Shown: one piece after another, positions 1-64,000 of the stretch
Layout: the number at the start of each line of letters is the position of its first letter
Numbering within the stretch: the first letter of the stretch is position 1
Assembly (NCBI GenBank): GCA_048270185.1
Contig: JBLWTJ010000003.1
Coordinates: forward strand, 256,001-320,000
DNA length: 64,000 nucleotides
Reading direction: 5' to 3'
Source: Bacteriovoracaceae bacterium
GTDB lineage: Bacteria > Bdellovibrionota > Bacteriovoracia > Bacteriovoracales > Bacteriovoracaceae
Notes under the pieces: generated by a model
Databases searched by the model: none
What the model saw: only the letters and a program-made list of their open reading frames with translations
Told to the model about the DNA's origin: nothing
Made by a program: the position numbers and the translations under genes

Positions 1-532
1 AAGTTAGGAAGTAGTGTTTAAGTTCTGCAATAACTGCTGCTGGAACTTGATCAATATCAGTCATATGTCCAAACATTGCATCGTCTTTTAAAACAGCAAT
101 GATCTTATCATCTATTTCGCCACCATCTAGCATTCTGAACCCACCAATTGGCACACAATTTACTAGAATATCGCCTTGCTTGATATTTTTTTCAGTAAGA
201 ACACAAATATCGATTGGATCAAGGTCACCAACAATTCCTGTGCGCTTAGTTTCATCTTCAGCAAATTTCGCTGATTTCTTATCTGAATATGTTCTTGGAA
301 TTAACCCGTAAAGCTGTGGAATAATATTTGAGAATTTCTGTGGACGATCAACCATTAGGTATCCACTTTCTTTGTGTACTTCATACTTAACACGATCGTT
401 TGGAGTAATTTCGATATAAGCGTTTAGAACTTTCTTGTCTTGATCGTCCCAAGTCTTAATTCCGTGCCAAGGATTTGGCCTAAACATCTTTCCATATTTT
501 TCTAAAAAATCATTTAGCTCTGCGTTAGTCAT
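1..532 (-). CDS. ppa: Family I inorganic pyrophosphatase (3' end runs off the window)
   Basis: Not in the ORF track. Manual translation from ATG at 532 (AAGGA RBS upstream) gives MTNAELNDFLEKYGKMFRPNPWHG...VKYEVHKESGYLMVDRP...YGLIPRTY...GDLDPIDICVL...DGGEIDDKIIAV, which are PPase family I motifs. Confidence 0.92.
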   Translation of the reverse strand, partial: MTNAELNDFLEKYGKMFRPNPWHGIKTWDDQDKKVLNAYIEITPNDRVKYEVHKESGYLMVDRPQKFSNIIPQLYGLIPRTYSDKKSAKFAEDETKRTGIVGDLDPIDICVLTEKNIKQGDILVNCVPIGGFRMLDGGEIDDKIIAVLKDDAMFGHMTDIDQVPAAVIAELKHYFLT

Positions 533-613
533 GGTAATTCCTTTTGATAATTATTTTGAAAATAACTTAGCACAAAGAGAATTTAGTGCCAATGACTAAC
601 AGTCTCTGGCCGA

Positions 614-1069
614 CTACTTCGTAAAGAATTTAATGATTTCAGCAAAGGCAGACTTTCGACTTGTATCCTGAGAGCGTTCGTTGAAATTTCTGATTGATTC
701 GGCGCTATGTGTTGTCGCGTTAAGAATTCCAATTTTGGACTCAATCTCACCTAAGATTTTCTTTAAATAAGCTTCTTCCTTAGGGTCGAGGTCATCTGAG
801 CGAAAGAGAATATTGGCCAAGTGGTGGAGTTGTGAGAGGTGGGCCGGAAAGTTTACTTTATCGAGGAATTCATCTGGACGATGGCGGCCCTCGAGATCAT
901 CATAAAGAGTTTGTCGATCTTCATCTGTGAGCTTGGCCTTTTCGATAAACTCAAGAATAAGCTCTCTTTCTTGTTTCGTCACCACATTGTCGAGGTGTGA
1001 AACTGAGATTAGTGTTCGCCACATATTAAAAAAACTTTCATATTTCTTTTCGTCAGATAAGTTGTTCAT
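614..1069 (-). CDS. TerB/DUF533-like small helical protein
   Basis: Twice-repeated TerB-like pattern: HLDNVVTKQERELI and RSDDLDPKEEAYL. Confidence 0.6.
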   Translation of the reverse strand: MNNLSDEKKYESFFNMWRTLISVSHLDNVVTKQERELILEFIEKAKLTDEDRQTLYDDLEGRHRPDEFLDKVNFPAHLSQLHHLANILFRSDDLDPKEEAYLKKILGEIESKIGILNATTHSAESIRNFNERSQDTSRKSAFAEIIKFFTK

Positions 1070-1183
1070 AAATATACTTTAGCATACTTGAGATTTCAGT
1101 TACTTAGATAGGTCATACTTTGCCTAGTAAAAGAGGAACTATAAAGAAGGTATAATTTAGATAAGGGGCGGTAGTATTTATCT

Positions 1184-3115
1184 ATGAAAGTCGACGATTA
1201 TGGTAAGAAAATTACGCAAATGAATGTGGAGCAGCGAAAGCAGCTTGATCGCATTCGTGAAGGCTACCAGTCCACACTCAAGAATATTCAAGATCAAAGT
1301 GATCAAAAAATTAAAACAATTAAGCACGAGCACGCTAAGAAGCAACAAGCTGCTATCGTTGAGAACCAAGAAAATATTTTAGAAGCATCTAAAAAGGCCA
1401 AAGAAGCCTTAGAAAAGTCCAAAGAAATGTTTCGTGAAAAGAATCAGTCGATTAAAGAAGATTTTCGCCAAACTTCAAAAGAACAAAAGGCTAATTTTGA
1501 TGAAAAGCTTGCCACAATAAAGCAAGCTTACGCCGATACTGTTGAGCAAAAAGATGTTGCTCATTCTAAAAGAATTGAGTCTCAAAAAGCACGCTCTCAA
1601 GAGCGTATCGCTTTAAATCGTGACCGCTTTCAAGATCAAATAAAGAGCTTAAATAAGCATAGTGAAGAATCAACAAAGAAGTTAAATTCAGATTTTAGTA
1701 AGCGTGAGAGTGCGCAAGTTAGGGATGCACGTGAAAAACTTAGTGATCTCAAGGCCGAGTTCTCAATTGAAAATCGCGATCTAAAGAATGAAGCCGATAA
1801 GAGCCTTCGTAAAGTTGTGGATGAAGGAAAGAGACGTGAAGACTTTCTTGTTGAAACGAAGAAGCAAGCTTTAGAAGAGGCCAATACTGGATACCGTCGT
1901 CAAATTGAGGCCAAGCAAGAAGGTATTGATCATATTGCACGTGAACTTCATTTAAAGACACAAAAGAGTCTACAAGATCAGCGTCTTGATCATCAAAAAG
2001 AAGTAGCAGGTCTTATCAGAGATCAAAAGAGTATAAGAGAAGATATCAAAGGGGATCATAAGCTTGATATTGCTCGCTTTAAAAGTTCTGGAGTTATGAA
2101 AGAAGTTGAGCAAAAAGGGATTAAGGATACTTATGAACTAAAGCTTGATCGTTTAAAAGACTTGAATGCGGCCACAATCAAGGACTTCGAAGATAAATTG
2201 CGTGATAAAGATATTGCAGTGACAAAGAGAGTTAAGGATCAGTCTCGAGATCAACAAGTTCGTTTCAATGAATTCAAAGATGAAATGAGAAATAACATGG
2301 ATGAGATCCAACTACGTTCTCAAAAACAACATGAGATAAAAGAAGCTCAGTATAATCGTAATATCACTAATGAAAAGAAAGTGGCCGAAGATAATAGTGT
2401 GCAAAAAGAAAACCAATATCGTGAGCTACTCGATAGTCAACGTGAGCACTTCAGAAATAACCTAGTTCGAACAGAAGAGAAGAATATAGAGACGGTAAAG
2501 TCACTTCAAGATTCTTTTAGAGAAGAAAAAGTCGAAATTAATGCCCGAAATCATGATATGTACGCTGATACTTTAAAGAGTCATCGTGAAGAGATGGATA
2601 AGAAGATCACAGATATTCAATCTTCTTATGAGAACAAATTTAAACTTCAAAGTGAACAATTAAAGAAGTCCATTGATGAGGCCCAAGAAAAACTTTATAT
2701 GCTTAGCTCCTCATCAAAGAATAAATTAAGAGCTGAAAGTAAGTTCTTTCAAGAGCAGTCACGCATGCAAAGAGCTGAGATGAAAGAGAACGTTGATCAT
2801 ATAAAGGATCAATATGAGAAGAAGTTCCAAACTCTTCGAGATGATTTCACAAGCCGCTTAAAAATGGTTAAAAGAGAAAATGATGTGAAGCTTTCACGTA
2901 TGACCCATAATCATAATATGGAAAAACAGAAAATGACTGCTGATTATAATACTGACATGAGAAGAAAGCTTAATATGGCCCAGAAGAAATTAGAGAGACA
3001 AATGAGTGACTCTAAAAGGCTAAGAGATTCTCTTGTGGCAAGTTACGAAGAGAAGATTAAAAACTTAAAGAAACAATACGAATTAAAACAAATTAAAGAA
3101 TATAAAAACGTCTAA
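1184..3115 (+). CDS. Long all-coiled-coil protein (643 aa), unknown function
   Basis: K/E/Q/R/D-rich, no Pro, Cys or Trp seen, no signal peptide. The stop overlaps the dtd start (TAATG). Confidence 0.8.
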   Translation: MKVDDYGKKITQMNVEQRKQLDRIREGYQSTLKNIQDQSDQKIKTIKHEHAKKQQAAIVENQENILEASKKAKEALEKSKEMFREKNQSIKEDFRQTSKEQKANFDEKLATIKQAYADTVEQKDVAHSKRIESQKARSQERIALNRDRFQDQIKSLNKHSEESTKKLNSDFSKRESAQVRDAREKLSDLKAEFSIENRDLKNEADKSLRKVVDEGKRREDFLVETKKQALEEANTGYRRQIEAKQEGIDHIARELHLKTQKSLQDQRLDHQKEVAGLIRDQKSIREDIKGDHKLDIARFKSSGVMKEVEQKGIKDTYELKLDRLKDLNAATIKDFEDKLRDKDIAVTKRVKDQSRDQQVRFNEFKDEMRNNMDEIQLRSQKQHEIKEAQYNRNITNEKKVAEDNSVQKENQYRELLDSQREHFRNNLVRTEEKNIETVKSLQDSFREEKVEINARNHDMYADTLKSHREEMDKKITDIQSSYENKFKLQSEQLKKSIDEAQEKLYMLSSSSKNKLRAESKFFQEQSRMQRAEMKENVDHIKDQYEKKFQTLRDDFTSRLKMVKRENDVKLSRMTHNHNMEKQKMTADYNTDMRRKLNMAQKKLERQMSDSKRLRDSLVASYEEKIKNLKKQYELKQIKEYKNV

Positions 3116-3549
3116 TGAAAATCGTCGTCCAAAGAGTATCTAGCTCGCAAGTAAAAGTTCATGGTGAAATTGTAGGAAGCATAGGGAAGGGTTTAAACCT
3201 TCTTGTCTGTATTGAACATCAAGATAATCAAGAAACTATTAAGAAGGCCTGTGAGAAGATTATCGCCCTTAGAATCTTCTCTGATGAAGCGGGGCGAATG
3301 AATAAATCCATTGTTGATATTCAAGGAAGTATTCTGGCAATTTCCCAATTCACTCTTTCGTGGAATGGAAAGAAAGGCAATCGACCAAGTTTTGATGGAA
3401 GTGCAAAACCTGAAGTGGCCAATAAGTTATTTAATGAATTTGTTCAGATACTAAGAAATACTGTCCCAGTTGAGACGGGAGTCTTTGGTGAAAGTATGGC
3501 CGTCGAAATAACTAACGACGGCCCAGTTACTTTTCATATTGAATTTTAA
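3115..3549 (+). CDS. dtd: D-aminoacyl-tRNA deacylase
   Basis: MKIVVQRV, SQFTL, KGNRPSF and NDGPVT motifs. Confidence 0.97.
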   Translation: MKIVVQRVSSSQVKVHGEIVGSIGKGLNLLVCIEHQDNQETIKKACEKIIALRIFSDEAGRMNKSIVDIQGSILAISQFTLSWNGKKGNRPSFDGSAKPEVANKLFNEFVQILRNTVPVETGVFGESMAVEITNDGPVTFHIEF

Positions 3550-3550
3550 A

Positions 3551-3784
3551 TTAAGCTGTAACTTTTGATTTTGATCCTTGCTTTTCTCTTCTTTCAAGCG
3601 CAACAGCAGCCTTCCAGATACCAGCAAAGATGAATGCGAATACAATAAAGAATGTCGCAATGTGTAGAACCTCAATCGTTAGTGATGAAGCAACAAATTT
3701 TGCTTCTCTAACTGGCTCAAGCATTTCGCCTTTTGGAACAATTGACGATACAAATACCTTAGCTTTTTCCATTTTGGTCTCCAT
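3551..3784 (-). CDS. Small single-pass membrane protein
   Basis: One hydrophobic segment (VLHIATFFIVFAFIFAGIW) followed by a basic tail. Fills the intergenic space. Confidence 0.6.
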   Translation of the reverse strand: METKMEKAKVFVSSIVPKGEMLEPVREAKFVASSLTIEVLHIATFFIVFAFIFAGIWKAAVALERREKQGSKSKVTA

Positions 3785-4010
3785 TTAAGTAAGTGATTTT
3801 TCGATTATATTAAATAAATTTAAACCGAAGTCTAGCATAAATTTACCCTAAAAACTACTTTGGAAGTATGACCTAGGTCATCTTTTACAAGATTGTAATT
3901 TTCTATATAAATTTCATATCTAATATGCAAGTATAGACATCTAGATTCAGGTGTTTTAAATACATATTGTTTAAAATGATGATGTTTCAAATATATTCTT
4001 AGGGGGAATT

Positions 4011-4580
4011 ATGAAGCTTTTAAAAATGGCCCTATTAGCAGGCCTTTTAGTTAGTTGTACAGAATTTAAAGGAAATCTTTCAGTTAACTCTGAAATCACT
4101 CTTAAATCAAAAGATAAGACTCTTACTCTTGCAGAGGGAACTTATCGTGCAAAAATTAAATTTCTATCAAAAAAGAAAATGAAGATTGAAGTTGGTGATA
4201 AAAAACTAAAAGTTAAATTTGATGATAAATTTAGACTTCCTTCAAATGGTGAATTCTTCTTATCTAAAGACGATACTTCACTTAATTACGATTTAGCTGG
4301 AACTGTCGAAACAGAAGTAGAAAGAGGTGAAGTACGTTTTCACACTGAATTCTGTGATGTAATGATTCCTGTAACAAGATGTAATCGTCGTGTATGCCAC
4401 ACTGACTACCATAGAGTTCCTGGTTTCAGAAATATTGAATACAGAGATGATATCGTAAGCAAAGTATTCAAAATTGACTTCGCTGATGCTGGACAAACAA
4501 CTTCGACATTTGACGCTACTTCGGTTGATCGCAATAGAGTATACCTATACCAAGGTGCTTGTTTAACTCGTCGTTACTAA
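4011..4580 (+). CDS. Lipoprotein, unknown function (Cys-containing beta-rich C-terminus)
   Basis: Lipobox LVSC, GGGGGA RBS, followed by a terminator. Confidence 0.8.
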   Translation: MKLLKMALLAGLLVSCTEFKGNLSVNSEITLKSKDKTLTLAEGTYRAKIKFLSKKKMKIEVGDKKLKVKFDDKFRLPSNGEFFLSKDDTSLNYDLAGTVETEVERGEVRFHTEFCDVMIPVTRCNRRVCHTDYHRVPGFRNIEYRDDIVSKVFKIDFADAGQTTSTFDATSVDRNRVYLYQGACLTRRY

Positions 4581-4601
4581 GAAAAAATCAATTGATATAA
4601 A

Positions 4602-4631
4602 AAAGAAGGCCTCTTAATAGAGGCCTTCTTT
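4602..4631. terminator. Bidirectional intrinsic terminator between convergent genes
   Basis: aaagaaggcctct-taat-agaggccttcttt hairpin with A/T flanks; overlaps the TM2 gene stop. Confidence 0.8.
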
Positions 4632-5039
4632 ATTGATTTCATCGATTTGTTCGTTGAGGGTCCAGAAGTCGTAGAGAATACCAAAGAGAAAAAAGCCACC
4701 TGTTAGTAGGTAGACAATCCCCATAATGATTTTTCCTTGATAGAATTTGTGAATCCCAAAAATACCCAGAAAAGTTAGTAGTACCCAAGCGATATTATAA
4801 TCAAGAACTCCTTGAACATATTTAACATCACAATCCTCATCCATTCCTGGAATTAAGAAGAGGTCAACGATCCAACCTATTCCAAATAGCCCAAAAGTGA
4901 ACATCCAGATTGTTCCTGAAACTGGCTTTCCAAAGTAGAAACGGTGAGAGCCCATAAAACCGAAGAGCCACAGAAGGTAGCCCATAACAGCGCTATGAGA
5001 GTCATTTCTAAATGGACTTAGACTTTTCGTTTCGCTCAT
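4614..5039 (-). CDS. TM2-domain membrane protein (two TM2 repeats)
   Basis: GFMGSHRFYFGK and GIFGIHKFYQGK match the TM2 G-x-H-[RK]-F-Y-x-G signature. Confidence 0.9.
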   Translation of the reverse strand: MSETKSLSPFRNDSHSAVMGYLLWLFGFMGSHRFYFGKPVSGTIWMFTFGLFGIGWIVDLFLIPGMDEDCDVKYVQGVLDYNIAWVLLTFLGIFGIHKFYQGKIIMGIVYLLTGGFFLFGILYDFWTLNEQIDEINKEGLY

Positions 5040-5383
5040 TACTTATACTCCTTTAAGGCCCATGGAGGGGCGAGTCGCTCAGACAGAAGAAGATCAAAAC
5101 AATCTTCAATTTTCTCAAAGACTTCCTTAGCTTCAAAGAAATCCTCAAGCTCTTCCATTTGCTCTTCATGTTCGGTTGAGAGGGGGATTCCTGTTATAAT
5201 AAAGTTTAACTCTTCACCTTCAAATTTTGCATTGATATGTAGGTTATGAAATTTCATTTCATTTTTCTTGTACTTTGTTAACTTCTCGTCAGAGAGAAAG
5301 AGAAAGTATTTATCACTGGTATCTGGTCCAATTTCAGTTGAAAAGAAGTATTCAATTTCATTAAATTCACAAGAGAACTTCAT
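5039..5383 (-). CDS. Hypothetical acidic protein
   Basis: 114-aa ORF coupled to the TM2 gene by a 1-nt overlap. Confidence 0.65.
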   Translation of the reverse strand: MKFSCEFNEIEYFFSTEIGPDTSDKYFLFLSDEKLTKYKKNEMKFHNLHINAKFEGEELNFIITGIPLSTEHEEQMEELEDFFEAKEVFEKIEDCFDLLLSERLAPPWALKEYK

Positions 5384-5491
5384 ATTTTGCTCACTACTGT
5401 CGCGGTTTATATTTTGAGTTACACTAGTATTATACTAGACTTGGAGATATATGTGAAAGTTGATTATTTAAAAGACTTAGACGGGGAAGAT

Positions 5492-5755
5492 ATGAACGAA
5501 AATGACAACGTGAAGGAAAGAAAAGAGCCGCGTCGTATTCTTGTGGGAAGTGATAAGAAGACTCTTAACCTTACTGATAAGGATATACTCATTGTTGCTT
5601 CTAAACTAAAGAAGTATATCAAAGATAAGCATGGCCTAAATACTTCCGCAAATGTCATGGACATTTTATCTGACATTGTCCGTGTAAAGTGCGATGCTGC
5701 AGCTCAAAGAGCAAAGCAGAGAGGCCGTAAGACTTTGCAGGATAAAGATTTTTAG
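5492..5755 (+). CDS. Bacterial histone-fold protein (Bd0055/HBb-like) with N-terminal extension
   Basis: ILIVASKLKKYIKDKHGLNTSANVMDILS...AKQRGRKTLQDKDF shows histone-fold helices and an RKTxxxxD loop-2 motif. Start taken at ATG 5492 (GGGGAAG upstream); GTG 5453 with GGAG is an alternative. Confidence 0.88.
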   Translation: MNENDNVKERKEPRRILVGSDKKTLNLTDKDILIVASKLKKYIKDKHGLNTSANVMDILSDIVRVKCDAAAQRAKQRGRKTLQDKDF

Positions 5756-5758
5756 AGA

Positions 5759-6313
5759 ATGAATAAATTAGAAGAAATTGCCCGTGGTGTTGAGCTTGTC
5801 TCTAGCGCCACTAAATCATCAGTGACCTTATTTGGGGGGAGCTTCCATCCATTTCATGAAGGTCACCTCGAATGCCTTAACCAATGCCTTGAATTTGAAG
5901 ATAATATCATTATCGTTTTAGATTACAGTCCATGGAAGTCTAATGAGCAAGAAGATCCTTATGGTGAGTATCTAAAGATAAAAGAGGCGACGGATGGCCG
6001 CTTTCCTATCTATACAGGATTTTGGGCAAAGAAGCTAAGACGTCCAACCTATGAGTGGTTACAAGAAATTGAATACCCTGAAATCAATTGGCTTATGGGA
6101 GATGATACCTTTGGATCATTTCTAAAATGGTTTGAAGTTGAAAAGGTATGCCAAAGACTTTCTAAAATCTATGTTGTTCCTCGTGAAGAGAAGATGGATG
6201 AATATAGAGAAGTTGAAAAGAAGATTAGAGAGTTTAATTCAAAGCTTGAGGTTGTCTATCTTAAGCCTCATGCGTTTCAGGAATTAAGTTCGACGCAAAT
6301 AAGATCAAAGTAG
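5759..6313 (+). CDS. nadD: Nicotinate-nucleotide adenylyltransferase-like (HxGH nucleotidyltransferase)
   Basis: LFGGSFHPFHEGH, WLMGDD..W and C-terminal LSSTQIR. Confidence 0.82.
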   Translation: MNKLEEIARGVELVSSATKSSVTLFGGSFHPFHEGHLECLNQCLEFEDNIIIVLDYSPWKSNEQEDPYGEYLKIKEATDGRFPIYTGFWAKKLRRPTYEWLQEIEYPEINWLMGDDTFGSFLKWFEVEKVCQRLSKIYVVPREEKMDEYREVEKKIREFNSKLEVVYLKPHAFQELSSTQIRSK

Positions 6314-6332
6314 AAATAGGAAAGGCTAAGAG

Positions 6333-6433
6333 TAAATGGCTAAGAATAAGAGTTTAAAAATAAATGGCTAAGAATAAGAGTCTAAAAATAAATGGCTAAG
6401 AATAAGAGTCTAAAAATAAATGGCTAAGAATAA
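6333..6433. repeat. 28-bp tandem repeat, about 3.6 copies
   Basis: Unit taaatggctaagaataagagt(t/c)taaaaa at 6333, 6361 and 6389, with a partial copy at 6417. Confidence 0.95.
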
Positions 6434-6466
6434 AAAAGCTCCTTAATAAGGAGCTTTTTTTATTCT
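6427..6466. terminator. Bidirectional intrinsic terminator (histone-nadD versus rpsD transcripts)
   Basis: aaaaaagctcctt-aat-aaggagctttttt hairpin. Confidence 0.85.
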
Positions 6467-6475
6467 GTCGCTTGG

Positions 6476-6607
6476 TCTTTCCCATAGCTCCAGAAACAAC
6501 AAAGCCGGGCTTGAACCCGGCTTGTTGAATAAATAATTTGCCCTCTTCGAGGGGAGCTAGCATCGCGTCCAATAGGTTGCCTTTGGGCAACCAATGCCGC
6601 GAGTGCT
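6476..6607 (-). ncRNA. Candidate structured RNA or palindromic repeat element, copy 1 (3' of rpsD)
   Basis: Multi-hairpin element with conserved blocks and covarying stems shared with 47089-47220. Confidence 0.55.
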
Positions 6608-7239
6608 TACTTAACCTTCCAGTAGTACTCAATAACTAGCTGAGAGTTGAATTCAAATGGAACATCTGATTCAAGTGGTGCAGCAACCATTGAAGCTTTC
6701 TTCTTATCAGAACCTTCAACATTGTAACAAGCTGGAACAGCTGCGAAACGTGGAGTTTCTTGAGTTTGCTTGTAAAGTTGGTTGTTGTAACCTTTCTCAG
6801 TTAGAGAAACAACGTCACCTGTTTTTACGATGAAAGATGAACGGTCAACTTTCTTCCCGTTAACAAGTACTTGTCCGTGAGAAACCATTTGAGATGCAGC
6901 AAGCATTGATGGTGCAAATCCAAGTCTGAAAACAACGTTGTTCAGTCTTGACTCAAGGTTAGTTAGAAGTACTTCCATCCAAGGTTTACCAGCAGTATTC
7001 TTCTTAGCTTGCTTAACGTAAGTAACAAGTTGCTTTTCTCTTAGACCGTAGTGAAATACTAGTTTTTGTTTTTCTTTTAGACGAACGGCATAGTCAGAGA
7101 TTTTCTTTCTTTTGTTACCGTGAACACCTGGACCGTATGGACGACGAGCTAGTGCTCCAGCTTTACCAAGACCTGGAAGTTCAACACCTAGTGCTCTTTG
7201 GATTTTAAAGCGTGATCTCGCTGTAGTACTCTTTGCCAT
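6607..7239 (-). CDS. rpsD: 30S ribosomal protein S4
   Basis: PYGPGVHG, SDYAVRLKEKQK, LESRLNNVVFRLG, QMVSHGQVLVNG and VIEYY. Start moved to ATG 7239, which has an AGGAG RBS. Confidence 0.97.
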   Translation of the reverse strand: MAKSTTARSRFKIQRALGVELPGLGKAGALARRPYGPGVHGNKRKKISDYAVRLKEKQKLVFHYGLREKQLVTYVKQAKKNTAGKPWMEVLLTNLESRLNNVVFRLGFAPSMLAASQMVSHGQVLVNGKKVDRSSFIVKTGDVVSLTEKGYNNQLYKQTQETPRFAAVPACYNVEGSDKKKASMVAAPLESDVPFEFNSQLVIEYYWKVK

Positions 7240-7357
7240 TTGAGGCTCCTTTTGAATATAAAGACATCGGGGACAAGGTATTGCTGCATCACATCTCAAA
7301 GGCTAGAAGCCTTAGGCCCGTCAATCTTAACTTAATAATTTCGGATGCAACTGAAGC

Positions 7358-7386
7358 TTTTTAGCTTTTATGGGGCCTATTGTCAA
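7358..7386 (-). promoter_or_regulatory. Putative sigma-70 promoter for rpsD
   Basis: TTGACA-17 nt-TAAAAA on the minus strand. Confidence 0.5.
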
Positions 7387-7410
7387 CGCTAAATATTAGA
7401 AATTATAGAA

Positions 7411-8271
7411 CTATGAAAATTGCTTTCTAAAGATATCAAGCACTTGGAGAGTTTTGACTCCAGGTTTACCATTTCCGATGCTAGAATGATCAACTTTCAC
7501 AATCGGTACCAGGTACTTTGTTGATGATGTTAGAAAACACTCATCAGCATCTTTCAATTCACTGCCTGAGATATTAGCTTCCTCAAAAGGAATTTTGTGG
7601 GCCGCCAGAATCTTAATGACATTCTCTCGCGTAATACCTTTTAAAAGTCCGGCAGCAATTGGGGGAGTTTTAAATACACCATCTTTAACGATCCAGATAT
7701 TGCTCGTTGTACACTCAGTGACGTTGCCATCTTGGTTTAACATGACAGCATCAAAGTAGCCTGCCTCGCGAGCTTCGTTATAGGCCAAAATATTATTGAG
7801 ATAATTTCCTGATTTAATATTTGGGTCCATGGACTTAACTGGATTTCGAAGCGTTGAAGAAATAATAACTTCAACACCATCGTCGTACCAAGACGTTGGA
7901 TTTTCTGCTAACTCTTTTCCAATGATAATGACATTTTGTTTTTGGGCCGCCTTTGGATCAAGAGTGATTTCTCCTTCACCACGAGTGACGATAACTCGAA
8001 TGTAGCAGCGCTCGTGACCAGCTTCATGAAGCTTTGTCGAAACTTCTTTAATTAGGTCCTCAAATTCTTTGTGAGTATTTTGAAGGATCATATGCATCTT
8101 AAGGGCCGAGTTCTCAAGCCTGGCAAGATGTTCTTTTAAGAATCCGATTTTCCCATTTCGAACTTCTGTTACTTCATAGACTGAATCGCCATAAAGGAAG
8201 CCGCGATCAAAGACTGAAACTTTGGCATCTTCTTGGGAACAAATTTGGCCATTAATACTGATAACTTTCAT
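7411..8271 (-). CDS. Class IV aminotransferase (IlvE/D-amino acid aminotransferase family)
   Basis: DRGFLYGDSVYE, HLARL, IKSGNY (PLP Lys), ECTTSNIW and LLKGITR. Confidence 0.93.
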   Translation of the reverse strand: MKVISINGQICSQEDAKVSVFDRGFLYGDSVYEVTEVRNGKIGFLKEHLARLENSALKMHMILQNTHKEFEDLIKEVSTKLHEAGHERCYIRVIVTRGEGEITLDPKAAQKQNVIIIGKELAENPTSWYDDGVEVIISSTLRNPVKSMDPNIKSGNYLNNILAYNEAREAGYFDAVMLNQDGNVTECTTSNIWIVKDGVFKTPPIAAGLLKGITRENVIKILAAHKIPFEEANISGSELKDADECFLTSSTKYLVPIVKVDHSSIGNGKPGVKTLQVLDIFRKQFS

Positions 8272-8777
8272 GGAAGAATAGCTTTATAACCTTCTGGGAT
8301 AATATTCCAGGCATCGTTAACGAAACGAATTTCTTTTGCTTCACTATCAATTTTATAAATTTTCTCTCCACACTGAAGCCAGTTAAGTATTCCGCCAAAG
8401 AGATTTTTAAATTCAGTATCAGGGTTTGATTTTGTTAGCTCTAAAATTGCCTTTGTGGATCTTGTTCCAATTGTTGAGTAGATGATAACTTCTTTACCTG
8501 CAAGCATTGGTTCTAAGTCGTGAAGTTTTGAAAGTGGGATAGCTCTTTCAAGGTGACTTACTTCAAATTGAAAAAAGTCTCGAGCATCAACGACTACGAG
8601 ACGGTTATCTTTTTGACGATAGCGGCTCTTTAAATAGTCACATTCAATACTTTCAACATTTGGATATTTCTTTGCCAAAGCAGAGGCCATACTTTTAATA
8701 ACTTTGCTCTGATCTTTAATTCCTTCTGTGTTAATACAAGAAGTTAGAAGTATTAGTGATAAGAGGATATATTTCAT
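8268..8777 (-). CDS. Rhodanese-like lipoprotein, catalytic Cys apparently replaced by Ser
   Basis: Lipobox LTSC, VVDAR..FEVSHL..AI, IIYSTIGTRS and NLFGGILNW. Confidence 0.8.
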   Translation of the reverse strand: MKYILLSLILLTSCINTEGIKDQSKVIKSMASALAKKYPNVESIECDYLKSRYRQKDNRLVVVDARDFFQFEVSHLERAIPLSKLHDLEPMLAGKEVIIYSTIGTRSTKAILELTKSNPDTEFKNLFGGILNWLQCGEKIYKIDSEAKEIRFVNDAWNIIPEGYKAILP

Positions 8778-8873
8778 TTTTCATCCATTTTTTATTGTGA
8801 TTTAGCAGACTTAGTCATTTTGCCAAATCTTTAATTATTTGACCATGAATAAAACTTCTTAGATAATTTAAAT

Positions 8874-10154
8874 ATGCAAAAACTCTTGAAATTTCTATTC
8901 TTATTAAATATTTCCCTGCTAAATTCATATGCAGCAAGCCTCGAACTTACAGAGACATCTGATCCTGTTATCAAACTAATGTCTGATAGTACGACTGAGA
9001 TAAATAATCTATTTGTTACTTCATCTGGAGATGCCAGAACTCTTGATGCAGCTCCTAAAATTTATGCACCAATTGGCTTGTCTTCAGGTACTCCATCTTC
9101 AAATTACTTCATTAGTGGCGTGACCCTTCCAAAAGCAACTGGGACATCTGGCGGTATACAGCTTACGGATGTGAGTGTAACTGGAGTAGGAAGTACAGAG
9201 AAGATCTATACTGCTATTTTAAATAATGATGATTCGACACCAACTTATCGTATTATTGGAGAGGTTACGAATCAGATAAATCCGTTTGTACCATATACTG
9301 CTTTATGTTTAACTGACTCAGTTGTATGCGAAGGATTTAGTGACTCAACTGCTTCGATCAAGCCAAATCTTGAGCTTGTTATTTTCGTTGCTTCGTCTGA
9401 TGCTGACTACTCAAATAATGATGATGTTAATGTTGATGATATCCCAGATGCCGTGGGGCAAGCTCTCTTTTTTAAGCTTATAATGAGTTCTTCAACTATA
9501 ATAAGTAGCCAAACACCTTTGATTACAGCAGATTATGATGGTGATTCAATGGGAGTCATTGAATACACTGGTGATTTTGGGTCAAACTCAAAGTATATTT
9601 CTCGTATTGTTTCTTATACTGATACTTCAAGTGGTACATTAAAGGGCGCAAGTCTAAGAGAGGTTAACGAAGGTGTTGGTGAAGAGGGAAGTATTACAGT
9701 TAGAAACCTTGCCAATAATCAAACCTACTTCTCGAGTATCGCTTATGTCGACCACTTTGGTTTCACTTCACAACTAAGTTCTGAAGTAACTCTTACTCCA
9801 AGACCAATTGAGGCCTTATTGGCCGCTAATCAATGCTACTTTGTGACGGCCGGGTTTCAACGCAATCACTATGTCCTAAATTACTTCCGCTATATTAGGG
9901 ATGAATTTCTACTAAAGTCGACAGTCGGAAAGGCATTTGTTGACTTTTATTATAGCAGTGCGCCACAATATGTCGGCTATATTCTAAATAACAAGTCCAT
10001 CGCTCATCGTGTAAAATCATATAGTTTCTCAACTTATTTTGTTTTACAAAATATGGCCTCTATAATAGGATGCATGTTACTACTTGCTGTATTTAACTAT
10101 TTTAGAAGACAAAGAAGAGAGCAATTTTATGCCTTACAAAGTTCTAATTGTTGA
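8874..10154 (+). CDS. Secreted Ser/Thr-rich surface protein with C-terminal CFI-box-CTERM-like domain
   Basis: Signal peptide; C-terminal CYFVTAGF...FRYIRDEFLLKSTVGKAFVDFYYSSAP, then a TM helix and an RRQRR basic tail. Confidence 0.75.
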   Translation: MQKLLKFLFLLNISLLNSYAASLELTETSDPVIKLMSDSTTEINNLFVTSSGDARTLDAAPKIYAPIGLSSGTPSSNYFISGVTLPKATGTSGGIQLTDVSVTGVGSTEKIYTAILNNDDSTPTYRIIGEVTNQINPFVPYTALCLTDSVVCEGFSDSTASIKPNLELVIFVASSDADYSNNDDVNVDDIPDAVGQALFFKLIMSSSTIISSQTPLITADYDGDSMGVIEYTGDFGSNSKYISRIVSYTDTSSGTLKGASLREVNEGVGEEGSITVRNLANNQTYFSSIAYVDHFGFTSQLSSEVTLTPRPIEALLAANQCYFVTAGFQRNHYVLNYFRYIRDEFLLKSTVGKAFVDFYYSSAPQYVGYILNNKSIAHRVKSYSFSTYFVLQNMASIIGCMLLLAVFNYFRRQRREQFYALQSSNC

Positions 10155-10500
10155 TGACGAACCAGATATTCTCGAGCTTTTAGCTGAAGAGCTAGAGTTT
10201 GAAGGATACGAGATTGAATGTGCCTATTCAGGGAATTCAGCTGTTAAGCTCATCGATAACGGTCATACTTTCGACGCTATTATCTCAGATTATAAAATGC
10301 CTGACGGTAATGGGAAGGTTGTGCTCGATTATTCGAATGGCCACAAAGATCAGAAAGAAAAAGTTTTCTACTTTGTTTCTGGCCAGGCCGATATTTCACT
10401 CAAAGAGGCCATGAAAGAGGGTGTTACACGCTTTTTCTATAAGCCATTTGATCTGGATGAATTACTTACTAGTTTAAAGAGCGACCTCGGACAGTCTTAG
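10129..10500 (+). CDS. Single-domain response regulator (CheY-like receiver)
   Basis: VLIVDDE, ISDYKMPDGNG, VSG and KPF. ATG 10129 preferred as start. Confidence 0.92.
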   Translation: MPYKVLIVDDEPDILELLAEELEFEGYEIECAYSGNSAVKLIDNGHTFDAIISDYKMPDGNGKVVLDYSNGHKDQKEKVFYFVSGQADISLKEAMKEGVTRFFYKPFDLDELLTSLKSDLGQS

Positions 10501-11510
10501 TTTAAGACTGTCGAGTGATTGCCACGTACATAGCGATTCTTTCCAACATGATCTTCTTTATTTTCTTCCATTAGAAGATCCCAAAATCCATCCATTTCAT
10601 CATACTTTGCAATTAGCTCATATGTACGCCCAAGACCTTGCCTCGAGAATGCACTTCTTTGGAATTCAACATTAGTTCTAAGACTATCAAACTCACCTCT
10701 AAGAGTTGCAACTGTTTCATCTGTAAGGTCAGCGAACTCTTCTTGCATAAGATCTAAGATACGGTTTGCAAGTCTCTTAGGTCCAAAGTAACTTGAAATA
10801 AATTTAACAAATACTGTCGCATTGATCTTTCTAAGAATAGGGTTGGCCTTATCGTAGAATGCACTCAGGAAGCATTCATCAATCTGCTGGTGTCTAACTT
10901 CATCAAGCATATGATAGTAGTGACATTGCCAGAAGTTCCAGTCCACATCATTCTTCTTTAGGGCCTTATTATATTTTTTCGAAATATCCAGGGTTCTTTC
11001 TTCAAAGAAGAGAGCAATCCAAATCCACCATAGAAAGATCTGTGGAAACATTGTTACGATCTTCATAATGATATTTTGAGTACGAGTTAATTTAAAAATT
11101 CTTAGTGGATTCTCTTTTGAATAATTATGCGGCTCGGCCTTCATTAACATTCTTAAGAAGATCTCACCGTGTTTGTCCTCTTCTTCCATAAAGTGATCAA
11201 TGGCCTCTGCCATTTGATCATTTAATTTATAGATTCGCTTACAGCTTCTTAGAGCTGGATTTAGAAGTACATTTTCAAACCAAATAAATTGCTCACAAAT
11301 TGATAGACCAATTAATTGGTTGAAGCGAAGTTTTTGAGCATCAGTTAAGAGGTCATAGCTTGGAAGATAAGAGAGAGTAATCATCTCATCTGGAGTCCAT
11401 TTTAAGCTATGATCAATAGGCTTAGTCCAATCTAGGGCCTCAACAGTGAAGGCGCGATCAATAGATTGCTTATTTAGCCTTTCTAATTTTTCAACTAGTC
11501 TTGTTTCCAT
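10497..11510 (-). CDS. AurF/CmlI-type diiron oxygenase (ferritin-like)
   Basis: Carboxylate/His ligand spacing WFE...EEDKH...FFEE...HMLDEVRH (HxxDExxH). Confidence 0.8.
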   Translation of the reverse strand: METRLVEKLERLNKQSIDRAFTVEALDWTKPIDHSLKWTPDEMITLSYLPSYDLLTDAQKLRFNQLIGLSICEQFIWFENVLLNPALRSCKRIYKLNDQMAEAIDHFMEEEDKHGEIFLRMLMKAEPHNYSKENPLRIFKLTRTQNIIMKIVTMFPQIFLWWIWIALFFEERTLDISKKYNKALKKNDVDWNFWQCHYYHMLDEVRHQQIDECFLSAFYDKANPILRKINATVFVKFISSYFGPKRLANRILDLMQEEFADLTDETVATLRGEFDSLRTNVEFQRSAFSRQGLGRTYELIAKYDEMDGFWDLLMEENKEDHVGKNRYVRGNHSTVLN

Positions 11511-11758
11511 ATTGCCCTCAATTCTTCTTTATGATTATTTTCTAGGTAATTAATTAAGTCCTGTGTTGTCTGACACTGGAGGAAGATCGTAACAGGTAGC
11601 TCATCAAAGTCTTCCTTAAGCCTTGCAATGAACGACATAGCGTCATATGAGTCAAGGCCAAGTGTTGCAAACTTTGTCTCAAGATTGAGTTCGATATTCT
11701 TTTCTTCAGCAACTTCTGCAATCGCTTCATTTAAATATTTTAGAACCTCTTGAGTCAT
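11495..11758 (-). CDS. Acyl carrier protein
   Basis: 87 aa, acidic, LGLDS phosphopantetheine site; lies between the FAAL and the diiron enzyme. Confidence 0.88.
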   Translation of the reverse strand: MTQEVLKYLNEAIAEVAEEKNIELNLETKFATLGLDSYDAMSFIARLKEDFDELPVTIFLQCQTTQDLINYLENNHKEELRAIWKQD

Positions 11759-11772
11759 ATTTAATTCCCGCT

Positions 11773-13389
11773 TTATCTACCTATATTTTCTCTTAATAAG
11801 AAATTGAATTTAAATTTATTTTTAATAAAAGATGCTTTTAGGAGTTCAAATCGATAACGATTCTCTCTCGAAGTTAGCTCGCCACTTAAGAAGCGCTTCT
11901 TAGCATCCTGTCTCTTTACTTTACCACTTGTTGTCTTCTTCAGGGTAAGCTCTGGAAGAATTACTATGTGGTGTTTAGAAATAGACACTTTTTTGCTCAC
12001 GACCTCAGCGATTTGAGACTTGATTTTATCTCGACAAGTAGCTGATTTTTCGTTGATTTCTGCCACAATATAGGCCGTCTCACTCTTTTCATCACTAACA
12101 GAGAAGGCAACGACACGTCCGAGCTTAACTTCAGGAACTTGGGCCGCTAAGAACTCAATATCATTGGCAAAGATATTGACTCCATTACAGATGATGAGAT
12201 CCTTACTTCTTCCTGTTACATAGAGGTTATTGTCTTTAAGAAAACCTAGATCTCCCGTATTAAGCCAGCCGTCTTCTAAGTGAGACTCACGTCCGTAGTA
12301 GTGAGTTGAAATCGATGGTCCTTTGATATAGATTTCACCTATACCATTGTCACTATTTCTAATCTCAATCTGAGTTGGAGCAAGTACCTTTCCACATGAG
12401 ATATATTCTTCACCATCACGATTTGTTGACTCATACTTTGTTTCAACTTCGTGAAAAGTAACAGCAAGAGTTGCTTCAGCAAGCCCGTATACTGGCATAA
12501 TTGCATTGGCATTAAAGCCATACTTTGCAAATCTCTTAGAAAATGCATCAAGGACATTTCTCTTAATGGGCTCAGCTCCGCATTGAGCAAAGCGGATATG
12601 ACTTAAGTCTAATCCTTCAAGCTTACTTTCTGGAATCTTTGTCGCACACACATAGTAGGCCGAGTTTGGAATACAAAGTGCAGAGCACTTTGTTTCAGAC
12701 ACAAGCTTAAGCCACTTATGAGGGGCGAGCATATAGTCTTGAGTTCGAACAATATGACATGGAAGATTCTTTAAAAGAGCAGTCAGTAAACTTCCTATCA
12801 GTCCCATATCATGGTGTAGGGGAAGCCACGTGCAGATTGAATCGTTCTCATTGAGTTTTATTCCAGTATTGATTTGTTCATTATTTGCTAAGAGATTTCT
12901 TTGGCTGACTACGACACCTTTAGGGGCAGAAGTTGATCCAGATGAAAATTGAATAAAGCAAGTATCGTCTAATGTTGGGTTATAGAAGCTAGTGTCCAAT
13001 GGTGAATTTTCTAATTGCGCTATATTTGTAAAATTAGCAGGTGTAGACTTTGAGGCGATATACTTAGTTTTTGCACTTGTAGCAAATTGCATAAGTAGTG
13101 TTTCAAAATCATCTTTTAGCATAAGAGCGTTGGATGCCATTGGAACTGGTGTATTCTTAGAAAGAAGAATACCAAAGAAATATGTCACAAAACTTTCTTC
13201 GTTTTCAAATGAGAGAATAATATTCTCATTCTCAATTGCTTGTGCCTTAATATTTGAAGCAATTTGCTTTGCCTTGAGCATCAGTTCATCAATTGATAGT
13301 GAACTTACTAGCTTAAAGTTCTTGTAAAAGAATAGAACTTCTTTGTCTTTATTTGTGTTGCTATTAAGTAGTTCTAGAATATTATTCAT
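11773..13389 (-). CDS. Fatty acyl-AMP ligase (FAAL)
   Basis: FIQFSSGSTSAPKGV, WLPLHHDMGLIG, GAEPI, YGLAEATL, TGDLGF, GRSKDLII and KTTSGK. Confidence 0.88.
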   Translation of the reverse strand: MNNILELLNSNTNKDKEVLFFYKNFKLVSSLSIDELMLKAKQIASNIKAQAIENENIILSFENEESFVTYFFGILLSKNTPVPMASNALMLKDDFETLLMQFATSAKTKYIASKSTPANFTNIAQLENSPLDTSFYNPTLDDTCFIQFSSGSTSAPKGVVVSQRNLLANNEQINTGIKLNENDSICTWLPLHHDMGLIGSLLTALLKNLPCHIVRTQDYMLAPHKWLKLVSETKCSALCIPNSAYYVCATKIPESKLEGLDLSHIRFAQCGAEPIKRNVLDAFSKRFAKYGFNANAIMPVYGLAEATLAVTFHEVETKYESTNRDGEEYISCGKVLAPTQIEIRNSDNGIGEIYIKGPSISTHYYGRESHLEDGWLNTGDLGFLKDNNLYVTGRSKDLIICNGVNIFANDIEFLAAQVPEVKLGRVVAFSVSDEKSETAYIVAEINEKSATCRDKIKSQIAEVVSKKVSISKHHIVILPELTLKKTTSGKVKRQDAKKRFLSGELTSRENRYRFELLKASFIKNKFKFNFLLRENIGR

Positions 13390-15739
13390 TCAGAGCTCCT
13401 TCGAGGTAGCTTATAATCTCCATCGTACGATTAAAAACAACAGGCATGAATTCATATTCAGAAACACTGTGTCCCACATAGTAGAAGAGCACTCGATTTA
13501 ATAAATATTCATTTGCACAGGCAAGCATATTAGTTAGCTTCTCCTTGCGCGCTAGTTCTAATGAATCTTGAGCAAGATAATAATCAATATCGGCTTCAAT
13601 CTCAGTTACAGGTGTTGTAAAACTCATAAACTCAACAAGGTCGCGATATGGAGAGTTATATCTCGATAACTCCCAATCATAGAAACATGGACGGCCATTC
13701 TTAAAGCAGATATTTCTTGGATTAAAATCATTATGAGTCAGAGTTTTTGGGCCCTGATCGATAATTTTCATCCACGAGGAGCTTTCTTTAACTATTGATT
13801 CAAGCTTAGCTTCCGTCTCTTTACTGATATAATTTTGCGCTCTGATATAAGTAATAATCGAATCACATAGGTCGGTATCAATACTTGTCTTACCTGTATT
13901 TAGAGAAGATTCTCTAATTAAATCACTCTCGCTAAAATGAGTGTGAACTTTTGAGATGGCATTATAAATGAGCTCTCTAGTGGACTTCGTCCAGAGATCA
14001 AGTTGGCCTTGAGTATTCATTAGCTCAATTTGAGTGTCATTTAAGTTCTCTAAAAGTAGTAAATAAGCTTCTTTTTGCGTGTTGATATACGTTCCATGTA
14101 GTTTTGGAAGATATCTTTCAAATTCTTGAGATACGAATTCATATGCTTCAATTTCTCGAATATGACATTTTGTAAACTCGTTATCTGATTTTGTCTTTAA
14201 GAACTTGCGTCTAATATCACTGTCGGCAAAACCAGCAATGGCCGCAAGACCTGCGATAACGTCACTATCCATAGGCTTTGATTTAAGGATGATTTTGTCC
14301 TTACCATCTACTGTAAGGGCCGTAAAACCAAGGGCCTTGTTAACAACACGTGATGTGGCCTCTGTAATGATTCCGTTTTCAATATTAATTTTTACATCAT
14401 GTTCAATACTTTCAGCATTCTTAATAATATCACTTTGAACCTTAAAGTTTTCAGTGATGAATTCCTTTGTAATATCTTTTGTCTTAATTTGATCTTTTGG
14501 ATTATTGCGTCCTAGTTTGTCGTGAGCGTAAGCAAATTGGCCTCCACAGATGGCCGACATTGTTGAAAGCTCAAGAGAGAGGGCAGCACCAGCAATGATT
14601 TTGGCAAGTCTTTCAACTTTTCCAGCACCAGAGCATCCAATTGATTGAAGACAGTTCTTATAATGTCCAAGCCCTGTTCCACCACCAACTGTTCCAATAA
14701 CAAGAGAAGGTAGTGTTAAGCTTACATAGAGTCCTTTTTCATGTTTCTCAAAGTTTAAAACGGCCGTCGAAGACTCGTGAATACAAGCAAGGTCTTGCCC
14801 TGTTGAAGCAAAGATTGCAGCAACAGCGTTTGCAACGTTTACGTTATATCCTGTCATTCCCTCTAGGCGAGTGATAGGAAGTGACCTTAAGTATAGATTA
14901 ATAAGATCTGTTGAAGTTGTTTTTAGAACTCTTTGTAGAACTTTTTCTGTGATAACACATTCTGCTGTGACATATGTACCACGTGTTTGCATTGCTGAAC
15001 CAACTGAAACTTTTTTATCGCTTGATCCATTTCCTTCTAAGAAGAATTCAATCATCTTAATCTTAGAAGTTAGCATTTCTTCTTTAATCCAAAGACATGC
15101 CTGCCAAGTACAAACAGTTGTCATATTTTGACCAGAAGCATCCCCTGACTCATAAATGAATTTTGCGTGTACGTTACGTCCAATAAGAACGGGTTTAATT
15201 TTTATAAGATTTGCAAAGTTTGAATATTTCTTAGTGATACTTTTAATTGTATTAAAATTTTCTTCCAGCCAATTAATAAAATCATCAGCGTGATCGATAT
15301 TTTCAAATGTAAATACTGGTGCGCGATACATGCGCTTTCTTGTTACACGAGAGCGAAAACCACCACAAAGTGAAATAGCAAAAGCACCACGAGTAATTGA
15401 AGAAACAAGAGCTCCTTCAGAAGTTGCAATAGGAATATAAATATCTTCTTTTTCTTGATCTTTACCAATCATCTTAAGTGGCCCACAAATACCAAGTGGA
15501 ATTGAGACGCTCCCAGCATAGGACTCAATATTTCCCTTTAGATTAAAACCATCAAGATCAGTGTTGATTAAAGACTCAAGACTTTCTCCGCATTGTTCTT
15601 CAAGAATTGAAATACGCTTAAGGCGTGCGGCCTCAGAATAGTCAAAACGCGAAGGAGCCGATGCCTTTCTTGTCGGTTGTTCATTTGGGATTGTCACCTG
15701 TGAGGAAGCACTATTTGTTGCTGAGATTTCTATTTTCAT
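13382..15739 (-). CDS. Class I HMG-CoA reductase-like domain fused to a C-terminal APH/choline-kinase-like phosphotransferase
   Basis: N-terminal half has PIATSEGALVSS..RG, GDASGQNM, GNGSSDKK, GTVGGGT and a late His (AHDKLGR). C-terminal part has THNDFNPRN and FYDWE kinase motifs. Confidence 0.88.
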   Translation of the reverse strand: MKIEISATNSASSQVTIPNEQPTRKASAPSRFDYSEAARLKRISILEEQCGESLESLINTDLDGFNLKGNIESYAGSVSIPLGICGPLKMIGKDQEKEDIYIPIATSEGALVSSITRGAFAISLCGGFRSRVTRKRMYRAPVFTFENIDHADDFINWLEENFNTIKSITKKYSNFANLIKIKPVLIGRNVHAKFIYESGDASGQNMTTVCTWQACLWIKEEMLTSKIKMIEFFLEGNGSSDKKVSVGSAMQTRGTYVTAECVITEKVLQRVLKTTSTDLINLYLRSLPITRLEGMTGYNVNVANAVAAIFASTGQDLACIHESSTAVLNFEKHEKGLYVSLTLPSLVIGTVGGGTGLGHYKNCLQSIGCSGAGKVERLAKIIAGAALSLELSTMSAICGGQFAYAHDKLGRNNPKDQIKTKDITKEFITENFKVQSDIIKNAESIEHDVKINIENGIITEATSRVVNKALGFTALTVDGKDKIILKSKPMDSDVIAGLAAIAGFADSDIRRKFLKTKSDNEFTKCHIREIEAYEFVSQEFERYLPKLHGTYINTQKEAYLLLLENLNDTQIELMNTQGQLDLWTKSTRELIYNAISKVHTHFSESDLIRESSLNTGKTSIDTDLCDSIITYIRAQNYISKETEAKLESIVKESSSWMKIIDQGPKTLTHNDFNPRNICFKNGRPCFYDWELSRYNSPYRDLVEFMSFTTPVTEIEADIDYYLAQDSLELARKEKLTNMLACANEYLLNRVLFYYVGHSVSEYEFMPVVFNRTMEIISYLEGALNE

Positions 15740-15843
15740 TCTTCAAATATAGCTTAAACAGGGATTGTTAAGTGGCTTTATGAAAATAGTATAGTGGCCG
15801 TCTGTTAAGTAGACAGAAAGTGTATCCCTATAAAATCAGTGAC

Positions 15844-16770
15844 TTATAGGCTGAATAACGTGTACCTTCGATCTCTTTGTGAAATATCCTTGGCAAAGAG
15901 TGAAGGAAGATTTCCATCTCTCATAAGACACAGGTAGGCCTGCTCATACTTGTCTCTAATGGCCGGGATAATAGACTTTAGTAAATAGATAAAGGTTAGT
16001 CCCATATGGCGATGATCTGGGTGAACTCCCATGGTCTTAATAAGTAGTCGTTTGGCGCTTGGATCTGTGACGTCAATGAAGTTTAAGATGATCCCAATGA
16101 TCTCGTTAGATCCTTTTTCAATAAGACAACACGATGTATGCGGGCAGATAATGGCCGCCATTTGTCGCCCATATTTTTGTTTGAAGGTATCAAGTGTGAC
16201 ACTTGAGTAGGCGAGATTATCACCAAAGACTTCTTCGGCACTTGCATAGAATTTATCAATATTTGAAAGCCAGTAATCGGCATCAATCATTTGAAGTTCA
16301 TAAGCAGATTCAATTGTATTTTGGTCAATACCATCAAATTGTTCGGACCACTTAAGAAGTTTTTCAAAATCATTAATTTCATAAGTTAGATATTTTTCAA
16401 ATACTTCACCATGTTGACTTAAAAAATTATAGAAGTTCATGTCACAAGGAGGCTCCATCAGATAAGTCGGCCTATAATCTTCATCACAAAGACGGTAAGT
16501 GTTATATGTTGAAAAATTTAGGGGACCAACAATCTTTTCACACTTATTCTTTGTCTTGTAGGCAATGGCAGCTTCCTTGAAAGCGTCAAATTCGATCTGT
16601 GTGAAGTTACCATGACAAAAACCAAAATAAGCACAGTCTGCTATTTTAAAGAAAATCGAATGACTACTTCCAGAAGTAAATTGTTCGATATTTAATAATT
16701 CCGGTCCATTCTTAAATAGTTCATATTCAATCTGTTGTTCTGGTGAAAGTAATTCGATATTAATTGACAT
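15844..16770 (-). CDS. GNAT-fold acyltransferase (YghO-like)
   Basis: IVGPLNFSTYNTYRL and the acyl-CoA binding motif KTMGVHPDHRHMGL. Confidence 0.7.
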   Translation of the reverse strand: MSINIELLSPEQQIEYELFKNGPELLNIEQFTSGSSHSIFFKIADCAYFGFCHGNFTQIEFDAFKEAAIAYKTKNKCEKIVGPLNFSTYNTYRLCDEDYRPTYLMEPPCDMNFYNFLSQHGEVFEKYLTYEINDFEKLLKWSEQFDGIDQNTIESAYELQMIDADYWLSNIDKFYASAEEVFGDNLAYSSVTLDTFKQKYGRQMAAIICPHTSCCLIEKGSNEIIGIILNFIDVTDPSAKRLLIKTMGVHPDHRHMGLTFIYLLKSIIPAIRDKYEQAYLCLMRDGNLPSLFAKDISQRDRRYTLFSL

Positions 16771-17695
16771 AAATACCTACAATAATTGCAATATAGAGTA
16801 GAAGGGCATAGAGGCCAAAACTTGCTTCATTTTTCTTGCGACCTTTTAGACTTGGTTCTTTGACAAATTTTACAAGAGTAATCTGAGCAAAGACAAATCC
16901 AATTGTTGCCATAGCTATTGTTATGACCTTGTAATTTGGCATAATCGTTGTAAAGAAAAGAAAGCAACCAAGAGTGATAATATTCATAAGAGAGATAATC
17001 ATCACTGTTCCATTAATACCGTAAATCTTTGTGTACGAATCAAGTGTTTCAGTTTCTTCTTCTGGCCCACGACATTTTCTTGTGAACTCATAAGAGAAAC
17101 CGGAAGCAAGACTCATGGCCAGTACAATATAAGTATAGAGTTCAAATTGTGGCATATTCCACTTTGACGACATAATCCAAATAATTATAAGAGGTGAGAC
17201 GAGCATATGAGAAAAAGAGTAGAGTGTTAGTCTCTTCTCAAGCCAACTACCAATAAAGAACTCTTTGGCCATAAGGGTCGACCAAAGATAGACAATACCG
17301 TAACAAATAAGTGTTAGATAATTATTTTCAATAAGAAGACTAAAAGCGATGGCGATAGCTGTAAATAGCACCGCAATGGTATCGAGGTGAGCAAGTTTAA
17401 TTAATCCCCTTTGAAGGGCCCTTTTAGGGTGATTAATGCAATCGATCTCATAATCTTTGTGCTCATCAAAAACTCTAAGTATAAAATAGTGGCCAACAAC
17501 AGCTAGTGCCCCAAGAATATCAAGTAATTTAAACTCTAAATTTTGATCAGTAAGATAGAGTGCAACTCGGCTCATGACAATATAAGTAATAATTCCTGAA
17601 ATAACATTGGCCATTGGAAATCGCTCTTGTGACCAAGCAAAGTATCTCTTATAAAATGGATCTTCTATCGTTATATGACTTATATCCTTACTCAT
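16760..17695 (-). CDS. UbiA-superfamily intramembrane prenyl/alkyltransferase
   Basis: Multiple TM helices and an Asp-rich motif RVFDEHKDYEIDCINHPKRALQRG. Confidence 0.82.
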   Translation of the reverse strand: MSKDISHITIEDPFYKRYFAWSQERFPMANVISGIITYIVMSRVALYLTDQNLEFKLLDILGALAVVGHYFILRVFDEHKDYEIDCINHPKRALQRGLIKLAHLDTIAVLFTAIAIAFSLLIENNYLTLICYGIVYLWSTLMAKEFFIGSWLEKRLTLYSFSHMLVSPLIIIWIMSSKWNMPQFELYTYIVLAMSLASGFSYEFTRKCRGPEEETETLDSYTKIYGINGTVMIISLMNIITLGCFLFFTTIMPNYKVITIAMATIGFVFAQITLVKFVKEPSLKGRKKNEASFGLYALLLYIAIIVGIYVN

Positions 17696-17764
17696 GTATA
17701 AGGCCCCCTTAAAGTATTTATTTCCTTGATTACATTATATAATGAAAACAACTATAATTGGGAT

Positions 17765-18799
17765 ATGGCAAAATATTTTACTGAAAAACTAAATTACTCC
17801 CTTGCAAACGAGGATATCTCTTTTGAGGCAAATCTTTGTAAAAAGTTAAACCCTAAGACAATAGGCTCAATCTGTGGTGCTGGGCCACGTGGCCTATACT
17901 TAGCGACAAATGATTCAAGTCTCGACTTATTTGATGTTTCAGGACTTCAGGTAGAATGGGCAAGAGCTTATGAAAAGGCGATTACAGGACTTGATGAAGT
18001 AAGCTTTTTAAGGGCATATCATGATGATTCTGCAATATTAAAAAGTATTGATGTGAATCATGGGCTAAATCAGATCATTGATGAAAATGAATTAGCTGCT
18101 CTTGCGGGAAGTTGGGAGAAAACATTTATCAAATTTTCCAAAATTGCGTCAAAGATACTAGGGAAGAAGCTAATCAATGCATTCAAGCATTGTAAGACGA
18201 TGGAAGATCAAGACTTAATCTTGAATTCAACATCCTTTAAGATTCGTTGGACTGTCGTTTTATCTATAGTTGGAAATAAGGCCCTAATGAATTCACTTCT
18301 TTATCGTGGTGACTTCATTAAGAAGAATATTCCAGAGAGTTATGTGCGCTTTTATCGAAAACGTTTTGCTCACTTATTCTCACTATCGCTTGTAAAGGAT
18401 AATTTCTTCTTAAGTCTTTGTCTTTTTGGTGAAGTATCTTTAACAAATACACCTCTTCGTTATCGTGATTTTGAAGAACTTAAGAATGCCGTAACAACTT
18501 CAAATATTAAGTATCATATTGGAGATGTTGTTACGAAGCTTAAAGAAGGTAGTCAACAATATGAGTACTTTTCTTACTCCGATGTACCAAGCTACTTTGA
18601 TGACGAATTAGGAAGGAACTTTGTTCAAATGGCCAAACCTTCCATAAAAATTGGCGGAATCATTTGTGTTCGTTACTATCTAAGAATTCATAAACCAGAT
18701 CTTAATGGCTTTGAAGAAGTTACTTCTGAATACGCGGATGAGATTGGAAGAGAGAGAGTTGGTGTCTATGACATCAGATTATATAAGCGAGTAGCCTAG
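17765..18799 (+). CDS. BtaA/DUF3419-family SAM-dependent 3-amino-3-carboxypropyl transferase-like protein
   Basis: LNYSLANED N-terminal motif, SAM-loop-like ICGAGPR, SDVPSY and ERVGVY. ATG 17765 preferred over TTG 17726. Confidence 0.7.
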   Translation: MAKYFTEKLNYSLANEDISFEANLCKKLNPKTIGSICGAGPRGLYLATNDSSLDLFDVSGLQVEWARAYEKAITGLDEVSFLRAYHDDSAILKSIDVNHGLNQIIDENELAALAGSWEKTFIKFSKIASKILGKKLINAFKHCKTMEDQDLILNSTSFKIRWTVVLSIVGNKALMNSLLYRGDFIKKNIPESYVRFYRKRFAHLFSLSLVKDNFFLSLCLFGEVSLTNTPLRYRDFEELKNAVTTSNIKYHIGDVVTKLKEGSQQYEYFSYSDVPSYFDDELGRNFVQMAKPSIKIGGIICVRYYLRIHKPDLNGFEEVTSEYADEIGRERVGVYDIRLYKRVA

Positions 18800-18800
18800 G

Positions 18801-21461
18801 CTACTCGACTTTTATAATTCCTTTATCACAATCCATTTCAATCATTTGACCATTCTCTAATACTTTCGTGATATTTGGAACACCAACAATTGTTGGGATC
18901 TTTAATTCTCGGGCGATGACGGCCGAGTGAGAAAGAGTAGAACCTTTTTCTACGAGAAGCCCTTTTATTGAAGGAAATAGCGGTGCCCAACCTGGATCAG
19001 TTCTTACCGTACAAAGAATTTTGTCATTAACATCAATACCTTCGTCTGGTTTAAAGAGAAGGGCAACTTCACCTTTAATATGACCAGGGTAGCAACCAAT
19101 ACCTTTAAGTGCACCATCTGGGTCAAACTCAGTATTGCCATCATATTCAAAGCTATTGGCCACGTGAACGAAACCATGAGTTGTAAAGTGGTGTCCAGGC
19201 TCATTCATTTCATATGACTGATACTCTTCTTTTCTTAACTCAATTAAAGCCTTAAGATTTCTTTGAACAATACGCCCATCTTTAAACTCTTCAAGTTCAT
19301 TTAAAGTTAAGTAATAAATATCTTCTGGAGCATTAATTATCTCAAAAGCAGCAAGTTGTTTTCCCATTTCACTATAGATCTGTCTTGAGATACCAAATGA
19401 CTTTGTTCTTAGAAGGCGAGTGTTTTCACGGTATCGAATGGCCTTTCTAAGTTTTGACAGATCTTTATAAAATTTAGAACGACTAAAAATTGAAAGCCTT
19501 TCTTTAACGATAGGAGCTATCTTGGCCTCTTCAGAATCTCGAAGTTCCATTTCATTGGCGATAAATCCTTCGTAATTTAAATCTTCTTTTTGAACGTAAT
19601 TCTTTAAGATATTTATGAGAAAGCTAGGATCTTCTCTAAGAGATAAACTCTCAAGCTTAAGCTCTCCAATGGTACGATCACCATAGTTTTCAATATATTC
19701 AAGACACATATTATAGACTCGAATATTATTGATATAGAGATAATCTAGAACTTTATGATTTTCCATATTAAGAAATGTCTTAATACTTTCAGCATCCCAC
19801 TTCTTTATTTGATCACTAATTTTTAAGAGTTCTTTTGTCGGTTGAGTACTGGCAATATCGTGTTCACCTGATAGTAGATTTCCAAGAGTGATATCAGGGT
19901 TTTCAACCTTTAGCTTATCCATCCAGCGATACATCTTCCCATTCATCATCATAACGTAGAAGTCATTGATGAGGGGAGCATGCCACTTATCTGTAATTTT
20001 CTTATCTAGTTCTTCCGTTAACTCAAAAAGCTCTGTTAGGCTTAGACGATTAAGTTTTGAATAGTCGATGGTATGATAGACTTTATAGAAATCGGTCATG
20101 AAATTTTCAACAACTTTATCGATTTTTGAGAAATACCACAGAAGACTTCCAAAACATCGAATCATATTTGGGAGCATGGCCAGTTTTTCTCTAAAGCTTA
20201 GTTGCTTGTCTTCGATAAAGTCGACTGGGTCAGTAATCCCCATCATTTTTTCCATATCTTCTTTTGATTGATTAAAAGAAGGAAGAAGCAGAAGTCCCTT
20301 ATACCAAGATTGAATATTATAAAATACACGGCCTTCAATTAGGGCAATCATATTTTTATGGCGTTTCTCATGTTTCTTTAGCTCTTCTTCACTCAGTCCT
20401 GAAAGTCCAAGTAGTTGGTGATAGACTTTGTAGTACATCTTTGAAGCGTATGAAAATGTAAGAGGTGTCGTGACGCCATTAAAAGACTCTTGAATATTTG
20501 AGTTATCAAAAACATTCTCAAATTTCGATCTCTTATCTTTAGGAAGGGAAGTGATATCTCTTGTTTGCACAATATAGATTTCTCCCTCTCTAATACAGAA
20601 CTCAATATCTTGTGGCTTCTTCTTTATTGTTAGGATATTTAAAGCAAGCTCTCTTAGTTCTCTAATTTCAGAGTCCGTTAAAACATGAGATAATTTCTGT
20701 GATTCTTCAATATTCACTTTCTTTGTCGTTTTTAAGTCGTAGTCGGCGATAATTTTGAAGTCTTTTTCTCGAATTTCGTATTTAATTTCCTCATTATCAT
20801 CGATGGTGTACTCATCTGTATTACATTCACCACTAACAACTCCTTCTCCTTGACCAAAGTTAGCTGAAAGAAGCATTTGATCGCGGCGTCCATTAATTGG
20901 GTTTGCTGTGAACATAACACCTGATTTCTCTGGATCAATCATTTCTTGAATAATGACGGCCATCTTTGGTGTTGTTTGGTGAATTCCATTCTTAAAGCGA
21001 TATGTAAGTGCGGTTAAGGAGAAGTTACTCTTAAAGCAATCTTTAATGGCCTTTGCAATCTTATCTTCCCCTTGAACATAGAGAAATGATTCAAGTTGCC
21101 CTGCAAATGAGAAGTGAGCACCATCTTCATCGGCAGCGGAGCTTCGTACAGCATAGTGCATATCTCTTTCTAGATGAGTAGCTACTTTATCGATGATATC
21201 AATTTCACAAAGGTCAATTTGATCATGAATATTTTTTATGAGCTCTTTTAGTCCATCAATGGATTCAAGATTTGTGTACTCTTCAATAAGAGCATTTAAC
21301 CTGTCATTTTTGTCCACTATCGTTTGAAAGTAGTCACTCGTGATACAAAACCAGTCCGGAGTTGAAACCTTACACTTTTCAAGTTTAGCAAGATTATAGG
21401 CCTTGCCCCCAACTTGCGACTTGTGTGCAAGTAATGATTCAAATTTGTTTAAAAGATACAT
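18801..21461 (-). CDS. PEP-utilising dikinase with rifampicin-phosphotransferase (RPH)-like architecture
   Basis: ATP-grasp N-terminus (VGGKA, AVRSSA.DED, SFAGQ, GEGVVSG, PQDIEF, QTRDIT), a large helical middle domain and a C-terminal phospho-His domain (TDPGW...GSTLSHSAVIARE). Confidence 0.9.
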   Translation of the reverse strand: MYLLNKFESLLAHKSQVGGKAYNLAKLEKCKVSTPDWFCITSDYFQTIVDKNDRLNALIEEYTNLESIDGLKELIKNIHDQIDLCEIDIIDKVATHLERDMHYAVRSSAADEDGAHFSFAGQLESFLYVQGEDKIAKAIKDCFKSNFSLTALTYRFKNGIHQTTPKMAVIIQEMIDPEKSGVMFTANPINGRRDQMLLSANFGQGEGVVSGECNTDEYTIDDNEEIKYEIREKDFKIIADYDLKTTKKVNIEESQKLSHVLTDSEIRELRELALNILTIKKKPQDIEFCIREGEIYIVQTRDITSLPKDKRSKFENVFDNSNIQESFNGVTTPLTFSYASKMYYKVYHQLLGLSGLSEEELKKHEKRHKNMIALIEGRVFYNIQSWYKGLLLLPSFNQSKEDMEKMMGITDPVDFIEDKQLSFREKLAMLPNMIRCFGSLLWYFSKIDKVVENFMTDFYKVYHTIDYSKLNRLSLTELFELTEELDKKITDKWHAPLINDFYVMMMNGKMYRWMDKLKVENPDITLGNLLSGEHDIASTQPTKELLKISDQIKKWDAESIKTFLNMENHKVLDYLYINNIRVYNMCLEYIENYGDRTIGELKLESLSLREDPSFLINILKNYVQKEDLNYEGFIANEMELRDSEEAKIAPIVKERLSIFSRSKFYKDLSKLRKAIRYRENTRLLRTKSFGISRQIYSEMGKQLAAFEIINAPEDIYYLTLNELEEFKDGRIVQRNLKALIELRKEEYQSYEMNEPGHHFTTHGFVHVANSFEYDGNTEFDPDGALKGIGCYPGHIKGEVALLFKPDEGIDVNDKILCTVRTDPGWAPLFPSIKGLLVEKGSTLSHSAVIARELKIPTIVGVPNITKVLENGQMIEMDCDKGIIKVE

Positions 21462-21504
21462 TTGCTACCTAACATTTTATATTAATTTAATTTAATATTA
21501 TCAC

Positions 21505-23070
21505 ATGAGAAAAATTGAAGATATAAGGAAAACTCTGGGTTATTTGGACAATCAAGAAACACCAATAAATGGTTGCCACTACCTCGATGCTCACTTTAGA
21601 AATCAACTTAATAAGCGCTGTCTTGTTTACGAAGATCAAGATCAAAACTTTGGTGACTTCATGGCCGAGGTCGGTGCCTGGATAAATACTTTAACCGATC
21701 AGGGAATTGGGCGAGGGGATCGAGTGATTATTCTTCTTCCATTAAGGTTAGAGCTCTATCAATTAATGTGTGCCTTGTTCTATATTGGTGCTGTTGTCGT
21801 CTCTGTTGACTCCACAATGCCAAAGGATAAGCTAAAACTTGCAATTGAAGATGCAAAGGCCAGTGCCATCTTCTCTGTTTCGGCCCTTCTAAAATGGACT
21901 CCTCTTTTGCCGTCCCTTTGGAAGTTAAAGCGCTATACATTTGAAGAGTCATGCTTCTTTGCAAAAGACCTAGCTATACTTCGTGCTGATAATACACTTG
22001 ATTTTAAACAAGTTGATATTGGTGAGAATGGCCCGGTTCTTATTTCTTTTACTTCTGGCTCAACTGGAAGGCCAAAAGCCGCCAATCGAAGTCTTGAAAT
22101 CTTTCTTGCACAAAAAATTGTTTCTGAATTTTTCTGGCTTCACAGTGAAGATGAGATTGATATGCCATTTTTTCCAACTCTTGTTTTACAAAATCTTGGT
22201 CTTGGGATTACGACAATCTTCCCTGATTTAGACTTTAGAAAGATTAGAGATTTTGACCCATCAAGAGTTATAAAGCAGATGAATGATTATGGTGTCACTC
22301 GTTTTAGTGCAACCCCTATGATCATTAAAAAACTTGCAAAGTACATTGCTGTAAAAGGGATATCAATTCCTACTCTTCGCTCTGTTATTATTGGTGGTGC
22401 AGAGATCACAACACAGGCCGCTACGACTGTTCTTGCTGCCTTGAAGCTAGCTAACCCAAATGTTGAAGTACATATTATCTACGGTTCAACAGAAGTTGAG
22501 CCTATAAGCTTTACTCCTATTGAGGATTATATTGAAAATCAAAGTATTGGTTTGAAACTGGGAAAAGTTATTGACGTCTTAGATATTAAAATAAATCCAG
22601 TTACTGATATTTTTGATTTCAATGAAGGACTAGAGTGGGGCGAGATCTGTTTAAGTGGCCCTCATGTAATTAAAGAATATATTGATAATCATCCGGCCAA
22701 TAAGACAACTAAGATTAGAGATGAAGATGGACATCTGTGGCATTTAACTGGTGATGTTGGTTATGTAAAGGATGGTCTAGTCTATCTTCTTGGACGTCTA
22801 AAAGACTGTCTTATTATCGATGGGTTAAAGTATCCGACCTTTCACTTTGAAAATGCTTTGGCCAAAATTGAGGGAGTGCAAAGAGCTGCCCTAATTCAAA
22901 AAGATAGTCGAGTAATTTGCTATATCGAGGGGGCGCAGACTTCGAGAGAAGTTGTTAAGAGTTATCTTGATAATTATTTTAGAAATTGTTTTGAAATTAT
23001 TTATCGTGAGATCCCAGTTGACTCAAGACATTTCTCTCGAGTCAACCGTAATGAATTAAGAAGTTATTAA
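21505..23070 (+). CDS. AMP-dependent ligase, OleC-like (ANL superfamily)
   Basis: SFTSGSTGRPK, YGSTEVEPIS, GEICLSGPHV, WHLTGDVG and LGR. Confidence 0.85.
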   Translation: MRKIEDIRKTLGYLDNQETPINGCHYLDAHFRNQLNKRCLVYEDQDQNFGDFMAEVGAWINTLTDQGIGRGDRVIILLPLRLELYQLMCALFYIGAVVVSVDSTMPKDKLKLAIEDAKASAIFSVSALLKWTPLLPSLWKLKRYTFEESCFFAKDLAILRADNTLDFKQVDIGENGPVLISFTSGSTGRPKAANRSLEIFLAQKIVSEFFWLHSEDEIDMPFFPTLVLQNLGLGITTIFPDLDFRKIRDFDPSRVIKQMNDYGVTRFSATPMIIKKLAKYIAVKGISIPTLRSVIIGGAEITTQAATTVLAALKLANPNVEVHIIYGSTEVEPISFTPIEDYIENQSIGLKLGKVIDVLDIKINPVTDIFDFNEGLEWGEICLSGPHVIKEYIDNHPANKTTKIRDEDGHLWHLTGDVGYVKDGLVYLLGRLKDCLIIDGLKYPTFHFENALAKIEGVQRAALIQKDSRVICYIEGAQTSREVVKSYLDNYFRNCFEIIYREIPVDSRHFSRVNRNELRSY

Positions 23071-23864
23071 TTTGTCGGCATGAGACAAAGCTTCTTAATT
23101 TTCTTTGTAAGCTTAGACGGCAGTGTTGATCTAATCATGGCCCAGAAGCTTAGTCTGTGTCCGTAACAAGATTGCCACTCTGGAGTGTACATCATACCCT
23201 CATCTTCTAAGTCTTTTTCGTCTAAATAGTCTTGAAGGTGAAGATCAAGAAGTCTCTCAGAATCAGACTTATGAAGAAGTCTTGATTGATAAAGTGAGTC
23301 TGCGATTTCAAACGGTGTAATAAAGCTTTTTTGACCGCTGTAGAGCTTATTATCAGCATTGAAGTTATAAGCTGCACGAATGAAAATATAGAATTTAATT
23401 CCAGGGTATTCCTCACTTACATCATGATAGAAAGTATGGTCATGTTCTCCATTATCACCAACAAGGATAACTTGATCTGGTTTTTCTCGTTCAATGAGCT
23501 CGCGAAGTTTTTGTGCCTTAAATACTTTTGTTGAAACTTTAATTGGCCTAATGAGTAGATTTTCTTGTTGAGGAAAATCTCCTGCATACAGAAGAGTTGA
23601 ATGAGACCACTTCATGACTTCGGCCGGAGCATTTGTTAGATAGTAAATATCCGCATCAAGTCTGCGCTCAATAATCTTATAAAGATCGGCCATCCCTAGA
23701 AAGATATTTGTCACTCGGTAAGCATTCTTTACTGCAGCGATTTTATTGCGAACATGGGCAACCTTAACCGTATCATCAATATCTGAGACGAGGATGGTCT
23801 TTGCTGCATGGGCGCTAAGGTTTAATGTCAGGAGAATTATCAGTATTATTTTTAAATTTTTCAT
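23067..23864 (-). CDS. Secreted App1/DUF2183-type phosphatidate phosphatase (HAD)
   Basis: Signal peptide, VSDIDDTVK and LVGDNGEHD. Confidence 0.8.
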   Translation of the reverse strand: MKNLKIILIILLTLNLSAHAAKTILVSDIDDTVKVAHVRNKIAAVKNAYRVTNIFLGMADLYKIIERRLDADIYYLTNAPAEVMKWSHSTLLYAGDFPQQENLLIRPIKVSTKVFKAQKLRELIEREKPDQVILVGDNGEHDHTFYHDVSEEYPGIKFYIFIRAAYNFNADNKLYSGQKSFITPFEIADSLYQSRLLHKSDSERLLDLHLQDYLDEKDLEDEGMMYTPEWQSCYGHRLSFWAMIRSTLPSKLTKKIKKLCLMPTN

Positions 23865-23922
23865 AAAGAAATGTTATGAATGATGTGATGATTGTTCACG
23901 ACTTTGCGCATTAATATGAACA

Positions 23923-24408
23923 TTATACAGAGATTTCGTTAAAATTACTTAGCCAAGTATTGTATTGCTTACAGCCTTTGACCTCATTAATCTTTAAAAG
24001 ATAGAGTCTCTTGTAAGTATTAAAAGTTAGGATATCGCCACGGGCCTTGATGGAGTTAAGTTGATCGATCTCTCTAAAATGTTCGATATTGCGATAGTCA
24101 CACGTTCCAATCGTTTCAGTCTCGATCTTCATTTTTGCCTTAACCTCTAAGTCAAGCTTCTCAAGTAGGGCCAGCTGCTCTGGGCGTAGTTGAGACTTTG
24201 CTTGCTTTAAGGCGTCGATGTATTTTATTGATTCTTTAAGGCTACTTTGGGCCAGTGTTCCTAATCCTCTTGTACTGTAACTAGTGAACTCCTCTAATTT
24301 GGCCTGACTGCGAAATAGGTATTGGTCAAGCTCATGAAGGCGTAGGGCCGCATTTGAATTTAATGCGTAAACGCCAAGTAGAATGAGGAAATAGTATTGC
24401 AATTTCAT
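23923..24408 (-). CDS. Secreted hypothetical protein
   Basis: Signal peptide, helical body, two Cys. Confidence 0.7.
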   Translation of the reverse strand: MKLQYYFLILLGVYALNSNAALRLHELDQYLFRSQAKLEEFTSYSTRGLGTLAQSSLKESIKYIDALKQAKSQLRPEQLALLEKLDLEVKAKMKIETETIGTCDYRNIEHFREIDQLNSIKARGDILTFNTYKRLYLLKINEVKGCKQYNTWLSNFNEISV

Positions 24409-24419
24409 AACAATTTAGA

Positions 24420-24435
24420 TGCAACTAAAGTGCCA
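24420..24435 (-). promoter_or_regulatory. Sigma-54 (-24/-12) promoter
   Basis: Minus strand reads TGGCAC-tttag-TTGCA, a full consensus match. Confidence 0.75.
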
Positions 24436-24552
24436 AAAAATTGGACCCTCTTCATCGTCTTTTCTAGTATTTATGGTGTATATGAAGTGGACAGTGTCTA
24501 AAAATATCGTTATTTAAGGTACTTACTTTTTAATTCATGTTATAAGGCAATT

Positions 24553-25650
24553 ATGTATTATTTTGACCACGCGGCCTCAACAAAACTCTATCCAGAAGTG
24601 ATTGAGCTGCTTGCACTAAGCTATCATTTAGACTTCCCAAATCCCGCGGCCAAGCACGCAGCAGGAAAGGCCTGTGCGAAGAAAATTGAAGAAGCTAGGT
24701 CACAAATTTTGGCCTGTCTTGAAACTAAGACCGGCAATTATGAAGTTATTTTTACTTCATCAGCAACAGAAGCAAATAATCAAATCATTCGAAGTATTGA
24801 AGAGGGAATTGTTTTTCTAAGTGGAGATCATCCTTCTGTGACGAAGGTTATTGATAATGGGCTAGGTCTTATTACAAAGGGCGAAGTTATTGAGGCCATC
24901 ACTGAGGAAACGAAACTAGCTTGTTTAAGTCTAGTTAATTCTCAATCAGGAGAAATTTCTGATGTGGAAGAAATGGCAAGAGCGATTAAAGATAAGAATC
25001 GCAACTGTTTAGTTCTTGTTGATGCCACTCAAGGTTTTGGCAAAGTTCCCCTTAGCTTAAAGAATTCTGAGATTGATTTTATTTCACTAGGGGCCCATAA
25101 AATGGGTGGACCTCGTGGAATAGGTGGACTGATTTATAAGTCATCAAAGGCCGATAGAATTAAGCGCTACCTTCGCGGTGGTGCACATGAGATGGGGCTT
25201 CGCGCTTCAACTCCTGCTACATCTTTAATTCTAGCTCTTGCAAAAGCAACATCTCTTGCTTTTAAAGATCTTGAAGATAGTTTTAATCAGGCAAATTTAT
25301 TGAAAGAAGAAATTAAAGCTGAGCTTTTAAAAGTTCACCAAGGGATTTCGTTCCCATTTGAAGATCGTAAGACTTCACCATATATTTTGTGTGTTCAATT
25401 TGCAGGTATTGCTAGTGATATCCTTATGAGACACCTTGAGATGAAAGATATTATGATTTCATCTTCAACGGCCTGTTCTTCAAAAATTAAGGGAAAGAAT
25501 CCTTTATTTGTAGGTCTTGGCATTGAAGAAAAATATCATAAGAATATTCTGCGCATCTCACTAGGTAAAACAACGACGAAAGAAGAAGTTGAAGCACTAA
25601 TTAAAGGCTTCAAAGAAGTCGTTCAAGAAATCGGATTTTTAATAAAGTAG
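24553..25650 (+). CDS. Cysteine desulfurase (IscS/NifS family)
   Basis: YFDHAAST, FTSSATEAN, VDATQ, GAHKMGGPRG and SSSTACSS. Confidence 0.93.
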   Translation: MYYFDHAASTKLYPEVIELLALSYHLDFPNPAAKHAAGKACAKKIEEARSQILACLETKTGNYEVIFTSSATEANNQIIRSIEEGIVFLSGDHPSVTKVIDNGLGLITKGEVIEAITEETKLACLSLVNSQSGEISDVEEMARAIKDKNRNCLVLVDATQGFGKVPLSLKNSEIDFISLGAHKMGGPRGIGGLIYKSSKADRIKRYLRGGAHEMGLRASTPATSLILALAKATSLAFKDLEDSFNQANLLKEEIKAELLKVHQGISFPFEDRKTSPYILCVQFAGIASDILMRHLEMKDIMISSSTACSSKIKGKNPLFVGLGIEEKYHKNILRISLGKTTTKEEVEALIKGFKEVVQEIGFLIK

Positions 25651-25660
25651 GAAGTAGATA

Positions 25661-26848
25661 ATGTATAAGAGTTTAATTTTAACTGTTGATGAACTTTGGC
25701 TTAAAGGAAAGAATCGTAAGACTTACTATAAGAAGTTACAAACAACCCTAAGTCGTCTTTTTAGTGCTTATCATCATACTTCATGGAAGTTAAAAAACAA
25801 CCAACAAAGACTTGTTGCTGAAAGTGAAGAAGCATTTAGTGATGAGTTGATTGAAAGATTAACTTGGGTGGCAGGACTAAGCTCTATTAGTCCTATGAGA
25901 AGCTGTCCTCTTGATCTTGATATTGTGAGTGAACTGGCCACAAAAGAGCTTGCTGCTTTAACAAATGCTAGAACATTTAAAGTACAAACAAAGAGGGCCT
26001 TTAAGCAATTTCCAAAAAATAGTGATGAGATTAATCGCTACATTGCTACTGCTGTCCTTAAAAATACTGAACTTAAGGTCGATGTAAAAAAACCAGATAT
26101 CATGCTTGAAGTAAAAGTTATGAATGAAGAGATCTATCTATCATGGGAGAAAATCCCTTGTATTGGTGGACTTCCTGTTGGAACAAGTGGCCATGGTGTT
26201 ACCCTGCTTTCAGGTGGTATCGATTCTCCTGTTGCAAGTTATTTAATGGCCCGTCGTGGGATGCGCCAAACTTTTGCTTTCTTTTGGGCCTATCCATATG
26301 TTGGAGAAGAGGTAAAAGAGAAAATCTTAGAATTAGGAAAGCTTCTTTCACGTTTTCAAGATGGTTTCAATCTCTATGTTCTTCCATACGGCGATATTCA
26401 AAACTATATTGCAAAACATTGTAAAGAAGACTACAGAACACTTTTCTTTAGAAAGTATATGATGGATACGGCCGCGTATCTTTCTCGAAGAGCTAAGGCC
26501 GGCGCCCTTATTATGGGGGACGCTCTTGCCCAAGTTTCAAGTCAAACACTTCAGAATATGAGCGTACTTGATCGTTCTTGTCCATCTTTGGTTCTAAGGC
26601 CATTAGTTGGAATGAATAAACTTGATATTATTGGTGAAGCAAAGAAAATTAAAACTTTTGAAACTTCGATTATTCCCCACGATGATGCTTGTTCAATGTT
26701 TGCTCCAAAGCATCCTGTCATCAAAGCGGACCCTCAATATTTTAGAGAGTTTTGTGAAGAACACGATATCAAGGATCTGATAAGAGAGTGCGTGGATAAT
26801 GCTGAAGTGTATCGCTATGATATTAAGGGCGTCTACCAACTTAAGTAA
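25661..26848 (+). CDS. thiI: tRNA 4-thiouridine synthase (THUMP + PP-loop, no rhodanese domain)
   Basis: ELWLKGKNR, GGLPVG, LLSGGIDSPVA, QVSSQTL and RPLVG. Confidence 0.95.
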   Translation: MYKSLILTVDELWLKGKNRKTYYKKLQTTLSRLFSAYHHTSWKLKNNQQRLVAESEEAFSDELIERLTWVAGLSSISPMRSCPLDLDIVSELATKELAALTNARTFKVQTKRAFKQFPKNSDEINRYIATAVLKNTELKVDVKKPDIMLEVKVMNEEIYLSWEKIPCIGGLPVGTSGHGVTLLSGGIDSPVASYLMARRGMRQTFAFFWAYPYVGEEVKEKILELGKLLSRFQDGFNLYVLPYGDIQNYIAKHCKEDYRTLFFRKYMMDTAAYLSRRAKAGALIMGDALAQVSSQTLQNMSVLDRSCPSLVLRPLVGMNKLDIIGEAKKIKTFETSIIPHDDACSMFAPKHPVIKADPQYFREFCEEHDIKDLIRECVDNAEVYRYDIKGVYQLK

Positions 26849-26940
26849 ATTCTTCCCGATATATATGTCTTTCATAAATTCTTAAGAAGCTTTAAAATAC
26901 TAGCTAGGAAATACCTAATATTATTAGAATCGGAGCTTCA

Positions 26941-29133
26941 ATGCACAAGAAAGTACAAAAGTATGCGGGCCTATTTCTTGGTCTCATCTTGTTATCAACG
27001 CCACTTGCACTACACGCAGAAAATGGCCTATTTAGTATTAATAAAGATCAAGTTCTTGGGAATCTTTTAATCGATGTTCTTGAGAAACTTCACTATAAGA
27101 AATTAAAAGTAAATGATGATCTATCTAAGAATGCATTCAAAGAATATATTGAAAAAGTAGATTACTCAAAGCAATTCCTTTATCAATCAGACATTAAAAG
27201 TTTAGAAAAGTACAAGACTCTAATGGATGATGAAATGAGATCTGGGGATTATAAATTAGTTCTTGATACGATGAAAATTAGAAAGAAGAGAATTGAAGAA
27301 GCAGAAGCTCTACGAGTAAAGCTTTTTAAAGATAATTTTAATTTTCACACAAACGAAGTGATTGAACTCGATCCTGAAAAGAGAAGCTATCCTAAGGATC
27401 AAGCAGACTTTGAAAAGAAGTGGAGACAAACTTTTAAACAATCTGTAATGGCCCGCTATATATCAATCAAAGAAGATCAAGACTCTCTAAAAAATCCTAA
27501 AAAAGATAAGAAAGAGAAGAAAGAAAAGAAGAATAAAAAATCTGCTAGTGAAAAAATCTTAACGGAAAAAGAAATTGTCGCTAAAGCACATGAGGCCATC
27601 GCTAAGAAATACAAAATTTATTTTGAGAGATTACTTAAGGATACACGTGAAGATTATATGGAGAAATTCTATAATTCAATTGGTGGTGTTTTTGATCCTC
27701 ATACTGCTTACCTTGCACCAAAGAGAAAAGAAGACTTTGATATTGATATGTCTGGTCAACTTGAAGGGATTGGAGCGGTACTTTCAGAAGATGAAGGTTA
27801 TATCAAAGTTGTTGAAATCGTACCTGGTGGAGCAGCTTGGCGTCAGAAGGAACTTGAAGTCGATGATTTAATTCTAGCAGTTAGTGAAGGTGACTCAAAG
27901 AAAGAGCCTGTTGATCTTGTTGGTATGAGAGTAGACGATGCTGTCCGCTATATACGTGGTAAGAAGGGGACAGTTGTTAAGCTTTATGTAAAGAAAGCAG
28001 ACGGTACTCGTAAAACAATTGGTATTACTCGTGATGTTGTAAAGATTGGTGCTTCTTTTGCTAAGTCTTCAGTTCTAGAGCTTAAAGGAGTTAAGGGGAA
28101 GTTTGGTTATATCAATGTACCGAAGTTTTACCGCGAATTTAATGGATCAATTAACTGTACAGACGATGTAAGGGCAGAACTAAAAAGACTGAAAAAACAA
28201 AAAGTTAATGGAGTTATTCTAGACCTTAGAAATAATGGCGGAGGAGCACTAACTGATGCTCAACTTATGTCTGGGCTTTTCATTAAAAAAGGTCCAATCG
28301 TACAAACTAGAAACTATATGAATCAAGTTGAAACTCTTGCAGATGAAGATGGTGACGTTGAATATAATGGGCCTCTTATTGTAATGGTTAATCGCTACTC
28401 AGCATCGGCTTCTGAAATTCTTGCGGCAGCAATGCAAGACTATAAGAGAGCAGTTATCGTTGGTGGAGCTGTAACCCACGGAAAGGGGACTGTTCAGGTT
28501 GTTTATAATCTTGATCAAGGTCTAAACAAAATGCTTGGAGAACAATTTGGTGCTCTAAAGCTTACGATTCAGAAATTCTATCGTATCAATGGTGGTTCAA
28601 CTCAATACAAAGGTGTAACACCAGATATCGTAATTCCTGATCCAATGTCATATGCTGAAAATCGTGAAAAGGATTTAACTTACTCACTTAAATGGGATCA
28701 TATTAAGCCTAAGAAATTTGAAACATGGACAGAACATAAATATGATATGGATAAACTTTTAAAGAACTCTAAGAAGCGTGTTGCTAAAGATGACAGACTT
28801 CAAAAAGTTCAAGAGTCTGTTGATTACCTAATTAAGCGCCGTAAGGATACAAAGCTTTCTCTCAATATCGATAAGTGGATGAAAGAGGAAGAAGCAAATA
28901 AGAAGAAGTTAGAAGAATTAAAACTCGATCAAGAAAATAAAAACCTTATTGTTTCTCACTTTGAGGAGTCACTAAAGTCTCATGAGACAGTGAAGAAAGG
29001 TGAAGACAAGCAGTGGAAAGAGGACTTCAAACAACGTAAGGAAGATTGGGTATCGAAACTTAGAAAAGATGCTGGACTAGAGGAGGCAATTTATATTATG
29101 AATGATATGATTGCTCAAACTAAGAAAAAGTAG
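26941..29133 (+). CDS. prc: Carboxy-terminal processing (tail-specific) protease, S41
   Basis: DPHTAY, GIGAVL PDZ, DLRNNGGG, SASASEI, GKGTVQ and KFYRINGGSTQYKGVTPDI. Confidence 0.93.
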   Translation: MHKKVQKYAGLFLGLILLSTPLALHAENGLFSINKDQVLGNLLIDVLEKLHYKKLKVNDDLSKNAFKEYIEKVDYSKQFLYQSDIKSLEKYKTLMDDEMRSGDYKLVLDTMKIRKKRIEEAEALRVKLFKDNFNFHTNEVIELDPEKRSYPKDQADFEKKWRQTFKQSVMARYISIKEDQDSLKNPKKDKKEKKEKKNKKSASEKILTEKEIVAKAHEAIAKKYKIYFERLLKDTREDYMEKFYNSIGGVFDPHTAYLAPKRKEDFDIDMSGQLEGIGAVLSEDEGYIKVVEIVPGGAAWRQKELEVDDLILAVSEGDSKKEPVDLVGMRVDDAVRYIRGKKGTVVKLYVKKADGTRKTIGITRDVVKIGASFAKSSVLELKGVKGKFGYINVPKFYREFNGSINCTDDVRAELKRLKKQKVNGVILDLRNNGGGALTDAQLMSGLFIKKGPIVQTRNYMNQVETLADEDGDVEYNGPLIVMVNRYSASASEILAAAMQDYKRAVIVGGAVTHGKGTVQVVYNLDQGLNKMLGEQFGALKLTIQKFYRINGGSTQYKGVTPDIVIPDPMSYAENREKDLTYSLKWDHIKPKKFETWTEHKYDMDKLLKNSKKRVAKDDRLQKVQESVDYLIKRRKDTKLSLNIDKWMKEEEANKKKLEELKLDQENKNLIVSHFEESLKSHETVKKGEDKQWKEDFKQRKEDWVSKLRKDAGLEEAIYIMNDMIAQTKKK

Positions 29134-29138
29134 GTTTT

Positions 29139-29384
29139 ATGAATTTTGATAAGTTATTAGATACATCAGATATGGACCGTGTCATGGAAGTTCTTGAGAA
29201 CTTAGATGATGAAGAACTCTCAGTTGAATTATTAAAGAAGTTTAATGATTCAACCAGGAAACTTGGAGAATTATTAATGAATAAAGATCCAAGTCTAAAT
29301 CATGCTCATTGGAAAGTTCAATGCGATGATGCAAGAGTGGCGGTTGAGAAAGTTGTATCTGAGATTCTTTCACATCAGAAATAG
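29139..29384 (+). CDS. Small helical hypothetical protein
   Basis: 81-aa ORF 5 nt downstream of prc, followed by a terminator. Confidence 0.7.
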   Translation: MNFDKLLDTSDMDRVMEVLENLDDEELSVELLKKFNDSTRKLGELLMNKDPSLNHAHWKVQCDDARVAVEKVVSEILSHQK

Positions 29385-29442
29385 TTTTTAAGGTAAATAA
29401 AGCTAAATCTTTGAGTTCATTTGTAAATTTAAAATTATATAG

Positions 29443-29469
29443 GGCCAAGTTTCGACAACTTGGCCTTTT
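29443..29469 (+). terminator. Intrinsic terminator of the prc operon
   Basis: ggccaagtt-tcgac-aacttggcc-tttt. Confidence 0.8.
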
Positions 29470-29599
29470 ACTTTTTATTGTCACAAATTTTGCACACTTA
29501 TAAATACGAGAAAATTGACGAATAATACTTATATGTAAGTCTTTTCTTACTATCCTCACATCAAGTTAGTCTGATGGTTACGTTAGACGGATTGGCCCT

Positions 29600-29624
29600 G
29601 GCCCCCACCGGGGCCTTTCTTTTT
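29600..29624 (+). terminator. Second plus-strand intrinsic terminator
   Basis: ggcccc-cacc-ggggcc-tttcttttt. Confidence 0.7.
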
Positions 29625-29638
29625 GCAAAGGCAACAGC

Positions 29639-30742
29639 TTACTTTGTCATCATAAGATTTCTCATAAAGTCACCTGCACTTCGAACTTCTTTGGCCGCAT
29701 CATCTTCAGTGATATAGCCCCTTTCAAGAAGGTTTACTATGGCCTGATCGAAGCTTTGGCATGCAACACTCTCTGCATTAGTACCACCGTTTTCGATGAT
29801 TGGAATTATTCTCTCAAGTGGTTCATCACCACGAATGCATTCTTTCACACCTGGACCTGTTACCATAATTTCTTGAGCAACTCGTATTCCATTCTTTGAC
29901 TTCTTCGACTTAATTAGGCGTTGTGATATTGTTGCATAGAGTGAATCAGCAAGTCGCTTTCTAACTTCTTTTTGCTCATCTGGTGTAAACATTGAGATGA
30001 TTCGACTGATAGTTGAAATCGCATCAGTTGTGTGGACAGTGGCCAGCACAAGGTGTCCAGTTTCTGCTGCTTTGAGTGCAATCTCTACTGATTTTTGATC
30101 TCTTAATTCTCCAAGTAGAATAATGTCAGGGTCTTGTCTTAGTGCAAATTTAAGTGCATCTTCAAAACTACCTGTATCAATTCCAATCTCTCTTTGGGTT
30201 ACTCTTGATTTCTTCTGTGTGTGGATGAACTCAATAGGATCTTCTAGAGTTATGATATGCTTGGCCTTACGGTCATTAATATAGTCAATCATACTTGCTA
30301 GAGTTGTCGACTTACCTGATCCTGTAGCACCTGTTACAAGAATTAATCCACGCTTAGCTCGAATAATTTGTTTTAGTGCGCTACTGATTCCTAGATCTTT
30401 AAATGAAGGAACTTCTTTTTTTATAATTCTTAGAACAATTCCATTCTTATTACTGAATTTAAAGTAATTATAGCGTAGTCGACAAGTGTCTTCAAAGTCC
30501 ATGGCCCCATCGAGATCTCTAATATCTTCGATCGTTTCATTCACTTCATTTTCACCAATTAACAGTCTCAAAATATCGTGAACACTATCTTTTGTTAAAA
30601 TTTTATTTGATTTAACTGCAACCATCTCCCCATTAATGCGAAAGCATGGTGTTTCATCGGCCCTGATATGTATATCACTTGCATTATTGTCGATAGCAAC
30701 TTGTACTAGTGACTTGAAGTGGGAGAATTCAAATGTCATCAT
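29639..30742 (-). CDS. pilT: PilT/PilU-family type IV pilus retraction ATPase
   Basis: ASDIHI, GATGSGKSTT, EDPIE, LRQDPDIILLGELRD, AAETGHLVLATVH and SQRL. Confidence 0.9.
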   Translation of the reverse strand: MMTFEFSHFKSLVQVAIDNNASDIHIRADETPCFRINGEMVAVKSNKILTKDSVHDILRLLIGENEVNETIEDIRDLDGAMDFEDTCRLRYNYFKFSNKNGIVLRIIKKEVPSFKDLGISSALKQIIRAKRGLILVTGATGSGKSTTLASMIDYINDRKAKHIITLEDPIEFIHTQKKSRVTQREIGIDTGSFEDALKFALRQDPDIILLGELRDQKSVEIALKAAETGHLVLATVHTTDAISTISRIISMFTPDEQKEVRKRLADSLYATISQRLIKSKKSKNGIRVAQEIMVTGPGVKECIRGDEPLERIIPIIENGGTNAESVACQSFDQAIVNLLERGYITEDDAAKEVRSAGDFMRNLMMTK

Positions 30743-30812
30743 CTATCCTTAAGTATTTAATCAACTGTTCGGATACACGGGTGAAAAAGTTTAGTATTTT
30801 ACTAATTTCTCA

Positions 30813-32462
30813 CTACTTACAAGCAAATTCCTTTCTCATTTCCCAAAGTAGGTTACTAATATATGGACGTCTTGCTTCCTTTGTCGTGAGCATGAGCAGC
30901 TTAGTAATTTTTAAATTCTTTGGGTCTGAGTAGAGAAGAATTAGCATTTCTCTGATGAAATTTGTTGATAGGGTAATATAATTGTCCGTTCCAACACCTA
31001 GCTTGACTCCTTTTTTCTCCCACCATGAGAATGGATGGTCTTTAAAGTCTGGAAATACTCCTGTTAGCTTTAGGTTTGAAGATGGTAGGGCCACAAGAGA
31101 GACACTTTTTTGAATGATACGATTTAAGATATCGTGTTGATAGTGTTCAACTTCTCTTGCGTTGTGAAATTTTGATTTTAGAAAGAGAATGCGCTCTTTT
31201 TCTTTTAAAGGTTCACCTTTTAATAATTTCGTTTTAATCTTCTGGGCATCTTGCTCCCATTCCATTTCTTCGATTTCGTAACCCTCTGTCGATTTACTAT
31301 CAATCTTTTGATGTTTCGAATTCATATCTAAAATTCTTTGAAATAATCGATGATAATAATAATTAGGGTTGATACCTAGACTTAATCCATGCTCAAGGGT
31401 ATCGATATGCCAAATATTCATCGCATTATCGACTGATTGAATACCTTTTTTTAGGGTAAGCCATGTTTCACCGTGGTGAGAGCGAATTCGTAGTCCTCGG
31501 TATTGAAGTTTCCTTAGACCGCTCTTTAGTTCCTTAAAATGTGCCTTACGATAAAGGGCCTTCTCATCTCCAACTGTATCAACTTCAACAAGATTCTCTT
31601 TTAGGTACGGGTACTTTTCTAGTATCGCTAGGAGAGCATCAACTTGGTGCTCGAAGTGATCTTTCTTTGTTTTAAAATTATGATCATCAAAGAAGTTAAG
31701 CTCCTTCCTAAAAGAAGGAGAGAGGATAAATTTAAAACACGGAACTTCTTTTTGAAATTTCTTGAACCCTTCATAAAGTCCAAGAACAACATCTTCTTCT
31801 GTTACATCACCAATGCCTGGAATTTGTTCGGCATCCATTTTTGAAGCACGAGATAGGGTAAACTTTAATCTAATACTTCCGACATTATAATTCTCATATA
31901 ATTCTTTTGCCATGTGATAAGCAGCATCAACATGTGCCTTCTTTGAGTTGAGAATTAGTTTAGCGAGAAAGAGGATTCTAAGATAAGTTGAAAATTGCTC
32001 ACCTTCTTTCAAGCGAATAAGATTATCAACGTCTTCTACTGATTTTATGGGAATGGCATCTTCGCCGTAAACGTCAACAATTCTTTGCTCATATACTTTC
32101 TTATTCTTTCCTGTAAGTAGTTTCTTAAGTCTTGGGAAAATGAACTCAGCATTAAGAGAGCCTGTTAGGTGGATATGCTCTTCATAATATGGTAGAGGGA
32201 ATTTCTTAAAGAAATTAAAAACTGCATCTGAAACCGGGTGATTGAGAAGGGTTTCAATATCAACTTCATTTATTTGAAATGATGAAAGTAGTTTCATAAA
32301 TTCGAGGACAGGTTTTTCTAAAAGAGGATTTTCTCGAATACTTTGTGAATGTGAGAGTAATTCAAGGGAGTCATTCAGAGAGATACCATTTGTCTCACTA
32401 ATGATTTTGATAAACTCGGATTCAATCGTTTGAATAATTTGTTCTTTTTTCTTTTGCATCAT
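30813..32462 (-). CDS. Adenosine/AMP-deaminase-like amidohydrolase
   Basis: HIHLTGS, SHHGE, EHG, PSSN and GTDN metal/catalytic motifs. Confidence 0.75.
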   Translation of the reverse strand: MMQKKKEQIIQTIESEFIKIISETNGISLNDSLELLSHSQSIRENPLLEKPVLEFMKLLSSFQINEVDIETLLNHPVSDAVFNFFKKFPLPYYEEHIHLTGSLNAEFIFPRLKKLLTGKNKKVYEQRIVDVYGEDAIPIKSVEDVDNLIRLKEGEQFSTYLRILFLAKLILNSKKAHVDAAYHMAKELYENYNVGSIRLKFTLSRASKMDAEQIPGIGDVTEEDVVLGLYEGFKKFQKEVPCFKFILSPSFRKELNFFDDHNFKTKKDHFEHQVDALLAILEKYPYLKENLVEVDTVGDEKALYRKAHFKELKSGLRKLQYRGLRIRSHHGETWLTLKKGIQSVDNAMNIWHIDTLEHGLSLGINPNYYYHRLFQRILDMNSKHQKIDSKSTEGYEIEEMEWEQDAQKIKTKLLKGEPLKEKERILFLKSKFHNAREVEHYQHDILNRIIQKSVSLVALPSSNLKLTGVFPDFKDHPFSWWEKKGVKLGVGTDNYITLSTNFIREMLILLYSDPKNLKITKLLMLTTKEARRPYISNLLWEMRKEFACK

Positions 32463-32481
32463 CTGCTCTCTTTATCTTAAA

Positions 32482-33423
32482 TTATAGATTCTTATAAACA
32501 TCTTGAACGATATTAAATTGCTCATTAAGCCGGCCATCGATAACACTCGATTTAAATTTATTATGCCATTTATCCGGGTGATATATTTGTACCATTTTTT
32601 TGTACTTCTTTTTTTGTTCACTTTCTTCTTTGTGGTTTTTGAACTCTTGCCTAAGCTCATTCTTATCAATTGGAAAGAGAGGGTAGAGCTCATCATAGCA
32701 TTGATTTAAATTTGAGATTAAACTCTTATACAAACATGCCTTTTTAGTATTAAAAACAACACGACCACTAGTTATATAGTCTTCAAGGAGCTTACTTTTC
32801 TTGTCTCCATTTGAAGATAGACTGCTGTATTCCAAAAGGAGATCCAGCTGCTCACTACTATATAGCTTATGTTTTAAAAGGTCCTTGTGCTCATAGATAA
32901 AACTAGTTGCTGCATATTCAATAAAGGCCTCTTTACTAAGCTTTCCTTTATTTATTTTACTAAGAGCAAGTAGAGATTCTTTATTAAAGAGATTCTTAAT
33001 TAATGGATTAATAAATTGTGCCGCCTCTTTTTCATTGTATGAAAAATTAGCTGATACCATTTTTAGTATCTTTTGAGCTTCAGGGAAGTCTCCCCATTGC
33101 ATTGATGAAATGAGGCCTTGATAGAATTTCTCATCTTCCTCAGATTCAAACATCTTCTTTTCAATAAAATATGAGAGGAATGTTCTTTGTTGTTTTTTTG
33201 ATTCTTTATTTCCAGTGGCGCCAATTACGCCACCGTTTTGTGAAAGTCTTTCAATTTTTCGCTGGACCATTTCGTCGAACTCTCTTTGGCCTATCGACTT
33301 CTTACTTGGACGATTTGGTTTAAAGATACTCTCTAGAATATCTTTAACAATCGGAGCAAACGTATAAATCACGACAATGGCAATAAATGCTAGTGTGATA
33401 TTTGAAATAATTTTTGGTAACAT
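32482..33423 (-). CDS. Membrane-anchored protein with C-terminal J-domain
   Basis: N-terminal TM helix; KKKYKKMVQIYHPDKW...FNIVQDVYKNL. Confidence 0.8.
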   Translation of the reverse strand: MLPKIISNITLAFIAIVVIYTFAPIVKDILESIFKPNRPSKKSIGQREFDEMVQRKIERLSQNGGVIGATGNKESKKQQRTFLSYFIEKKMFESEEDEKFYQGLISSMQWGDFPEAQKILKMVSANFSYNEKEAAQFINPLIKNLFNKESLLALSKINKGKLSKEAFIEYAATSFIYEHKDLLKHKLYSSEQLDLLLEYSSLSSNGDKKSKLLEDYITSGRVVFNTKKACLYKSLISNLNQCYDELYPLFPIDKNELRQEFKNHKEESEQKKKYKKMVQIYHPDKWHNKFKSSVIDGRLNEQFNIVQDVYKNL

Positions 33424-33479
33424 AACTCAATCTTTTTATGAAGTTAACTTACTAATATTTTAAAGCTTTAAGGCACAAT

Positions 33480-34478
33480 ATGGAATGGGCAATAGATACA
33501 CAACTAGTCAATCTAACAAAAACTTGGAAAATTTCTGGTGCGCAAGTTAATGCGAAACAGATTATTTATGTAGTTTTAAGAAATGGTGATTATAAAGGAA
33601 TTGGTGAAATTAGCTATGGCTCTAAAGAAGATATTGATGTGGATGGGCTTAGGCATGAGCTAGAAGTATTTGCCAATGATTATGAATCAAAGGGAATTGT
33701 TCAATATAATGAATTAACACAGTATCTTGATCAGTATTCCTTTGAATACCCGCGCCTAAGACTCGGAATAGAAACAGCATTCCTTGATTATCTTGTTAAT
33801 GCAACAGAGCTTTCCCCATGGAAAATTCTTGGAACAAATACTGTTAGTGGAGTGGATTCTCTTGAGTCTCTTCCTGTATTCGAAACCCTTGAAGAGGGAC
33901 AGAAGTTAGTTGAAGAAGCGCAAACGGAAGGGATTTTAAAGCTTAAAATTACGAAGGAAGCCTTTGAAAAGCAAGTCGAACTAATTACTTCATCTAACCG
34001 CGTCTTTGTTCTTGATGCTAATGAGTCCTATGAAGCTGATCTTGATTTATTACTTAAGCATTTAAGTTTGATAAATGACAAAAACGTTCTCTTTATTGAG
34101 CAACCATTATACAGAAATGAATTTGATCTTTATAAGAAATTAAAAGAAACCTCTCCAATTGATATTTTCCTCGATGAGGGGATTGAGGATCATCGTTTTC
34201 TTGATCCATTTAAAGACCTTTGTCACGGTGTCGTCCTTAAGACCTCAAAGGCCAATGGCCTAATGAAAACCTTTTCACAACTTCAGCAAGCAAAGAAGTT
34301 AGGCCTTAAAACAATGCTTGGATGTATGGTTGAATCTTCTGTTGGAATTGCATCTCTTTTTAATATTGCCTATGGTTTTGATTACTATGATTTTGATGGT
34401 TTTACTAAGCTTGAAGGTGAGGCTAAACCTCGGGTATTATGGGAGAAAGGCAAAGTAATTTTGTCTAATATGAATTAA
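33480..34478 (+). CDS. Enolase-superfamily dipeptide epimerase (L-Ala-D/L-Glu epimerase-like)
   Basis: KLK, DANE, EQP, DE, LK, GCMVES and DFDG. Confidence 0.8.
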   Translation: MEWAIDTQLVNLTKTWKISGAQVNAKQIIYVVLRNGDYKGIGEISYGSKEDIDVDGLRHELEVFANDYESKGIVQYNELTQYLDQYSFEYPRLRLGIETAFLDYLVNATELSPWKILGTNTVSGVDSLESLPVFETLEEGQKLVEEAQTEGILKLKITKEAFEKQVELITSSNRVFVLDANESYEADLDLLLKHLSLINDKNVLFIEQPLYRNEFDLYKKLKETSPIDIFLDEGIEDHRFLDPFKDLCHGVVLKTSKANGLMKTFSQLQQAKKLGLKTMLGCMVESSVGIASLFNIAYGFDYYDFDGFTKLEGEAKPRVLWEKGKVILSNMN

Positions 34479-34554
34479 ATTCCCCCTCGATATATTAGCG
34501 CGTTCATTTAAAATAGTAAGATATGTAAATTGATAAAAAACTCTTGGGAGTCCA

Positions 34555-36036
34555 ATGAAAAAAATTAATATCTTACTACCTCTAATCGTTCTTGTCTCAT
34601 GTGCAAATGTTCAGCCTACAAATAGTGGTTACACTACTGTTGTAGAACAACCTGGACAGCCAAAAGTTATTGTAAAAGAAGTTGTAAAATATAAAACTCA
34701 AAAAATTAAAAGTGTTAAGTCTTACACGATTAATAACATGGATAAATTAGAACTTCACTATCATCAAAAACATTTTGATTTTTGGGTGAAGTACTTCAGT
34801 GAAAAAGAAAGAGATTTATTTCTTCGTTATGTAAATAATGGTGCAAAATTTCGTAATGTGATTGAAGAAATTATGAGGTCACATGGAATCCCTGAGGATT
34901 TATTCTTCGTTGGTTTAATTGAGTCTGGTTATAATACATTTATTAAGTCCAAAGCTGCAGCTGTTGGACCTTGGCAATTTATTAAAGCAACAGGGAAGAG
35001 ATATAAACTAAGAGTTGATAGTTATGTTGATGAAAGAACTCATATCATTAAATCAACAGAAGCAGCTGCACAATATTTTAAAGATCTATATAATATCTTT
35101 GGTTCATGGGAATTAGCACTAGTTGCATACAATAAAGGTGAGTATGGAATTATTCGCGCTATTCGAAAAGGGAAAACTCGTGATTACATGGAACTTGTTA
35201 ATCGCAAACTTATTCCAACTGAAACTATTTACTATGTTCCAAAAGTTGCTGCTGTTAGAGAGATTTATAATAATCCAGACAAGTACGGTATGAAGATAAC
35301 TGAATCAAAGGATTCTCCATTTGAAAAAGTAAAGCAACTAAATGTTAAAGGATCATTTGATATTTACAAATTAGCTCGTAAGCATGGTGTTTCAGTTAAG
35401 ACTCTAAAAGTATTAAATCCAGATATCAAAAGAAGATGGGTTAAAGTAAAAAGACGCCAAACTCAAGACCTTTTCCTACCATCTTCTGGATTCACTGATT
35501 ATGGATCACTTGCTGAGTATGAGACAAGAAAGTATATCAATAAAAGTACAGCAAGTAGTGATAAGAAAGCTTCTGGTTACTATCGTGTAAGAAGAGGTGA
35601 TAATTTATCTGTTATCGCAGATAGACTTGGAGTTAATGTTTCAGATTTAAAACGTATTAATGGAATACGTGGTTCAAAAATTCTTGTTGGACAAAAACTT
35701 AAGTATCGCACAAGTGGAAGTGTTGTACACTACCGAGTTAAAAGAGGTGATAACCTAACTGAAATTGCTAGACGCTATAAAGTTTCTGTTTCCCAACTCA
35801 AGTCAATGAATAATTTAAGAAGTAATAGAATCTATATTGGTCAAAAGATTAAAGTTGTTACTGACCGTGCTCCTTCTAGCATTGCTTTTAAAAAGTACCG
35901 TGTTAGAAGAGGGGATAACCTAACTGCTATTGCTAGACGTTTTAATACATCGATTGGACAAATTAAAACTGTAAATAGTATCCGTGGAAGTGCTCTTTAT
36001 GCTGGTCAGGTTATTAAAATCCCTGGAGAGAGTTAG
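34555..36036 (+). CDS. mltD: MltD-like lytic transglycosylase lipoprotein with three C-terminal LysM domains
   Basis: Lipobox VSC, IESG, AVGPWQF, AYNKG, ETIYYV and three YRV[RK]RGDNL LysM repeats. Confidence 0.9.
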   Translation: MKKINILLPLIVLVSCANVQPTNSGYTTVVEQPGQPKVIVKEVVKYKTQKIKSVKSYTINNMDKLELHYHQKHFDFWVKYFSEKERDLFLRYVNNGAKFRNVIEEIMRSHGIPEDLFFVGLIESGYNTFIKSKAAAVGPWQFIKATGKRYKLRVDSYVDERTHIIKSTEAAAQYFKDLYNIFGSWELALVAYNKGEYGIIRAIRKGKTRDYMELVNRKLIPTETIYYVPKVAAVREIYNNPDKYGMKITESKDSPFEKVKQLNVKGSFDIYKLARKHGVSVKTLKVLNPDIKRRWVKVKRRQTQDLFLPSSGFTDYGSLAEYETRKYINKSTASSDKKASGYYRVRRGDNLSVIADRLGVNVSDLKRINGIRGSKILVGQKLKYRTSGSVVHYRVKRGDNLTEIARRYKVSVSQLKSMNNLRSNRIYIGQKIKVVTDRAPSSIAFKKYRVRRGDNLTAIARRFNTSIGQIKTVNSIRGSALYAGQVIKIPGES

Positions 36037-36080
36037 ACAATTTAATTGTCAATACTCTCTAAGGCCTCTATACTACAAAG

Positions 36081-37211
36081 ATGAAAATTGGTTTTGATGC
36101 TAAACGTGCATTTCATAATTTTAGAGGCCTTGGTAATTACTCAAGAGACTTAATCGCAAGCTTAAGTCGTTATCATACAGATAATTCATACTACCTTTTT
36201 ACACCTGATTATAATGACCCTAGGGCCCTTAATTGGCTAGATCAATACCAAAACCTAAATACAATAACTCCAAGTGATTTCTGGTCTAAGAAATTTCCTG
36301 CTGCATGGCGATCTTTTAAGGTTGCTGAAGAAGCAAAGGATTTAGGCATTGATATTTTTCATGGCCTTAGTCATGAGTTACCACATGGAATTGAAAAGAC
36401 TGGAATAAAAACAGTAGTTACAATTCATGATCTTCTCTTTTTAAGATTTCCCGAAAACTTTAAATGGTTAGATCGTAAGGTTTATTTACGTAAGATAAAA
36501 TACGCCGTAGAAGTTGCCGATGTTGTTGTCGCTATATGTGAACAGACAAAAAGGGATTTAATTGAATTTCTCGGTTGTGATCCAGCAAAAGTTCGAGTCG
36601 TTTATCAAACATGTAATCCTCGTTTTTACTCACCAATTCCAATTGAAAAACAAGTTTCAACTGTTGAAAGATATGGCATACATGGAAGCTTTATTCTAAG
36701 TGTAGGTGCCATTGAACCAAATAAGAACACTCTCACTCTAGTTAAGGCCTACGCTGATATTAAGAAGTCAATTAACCACAAGCTAGTTTTAATTGGTAAC
36801 GGTGGAAAGTACAAGAAAGAGGTTGAAAGCTATATTCATTCAAAAGGCCTTGAGGACCGAGTGATTATCCTTTCAAACGTAACAAATGACGACCTACCTG
36901 CATTCTATCAAAGAGCAGATTTATTTTGTTTCCCTTCTTTCTTTGAAGGATTTGGGATTCCTATAATTGAAGCACTATTTTCAAAGACACCAGTAATAAC
37001 TTCAAAGGGCTCAGTTTTCCCTGAATCGGGTGGACCAAATACAATTTATATTGATCCAAATAATAAGTCAGAACTTGCTGATCAAATCGTCAACGTTCTA
37101 ACAAATCATGATATTTCTTTTGAGATGATTGAAATGGGCCGTAACTTTGTTGAAAAATTTCATCGTCGTCAAACGGCCCAAGATTTAATGAATCTTTATA
37201 ATAGTCTTTAA
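36081..37211 (+). CDS. GT4-family glycosyltransferase
   Basis: TIHDL, VGAIEPNKN and PSFFEGFGIPIIEA. Confidence 0.92.
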   Translation: MKIGFDAKRAFHNFRGLGNYSRDLIASLSRYHTDNSYYLFTPDYNDPRALNWLDQYQNLNTITPSDFWSKKFPAAWRSFKVAEEAKDLGIDIFHGLSHELPHGIEKTGIKTVVTIHDLLFLRFPENFKWLDRKVYLRKIKYAVEVADVVVAICEQTKRDLIEFLGCDPAKVRVVYQTCNPRFYSPIPIEKQVSTVERYGIHGSFILSVGAIEPNKNTLTLVKAYADIKKSINHKLVLIGNGGKYKKEVESYIHSKGLEDRVIILSNVTNDDLPAFYQRADLFCFPSFFEGFGIPIIEALFSKTPVITSKGSVFPESGGPNTIYIDPNNKSELADQIVNVLTNHDISFEMIEMGRNFVEKFHRRQTAQDLMNLYNSL

Positions 37212-37610
37212 TTACTTTTCAGTGATTAGAGATAAATTCGTTAAGCTATATTTCTTCAAAACATCAAGAATTCTAACTAAACGTGAATATTGTACTTCTT
37301 GATCAACTCTCAGATCAATTGGTTTATTCTTGTCTTTAATTGCTGCCAATTTTGCATCAAGCTGATCGAGAGTAAATTTCTCTCCAGCAATAGCAACTTC
37401 TTCTTTTGATAATTCAATAATGAGAACCTTCGAGTTCTCTGAAGCTTTCTCTCCTGATTCTGTTTTTGGTAGATTTAACAGGAGTGCAAGCTCAGACTTT
37501 TTAAAGACTGTTGAAGTCATAAAAAAGATCAATAAGAGAAAGACAACGTCAATTAAAGGAGTGATATCTGCGCTTAATTCTTGTCTTGTTCTTTTACCGC
37601 GTGAACTCAT
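37212..37610 (-). CDS. exbD: ExbD/TolR biopolymer transport protein
   Basis: ITPLIDVVFLLLIFFM. Confidence 0.92.
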   Translation of the reverse strand: MSSRGKRTRQELSADITPLIDVVFLLLIFFMTSTVFKKSELALLLNLPKTESGEKASENSKVLIIELSKEEVAIAGEKFTLDQLDAKLAAIKDKNKPIDLRVDQEVQYSRLVRILDVLKKYSLTNLSLITEK

Positions 37611-38125
37611 AGAAGTTTTTCCATAATTTCTTTTTCTAGTGTTGTCTCAAGTTTATCGACTGAACCGAGTAGGTAGTTGTGACCAACAAAGTGAGGAATG
37701 GCAACAATCATCCCACCAACAGTCGTTATTAGTGCCATTGAAATCCCTTGTGCAAATGAGGCCGGATTCGAAAGTCCTGTTTCTGACATAACATGAAATG
37801 CCGTTAGAACACCGACAACTGTTCCGAGTAGCCCTAAAAGAGGTGAGATTGTCGCAATGATCTTTACAGTATTAAGACCTCTTTCTACTGACATGATGTG
37901 TCCAGCTAGGTATTGCTTAGCAATTTCAATCTTAGAAGTTGTGTCCAATTTGTCCCCACTTCCAATAATTCTTTTTTCAATATCCGATGAAGTTTGTGTC
38001 GTCATTTTCATTTCTACAGAAAGAAAATAAGCTTTTGATAACATGATTGCCCATCCTACAATATTGATAAATAGTAGAATATACATAATTAACCCACCCT
38101 GCTGGATGTACTCATATAAGCGCAT
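37607..38125 (-). CDS. exbB: MotA/TolQ/ExbB proton channel protein
   Basis: SPLLGLLGTVVG, GISMALITT and VAIP. Confidence 0.9.
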   Translation of the reverse strand: MRLYEYIQQGGLIMYILLFINIVGWAIMLSKAYFLSVEMKMTTQTSSDIEKRIIGSGDKLDTTSKIEIAKQYLAGHIMSVERGLNTVKIIATISPLLGLLGTVVGVLTAFHVMSETGLSNPASFAQGISMALITTVGGMIVAIPHFVGHNYLLGSVDKLETTLEKEIMEKLL

Positions 38126-38334
38126 TGCTTCTCCTTTTAATTAATAAATCTCTACAATTTTATTACATTTTAGTGTCCATGAGAACCGTAATTTCTGACT
38201 GATTTTTTAGGGGATTCAAACAATTTATTACTTTTAATCGATTTTACAAAAACCTAACATAAATTAGATAAATATTTTTGCAGGCTTGGTATTATATAGA
38301 CATAGAAGAACACATAGTAACAATTGGAGGTCCT

Positions 38335-38613
38335 ATGTTATACAATCTAAGCTACCATAACGTTGATCACTCAGAAGCTTTTGAAGATTACGTAGCTAAG
38401 AAACTCAAGGGAATTTCAAATGACTTCAGAAATGTTGGTCATATTCAATTTGTGGCCGACAAGAAAGGTCCAGATTATGTCTTTTCTGCAAATGTGAATG
38501 GACATAAGCACAGTTTTCATAAAAAAGCGAAAGGGGACAATGTCTATAAGGCAGCAGCAAATGTGCTAAACTCTTTTAAGAACTGGTATCGCGACCAGAA
38601 AATGGCCAGCTAG
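38335..38613 (+). CDS. Ribosome hibernation factor HPF/RaiA-like protein
   Basis: NLSYHNVDHSEAFEDYVAKKL...GDNVYKAA pattern; ATG 38335 with a GGAGG RBS. Confidence 0.65.
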   Translation: MLYNLSYHNVDHSEAFEDYVAKKLKGISNDFRNVGHIQFVADKKGPDYVFSANVNGHKHSFHKKAKGDNVYKAAANVLNSFKNWYRDQKMAS

Positions 38614-38687
38614 CTCTAGCTAACTAGCTAAGAATTCAACTAAACAACTTTCCTTCCTTCGCCCAAAGTTTATTCGTCAATTTCGTT

Positions 38688-38714
38688 TAAACTTTGGGCA
38701 TTTTTTTCCGATAA
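38688..38714 (+). promoter_or_regulatory. Sigma-28 (FliA) promoter of the flagellin gene
   Basis: TAAA-N15-TCCGATAA. Confidence 0.8.
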
Positions 38715-38775
38715 ATTTATTGAGAAAGGTCATTCACGGTGGAATGACTGGAATTTTAATAGGTAGTCTTCAGGG

Positions 38776-39597
38776 ATGAGAGTAGGCACTAATGTCACAT
38801 CACAGCTTGCTCAGAGGATGTTAGGTAATGTGAATGATCATCATACTGGTGAGCTTCGCAAACTAGCTGAGTCTAAGCGTATATATGAAGCGGCGGTTGA
38901 TCCGGCCGGTGCTGCTATTGCGCTTAAAATGACATCTCAAAATCGTTCTAATCTACAGGCCCAGCGCAATTCAAATGATAGTTATTCAATGCTTGAAATT
39001 GCAGATGCAACAATGGGAAGCATGCAAGATATCGCAGTTCGTTTAAAAGAGCTTTCAGTGCAAATGGCAACTGATACATATAACGATCACGATCGTATGA
39101 ATACGAACCGCGAGTTCAAACAGTTAACAACTGAGATAATAAGAATACAAGAAAATGCACAATACAATGGAACAAAGCTCTTAGATAGCTCTGGTCGAAA
39201 CTTAGAGATGCAAGTCGGTATTCGTAACGATGCTAAGAATGATCGCATTACTTATAATATTAGTGATGTAATGAAATCCCACCGTAATCTTTTGGCCCAA
39301 AATGTTCTCACAAAAGAGGGTGCAAGAAATGCAATGGGTGCCGCTGATGCACTAATTGATAAGATTTCTAGTTCACGTGCAAAAGTTGGTTCAACGATGA
39401 AAAGAGTTGAAAGTACAACAGCAAACCTACAACATAACTATGAAAATTCAGAGTCAGCAAGATCAAAAATTGAAGATACGGATTATGCAAAATCAACGGC
39501 AGCAAAGGCCTTAGATTCAATTAAGATGGAATCGGCGACAGCATTCCTCGCGCAAGCTAATGTTGCACCAGGAGCTATCGCCAAGCTACTTGGTTAA
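38776..39597 (+). CDS. fliC: Flagellin (short, 273 aa)
   Basis: MRVGTNV, RIYEAAVDPAG, RLKELSVQ, YNGTKLL, SRAKVGS, SKIEDTDYA and LAQAN..P. Confidence 0.92.
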   Translation: MRVGTNVTSQLAQRMLGNVNDHHTGELRKLAESKRIYEAAVDPAGAAIALKMTSQNRSNLQAQRNSNDSYSMLEIADATMGSMQDIAVRLKELSVQMATDTYNDHDRMNTNREFKQLTTEIIRIQENAQYNGTKLLDSSGRNLEMQVGIRNDAKNDRITYNISDVMKSHRNLLAQNVLTKEGARNAMGAADALIDKISSSRAKVGSTMKRVESTTANLQHNYENSESARSKIEDTDYAKSTAAKALDSIKMESATAFLAQANVAPGAIAKLLG

Positions 39598-41771
39598 TTG
39601 ACTCCCAAAGCCTTTTTTACTTTTCCAAGTGTAATCGTTTCACCAAGTTTTATTAATTCACCATTTTGATTGATAACAAAATAGGCCGGTACGCCAACCA
39701 TTCCTTGTGACTCTAACCAACGGCCAATATCTTCATCTTTCTTTGTCCAGTCACCAAGTAAGAGATCAACTTGATTCGTATCAACCATTTCTTTAAAACT
39801 ACTTGTATTAATCACAAGTTTTTCATTTACTTTACACGTAATACACCAGCGTGCAGTGAAATCGATAAAAGTTAATTTCTTATTAGTGATTCGCTTTTGC
39901 ATCTCATCTTCTGTCCACTTATCCCACTTTAGTCCTTCTCGATTCTTATCTTCTAAAAGTGAGTTACCATTGCCATTTGTATTTAGTGGCGTTCTAGCAG
40001 CTGTAAATCCTAAGTAAAGGACTGGTATAAGAACTAGAATCGTTGCGAATGTTTTCTTTGTCATATTCTTTCTCAAGTAGAAGAGGAAGAAGATAAACAC
40101 TAGCGTTGAATTTATATACATTACTGCTACAGGAGATCCAACTAGGGCCGAATAAACATCAAGTAGCCAAACGACAGTTAGAACAAGCGTTAGCCCTAAA
40201 ACTTTTTTTACATGATCCATCCACATACCTGGCTTTGGTAAGAAGCGAATAAGGGCAGGAAAGAATCCTGTTAAAAGGAAAGGAGCACTAAGACCTAGGC
40301 CTATAAAGATAAAAATTAAAAAGATATTGGCCGTTGATTCAGAGAAAGCAAATGTAAGTGCCGTTCCCAGAAATGGAGCAGAACATGGTGTTGAAAGAAC
40401 TGTTGCCAATACACCACTGATAAAGTCTCCATAGAATGTATTTCTTACCTCAACATTACCAAGCTTTGATCCCCCTGGAGTTCTAAACTCAAAGAGTCCA
40501 AAGAGATTTAGTGCCATAATAAATATGATGAAGACCATAATGGCAACAAAGAGGGGAGATTGAAGTTGGAAGCCCCAACCGATCTGTTCTCCTGTTGATT
40601 TGATGGCGATCACACTTGCAGCAAGTGCGGCAAAAGTGGCAATGACCCCTAAAGAGTAGAAGAGGTTGTGCTTAAGTACTTTTGAGCGACTTTCATTTGA
40701 GTGTTTAATGAGTCCAAATAACTTAAGGGAGATAACTGGAAGTACACATGGCATGATATTTAGGATTAAACCACCTAGAAAGGCCATCATTAAGAAATAA
40801 GGAAGAGATGATCCTGCTTCATTATCCACGATCTTACTATCTGTTGCTTTAGTATTGTCTACCGGAGTTAAGCTACTATAGAAAGTCTTGAATGATTCTT
40901 CAGAATTTAATCCGAAGTTTGTGACTTCAAAGTCCACTCGATATGATTCCCCATTGATAGGGTCATTAAAGATGAACTTGAAATTTAAAGGCTCTTTGAA
41001 CTGTCCATCAGCAGGAAGAGGATACTCAGGTTCAAGGTATTCTCCATCCCATTCCATTTGATAAAGAGCATAGTGATTACCTTTTCTATCTTTAAATATT
41101 TTCTCTCTCTTAAAAGTGAGTGGACTTGTTGTATATGGTGTTAAAATATTTTGACCTGGCAATAGTTTTTGATTCTCTCCAGTAATATTGTAAACAAGGG
41201 CCAATTGTCCTTCGTGCTTTATCACCGAGAGCTGAAGGTAGTCAGGAGCTTCTTTTTTCATCGGAAGATTATTAAATCTTTTAAGAAGTTCTGGGGCGGA
41301 AACTTTGATTTGATTATCTGACGAAGTAAAGACACCATCTGTAAATGCTCCGCTTATTTTCCTTTCTTGTGGAATACAAATGTCATGGCAAACAAGGTAC
41401 TTAATATCAACGACAAAATCTTTGGCATTAGCAAAGCTTGTACCTAGATGATAGAAGTACGTGTACTCATCTTTGTGACCAAATGTTTGAATATCTCCCT
41501 GTTCAATAAATTTATGTGGCCTTGGCCATTCAACTTTTTCAAGAACGATCTTATCTCCTGCTTGGAAGAACTCAACCTCAGTAGCAAGACCCGAATCTCC
41601 TGGGTTTTCCCAGTAAGTATGCCAGCCATCTTTATTCTTCATATTAATGGCAAGATATGTTGAGCTATCTTTTACAAAAGAAGTAACCTCAAGCTTTACA
41701 AGATTTGAGTAGTCCTTCTTTTCTGCAAAGGTTAGGAGAGTGATGGCCATCACTAGGAGTGTCTTTAACAT
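39594..41771 (-). CDS. dsbD: DsbD-family protein-disulfide reductase
   Basis: GWHTYWENPG, CHDIC, MPCVLP, TPCSAP and DFTARWCITCK. Confidence 0.92.
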   Translation of the reverse strand: MLKTLLVMAITLLTFAEKKDYSNLVKLEVTSFVKDSSTYLAINMKNKDGWHTYWENPGDSGLATEVEFFQAGDKIVLEKVEWPRPHKFIEQGDIQTFGHKDEYTYFYHLGTSFANAKDFVVDIKYLVCHDICIPQERKISGAFTDGVFTSSDNQIKVSAPELLKRFNNLPMKKEAPDYLQLSVIKHEGQLALVYNITGENQKLLPGQNILTPYTTSPLTFKREKIFKDRKGNHYALYQMEWDGEYLEPEYPLPADGQFKEPLNFKFIFNDPINGESYRVDFEVTNFGLNSEESFKTFYSSLTPVDNTKATDSKIVDNEAGSSLPYFLMMAFLGGLILNIMPCVLPVISLKLFGLIKHSNESRSKVLKHNLFYSLGVIATFAALAASVIAIKSTGEQIGWGFQLQSPLFVAIMVFIIFIMALNLFGLFEFRTPGGSKLGNVEVRNTFYGDFISGVLATVLSTPCSAPFLGTALTFAFSESTANIFLIFIFIGLGLSAPFLLTGFFPALIRFLPKPGMWMDHVKKVLGLTLVLTVVWLLDVYSALVGSPVAVMYINSTLVFIFFLFYLRKNMTKKTFATILVLIPVLYLGFTAARTPLNTNGNGNSLLEDKNREGLKWDKWTEDEMQKRITNKKLTFIDFTARWCITCKVNEKLVINTSSFKEMVDTNQVDLLLGDWTKKDEDIGRWLESQGMVGVPAYFVINQNGELIKLGETITLGKVKKALGVN

Positions 41772-41960
41772 TTAGTATTCCTTAATTTTTATTAATTATT
41801 TTAATTCCTTAGCGGTATTATACGATAAATAATGATGCTAAATCCATCAATTGACAAAGATTTGACGAAACAGACCATAAGGACACACTTGAATCAAAAT
41901 TTGAATAAATTCACTTGAGCTGGATTTAACCTCTTGAAATTACATAGATTTATTTTTTGC

Positions 41961-41987
41961 TAAATATTTTAGTCTGTTATCCGAAAA
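41961..41987 (+). promoter_or_regulatory. Putative sigma-28 promoter
   Basis: TAAA-N15-TCCGAAAA, 36 nt upstream of the 42024 gene. Confidence 0.6.
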
Positions 41988-42023
41988 GAAAGGAGAAGAG
42001 GTACTAATAACGAGGAAAAAAAA

Positions 42024-42743
42024 GTGAAAACCTTAAAAACTTTATTCTTTGGATTTGCATTGTTGAATCTAGCTTCATGCAGCTTTGTCGAGCATTTTGA
42101 GAAACGTGCTCAGGCAGTAAATGAACTAGAGGACAAGATTTTGATTCTTTCAAAAAAGAATCAGGATCTAGGAAATAAGCTCATGCAAGCAAATTATAAA
42201 ATCAAGACTCTTGAGAGTAAGAACTTCTATCTTGAAACTCAGCTTAAAGATAAGGCCCCTAAGCCTGAAACTTATACCAAGCGTGAGATTGCAAGTGTTG
42301 CAAGAGTAAATAGCAATGACCTTGTTAAGTATGATGTTTATAAGTGGGATGCAAAGGAGATGGTATCCATTGCACAAAAAGAATTTGATGCTAAGAACTT
42401 TGAAAAGAGTGCACAGTTTTTTAATTCTTACACTAAGAACTTTCCAAACTCAAAAGGGATCGATGCAGATTTTCTGTTTCAAGCAGGTGTCGCAAGCTAT
42501 GAATCTGGTAAGCATTACGACTGGAGTGAGAAGTACTTCACATATCTTACTAAGAAGTATCCAACTTCAAAGTATTACCTTGGGGCAAAGCTTTGGCTTG
42601 GCCTTAGTTATTTAAAGCAAAATAGAAATGATGAATTCTTTGCAGTTGTTGAAGAGTTCAGAAAGAAATATAGAAACACTCCTGAATGGAATATCCTAAG
42701 TGGGCACTATGAGAAGATCGTACAAAAGTATAAAAAGAACTAG
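42024..42743 (+). CDS. Coiled-coil + TPR lipoprotein (CpoB/YbgF-like architecture)
   Basis: Lipobox LASC, coiled coil, then TPR-like helices (KNFPNS, KKYPTS, LWLGLSY). Confidence 0.75.
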   Translation: MKTLKTLFFGFALLNLASCSFVEHFEKRAQAVNELEDKILILSKKNQDLGNKLMQANYKIKTLESKNFYLETQLKDKAPKPETYTKREIASVARVNSNDLVKYDVYKWDAKEMVSIAQKEFDAKNFEKSAQFFNSYTKNFPNSKGIDADFLFQAGVASYESGKHYDWSEKYFTYLTKKYPTSKYYLGAKLWLGLSYLKQNRNDEFFAVVEEFRKKYRNTPEWNILSGHYEKIVQKYKKN

Positions 42744-43956
42744 TATTTTAGTACTAGCACTTATCACTTCATTTGCTATGGCCAAAACGCCAAGAGCTGT
42801 TGTTGCTTCTGTGCAAGGAAATGTCTTTGTTACAAGTAACCAACAAACCAGAAAGCTCGATGCTGGAAGCTATATCTATGATTTCGATGATATCTTTACT
42901 GAAGTTGGAGCTGAACTTGTTTTTAAAGATTACTTTGATCATGAATATCATGTGTCTGGATCTAGTTACGTTTCAATGCTTAATAAAATTGTTGAATTAA
43001 AGTCTGGATACATTTGGGTTAAATCAATGGAAGAAACAGATGATAAATTTCAGCTTCAAACTGTGAACGCTACAATTGCTTATAATAGTGGTGAATTCAT
43101 CGCTTCTTATGATCCACAATCTGGAAAATCACAAATTCTAAGTATTAAGGGTAGCCATACAATTAATAATAACGTTTATGAGTTTATGAAAGAAAAAGTA
43201 GGCCCTGGACGCTTCTCATTTGTAAAAGAAGATTATGAAAATGGTGCTCCTAGAGTTCCAACTCCAATTTCTTCTAGTGCATACGATGCTGTGACTTCAT
43301 TATTTCCAAATGTGAAACCAATGGATAGTCGTACACTAGTAGCAAAAGCTCCAAGTCATAAGGATAATAAGATTTCACAAGAACTCTATGAAAAATCTCC
43401 AAAGAGATCAACAGCTTCTGTGACTCTTAGAGAAGATATGCGTGTTTCACAAAAGCCGGGAAGTATTGTTGTTAGACAATCAACAAAAGTAGCGACTCGT
43501 CGTCAAATTGCTTCTGTTCCTGTTGAATCTGAAACGACACGTTCAAAGAAGCTTGAATCTTTCTATGGTGATAAACTTCGTGAACTTGCTTCTGAAGCTC
43601 CAAAGAAAGTAGTTAAAAAGAAATTTAAACCAGACTACTCAACTAAGTCTGATGTTCAACTCAATATTCATATGCCGACTTACCGAGTTCCGGCGTCAGT
43701 TACTCCTGATGAAGGTGTGAGAAAATTTCGTCCAGCTCCAGCTACTCCTGTGGAAGAAGTGAAGCCAGCTAAAGAACCAGTAAGCTCTCGTAATCCTGCT
43801 TCAGTTCAAAGCCCAATAAATGATGATCTACAAACAGATGTTTTTGAGTCATCACTACGTCAAGAATACTTAAGACAACCTAAGCACGATAGTGCGGTCA
43901 ACAAGCTAATTAATGATCTTGAGAGTTATAGTCAAGATTACAAAGAAGCGTACTAA
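42709..43956 (+). CDS. Secreted protein with FecR-like N-terminal beta domain and low-complexity C-terminus
   Basis: Signal peptide, VASVQGNVFV...VELKSGYIW...QTVNAT and repeated RxxAS motifs. Confidence 0.6.
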   Translation: MRRSYKSIKRTSILVLALITSFAMAKTPRAVVASVQGNVFVTSNQQTRKLDAGSYIYDFDDIFTEVGAELVFKDYFDHEYHVSGSSYVSMLNKIVELKSGYIWVKSMEETDDKFQLQTVNATIAYNSGEFIASYDPQSGKSQILSIKGSHTINNNVYEFMKEKVGPGRFSFVKEDYENGAPRVPTPISSSAYDAVTSLFPNVKPMDSRTLVAKAPSHKDNKISQELYEKSPKRSTASVTLREDMRVSQKPGSIVVRQSTKVATRRQIASVPVESETTRSKKLESFYGDKLRELASEAPKKVVKKKFKPDYSTKSDVQLNIHMPTYRVPASVTPDEGVRKFRPAPATPVEEVKPAKEPVSSRNPASVQSPINDDLQTDVFESSLRQEYLRQPKHDSAVNKLINDLESYSQDYKEAY

Positions 43957-43989
43957 AAAAATATCCAGCTATTATAAAAAAATGATCTC

Positions 43990-44028
43990 AGTTAAAATAT
44001 AAGCAATTAATTTGCTTATATTTTAACT
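43990..44028. repeat. Perfect 17-bp inverted repeat upstream of guaB
   Basis: agttaaaatataagcaa-ttaat-ttgcttatattttaact. Confidence 0.9.
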
Positions 44029-44047
44029 ATTTAGATGGGATCAGCGC

Positions 44048-45526
44048 ATGTCAGACTCAAAAATTACACAGGCCCTTACTTACGATGATGTATTAATTAA
44101 ACCGGGATACTCTGAGGTTCTACCTTCGGATGTAAGCCTAAAATCAAAATTCTCTCGCAATATTGAATTAAATATTCCAATCGTTTCAGCTGCCATGGAT
44201 ACAGTGACGGAATCAAAGACGGCAATCGTTATGGCCCAACAGGGTGGAATTGGTGTTATCCACAAGAATATGTCAGTTGAAGAACAAGCCTGGGAAGTCG
44301 AGAAGGTAAAGAAGTTTGAGTCAGGTGTTGTTTTAAATCCTATCTCAGTTGGTCCTGAAACTTATCTTGAAGAAGTCCTGAGGCTAACGAATAAGAATAA
44401 GATCACAGGTGTTCTTGTTGTTGATAGTGAAAACTACTTAGTTGGGATTCTGACAAGTCGTGATATTCGCTTTGAGCAAAATCTTAATCAGAAAGTAAAA
44501 GATGTCATGACACCGAAAGAGAAACTTGTGACTGGTCATGAAGGAATTGATCTTGATGAAGCTCAAAAGATTCTTCACCAGAATCGAATTGAAAAACTTC
44601 CAATTATTTGTAAAGACGGAAAGCTTAAAGGTCTTATTACAATCAAAGATATTTTAAAACGTATTAATTTTCCAAACTCAAATAAAGATGCACTTGGCAG
44701 ACTTAGAGTCGCGGCCGCGATTGGTGTTGGAGAAAAAGAACTCAATCGTGCCCAGTACCTAATCAATGCTGAAGTTGACTGTATTATTATTGATACGGCC
44801 CATGGACACTCTAAAGGTGTTATTGAGATGGTTAAGAAAGTTAGAGGCCTAGTAAAAGAAGGTCAAAGCTTAGATATTATTGCAGGAAATATTGCAACAC
44901 CTGAAGCTTGTAAAGCTCTTATTAAAGCAGGTGTTGATGGAGTTAAGGTAGGAATTGGTCCTGGATCAATTTGTACAACTCGTGTTGTGGCCGGAATAGG
45001 GGTTCCGCAACTTTCAGCAGTCATGGATTGTGCAAGTGTTTGCCTAAAAGAAGGGATTCCCTTCATTGCAGATGGTGGGATTAAGTACTCTGGTGATATT
45101 GTTAAGGCCCTAGCGGCGGGAGCAAGTTGTGTCATGCTAGGCTCAATGTTTGCAGGCTGTGATGAAACTCCAGGTGAGATGGTACTTTATCAAGGGCGTA
45201 CTTATAAGGTTTACCGTGGAATGGGATCTCTGGGGGCCATGAAGCTTGGTTCAAAAGATCGTTACGGTCAAGCAGATGTGGACGATCAAAAACTCGTTCC
45301 AGAAGGAATCGAAGGGCAGGTTCCTTATCGTGGAAGTCTTGCTTCAAATATCTTCCAATTAAACGGAGGAATTAGAAGTGGGATGGGCTATATCGGAGCG
45401 GAGACAATTACACAGATGCAAGAGAAAGCACAATTTGTAAAAATCACAGCTGCATCTTTAAAAGAAAGTCATCCACACGATGTCATGATTACAAAAGAAG
45501 CACCTAATTATCAAATTGAAAAATAA
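44048..45526 (+). CDS. guaB: IMP dehydrogenase
   Basis: [11 protein letters not shown] pair, [14 protein letters not shown] and YRGMGS. Confidence 0.98.
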
Positions 45527-45538
45527 AGGCAAGTTGAA

Positions 45539-47092
45539 ATGAGCACAAGACAAATTTGGATCGTGGACTTCGGTTCACAATACACGCAATTAATTACGAG
45601 AAAATCACGTGAGCTTGGTTATTCAAGTGAAATTATCACAGTTAAAAAGGCCCGTGAGCTATTTGCTAGTGGAAAGAAACCACAGGCATTAGTTCTATCT
45701 GGTGGCCCTCAATCTGTTTTTGAAGATGAAACAAATTATGACTTTGTCTTTGATAATGAAAACCTACCAATCCTTGGTGTATGCTACGGTATGCAGCTTA
45801 TGGGGAAGTACTTTGGTGGTGTCGTTGAAAAGGGAACGATTGGAGAGTATGGCCATGCAAAGATTCATTTAGCTGATGGCTTTAAAATGGCCGGTGTACC
45901 TGAAGTTGTCAATGTATGGATGTCTCACTCAGATCATATATCAACACTACCAAAAGATTTCACTCTAACAATGGAATCGGGCAACGGACTTGTTTCAGCA
46001 ATTGAACATAACACACGACCAATGATGGGACTACAATTTCATCCAGAGGTTGAACATAGCGAACATGGTAAAGATATTTTAAATCACTTCTTCAAAGATG
46101 TTGCAAAACTTGAAATGGATTGGGATACAACGGAGATGCTTGAAGAGGCAAAGAACCTTGTTCGTGGTATTGAAAAATCAAAAGTACTTTGTGCTTTTTC
46201 TGGTGGTGTCGACTCACTTGTTGCGGCCCAATTATCACATGAAGTGATTGGAGATAATCTCTACTGCTTCTTCGTTGATCATGGACTTCTTCGTCCACAA
46301 GACTACCACCATATCGAATTACTTAAAAAGAAAACCCAATTAAATATTGAAATCATTGATGTCAAAGAAGAATTTCTTGGAAAGCTGAAAGGTAAGTCTG
46401 ATCCTGAAGACAAGAGAAAGACGATTGGTCGAACTTTTATTGATGTCTTTGAGAAAAAAGTAAAAGAATACCAAGACAATCACGGTATTAATTTTGAATA
46501 CCTACTACAAGGTACACTATATCCTGATGTTATTGAATCAATCTCTCCTCATGAGGAAGATGGAAAGTCTGTAACAATTAAGTCTCACCACAATGTTGGG
46601 GGACTACCAGAGCGTATGAATCTAAAACTTCTTGAGCCTCTTCGTTATCTCTTTAAAGATGAAGTGAGAAAGATGGGGGAGGAGTTAGGACTTGAACACG
46701 CATGGGTTCATCGTCACCCTTTTCCAGGGCCAGGAATTGGGATTCGCGTTCTTGGAGAGCTAACTGCGGACCGTATTCGCCAAGTTCAAGAAAGTGACCA
46801 AATTCTTTTTGAAGAACTTCATGCTCACAGTTTATATGAATCAACATGGCAGGCCTTAACGGTTTTACTTCCTGTTAAAACAGTAGGAGTAAAGGGTGAT
46901 GGCCGTGCTTATGAAGAAGTCATCTGCCTTCGAATGGTTAACTCAAGTGATGGGATGACGGCCACTTGGACTGATATGCCCCATGCTTTCTTATCTCGTG
47001 TTTCTTCAAGAATCACTAACGAGGTAAAAGGCATCACTCGTGTTGTTTATGACATTACGTCTAAACCTCCTGGTACTATTGAATGGGAGTAG
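45539..47092 (+). CDS. guaA: GMP synthase (glutamine-hydrolysing)
   Basis: DFGSQY, GVCYGMQ, QFHPEV, SGGVDS, KSHHNVGG and KPPGTIEWE. Confidence 0.98.
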   Translation: MSTRQIWIVDFGSQYTQLITRKSRELGYSSEIITVKKARELFASGKKPQALVLSGGPQSVFEDETNYDFVFDNENLPILGVCYGMQLMGKYFGGVVEKGTIGEYGHAKIHLADGFKMAGVPEVVNVWMSHSDHISTLPKDFTLTMESGNGLVSAIEHNTRPMMGLQFHPEVEHSEHGKDILNHFFKDVAKLEMDWDTTEMLEEAKNLVRGIEKSKVLCAFSGGVDSLVAAQLSHEVIGDNLYCFFVDHGLLRPQDYHHIELLKKKTQLNIEIIDVKEEFLGKLKGKSDPEDKRKTIGRTFIDVFEKKVKEYQDNHGINFEYLLQGTLYPDVIESISPHEEDGKSVTIKSHHNVGGLPERMNLKLLEPLRYLFKDEVRKMGEELGLEHAWVHRHPFPGPGIGIRVLGELTADRIRQVQESDQILFEELHAHSLYESTWQALTVLLPVKTVGVKGDGRAYEEVICLRMVNSSDGMTATWTDMPHAFLSRVSSRITNEVKGITRVVYDITSKPPGTIEWE

Positions 47093-47220
47093 ATGCGTCA
47101 TTGTTTGCCTAATGGCAAACTATGGGACGCATCTACAGCTCCCCATCTCTTTAGCTAGTAAATAGCGACGAGAGGTGTGCGTTTATGCACACCGGTTCGG
47201 CAAAGGAGCAATGGGAAAGA
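47089..47220 (+). ncRNA. Candidate structured RNA or palindromic repeat element, copy 2 (3' of guaA)
   Basis: Same conserved blocks and stem architecture as 6476-6607 on the minus strand. Confidence 0.55.
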
Positions 47221-47233
47221 AGCCGAAAAGAGG

Positions 47234-47308
47234 TACCACCCAACCAGCGACAATTAATCACAACGTGATTAATTAAGCGTCGCAAAGAAATACCACCCAA
47301 CCAACGAC
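47234..47308. repeat. 18-bp direct repeat pair flanking a hairpin
   Basis: taccacccaacca(g/a)cgac at 47234 and 47291, with aattaatcac-aac-gtgattaatt between them. Confidence 0.85.
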
Positions 47309-47656
47309 TTAAAGCCTACAACTTAACTTATAAACCGTTCCGCCATCAACACTGGCAAGCTCGAATTTCTTATTCTCATCAAAAGTCGCAGTAGAAGTGA
47401 TTCCTCTTGTATAATCTGGCCCAAAAGTAATTTTTGCAACATACTTTTCTTTCTCATAGCGAGTAAAGACATAGTAGGCTTCATTAATATCAGCGTGAAC
47501 TTTTGAATCTGTGTAGTCAAAGGCATTGATTAGTTTTACTTCTTGAAATTGAGATTGACCTCGTTCATCGATAAATCTCTTGCTTCCAATGCAGTCCATT
47601 GAAAAAGCTGAAGTTGTGATAAGCATAGCTAGTGTTAGTGATGCAATATTTTTCAT
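47309..47656 (-). CDS. Small secreted beta-rich protein
   Basis: Signal peptide (SAFS), Cys near both ends, AAGGA RBS. Confidence 0.75.
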   Translation of the reverse strand: MKNIASLTLAMLITTSAFSMDCIGSKRFIDERGQSQFQEVKLINAFDYTDSKVHADINEAYYVFTRYEKEKYVAKITFGPDYTRGITSTATFDENKKFELASVDGGTVYKLSCRL

Positions 47657-47747
47657 TAAAATTCCTTTTCCCTAAGTCCTTTAATTAGGTTGAAATATTA
47701 ATCCTTGTTGATCAACTTAGCAAAGCGAGTTAGAAAGTGTAAGAATT

Positions 47748-50492
47748 CTACCAACCAAAGAGGATTGTCTCATCTTGATCAGCACCGGCCGTATTATTAT
47801 TTGGCTGGTACCATGCTTGGAATTTGTCTGTGGACTCAAAGACGCTACCTTCTGGAATTACTCCACTGATATAGGCACGGTAGGGAACATTGTCTTCATC
47901 TGTTGTACGTGTGAGATTAATAGTTGAGATTGATCCGTCAAGGCCACTTGTCATCGTAATTGTTGCAGGCTCAAGAGATGTAAAGGCTACATAGTCCGAG
48001 TCAGTGTTTATCCCGAATGTATTCTTCATAAGGGCCGTTGGGATAAATGGTGCGGCACAGTAGCCATCTGAATCTGCCGTTGAATTTCCAATCATAGGTA
48101 TGGCACTATCTGATATGAGACGAACGGCATAGGTATTGTAGAGGTTTTGAGATCCTCCAACCTTGTGGCCATAAGTCGTACCTGCTGTGAGGGTGTTCGT
48201 TGTTGTGGCCTCTCCTGAGTTATAGATTGTAATATTATTACTACTTGCACTTGTTGTGATATTTCCTGTCGTTGAAGGGAAACCTGTAATATCAGTTGAA
48301 ATAGGCAAGAGTGGTTTAGGGTCTGCGACGTCACTACTTGAACTTGCATACATGTAACTTAAGATGAAGCCAGTTGAGCTTAATTCATAAGATGCATAAG
48401 TTGAAACAGATAGAACTGTTGAAGTACCGGCCGTTAAAGATGCTGATGTTACAAGCACACCATTTCTTTTGATCTCGACATCAGAATCAGTATAGGCATA
48501 GATTGAAATATAGCTTGAGGTCATTCGAGTGTGATTGAATAAGAACTCTTTTCCAACCCAACTAATTGGATTCCAAACAATATTTCCTATTTTACTGTTT
48601 GTCGTACTTCCACTATCACTTCTTCTTCCGGCCACAAAGAATTTTCCTGTAGCTTCAAAAGTATCAAATTGGGCACATGTGAATGTATAGGTGTCAGTCT
48701 TATTATAAGTGCCTCCAACATCAACACCATTGTGTAAAAAGGTATTTCCATCTTCTAAGGAAACAGCACGACACGAGGTTGCCCCGCCAACATTGACGGC
48801 CATATAGCTTACTTGAAACTCTGGAATATCTGGGAGAGTTTCTGTTGTGAGAATATTTGATGCACTTGAAGTGTATGTCCCATTAGTCGCATAGACGCGG
48901 TAACTATATTCAGTTTCAGGATCAAGGCCTGTGTGAGTATAGTCAGTAGCGGTTTGCGAAGCGACTAGAGTTGTCCAGCTTCCTGCACCGATTTTGTAGT
49001 CAATTTGATAGCCTGTAATTGTTGGCCCCTTAGGGTCAGGTTTGGTCCAAGCAATCTTAATCGTATCAACAGTTCGCTCAACAAGAGAGAGATTGTTAAT
49101 AGCATCAGGAACTCCTAGAACATACCATCCACTCGAGCTTGATATAACTTCGTTACCGGCTTCATCGATTGTTTTAAGAATGAAGTAATACTGATTTCCT
49201 TCAGTGAGTGTAACTCCTGTGTATTGGTAACTAGTGCCCGTAAAGGATGTGTAGGGAGCACCTGCTAAGATATCTGCTTCACTTGTTGAAGTTGATATGG
49301 CCACTTCATAGCTTGCGATTTGTGTACCAGTTCCATCGCCACCGCTAAGAGTTAGTGTGTCAGAGGCCGTCGTAGTAGCATCAGCTCCAAGAGAAATGGA
49401 AGGAGCTATTGGAGCAATATTGTCGTGGATGATTTCGTCGCTATAGCAACTCGATTCAATAGCTGAAGATGATTGAAACTTTATATAGACATTATTTGTG
49501 GCATTTGTTGTCACAAGTGTATATGCCTTTGAAGTAGCATAAGCTTCCCAAATTCCACCAGAGCTACAGCTTGAGTCTGTTGTAATATACATTTGAGTGG
49601 CATTTGTCGCTGTAATATCTAATGTTGTTGCAGTTGAGTTTGTTGCGGCATCATCACTATTGATTGTAAATGAAATCGTATGGGGAACGTCATTTGAAAC
49701 TTTGATTCCATTCGTTCCTCCTGGAGTAATACTTAAAACTGCATCATTACCTGCAATATCTTTGATTGTTCCTGTGTTTAAATCAATCACACTCGCAAGC
49801 CCAATACCACTACCAGGGTCATTGTCTGCTATTGTGAGTAGATATTCAAAAACTAAGGTGTCAGTGCCACTTCCTGATACGTACTCAAGATAAGTGTTCC
49901 CACTATCAAGCTGTAACTCAATACGAGGAACTCCTGTAACATAAACGGTATCATCAAATGTAACAGAGAAACTCAATGTATCACCTGAGTAGTAGGTTCC
50001 GTTTGATGGTTTTGTGAAGTTTGCTTCTGTTGGGATGACTGTATCAACTAAGACAGTAGAAAAACTTTTATCTGTAAAAGTATTAATAAGTGAGTTCCCA
50101 TAGGAATCTTGTATCGTTGAAGTTGAAGTATCTACTGGAGAGATAATATCAATTCCATCACTATCGTTTTGAGATGCAAGAATAGTATATTCAAATATAA
50201 GTGTCTCAGTACCACTTCCTGATACATAATCTGCATAGACTGTTGCTGCGCCAATCATTAGCTCAAGCCTTGGTGTCCCACTAATCACTGAAGCTTTTTT
50301 GTTAAAGTCTACAGCAATAGAAATGGTTTCACCTTCAATATAGTAACCTATAGTATCAATACGAATATTATCTACAACTAGATCTGATTCAATGAGAACC
50401 TTGCGAAGTGTTTCCTCATCTGCACCTCCTGCACATGAGAAGAGAACAGCAAGAGGAATTAGAAATATGAACAATTTTCGAATCAAGTTCAT
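47748..50492 (-). CDS. Large surface lipoprotein/adhesin with Ig-like repeats and FN3 domain
   Basis: Lipobox LFSC; two repeats of G[TV]PR[LI]EL...YVSGSGT[ED]TL[IV]FEY; FN3 motif (W..P...ITGY....LDPETEYSYRVYA.N); very Thr/Ser-rich. ATG 50492 preferred, 50510 possible. Confidence 0.82.
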   Translation of the reverse strand: MNLIRKLFIFLIPLAVLFSCAGGADEETLRKVLIESDLVVDNIRIDTIGYYIEGETISIAVDFNKKASVISGTPRLELMIGAATVYADYVSGSGTETLIFEYTILASQNDSDGIDIISPVDTSTSTIQDSYGNSLINTFTDKSFSTVLVDTVIPTEANFTKPSNGTYYSGDTLSFSVTFDDTVYVTGVPRIELQLDSGNTYLEYVSGSGTDTLVFEYLLTIADNDPGSGIGLASVIDLNTGTIKDIAGNDAVLSITPGGTNGIKVSNDVPHTISFTINSDDAATNSTATTLDITATNATQMYITTDSSCSSGGIWEAYATSKAYTLVTTNATNNVYIKFQSSSAIESSCYSDEIIHDNIAPIAPSISLGADATTTASDTLTLSGGDGTGTQIASYEVAISTSTSEADILAGAPYTSFTGTSYQYTGVTLTEGNQYYFILKTIDEAGNEVISSSSGWYVLGVPDAINNLSLVERTVDTIKIAWTKPDPKGPTITGYQIDYKIGAGSWTTLVASQTATDYTHTGLDPETEYSYRVYATNGTYTSSASNILTTETLPDIPEFQVSYMAVNVGGATSCRAVSLEDGNTFLHNGVDVGGTYNKTDTYTFTCAQFDTFEATGKFFVAGRRSDSGSTTNSKIGNIVWNPISWVGKEFLFNHTRMTSSYISIYAYTDSDVEIKRNGVLVTSASLTAGTSTVLSVSTYASYELSSTGFILSYMYASSSSDVADPKPLLPISTDITGFPSTTGNITTSASSNNITIYNSGEATTTNTLTAGTTYGHKVGGSQNLYNTYAVRLISDSAIPMIGNSTADSDGYCAAPFIPTALMKNTFGINTDSDYVAFTSLEPATITMTSGLDGSISTINLTRTTDEDNVPYRAYISGVIPEGSVFESTDKFQAWYQPNNNTAGADQDETILFGW

Positions 50493-50619
50493 ATTCCAAA
50501 TATCGGTCATTTAAGTTAAGTCGCTTATCTTTTTCTTAACTAATGCTTATTGGGGAATATTTTATAATAAGGCAAGATTATGACCTTAAGGGAGCCGCCA
50601 GATTTCATATGGTTAAAGC

Positions 50620-50670
50620 TCTTACTTGAGTATCTTACTTGATTTTTTGCTTGAGCGTCTTACTTGAGTA
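50620..50670. repeat. Four degenerate 12-13-bp tandem repeats
   Basis: tcttacttgagta / tcttacttgattt / tttgcttgagcg / tcttacttgagta. Confidence 0.75.
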
Positions 50671-50767
50671 ATTTAGCAAGGTCGCCACTAAATGCATTCG
50701 ACATCAAGGCCGAAAAAAAGAAGATGAAGAATGTTGCAAATACTTGTTTGATAAATTTCTTTTCCAT
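50660..50767 (-). CDS. Candidate 35-aa small membrane protein (not in the ORF track)
   Basis: MEKKFIKQVFATFFIFFFSALMSNAFSGDLAKLLK: basic N-terminus followed by a hydrophobic helix. No clear RBS. Confidence 0.4.
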   Translation of the reverse strand: MEKKFIKQVFATFFIFFFSALMSNAFSGDLAKLLK

Positions 50768-50851
50768 GGATAAATACTACTAAATCTTAAAACTTCATTA
50801 AAGTTTTTTCATCTTTGCCGCTATGGTGTTCAGAAATTGACTTATATGGGA

Positions 50852-51760
50852 TCAGGCAAATAGGTTGAGCTGATCGAGTCGTGACTCGTGCTTAGTAAAA
50901 ATTGTTTCAACAGAGTGTTCTAGAACTTCGCGTTTTTCAAAACCATTGTCATAAGTTTGAATGACGTGAAAAGACATTCGTGGAAATTTTGCTTTAAGCT
51001 CTTTCATAGCATCAGTAATAAGATCAATATTACCAGCATCATCATCGCTCATGCCAAAGCGATGGTAATCAGAGTAGCCATATCTCTTTATCGCTAATTC
51101 CACCGATTCAATAATGGCCTTATACTTAAGTTCTGGTACATTGTAATTATCAATATCTCCGCCCAGTCTAAGTCTTGTTTCTGGATTTGATACTGCGTAG
51201 ACCGTGTGAAAGTTTGGAAGATTAGGCAAGTGACCTTCGTTATAGATAACCTCAATTCCTTGCTTAATTGTTTCCTCGTGGTGACCACGGGCCGTGATAA
51301 TTGAAACTGGTCTATGGTTGTAAGTGGCATGATAGAAGTGATTCCAACTTGGTGCTTTCCAAGTCGAATCACTTCTTTCAAGTGCCTCTTGAATATCGTT
51401 GATGAGTGATTGCTTTCTTCCGGTTAGTCGTTGAGTAAGCGAAAGATCTGAATCTCTAAAGTTACGGAAAGTTCCCGTCTCATCATCGAAGTCCATGTGG
51501 TAATCTTTGTATATACCTTCTTTTCCAATTAATTTATTTTGAATAGCGAACTCATGAGAAGATAAGTATTTCTCTTCGCCTGTTTCGTTGTGAAAGATAA
51601 TAATTGGTGTTGAAAGAAAGAGAACATTGTCATCAAGATCAAAGAAATAGAACGACTTTCCACCTAGGTGAAAGTTTCGATCATTCTCGCGCGGAAGCTC
51701 AAAGCTTAACTCAAGCTGTTCCTTATTCTTTGGAATTTTCTTCTTTCTTTTGAAAACCAT
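50852..51760 (-). CDS. HAD-superfamily hydrolase, unknown substrate
   Basis: FFDLDDN (motif I), IITARG (II), K (III) and GMSDDD (IV). ATG 51760 preferred as start. Confidence 0.7.
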   Translation of the reverse strand: MVFKRKKKIPKNKEQLELSFELPRENDRNFHLGGKSFYFFDLDDNVLFLSTPIIIFHNETGEEKYLSSHEFAIQNKLIGKEGIYKDYHMDFDDETGTFRNFRDSDLSLTQRLTGRKQSLINDIQEALERSDSTWKAPSWNHFYHATYNHRPVSIITARGHHEETIKQGIEVIYNEGHLPNLPNFHTVYAVSNPETRLRLGGDIDNYNVPELKYKAIIESVELAIKRYGYSDYHRFGMSDDDAGNIDLITDAMKELKAKFPRMSFHVIQTYDNGFEKREVLEHSVETIFTKHESRLDQLNLFA

Positions 51761-51877
51761 ACTTTCTCTCAATATTTGGCGTATTATCGCCAAATACCAA
51801 ACGAGGTTCAAGTATGGTGCTAGGAATGCGTAATATTTTCATAGAAGAGGGCCGGTATTCTAGTTAATTTCCAGTAC

Positions 51878-52351
51878 TTACCAATTCGAGCCCTTCATAT
51901 TATGGACGACCTCAAAGACTGTTGTCCTCTCAATGATCCCTATAACCTCTCTTCCTTCGACTACAGGAAAGGCATGGTAAGGGTAGTGAAGGAATAACTC
52001 GACAATAAAAGTCAAAGACGAATCATTGGGAATGGTTACCACATTCTCACTCATATAGTGTTCGACAATTGTTGAGGCATGATTGTAGTACTTAGCATCA
52101 AGGCTATATTTAAGGCAGTCTTTCTGTGAAAGAAAGCCGACTAACTGATCTCGATCATTAACAACAGGCAGGCCTGTTATATTGTGCTTGATAAAGAATT
52201 CGCCTGCTTCGTGAATATCCATATCTTGTCTTAACGGTAGGGATTTTTTTATGAGCCGATTAATAATCGTTAAACTAGTAGTGAAGTGCTCTTCCTTTTC
52301 TCTTTGTCTAGGGGCTTTGTCTCGTTCAATTGATGGGGTATAGTTAACCAT
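51878..52351 (-). CDS. CBS-domain pair protein
   Basis: ITGLPVVN...VGFLSQKD and AFPVVE...IGII. Confidence 0.9.
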   Translation of the reverse strand: MVNYTPSIERDKAPRQREKEEHFTTSLTIINRLIKKSLPLRQDMDIHEAGEFFIKHNITGLPVVNDRDQLVGFLSQKDCLKYSLDAKYYNHASTIVEHYMSENVVTIPNDSSLTFIVELFLHYPYHAFPVVEGREVIGIIERTTVFEVVHNMKGSNW

Positions 52352-52428
52352 GATTTCTCCTTTTACTTCCTTATTCTAGGCTTAAAAGGTTGAGGAAATT
52401 TCGTTAATTAAAAGGATTTATTGATATT

Positions 52429-52869
52429 TTGAACGCTGTCGACTTTATAAATTCCACTGGCCTCTTTGGTGTTTTTTTTGTTTGCTTCTTGGCCGCAACG
52501 ATACTGCCTTTTTCATCTGAAATCTTTGTTGTGACGGCCTTAAAACTAGGGCTTGGAAAGATCGATGTCTTTTGGGCCGCAAGTATTGGCAATACTCTAG
52601 GTGGAGTGACTTGCTTCTATCTAGGCCACCTTGGAAAACTTATATGGATCGAAAAATATCTAAAGATTAGTAAAGAAAAAATCTATTCTTTTAAGCATCG
52701 AGTGAATCAATTTGGAGCATTACTAGCAGTACTTTGTTGGCTGCCAATCATCGGTGATCCACTGGCCGTTGCACTGGGTTATTTTCGCTGCCATCCTCTT
52801 TTAACAATTCCTTCAATGTTTATCGGTAAAGCTGCGCGTTATGTCTTTGTAATCTGGTTATTTCACTAG
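52429..52869 (+). CDS. YqaA/DedA-family membrane protein
   Basis: FLAATILPFSSE, GNTLGG, WLPIIGDPL and GKAARY. Confidence 0.9.
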   Translation: MNAVDFINSTGLFGVFFVCFLAATILPFSSEIFVVTALKLGLGKIDVFWAASIGNTLGGVTCFYLGHLGKLIWIEKYLKISKEKIYSFKHRVNQFGALLAVLCWLPIIGDPLAVALGYFRCHPLLTIPSMFIGKAARYVFVIWLFH

Positions 52870-52966
52870 TTAATTTTCTGCGCAAACCTATGACAAAACA
52901 CCTTCAAAATGTGATAATTAAATTTAAGTACAACGACACAAACACACACTATTTAGAGGGCATTCA

Positions 52967-55900
52967 ATGGAGCAAACCAGCGCCGAAAATGAAAATAACA
53001 ACGAAGTGAAATCTTATAAAGAAACTCACCCTGATAGCTTCGTTCATCTACACTTACATACGCAGTATTCTCTCTTAGATGGGGCCATTAGGTTGAAGGA
53101 TTTAATTCCTGAAGCAAAGAAGCTGGGTGTACCGGCCATTGCTCAAACAGATCACGGGAATATGTTTGGTGCTATCGACTTCTATACTCGTTGTAAAAAA
53201 GAAGGTATTAAGCCTATCCTTGGGTCTGAAATTTACTTCACTCCTGGTTCTCGTTTTGATCGTCGTGCTGCAACTAAGAGTGCTAGTGTCAGTTCTCAAG
53301 ATGCTGAAGAGTCTTCAAGACAAATTCACCACTTAATTCTTCTTTGTAAGAATAATACGGGTTACAAAAACCTATGTAAGCTTCTTTCTAAAGCTTATCT
53401 TGAAGGTTTCTATTATAAGCCACGTGCCGACGTGGAGTTACTTCGTGAATACAGCGAAGGATTGATTTGTACAACAGCTTGTCTAAAAGGAGAGGTTGGT
53501 TACAATTTCTTTACTGGCCAAGATGAGAAGGCCATACGTGCAATTGAGAAATTACAAGATATCTTCGGGCCAGATGATTTCTATCTTGAGATTCAAGAAA
53601 ACGGAATTCCGGAACAAAGAATTGTTAATGAGAAAGTGATCGACTTTGCAACAAAGAATAATATCAAACTTGTTGCGACAAATGATTCACACTATATGAC
53701 TCCTGAAGATGCAACAGCTCAAGAAGTACTGCTTTGTATTCAAACAGGAAAGACCTACGCAGATGAGAATAGAATGCGTATGACTTCAAATGCCTTCTAT
53801 TACAAAACGCCTGAAGAGATGAGAGCTGCTTTTCACTACGCTCCTGAAGCATGTGATAATACGCTTGAAATTGCTGATAAATGTAATGTTGAACTTTCGT
53901 GGACTGATGAAAAGGGTAATCAAATTTATCACTTACCTGACTATGAAATCGATACTGACGAGTCACTTGAAGAGTACTTTGTTCGAGTCACGAGAGAGGG
54001 GCTACAGGCCCGCTTCGATGGACCGCAATTTAGAAATATCGTCAATCAACCTGACTGGGAAGAGCAGAAACCTAAGTATTATGAGCGACTTCAATATGAA
54101 ATGGATCTCATTATTCAAATGGGCTTCGTTGGGTACTTCCTTATCGTTGCTGACTTCATTCAGTGGTCAAAAGATAATGGTATCCCGGTTGGTCCTGGTC
54201 GTGGATCTGGTGCAGGATCACTTGTTGCATATTCCCTGACAATTACAAATATTAATCCGCTTCCATATAATCTGCTCTTTGAGCGTTTCATTAATCCTGA
54301 ACGTATTTCGATGCCTGACTTTGACGTCGACTTTTGTCAGGCCGGACGTCAGCGAGTAATTGAATATGTAACGCAAAAATATGGTGAAGATAAAGTTGGC
54401 CAGATCATTACTTTCGGTAAGCTAAGTGCTAAGGCCGTGGTAAAAGACGTTGCCCGTGTTTATGATCTTTCATTTGCTGAAGCCAATATGATCTCAAAGT
54501 TAATTCCAGATGAATTAGGGATTAACCTCGATAAGGCCATCGAAATGGAGCCTAAGCTTCAAGAGCTGATTGAGACAGATCAGAAAATCAGACAAATCTT
54601 TACGATCTCAAAACGTCTTGAAGGACTATATCGAAATGCCGGTATCCACGCTGCCGGAGTTATCATTACATCTGAGCCTCTTGTTGAGTATTGTCCACTT
54701 TTTAAGGGGAACAAGGGTGAGAAAGTTGTTCAATTTGATAAAGACTTCTCGGAACTTATTGGACTTGTAAAATTTGACTTTCTTGGACTTAAAACTCTAA
54801 CGGTAATTGATTATGCATCAAACTTCATTAAGCGTGACCACATGCCTGATTTTGATATTGAGGCCATCGATTACGAAGACAAGAAAGTTTACGATCTTAT
54901 TTCTGAAGGGGATACGATTGGAGTCTTCCAGCTGGAATCAACCGGAATGCAAGATTTATGTCGTCGCATCTCTCCTGATACACTTGACGATATTACGGCC
55001 ATCAACGCCCTCTATCGACCAGGTCCGATGGGATCGGGAATGCATGATGAATTTGTTGAAATCAAACACGGACGTAAAGAAGAAAGCTATCCATTCGAAT
55101 CACTAAAACCAATTCTTAACGATACATATGGGATTATTATTTACCAAGAGCAGGTTATGAACATCGCCCGTATTGTTGCGGGATACTCTCTTGGTCAAGC
55201 CGATATGCTTCGTAAGGCGATGGGGAAGAAGAAGATTTCAGAAATGGAAAGACATAAGCAAATCTTTCTTGATGGGGCAAAAGAGAGAGATTACGATCTA
55301 AAAATTGCTGAAACTCTCTACGATCAGATGGCAAAATTTGCGGAGTACGGATTCAACAAATCACATGCTGTTGCCTATTCATATATTGCTTATCAAACGG
55401 CGTTCTTAAAAGCTTATTACCCTGCAGAGTTCTATGCAGGTCTTTTAAGTACAGAATTATCAAATACAGAAAAGATTACGACAATTATTAACGACTGTCG
55501 TAACCATAGCATTGAAGTTCTTGCTCCAGATGTTAACGAGTCTCTTTACCTATTTAACGTTGTTGAAAATAATCTACGTTTTGGAATGGGGGCCATTAAA
55601 GGAGTTGGAGAAGGAGCCGTTGAAGAGATCGTAAGAGAGAGGACTGAGAATGGTCCATTTACGGGCTTCGTGGACTTCTGTGAAAGAGTTAACTTAAAGA
55701 TTGTTGGTAAGAGAGTTATTGAACCACTTATTCGTGTTGGTGCATTCACTGATTGTGAAAAAGAATTCAATCGCCGTACGATGCTTGAGAATATGGAAGT
55801 TGTTGTTGCCTATGCGTCGAAGCGCCAAAAAGAAAAAGAGATGGGACAAACGAATCTCTTTGATCTAGGTGACGGAGCAGAGGACACGGGTGCAAATAAT

Positions 55901-56593
55901 TTAGATCTTGAGCACGTTGCTGACTGGGATGATCGCGATAAGCTTCTCCAAGAAGCAGAGCTTATTGGTGTCTATGTTTCTGGTCACCCTCTTGATCGCT
56001 ATCAAGGTGTGATTGAACAAATGGCCTCAATGCCAATTCATCAAGTCCAAGATATCGATGGAACATCAAAAAGAGATATGGTTCTTGCGGGAATGATTGT
56101 TGAGCGTAAAAATATCATGACAAAGAAAGGGGATCGCATGTGTTTTGCTACCCTAGAAGATTTGTCAGGTAAGATTGAGTGTATTGTTTTCCCAAAGACC
56201 TTCTTAGAATATGAAGAGATTCTGGCAAGTGACGATCCAATCATCATGACGGGGCAGGTAAACCTGGCCGAAGAGCCACGAAAATTCTTCCCATCTAAGA
56301 TTCAAAAATTAAAAGAACAAGCAGAAGAGCGTGTAACTTCAGTTCGTCTAAATGTTCCTATGAACCTGCTCAATGAAGGGCGCCTAACGCGTCTTAAACA
56401 GACGATACTAGGTCATAGAGGGACAGTTCCACTGCATATTATCTTTGAGCATGATAAGGGAAGAGCAAGAATGCCACTTGGCGAAGACTTTCTTGTTAAT
56501 CCAAGTCCACAGATGGCGGCAAAAATTAATGAAATTTTTGATGTCGATGCAGTGAAGTTTATTATTGATGGAAAAATCAGTGATGTAAGGTAA
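52967..56593 (+). CDS. dnaE: DNA polymerase III alpha subunit
   Basis: PHP domain HLHLHTQYSLLDG, GRGSGAGS, MPDFDVDF, KFDFLGL, YGFNKSH, internal clamp motif QTNLF and OB fold. Confidence 0.98.
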   Translation: MEQTSAENENNNEVKSYKETHPDSFVHLHLHTQYSLLDGAIRLKDLIPEAKKLGVPAIAQTDHGNMFGAIDFYTRCKKEGIKPILGSEIYFTPGSRFDRRAATKSASVSSQDAEESSRQIHHLILLCKNNTGYKNLCKLLSKAYLEGFYYKPRADVELLREYSEGLICTTACLKGEVGYNFFTGQDEKAIRAIEKLQDIFGPDDFYLEIQENGIPEQRIVNEKVIDFATKNNIKLVATNDSHYMTPEDATAQEVLLCIQTGKTYADENRMRMTSNAFYYKTPEEMRAAFHYAPEACDNTLEIADKCNVELSWTDEKGNQIYHLPDYEIDTDESLEEYFVRVTREGLQARFDGPQFRNIVNQPDWEEQKPKYYERLQYEMDLIIQMGFVGYFLIVADFIQWSKDNGIPVGPGRGSGAGSLVAYSLTITNINPLPYNLLFERFINPERISMPDFDVDFCQAGRQRVIEYVTQKYGEDKVGQIITFGKLSAKAVVKDVARVYDLSFAEANMISKLIPDELGINLDKAIEMEPKLQELIETDQKIRQIFTISKRLEGLYRNAGIHAAGVIITSEPLVEYCPLFKGNKGEKVVQFDKDFSELIGLVKFDFLGLKTLTVIDYASNFIKRDHMPDFDIEAIDYEDKKVYDLISEGDTIGVFQLESTGMQDLCRRISPDTLDDITAINALYRPGPMGSGMHDEFVEIKHGRKEESYPFESLKPILNDTYGIIIYQEQVMNIARIVAGYSLGQADMLRKAMGKKKISEMERHKQIFLDGAKERDYDLKIAETLYDQMAKFAEYGFNKSHAVAYSYIAYQTAFLKAYYPAEFYAGLLSTELSNTEKITTIINDCRNHSIEVLAPDVNESLYLFNVVENNLRFGMGAIKGVGEGAVEEIVRERTENGPFTGFVDFCERVNLKIVGKRVIEPLIRVGAFTDCEKEFNRRTMLENMEVVVAYASKRQKEKEMGQTNLFDLGDGAEDTGANNLDLEHVADWDDRDKLLQEAELIGVYVSGHPLDRYQGVIEQMASMPIHQVQDIDGTSKRDMVLAGMIVERKNIMTKKGDRMCFATLEDLSGKIECIVFPKTFLEYEEILASDDPIIMTGQVNLAEEPRKFFPSKIQKLKEQAEERVTSVRLNVPMNLLNEGRLTRLKQTILGHRGTVPLHIIFEHDKGRARMPLGEDFLVNPSPQMAAKINEIFDVDAVKFIIDGKISDVR

Positions 56594-56623
56594 AATAAGT
56601 AAGACTATTTTAATAATCTAGGG

Positions 56624-58015
56624 ATGGATATGAGAAAATTAATTTTATTGCTACTTCTAGCGACAAATACTCTGGCGGCCAGTGTGAATGCAAGAGGGCA
56701 GTTCACGTCAAAGCCAGGAGATACTCTCTCATTTATCAAGAAGCAATTATATGCAAATGCAGTTAGTAATGTACTGGACTCAGAGCTAAAAAAACTAGGT
56801 CTTGATACTAAAACTTTTTGGCAAAATTATCAGACGCAATTTGATGAACATTTTGCGGCCATCAAAGAAAATTATGATCGTGAATTTGGGGCCGTTGATG
56901 AAGAGGGCAATCCTGTTACATTATCAGGATCAACTTTAGATCGCTACCAGAGAGGTCTACGTTTTAAGAAATTAAATGCTCAATCTAACTTTGGACAATT
57001 CAATTCTATTATCTTGTCTTATGCCGTTAAAAAGATGTCTAAGTCTCTTTCTCGTGCAGACACCCACTATATTAATATTGATGCGAAGGTTAATCGTAAA
57101 GTTGTTTCAGAAATCTACTATCGTTATATCGGAACAGGTAAGAGTCGAAGCTATACAAAACTCTTTTTAAATATCGATTACAAGCTTAAGGGTTTAACTT
57201 GGGAGGAAGTCGGAGTCACTTCGCAATCTAAGTTTACGGATGTTGTTGAAGAGCATTGGCTGAAAGAGTTAACTGAAAGCGTTGGAAGTGTTTTCTTAGA
57301 TGGTATCGAGATCGTCAATCCTGCAACGAAGAATGAAATCTATGAGTATCTTAAGAAGCCTCTTGGGGTTCTGCGTTCGAGCGATGTTTCGATCTTTGAT
57401 TCTCGCCAAGAGATGCTTAGGAACTCACTTCTACTAAACCTAGAAATTGTACTTTCTAAAGAATTTAAAGACGATAAGCAGAAGGTTATTAATATTAAAA
57501 CTCAAGGTGGTCTTGTTCTGACTGACCTTCGTGATGGTACGATTGTTAGCTTCACTGACTTTGAGGCCAAAGCACAAGAATACTCGACTGTTGATCCACA
57601 TAAACAAAGCTCAGATATTGCAAGCTATGTTTATCAATTACCTATTAATGAAATGAAGAATCTTAAAAGAACTGTGAAAGAGAAAGTTTCTGTTAAAAAT
57701 TCTTTTGAAATCGTATTAAAGAATACTTCAAGTATCAACGATGCTTTCGACTTTGCTAATATGTTAAAAGAAGAGGGGGTTGTTTATTTCTTTGATCCTC
57801 AAATCACATCAACTCTACAGAATGTTGTTAATATTAGTGTGACTTTCTCGGGTGATAAAGATAAGGCGATGGAAGTTTTAAAGAAGTTTAATAATGTAAA
57901 ACTATCTGAGACAGCTTCGGTTGTTAGAGATGAGAATTTACCTTTTGTTTTTAATATCAATCACGCCAACCAGAAGAAAATTGAAAAAGATGCCAGTAAG
58001 GTTAAGAATTTATGA
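56624..58015 (+). CDS. Secreted hypothetical protein
   Basis: Signal peptide (TLA); overlaps the next gene by 4 nt. Confidence 0.75.
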   Translation: MDMRKLILLLLLATNTLAASVNARGQFTSKPGDTLSFIKKQLYANAVSNVLDSELKKLGLDTKTFWQNYQTQFDEHFAAIKENYDREFGAVDEEGNPVTLSGSTLDRYQRGLRFKKLNAQSNFGQFNSIILSYAVKKMSKSLSRADTHYINIDAKVNRKVVSEIYYRYIGTGKSRSYTKLFLNIDYKLKGLTWEEVGVTSQSKFTDVVEEHWLKELTESVGSVFLDGIEIVNPATKNEIYEYLKKPLGVLRSSDVSIFDSRQEMLRNSLLLNLEIVLSKEFKDDKQKVINIKTQGGLVLTDLRDGTIVSFTDFEAKAQEYSTVDPHKQSSDIASYVYQLPINEMKNLKRTVKEKVSVKNSFEIVLKNTSSINDAFDFANMLKEEGVVYFFDPQITSTLQNVVNISVTFSGDKDKAMEVLKKFNNVKLSETASVVRDENLPFVFNINHANQKKIEKDASKVKNL

Positions 58016-58935
58016 TGAGATTATTAGTACCAATTTTATTAATTATTGCAACTTCATGTTCATTATTAAATCCTCCTCAGCGACGTGACTATCGCGGGCG
58101 TAAAGAGAGAACTACTGAAAGAAAGCACTTCACTGGGGTGAAGAAGAAGGTCGCACTCTTAACATTCTTTAATGAATCACCATTTGGTGGTCAGGATTTA
58201 GGTGTTGTTGCCACAGAAGAGCTTCGTCGTGAGCTACAACGTACAGGACACTTTATTGTTGATCCTATGTCAGCGAATCTCTTTGGCTCTTCAAAGCAAG
58301 TGTATTCACAAGGTGGATCAAAACTAGTTCAAATGACGAGAAAGGCAAAAGGCGAGGGTGTTAATTTTGTGATCTTTGGGCGCATTATCGAAGCTCGAAT
58401 TCGCGAGAAGTCTGATGAAGTTGGATTTGTTCGAAGTACAAAAAGCTATAGTGAAGCCAAGGTTGAAGTTCGCATTTTTGATGTGAATTCAAATAAAGAA
58501 ATTTATACAGATACACTTGATGGTTACGCCGATGATAGTAGTTACCGCTTTTTTAAATCTGATCGAGATTCACAAACAAAGTATCGTCAAGATCTTCTTC
58601 GCTATGTAACTAAGGTTTCAGTTAGAAAATCAATCCCTCGTATTATTGATGTTGCCCAAAAGCTTGAGTGGGTAGGGCGTGTTGCAAAGATCATTGGAAG
58701 TAGTATTTATATCAATGCAGGACGCGACTCAGGATTAAATATTGGTGATGTTCTAAAGGTCGTAACTGAAGGTGTTGATATTTACGATCCTGAAACAGGG
58801 GCCTTAATAGGTGTCTCTAAAGGTGAAGTGAAGGGTACAATTGAAGTGATTGATTATGTTGGACCAGATGCTTCAATTGGAATTCTACACTCTGGAGGCT
58901 CTGTTCACGAAGGTGACTTTGTTAAGTTGTATTAA
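58012..58935 (+). CDS. CsgG/FlgT-like lipoprotein
   Basis: Lipobox TSC, VALLTF, VEVRIFDV and a FlgT_C-like C-terminus (IYINAGRDSGLNIGD...DPETGALIG). Confidence 0.65.
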   Translation: MMRLLVPILLIIATSCSLLNPPQRRDYRGRKERTTERKHFTGVKKKVALLTFFNESPFGGQDLGVVATEELRRELQRTGHFIVDPMSANLFGSSKQVYSQGGSKLVQMTRKAKGEGVNFVIFGRIIEARIREKSDEVGFVRSTKSYSEAKVEVRIFDVNSNKEIYTDTLDGYADDSSYRFFKSDRDSQTKYRQDLLRYVTKVSVRKSIPRIIDVAQKLEWVGRVAKIIGSSIYINAGRDSGLNIGDVLKVVTEGVDIYDPETGALIGVSKGEVKGTIEVIDYVGPDASIGILHSGGSVHEGDFVKLY

Positions 58936-59975
58936 TGTTGTATCCATTAGTTAAGAAACTTCTCTTTAAATTAGATGCTGAAAATGCACACGATCTAATC
59001 ATTGATCTCATGGAGAGTTTTCCTCTCTTTGCCAATATTGTCTCAAATGGCCTTGATGAGAAATTAAAAATTAAAGTTGGTGCTAAAACGTGGGGCTCAC
59101 CTATCGGCCTTGCTGCTGGACTTGATAAAAATTGTCGAAGCTATAACTTCTTATCAAATATTGGCTTTGGTGCAATTGAAGTAGGAACGGTCACACCTAG
59201 GCCCCAAGTTGGAAATGATAAACCTCGTCTTTTTCGCTATGTTGAAGAAGAGTCTATTCGCAATTGTATGGGCTTTAATAATGAGGGTAGTGATTACCTC
59301 GATAAGCAAGTAAAGAGAATCACTCATCGTGAAGTTCCCCTAGGTATCAATATTGGTAAGAATAAGACAACACCCGATGAGCTGGCCTTTGAGGACTATG
59401 CTTTTCTCTATCGAAAGTTTAAAGATATTGCAGACTATATTGTCATCAATGTCTCTTCTCCAAATACGCCCGGTCTTAGGGCCCACCAAACGAAAGAGTC
59501 TCTTTCTAAAATTTTTATGGCCCTTGGACGAATCGAAGGTGAAGTTGACCTCTATCTAAAAATTGCCCCAGATATGGAAGTAGAGGAGCTTGATTCAATC
59601 ATTGCGGTGGCAAAGGAATTCAAACTCACTGGCATCATTGCAACGAACACAACGGTCATGCCAGAGCGTGGTGTAGGGGGGATTTCTGGTAAACTACTTT
59701 ATGATAAAGCTCGAAGATTTAGAAAGGCCTGCTTAGATAAGATCAATCGAGATGATAATTTAGAATTTATTGGAGTAGGTGGTTTCTCATCATACGATCA
59801 GATTGTTGATTACTGGCGAGATGGTGGAAAGTGCTTACAAGTCTATACGGCGTTCATTTTTCAAGGTCCAAAATTATTAGATCAGATCAATAAATCTATT
59901 TTACAAGATATCGAAATTAAAGGACTTTCTAGTGTATCAGAACTTATTGAACACTATCATGCACTAAGTGACTAA
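58935..59975 (+). CDS. pyrD: Quinone-dependent dihydroorotate dehydrogenase
   Basis: GLAAGLDKN, GTVTPRPQ.GN, NIGKNK, NVSSPNTPGLR, KIAPD, TNTT and GGISG. Confidence 0.97.
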   Translation: MLYPLVKKLLFKLDAENAHDLIIDLMESFPLFANIVSNGLDEKLKIKVGAKTWGSPIGLAAGLDKNCRSYNFLSNIGFGAIEVGTVTPRPQVGNDKPRLFRYVEEESIRNCMGFNNEGSDYLDKQVKRITHREVPLGINIGKNKTTPDELAFEDYAFLYRKFKDIADYIVINVSSPNTPGLRAHQTKESLSKIFMALGRIEGEVDLYLKIAPDMEVEELDSIIAVAKEFKLTGIIATNTTVMPERGVGGISGKLLYDKARRFRKACLDKINRDDNLEFIGVGGFSSYDQIVDYWRDGGKCLQVYTAFIFQGPKLLDQINKSILQDIEIKGLSSVSELIEHYHALSD

Positions 59976-60002
59976 AATCATTTAATCCTACCAAGTTAGA
60001 CT

Positions 60003-60029
60003 TAATATTTTCCTAGTATTAACCGAGAA
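60003..60029 (+). promoter_or_regulatory. Possible sigma-28 promoter
   Basis: TAAT-N15-ACCGAGAA, 33 nt upstream of the 60063 gene. Confidence 0.4.
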
Positions 60030-60062
60030 GAGTAAAAAGGTTGGTTAAGACTAAGGAAGAAA

Positions 60063-60884
60063 ATGATTAAAGGTATTTTAAACACACTTGTCATTGCATC
60101 TCTAGGTGGATTTGTATATTTCACAAGTAGTGATATCGAAGGGACTATAAAGCAAGAGCTTGGAAGTGGTGCCAATCCTTATAAATTAGTTAATAACTCA
60201 CCTGACTTCGTAAAACGCTCCATTGCTTCTTTGTCTGATGACGTCACTGATCGTGAACTAAAGAAGAGACGAGTGGAAGATATGCATATATACAAGTCTT
60301 ACGAAGAATCTTTATCTAAACTCAAATCATGTTTAAAAACAATTTGTAAGAATTACTTCGAAGATGAGAGTGTTGCTAAGAATTATGATAAGTATGAGAA
60401 TTTGATTATTGATGAAATAAATTTAAAGATTGCTCAACTTTATAATTTTACACTTAAAAGAGGATTTCGCTCTCACTCAATTATTTCAACAGGGCTCGAC
60501 TTTGTTGATATCTCAAATGAAGAATTAACAAAGAATATCGTCCTTCTCTTAAGTACTCAAAAAAGTGATATACGCTCGCTGAATGCACTCGTAAGAATGA
60601 CGAAGAATCAGCACAATAAGGAGCTAAGAGCTTTAATTATTCTCGAACTTGAAAGATATGCAAAATCGAAAGATTTTCAAGATAAAGTTAGTGATCAGAT
60701 TGTCATGGCACTTGCTTCTAATCGCGGATATGATAATTCACTAATTTCAAAAGAGCTTCACCGCTTTATTAATAAAAAGAATTACCAAAAATTTAATTCA
60801 CTTCTCACAAAGATTCCAAATGAGAGTCAGGCATACACTCAGCTTGTAAATCAATTACAAAAATACGAAGAAAAAAGTCTATAG
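60063..60884 (+). CDS. Membrane-anchored or secreted helical hypothetical protein
   Basis: N-terminal hydrophobic segment, KRSIAS motif, AAGGA RBS. Confidence 0.7.
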   Translation: MIKGILNTLVIASLGGFVYFTSSDIEGTIKQELGSGANPYKLVNNSPDFVKRSIASLSDDVTDRELKKRRVEDMHIYKSYEESLSKLKSCLKTICKNYFEDESVAKNYDKYENLIIDEINLKIAQLYNFTLKRGFRSHSIISTGLDFVDISNEELTKNIVLLLSTQKSDIRSLNALVRMTKNQHNKELRALIILELERYAKSKDFQDKVSDQIVMALASNRGYDNSLISKELHRFINKKNYQKFNSLLTKIPNESQAYTQLVNQLQKYEEKSL

Positions 60885-61631
60885 CTTAACTTTTAACTTC
60901 TTTGCAATTTTTATTTCACGCTCATTCATTTCTAATTGATAGGCGAGAATCTTAACACCAGCTTTCTTTGCCTTAATGAGAAGCTCCTTATATTTTTGGT
61001 CAACTTCACTAACATTAAATTCGCTAACATCTTCACGTGAAACAATATAGAGCATCGTTGCTTCATGGCCTTGCTCAACTAATTGAGTTAATTCCACTAA
61101 GTGCTTTTGTCCTCTTTCTGAGACAGCATCAGGAAATTGGGCCTGGCCTTCTTCCTTTAATGTGACATTCTTGACTTCAACAAAATTATAATGAAATGAT
61201 TCATCTTCTAAAGATAGATTCTTCTTATCAATTTCTTTATTACTTAAAATAAAGTCGATTCGACTTTTTCCTATTTTAACTTCGCTCTTAAAGAATTTAT
61301 ACTTTTTAAGCTCTTTGAAAACACCATCTTCTAGTCCTTCCATTACAAGCTTATTTGTAAGTGCAGTATTGACCATGATCCAGCTTTGGCCATTTGAGAT
61401 CATCTGGGCCGAAAATTTAAGCTTTCTTTTAGGATCATCGCTATAGCTAAGAAGTACCTCCCAGCCAGGTGCCCAGCATGTTTTCATACTTCCTGTGTTG
61501 GCAAGGTGGGCCGTTTGAATTTCATCTTTAGGAAAGTCTAAGAATTTCTTCTTGAATTTAAAGTCCAGTAAAAAGCGCTTATATCGCTCAATTATCTCAG
61601 CTTTTATCAATTCATTTTCTTTAAATTGCAT
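60879..61631 (-). CDS. sfsA: SfsA DNA/RNA nuclease family protein
   Basis: RYKRF, AHLANTGSM, SRIDF, VEVKNVTL and FPDAVSERGQKHL. Confidence 0.93.
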   Translation of the reverse strand: MQFKENELIKAEIIERYKRFLLDFKFKKKFLDFPKDEIQTAHLANTGSMKTCWAPGWEVLLSYSDDPKRKLKFSAQMISNGQSWIMVNTALTNKLVMEGLEDGVFKELKKYKFFKSEVKIGKSRIDFILSNKEIDKKNLSLEDESFHYNFVEVKNVTLKEEGQAQFPDAVSERGQKHLVELTQLVEQGHEATMLYIVSREDVSEFNVSEVDQKYKELLIKAKKAGVKILAYQLEMNEREIKIAKKLKVKL

Positions 61632-61679
61632 AATTTTCCTAAGTTATGAGAGGCTAAGCATAAGTAATTATATGCTACA

Positions 61680-63065
61680 ATGGCTTTTAGAGTACCACTC
61701 AATGAGGAAAATGTGAAAACTGCACTTATTATTTGTGACAACGAAGTATTGAATTCTATCTACAGTGTAAATTTAAAAACATACACTGAGTTGAATCTTA
61801 TTTTCGAACCTTCGCTTGATAAGGGACTTCTTCATATTGAGGATACGGATATACCAATCGATCTCTTAGTTACGATGGATCATATTGGAGGTGAAGATAC
61901 CGCGGTTTTGGCCTTTCACCATCTCATTGAAAATGATCGTGATATTCCTTCAATCGTTATTGGAAGCAGTGATATGATTCCTGATGAAAACTATATCGTT
62001 AAGAATCAATTTGATATACCTGGTATCTTAAATAATATTTTCACTTGTCTTAATATGACGCCAAAAGAAGTTTTGGCAGTAGTTACAGAAGATCTCTATG
62101 AGATGCCAATACGTCTCTTCTTTCCCTTTAAGCAATCTTTTTGTGAGACATACTATGCACTAGAAAAAGATGGTAAGAAAACACCGACTAAAATATTTGA
62201 TAAAGATGATAATATTTGGCCTCGTATTCGAGAGTTTCTCGACCAGAATGTTTCGATGCTTTTAATTCCGGCCAGAGAACGTTTTGCTTTTACAAAGAAA
62301 GTAACAGAACTACTTATTGAAAGTATGGAGCAAGTAACTCCTGAAACACCTCAACAAGAACAACTCGACTTTGTTGAGCAAAGTATTGATGCTATTGCCG
62401 AGCAGTTATTTACCGATGAAAAGGTAACGGCCGAAGTTGTCCAACTATCTCAGATGTGTATGGATGCAATGGAAGAAGTCATTGAGAATGTTCCAGATCT
62501 TAAATCAATCCTTAAAGATCTTGCAGCATTAAAATCAGGTTTTCTTTATAGTCACTCTATCATTGCGGGTTATGTTTCAACTCATATTCTTGATAATGTT
62601 GAATGGGGGGGGCAGGCCCATAAAGACAAGCTTAAATTTGTTCTCTACTTCCATGATATGTATCTTGTCCAAGTCTATAAGAAATACCCTGACTTAATGT
62701 ATGAAGATAAAGTAATTTTTGATGCACAGGTTTCAGAAGAAGATAAGGAAATTATCATTAACCATGCAAGTGAAGCGGCCGATGCTATTAGACGTTATCC
62801 TGCTTGTCCTCTTGGGGCCGATGTCATTATTATGCAACACCATGGAACTTCAAATGGGCTAGGATTTGCAACTAGTTATAAAGATGATATTTCACCTCTA
62901 GCGAAAGTTCTTATTATCGCTGAAGCATTTACTGAAGAGATTTATCAAGTTCTTGAGTCAAGAGAGAAGATTGATCTTGAGGCAACAATACAAAAACTCA
63001 AAGAGCGATTCACAAAGCATACTTATAAGAAAATCATTGATACTCTAACGACAATTAAGCTCTAG
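61680..63065 (+). CDS. HD-domain signalling protein with degenerate receiver-like N-terminus (HD-GYP-like)
   Basis: YSHS...FHD...IINH...QHHG...GF...KVLIIAEAF; the GYP motif is degenerate. Confidence 0.6.
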   Translation: MAFRVPLNEENVKTALIICDNEVLNSIYSVNLKTYTELNLIFEPSLDKGLLHIEDTDIPIDLLVTMDHIGGEDTAVLAFHHLIENDRDIPSIVIGSSDMIPDENYIVKNQFDIPGILNNIFTCLNMTPKEVLAVVTEDLYEMPIRLFFPFKQSFCETYYALEKDGKKTPTKIFDKDDNIWPRIREFLDQNVSMLLIPARERFAFTKKVTELLIESMEQVTPETPQQEQLDFVEQSIDAIAEQLFTDEKVTAEVVQLSQMCMDAMEEVIENVPDLKSILKDLAALKSGFLYSHSIIAGYVSTHILDNVEWGGQAHKDKLKFVLYFHDMYLVQVYKKYPDLMYEDKVIFDAQVSEEDKEIIINHASEAADAIRRYPACPLGADVIIMQHHGTSNGLGFATSYKDDISPLAKVLIIAEAFTEEIYQVLESREKIDLEATIQKLKERFTKHTYKKIIDTLTTIKL

Positions 63066-63334
63066 TATTCGTGCTTATTTATTTCTTCAATTTTAATAGA
63101 ATCTTCAATATGAGTATAAAAAGCTCTGTATGAGCTATTTAATCTCACACTTCGAAAATCTCTAAGATTTCCATGAAGAGGCTCATCATGAAGTCCTGAA
63201 ATCTTTCTCGTTTCTTCAATCCCTAAAGACATCACGCAATTAATCCAATAACTCAGCTCATCTTGTATATGATGAGGGATCTTTTGTAATGTCTTCATTG
63301 CATGTTTACTAAATTCAATCGTATGTTTTCGCAT
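63062..63334 (-). CDS. RelE/HigB-family mRNA interferase-like toxin
   Basis: 90 aa; IEFSKHAMKTL...HDEPLHGNLRDFRSVRLNSSYRAFY...IEEINKHEY. Confidence 0.75.
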   Translation of the reverse strand: MRKHTIEFSKHAMKTLQKIPHHIQDELSYWINCVMSLGIEETRKISGLHDEPLHGNLRDFRSVRLNSSYRAFYTHIEDSIKIEEINKHEY

Positions 63335-63390
63335 GAGCGCTATTGTATCGACTAAAATTTATCTTGAAAAGTACCAATAACTACTGCTTG

Positions 63391-63999
63391 TTAATAGTAG
63401 AAGAAGTTTATCCCGGCGTAACCTTTTTTATAGAAACTATCTTGATAATCATATCCTGCAACAAAACTTATGCTTTTATTTAAGTGGTAGCGTGCTTCTG
63501 CACCAAATTCATGTGTCTCACTGACTCGACTTCTAGAGCGAAACATATATTGATAACTTAATGCAGTTGAAAATCTTGATGAAGAAAAGACGATTTTTGC
63601 CTTTGGGCCTATGCCGGCAGTATAATCATAGTCTGATTCAAAAGTATAATTACCTTCCATGGCAGCAAGCATGGCAAATGTAATACTTTCATTTCCAAAA
63701 GTGTAACCTAGATCGAGATGGAAATAAGGATTGAAGGTCTTACTCTCATAGATTTGGTTTTCAGCGGCACCAAAGCTTAATTGCCAACTGATTTTCTTTG
63801 CAAAAATATTAACTGGTCTTAGCGCTTCAATCTTTGCAAAGACAATTTCTTCAAGTCTAAGCTTATCTTCCTGATACTTATTATAAGCAAGCTTAAGAAC
63901 TCCAAGCTCTGTTGTGGACATTGGAAGGAAACCATTTGGTTTATCGAGAAGATCGTGAAGGGCACCACGAATTTCAAAATTAAAATACTCACCAGCTGA
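63391..63999 (-). CDS. C-terminal beta-barrel region of a DUF4105/Lnb-like outer-membrane protein (5' part outside the window)
   Basis: Frame is open to the window edge (...FEIRGALHDLLDKPNG...), with alternating beta strands and an aromatic C-terminus (GINFFYY). Confidence 0.65.
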   Translation of the reverse strand, partial: SAGEYFNFEIRGALHDLLDKPNGFLPMSTTELGVLKLAYNKYQEDKLRLEEIVFAKIEALRPVNIFAKKISWQLSFGAAENQIYESKTFNPYFHLDLGYTFGNESITFAMLAAMEGNYTFESDYDYTAGIGPKAKIVFSSSRFSTALSYQYMFRSRSRVSETHEFGAEARYHLNKSISFVAGYDYQDSFYKKGYAGINFFYY

Positions 64000-64000
64000 A

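Follow-up and report, generated by a model that had tools for sequence, protein, structure and literature searches.

A widespread fusion of an FcrA-type reductase and an APH-fold kinase as a putative route from acyl thioesters to alkyl phosphates

On the minus strand of a 64-kb window of a Bacteriovoracaceae genome (the whole stretch of DNA analysed here), a single unbroken open reading frame (13382-15739) encodes a 785-residue protein joining a reductase of the class I HMG-CoA reductase (HMGR) fold to a kinase of the APH/choline-kinase fold, and we consider it likely that this fusion is a two-step enzyme converting a long-chain acyl thioester to an alkyl monophosphate. In the proposed route, the FcrA-type domain would carry out a four-electron, NAD(P)H-dependent reduction of acyl-CoA or acyl-ACP to a primary alcohol, which the kinase domain would phosphorylate at the expense of ATP; in this genome the chain is probably carried by an adjacent acyl carrier protein (ACP), loaded by a fatty acyl-AMP ligase-like (FAAL) protein and modified by an AurF-like one. 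We infer the activities, the carrier and the action of the kinase on the reductase product from the observed architecture, intact catalytic residues, FcrA-type pocket, domain swap and gene context. The alkyl phosphate would enter an accessory lipid pathway built on a PEP-utilising dikinase and a UbiA-like transferase, and this downstream chemistry is the weakest part of the proposal.

Domain Architecture and Distribution

The protein and its domains map to the window as follows:

13382..15739, minus strand: 785-aa fusion of a predicted FcrA-type (class I HMGR-fold) acyl-thioester reductase and an APH/EcKL-type kinase
14507..15619, minus strand: reductase domain, residues 41-411, with catalytic E108, K242, D316 and H406 and pocket residues E235, R285, N301, T393 and F402
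13385..14488, minus strand: kinase domain, residues about 418-785, with K486/K488, E529, HNDFNPRN and DWE

Every motif that the preliminary description had named in this one ORF was located: ATSEG (105-109), DASGQNM (200-206), DKK (241-243), GTVGGGT (349-355) and His406 in the reductase half, HNDFNPRN (669-676) and DWE (688-690) in the kinase half. Pfam profiles matched HMG-CoA_red at residues 41-411 (345 bits), APH at 662-712 and EcKL at 524-724. Comparison of the predicted model with solved structures paired residues 78-400 with the archaeal class I HMGR 6HR7 of Methanothermococcus (Z 33.3, 39% identity over 319 aligned residues) and residues about 418-785 with APH/choline-kinase folds (best Z 20.2); Foldseek with the whole fusion model gave HMGRs alone among its listed matches.

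In a homologue search admitting proteins of 431-1374 aa, the 119 best-listed homologues each spanned 90% or more of the query, and a precomputed APH domain was present in 118, so the pairing of HMG-CoA_red with APH recurs among them and the two halves are not always separate genes, the outcome that the preliminary description had linked to a sequence error. This recurrence rules out a frameshift or assembly artefact: the HMGR-kinase fusion is genuine and widespread. No relatives were found in viral contigs.

An Altered Substrate Pocket

FcrA, in the available text of its description (Grossi et al. 2025, PMC11948995), is an HMGR-derived fatty acyl-CoA reductase with an elongated alkyl pocket that uses NADPH to reduce acyl-CoA of C14 and longer and does not act on HMG-CoA; it is recognised by a retained catalytic tetrad and three pocket changes, Ser684 to Glu, Leu862 to a bulky residue and Lys735 (printed there as Lys795) to varied, generally small residues, and it often serves pathways other than wax esters. 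Across 189 distinct fusion sequences in our alignment, the residues aligned with human E559, K691, D767 and H866 never vary, the Ser684 position is always acidic (Glu in 130, Asp in 59; E235 in the query), the Leu862 position is Phe in 188 (F402 in the query), and Lys735 is kept in 11 and elsewhere varied (H, P, Q, R, N, A); the query has Arg at this position, not a small residue, with a one-residue alignment gap nearby. Two further changes, H752 to N and L853 to T, are invariant in the fusion family, and since neither appears in the available text of the FcrA paper (PMC11948995), something other than a plain fatty acyl chain may be the substrate. The query retains R590, D690 and K692 from the lining of the HMG site, the first two being invariant across fusions; the position of R627 is Asn in 181 of the 189, which leaves the reductase cofactor uncertain.

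As a control, a Streptomyces HMGR within a mevalonate cluster retains S684, K735, H752 and L862, and the same S, K, H and L occupy these pocket positions in human, plant and archaeal enzymes. The reductase half scores 289 bits against TIGR00533 (cut-off 442), and in a tree that included no validated FcrA the query falls among orphan bacterial sequences with E or D at 684, apart from the Streptomyces HMGR root. Taken with the kept catalytic residues, the pocket changes indicate that the reductase half is probably FcrA-type and fatty-alcohol-forming. As this reductase type is already described in the available text of PMC11948995, the novelty assumed at the outset shrinks, and what is added here is the kinase fusion. 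A switch from CoA to ACP could not be read from CoA-site residues 116 and 120, which followed no clean pattern, the FAAL-ACP locus L113 keeping N and R.

Judged against that text (PMC11948995), the fusion and FcrA have in common the class I HMGR fold, the catalytic tetrad, the S684 to E change, the loss of K735, a bulky residue at L862 and a second HMGR in the genome, and ACP fusions occur both in some FcrA members and in some relatives of the fusion kinase. They differ at position 862 (Phe in the fusion family, Trp in FcrA), in H752N and L853T, which go beyond the changes given for FcrA, and in gene context, which is dikinase, UbiA and CarS for the fusion and wax synthase or AGPS for FcrA; the fusion moreover adds a C-terminal kinase, the terms kinase, phosphotransferase, APH and phosphoryl being absent from the available text. 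WS/DGAT had no match in 16 carrier genomes, against a weak control in which no control genome was positive and one of 301 genomes of the phylum gave a weak match, so that this speaks only weakly against a use in wax-ester formation. Class I HMGRs (6HR7, human 1DQ8) share the catalytic residues and CoA-site S565/R568 with the fusion, which departs from them in its remodelled HMG carboxylate pocket, its added kinase and its absence from any mevalonate cluster among 90 loci. A literature search under names other than FcrA returned no description of an HMGR-kinase fusion.

A Conserved Kinase behind Two Reductase Folds

The kinase half has an APH fold with an HxDxxxxN catalytic loop, a DxE metal loop, an N-lobe Lys and a helix-C Glu, and H669, D671, N676 and D688 are invariant in all 189 fusion sequences. 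By fold and conserved catalytic residues this half is intact, as its motifs had initially been read, with no sign of a dead kinase. The enzymes that match it best in structure use an antibiotic, homoserine, methylthioribose or choline, with choline, ethanolamine, sugar and homoserine kinases almost level in score, so no substrate can be read from the fold. The corramycin phosphotransferase 8AGY, choline kinases and the 25-hydroxysteroid kinase 9FSG share its fold (Z 16-20) and catalytic motifs, but at just 8-16% identity their substrates are not transferable to the fusion.

A word-based search for relatives of the kinase domain returned two matches, a profile search many more. Among the best 150, 67 carried a full HMGR domain, 9 a truncated one and 74 none; 46 of these 74 were scanned, and 32 had an SDR thioester-reductase domain (NAD_binding_4), accompanied in 22 by a clear N-terminal ACP. 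P0332 scored above the TIGR01746 cut-off, supporting its thioester-reductase domain; P0329 is ordered FAAL-ACP-reductase-kinase and P0372, one assembled sequence only, FAAL-ACP-HMGR-kinase. By domain assignment, an unrelated thioester-reductase domain replaces the HMGR-like reductase ahead of the same kinase. This second form is described here at the level of protein architecture; a full-length protein of this kind had no match in plasmids, and none occurred among the 16 kinase matches in 401 Bdellovibrionota genomes. The thioester-reductase (R) domains of NRPS/PKS systems and, in the available text of PMC11948995, ElbD provide a parallel in freeing an ACP-bound acyl chain by reduction and in the FAAL-ACP-reductase layout, here with either reductase before the same kinase; the reductase fold of the fusion differs, as does the C-terminal end, a kinase in the fusion and a PlsC-like domain in myxobacterial ElbD. 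Together, the FcrA-type pocket, the swap with a thioester reductase and P0372 make conversion of an acyl thioester to a fatty alcohol, and of this alcohol to an alkyl phosphate, the best reading, so that one of the two hypotheses first put forward, reduction of an acyl chain to an alcohol that is then phosphorylated, is well supported.

Genomic Context

The fusion gene is surrounded by the following genes:

10497..11510, minus strand: AurF-like di-iron protein (Pfam AurF, E 6e-14)
11495..11758, minus strand: ACP, 87 aa (PP-binding, E 1.1e-12)
11773..13389, minus strand: FAAL-like protein
15844..16770, minus strand: GNAT-like protein (weak Acetyltransf_1, E 0.01)
16760..17695, minus strand: UbiA-superfamily membrane protein, PRK05951/PRK13592-like
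17726..18799, plus strand: DUF3419 protein (Pfam, E 6e-14)
18801..21461, minus strand: PEP-utilising dikinase of Rph/PigC architecture, PRK06241 family, phospho-His motif present
21505..23070, plus strand: OleC-like/PRK09274 adenylate-forming enzyme
23067-23864: APP1-like phosphatase

The FAAL start overlaps the fusion stop, as the preliminary description had it, by 8 nt, and the best NCBIfam match of the FAAL protein is PRK09192 (370 bits, below the cut-off of 600). The ACP gene at 11495-11758, directly after FAAL, had been overlooked; ACP homologues occur in loci L003, L004, L120, L009 and L113. The AurF-like protein probably desaturates or oxidises acyl-ACP, and such proteins (8 of 91 loci) and membrane desaturases (34 of 91) never occur together in one locus. 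The GNAT-like protein, whose Brevibacillus counterpart matches GNAT at 4e-11, is likely an acyltransferase. The closest solved relative of the UbiA-like family profile is DGGGP synthase (6M31, E 7e-8); the protein itself scores 28 bits against PRK12883 (cut-off 353), and its second acidic motif is altered. The DUF3419 protein we take to be a BtaA-like aminocarboxypropyl transferase. The APP1-like phosphatase was set aside as a pathway member, being present in three of three same-genus genomes that lack the cluster. Of eight other genomes sampled from the genus, Halobacteriovorax, five have the cluster.

Across 37 well-flanked loci, the commonest partners are the dikinase (33) and the DGGGP-synthase-like UbiA protein (28), followed by CarS (24), a desaturase or AurF-like protein (22, the other 15 having neither), a CDP-alcohol phosphatidyltransferase (13), a PlsC-like acyltransferase (11) and DUF3419 (8, never together with CarS). 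The CarS-like and CDP-alcohol transferase proteins, which are linked by a fusion protein, were counted separately, and the transferase accompanies CarS in about half of the CarS loci. One recurring 'desaturase' scores highest against the hydroxylase family GntB. FAAL, found in 7 of the 37 (four from one genus; FAAL/ACP missing from 30), was rejected as a general partner: its overlap, which the preliminary description took to favour the alcohol-phosphate hypothesis, counts in favour at this locus and not generally, the partners elsewhere being the dikinase and the UbiA-like protein. Tight co-evolution of the dikinase with the fusion was likewise rejected, Spearman correlations being 0.28 with the reductase and 0.23 with the kinase over 39 loci in which kin are not independent. 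A kinase-less Brevibacillus cluster includes a membrane protein with an indirect, sub-threshold link to CTP_transf_1, which we assume to bear phytol/dolichol-kinase-like motifs; a 439-aa Brevibacillus protein had no match in Pfam, NCBIfam or PDB and did not resemble the CarS-like protein. Since the neighbours are lipid enzymes and mevalonate genes are absent, the loci point to a lipid pathway rather than to isoprenoid synthesis.

Discussion

The other hypothesis of the preliminary description, a shortcut from mevalonate to mevalonate phosphate, is unsupported. Under it, the reductase would make mevalonate from HMG-CoA, a non-GHMP kinase would phosphorylate this mevalonate, and the UbiA protein would thereby be supplied with prenyl donors. 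The retained catalytic residues and class I HMGR fold, the nearby UbiA-like gene, the few loci with an NMP-kinase-like protein (separate or fused) that could supply the second phosphate, and the ability of a choline kinase to phosphorylate prenol in an engineered isopentenol pathway (PMC9910604) all fit such a route. Yet carboxylate-binding S684 and K735, the latter a salt-bridge residue in HMGR (PMC9500038), are lost family-wide, and FcrA bearing the same changes is inactive on HMG-CoA according to the available text of PMC11948995. The genome moreover already has HMGR, MVK, a second GHMP kinase, MVD and IDI: the separate operon whose presence had been proposed as a check exists, comprising a class II HMGR with IDI-2, two GHMP kinases and MVD, and a second HMGR is present in 16 of 16 fusion-bearing Bdellovibrionota genomes, which rules out a housekeeping HMGR. 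Neither a GHMP kinase nor a second HMGR maps to the 64-kb window, in agreement with the initial statement that it holds no other mevalonate genes; no GHMP fold was matched at the fusion locus, where the kinase domain is of the APH fold, and mevalonate genes, including MVD, IDI and HMGS, occur in none of 90 other fusion loci in a search whose positive control worked. By sequence and context, the fusion is not a mevalonate-pathway enzyme, and we regard the shortcut as highly improbable.

Two further readings keep the FcrA-type reductase. The kinase might act elsewhere than on the fatty alcohol, on a head group or polyol acceptor or later on an alkylglycerol, as the near-tied kinase folds, the existence of stand-alone kinases (about 15 of 144 tree rows) and the occurrence of N752 in 48 of 120 stand-alone reductases, all without an attached kinase, would allow; this is unlikely, given that the kinase stays fused behind two unrelated alcohol-forming reductases, that kinase and reductase distances track closely (Spearman 0.79 over 39 loci) and that the kinase-less Brevibacillus cluster supplies a candidate phytol/dolichol-kinase-like protein of its own. 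Also unlikely is a substrate in the form of an acyl thioester bearing a 3-hydroxy or other oxygenated group, which would yield an alkanediol 1-phosphate, a mimic of lysophosphatidic acid that could be acylated and CDP-activated to a glycerol-free phospholipid. The PlsC-like acyltransferases, CarS and the GntB-like 'desaturase' accord with it, as do the invariant R590 and D690, which we take to be the positions that bind the substrate 3-hydroxyl in HMGR; but nearly all stand-alone FcrA-like sequences also keep these two residues, which are thus not specific to a hydroxylated substrate, the dikinase and UbiA-like protein would be left without a role, and CarS has no match in the source genome (95.9% complete).

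For the preferred conversion of acyl thioesters to alkyl phosphates, the recurring dikinase, UbiA protein and CarS or DUF3419 suggest that a straight-chain ether lipid or phospholipid is made in an archaeal-style way. More tentatively, and as a possibility that we hold to be less than even, the clusters may encode a previously undescribed bacterial ether (or ether-like) lipid route that follows archaeal logic with fatty-acid chains. The fusion would supply an alk(en)yl phosphate, which the dikinase or else an NMP-kinase-like protein would convert to the diphosphate, ready for the chain to be moved onto a hydroxyl acceptor by the DGGGP-synthase-like UbiA protein. CarS would finish the product, in about half of its loci with the CDP-alcohol transferase; in the source genome DUF3419 would do so with a head group of the betaine type. 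The distant homologues of three archaeal ether-lipid proteins (DGGGP synthase, CarS and the CDP-alcohol phosphatidyltransferase) all score under their NCBIfam cut-offs, neither GGGP synthase nor G1P dehydrogenase is among the annotated recurring neighbours, and the donor would be a straight, fatty-acid-derived chain in place of GGPP; in the source genome, DUF3419 stands in place of CarS. Saturated alkyl diphosphates are poor donors in UbiA chemistry, and this is the main objection; the desaturase or AurF-like protein could give an allylic chain in the loci that have one, or the UbiA protein may instead take the alkyl phosphate as nucleophile.

If the proposed two-step conversion is correct, a large family whose members are annotated as 'phosphotransferase' or 'HMG-CoA reductase (NADPH)' would gain a function, with a fatty-alcohol-forming reductase coupled to a soluble long-chain alcohol kinase, and FcrA-type enzymes would gain a concrete, testable role outside wax esters (compare the available text of PMC11948995). 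A single protein taking acyl-CoA to alkyl phosphate could also serve biocatalysis. The fusion genes would be misleading as markers of the mevalonate pathway, and they would instead point to an uncharacterised lipid in Bacteroidota, Bdellovibrionota, Desulfobacterales and others.

A reductase-kinase fusion separate from the mevalonate pathway

The locus under study contains the following gene:

13382-15739, minus strand: reductase-kinase fusion, intact ORF of 785 aa

Pfam, a PDB sequence search and a predicted model agree on its two domains, with residues 41-411 adopting a class I HMGR fold (6HR7, Z 33.3) and residues from about 418 to 785 an APH/choline-kinase fold (best Z 20.2). All motifs listed in the preliminary description are found in the ORF, the overlap it claimed between the fusion stop and the FAAL start measures 8 nt, and the refuting case it named, homologues always split into two genes, does not apply: the 119 top-listed out of 1049 homologues all match over their full length. 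An ACP gene between the FAAL and AurF-like genes had been overlooked. Flanking the cluster (window 8874-10500) are genes for a CFI-box-CTERM surface protein and an isolated response regulator, a pair that stays together in same-genus genomes lacking the cluster.

That description also called for a check for a separate HMGR and mevalonate operon, and one is present on contig C1 of the same genome (G000):

L005:5579-11738 (G000:C1:445578-451737): mevalonate operon, a single run of genes for IDI-2, class II HMGR, GYDIA-type GHMP kinase, MVD and a mevalonate-kinase-like protein

Its class II HMGR scores above the TIGR00532 cut-off, and a second HMGR gene accompanies the fusion in all 16 fusion-carrying Bdellovibrionota genomes. 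Nine mevalonate-pathway queries gave zero matches in 90 fusion loci, while between two control operons the same queries did cross-match MVK, MVD and IDI. Together, these observations rule out the fusion as the housekeeping HMGR. DXR was not found in the genome, which is 95.9% complete. No HMG-CoA synthase adjoins the mevalonate operon, and neither this genome nor five relatives gave a PF01154 match (best tblastn E 0.023). Since the operon's immediate neighbour is enoyl-CoA-hydratase-like, leucine breakdown may supply the HMG-CoA, or else a divergent synthase may make it.

The reductase pocket resembles that of FcrA

Human HMGR numbering was transferred by alignment to 1DQ8, and pocket residues were tallied in the 189 distinct fusion sequences left after removing duplicates from 120 homologue-search sequences plus 75 locus ORFs of at least 700 aa. 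E559, R590, D690, K691, K692, N755, D767 and H866 are invariant. Position S684 is Glu in 130 and Asp in 59, H752 is Asn and L853 Thr in every sequence, R627 is Asn in 181 and L862 Phe in 188, and K735, which salt-bridges the HMG carboxylate according to the text of PMC9500038, is kept in only 11. The 67 more diverse representatives agree (E/D684 in 64, N752 in 65), and a control Streptomyces HMGR within a mevalonate cluster retains Ser, Lys, His and Leu at S684, K735, H752 and L862.

As described in the text of Grossi et al. 2025 (PMC11948995), the HMGR homologue FcrA reduces acyl-CoA of C14 and longer to the alcohol with NADPH, ignores HMG-CoA, and is marked by Ser684 to Glu, Leu862 to a bulky residue and loss of a conserved Lys. 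The query clearly bears the first two marks, whereas at the K735 site it carries Arg; this residue and the retained R590, D690 and K692 count against the reading proposed below. On the features compared with that text, the reductase half nonetheless appears to be of this already described kind. Since 120 stand-alone relatives carry E/D684 in 119, F862 in 118 and N752 in 48 cases, the fusion is one of the branches of a broader FcrA-like group that also has unfused forms.

An N-terminal extension of at least 100 aa precedes the reductase in 19/67 full-length representatives (P0276, P0304, P0408, P0055 and L040 among them); in those scanned the extension had no Pfam match, and it may be the Lad alkyl-carrier domain mentioned in the text of PMC11948995. 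Separately, loci L117, L118 and L119 (genomes G383, G248 and G326) carry unfused class I HMGR-like genes immediately ahead of a dikinase, with yet another pocket (Arg590 to Ile, Ser684 to Arg, Met657 to Leu). A divergent HMGR-like gene with a degenerate cis-loop lies on the Sinorhizobium plasmid CP140923.1 (L125:911-10607), inside an acyl-CoA carboxylase operon that also holds an oxidoreductase and a PrpD-family gene.

Two unrelated reductases precede the same kinase

Among the 150 best kinase-domain representatives, 76 contain an HMGR domain, which is full in 67 and truncated in 9; the other 74 lack one. A scan of 46 of these 74 showed an SDR thioester-reductase domain in 32, preceded in 22 by a clear ACP. 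The layouts of P0329 (FAAL-ACP-reductase-kinase) and P0372 (FAAL-ACP-HMGR-kinase, pocket E684/N752) illustrate the exchange. In a quick kinase tree, unrooted and without direction, that has 144 rows after removal of 7 short ones, all 32 thioester-reductase fusions fall in one 44-row branch (SH-aLRT 100) whose remaining 12 members are fragments or stand-alone; the exchange may therefore have been a single swap. Because the same slot ahead of the same kinase is occupied by two unrelated folds, each able to free an acyl chain from its thioester in alcohol form, the simplest reading of these architectures is that the kinase acts on the reductase's alcohol. This evidence stands independently of the FcrA paper.

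Other architectures include P0386 (939 aa), with two tandem kinase domains and no reductase, and three-part fusions of ~1040 aa with an NMP-kinase-like domain ahead of the reductase-kinase (P0023, P0057, P0097, L079:929-4045). In L017, L030, L062 and L063 that domain is its own gene, and its neighbours are another NMP-kinase-like gene and an NTP_transf_5 nucleotidyltransferase.

Gene neighbourhood and distribution

We compared 91 kinase-domain loci, leaving out L010, which duplicates L108; 37 of the 91 have at least 4 kb on each side.

Genes at the 37 well-flanked loci
PEP-utilising dikinase: 33
UbiA-like: 28
CarS-like: 24
GNAT-like: 17
OleC-like ligase: 16
Membrane desaturase: 14
CDP-alcohol transferase: 13
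PlsC-like acyltransferase: 11
MMPL transporter: 10
AurF-like: 8
DUF3419: 8
FAAL: 7
NMP-kinase-like: 2

In a set reduced to 18 loci by a 50% identity threshold, dikinase remains in 15, UbiA in 12, CarS in 10, DUF3419 in 5 and FAAL in 4. Across all 91 loci, CarS (52) and DUF3419 (11) never co-occur, nor do desaturase (34) and AurF-like genes (8), and PlsC-like (23) and GNAT genes (20) share one locus. Head-group, oxidation and acylation genes thus look like interchangeable modules; cluster types follow kinship, and the samples are not independent. Among solved structures, that of archaeal DGGGP synthase comes nearest to the UbiA family (E 7e-8).

In a Brevibacillus cluster the FcrA-like gene is unfused, yet its surroundings are the same (UbiA, dikinase, DUF3419, GNAT and ligase genes), with the addition of a membrane protein that, judging by its motifs, presumably resembles phytol/dolichol kinases; computed searches gave no more than an indirect, sub-threshold link. 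A second lipid-type locus of our genome (L151, G000:C1:1235541-1240422) places an MMPL transporter, an AurF-like protein and a desaturase side by side.

Relatives 78-81% identical to the fusion are Halobacteriovorax/Bacteriovorax by name, and those of the 119 top-listed homologues that have a named source belong to Bdellovibrionota, Bacteroidota and Desulfobacterales; a kinase-domain profile search returned 449 representatives (50% clusters, E up to 1e-30). The fusion is carried by 16/401 Bdellovibrionota genomes, among them our own and 5/8 others of the genus; in the 3 non-carriers of the genus, the gene past the flanking response regulator does not belong to this cluster. The cluster is accessory and, with a GC content of 0.364 versus 0.366 for the genome, bears no sign of recent arrival.

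One copy lies on a plasmid of Streptomyces sp. NBC_01435 (NZ_CP109493.1, L121:11134-18163) in a differing setting, an NRPS/PKS region whose PKS is FAAL-loaded. Its companions there are DUF6182, a GH3 ligase, an NMP-kinase-like gene and a 454-aa protein that neither Pfam nor NCBIfam matches, and the locus has neither dikinase nor UbiA gene.

A proposed route to an alkyl phosphate

In this organism, a fatty acid would be loaded on ACP by the FAAL and oxidised or desaturated by the AurF-like protein. The FcrA domain would then release the alcohol and the kinase convert it to an alkyl phosphate, a pair of steps that we consider quite probable. The dikinase and UbiA-like protein could use the alkyl phosphate, and DUF3419, GNAT and the OleC-like ligase could decorate the product. 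The FAAL overlap, invoked in the preliminary description in favour of a repurposed reductase, is present here, but as a general argument it weakens, FAAL/ACP being missing from 30/37 well-flanked loci. Counting against the proposal, the dikinase is missing from 4/37 such loci, its co-divergence with the fusion is weak (0.28 and 0.23, versus 0.79 between the fusion's two domains), and CarS has no match in this genome.

The text of PMC11948995 reports fusions to Lad and to ACP as well as AGPS/PlsC contexts and does not mention a kinase, which its domain figure and supplement could show. Searches of the open literature under terms other than FcrA found neither the fusion nor the cluster described, and a term search of the text of a preprint from 2026 on ether lipids of sponge symbionts gave no occurrence of FcrA, HMG, UbiA or CarS. 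At its boldest, a reading that fits would have the cluster make an ether lipid in archaeal style, by way of an alkyl diphosphate, a possibility we regard as rather unlikely.
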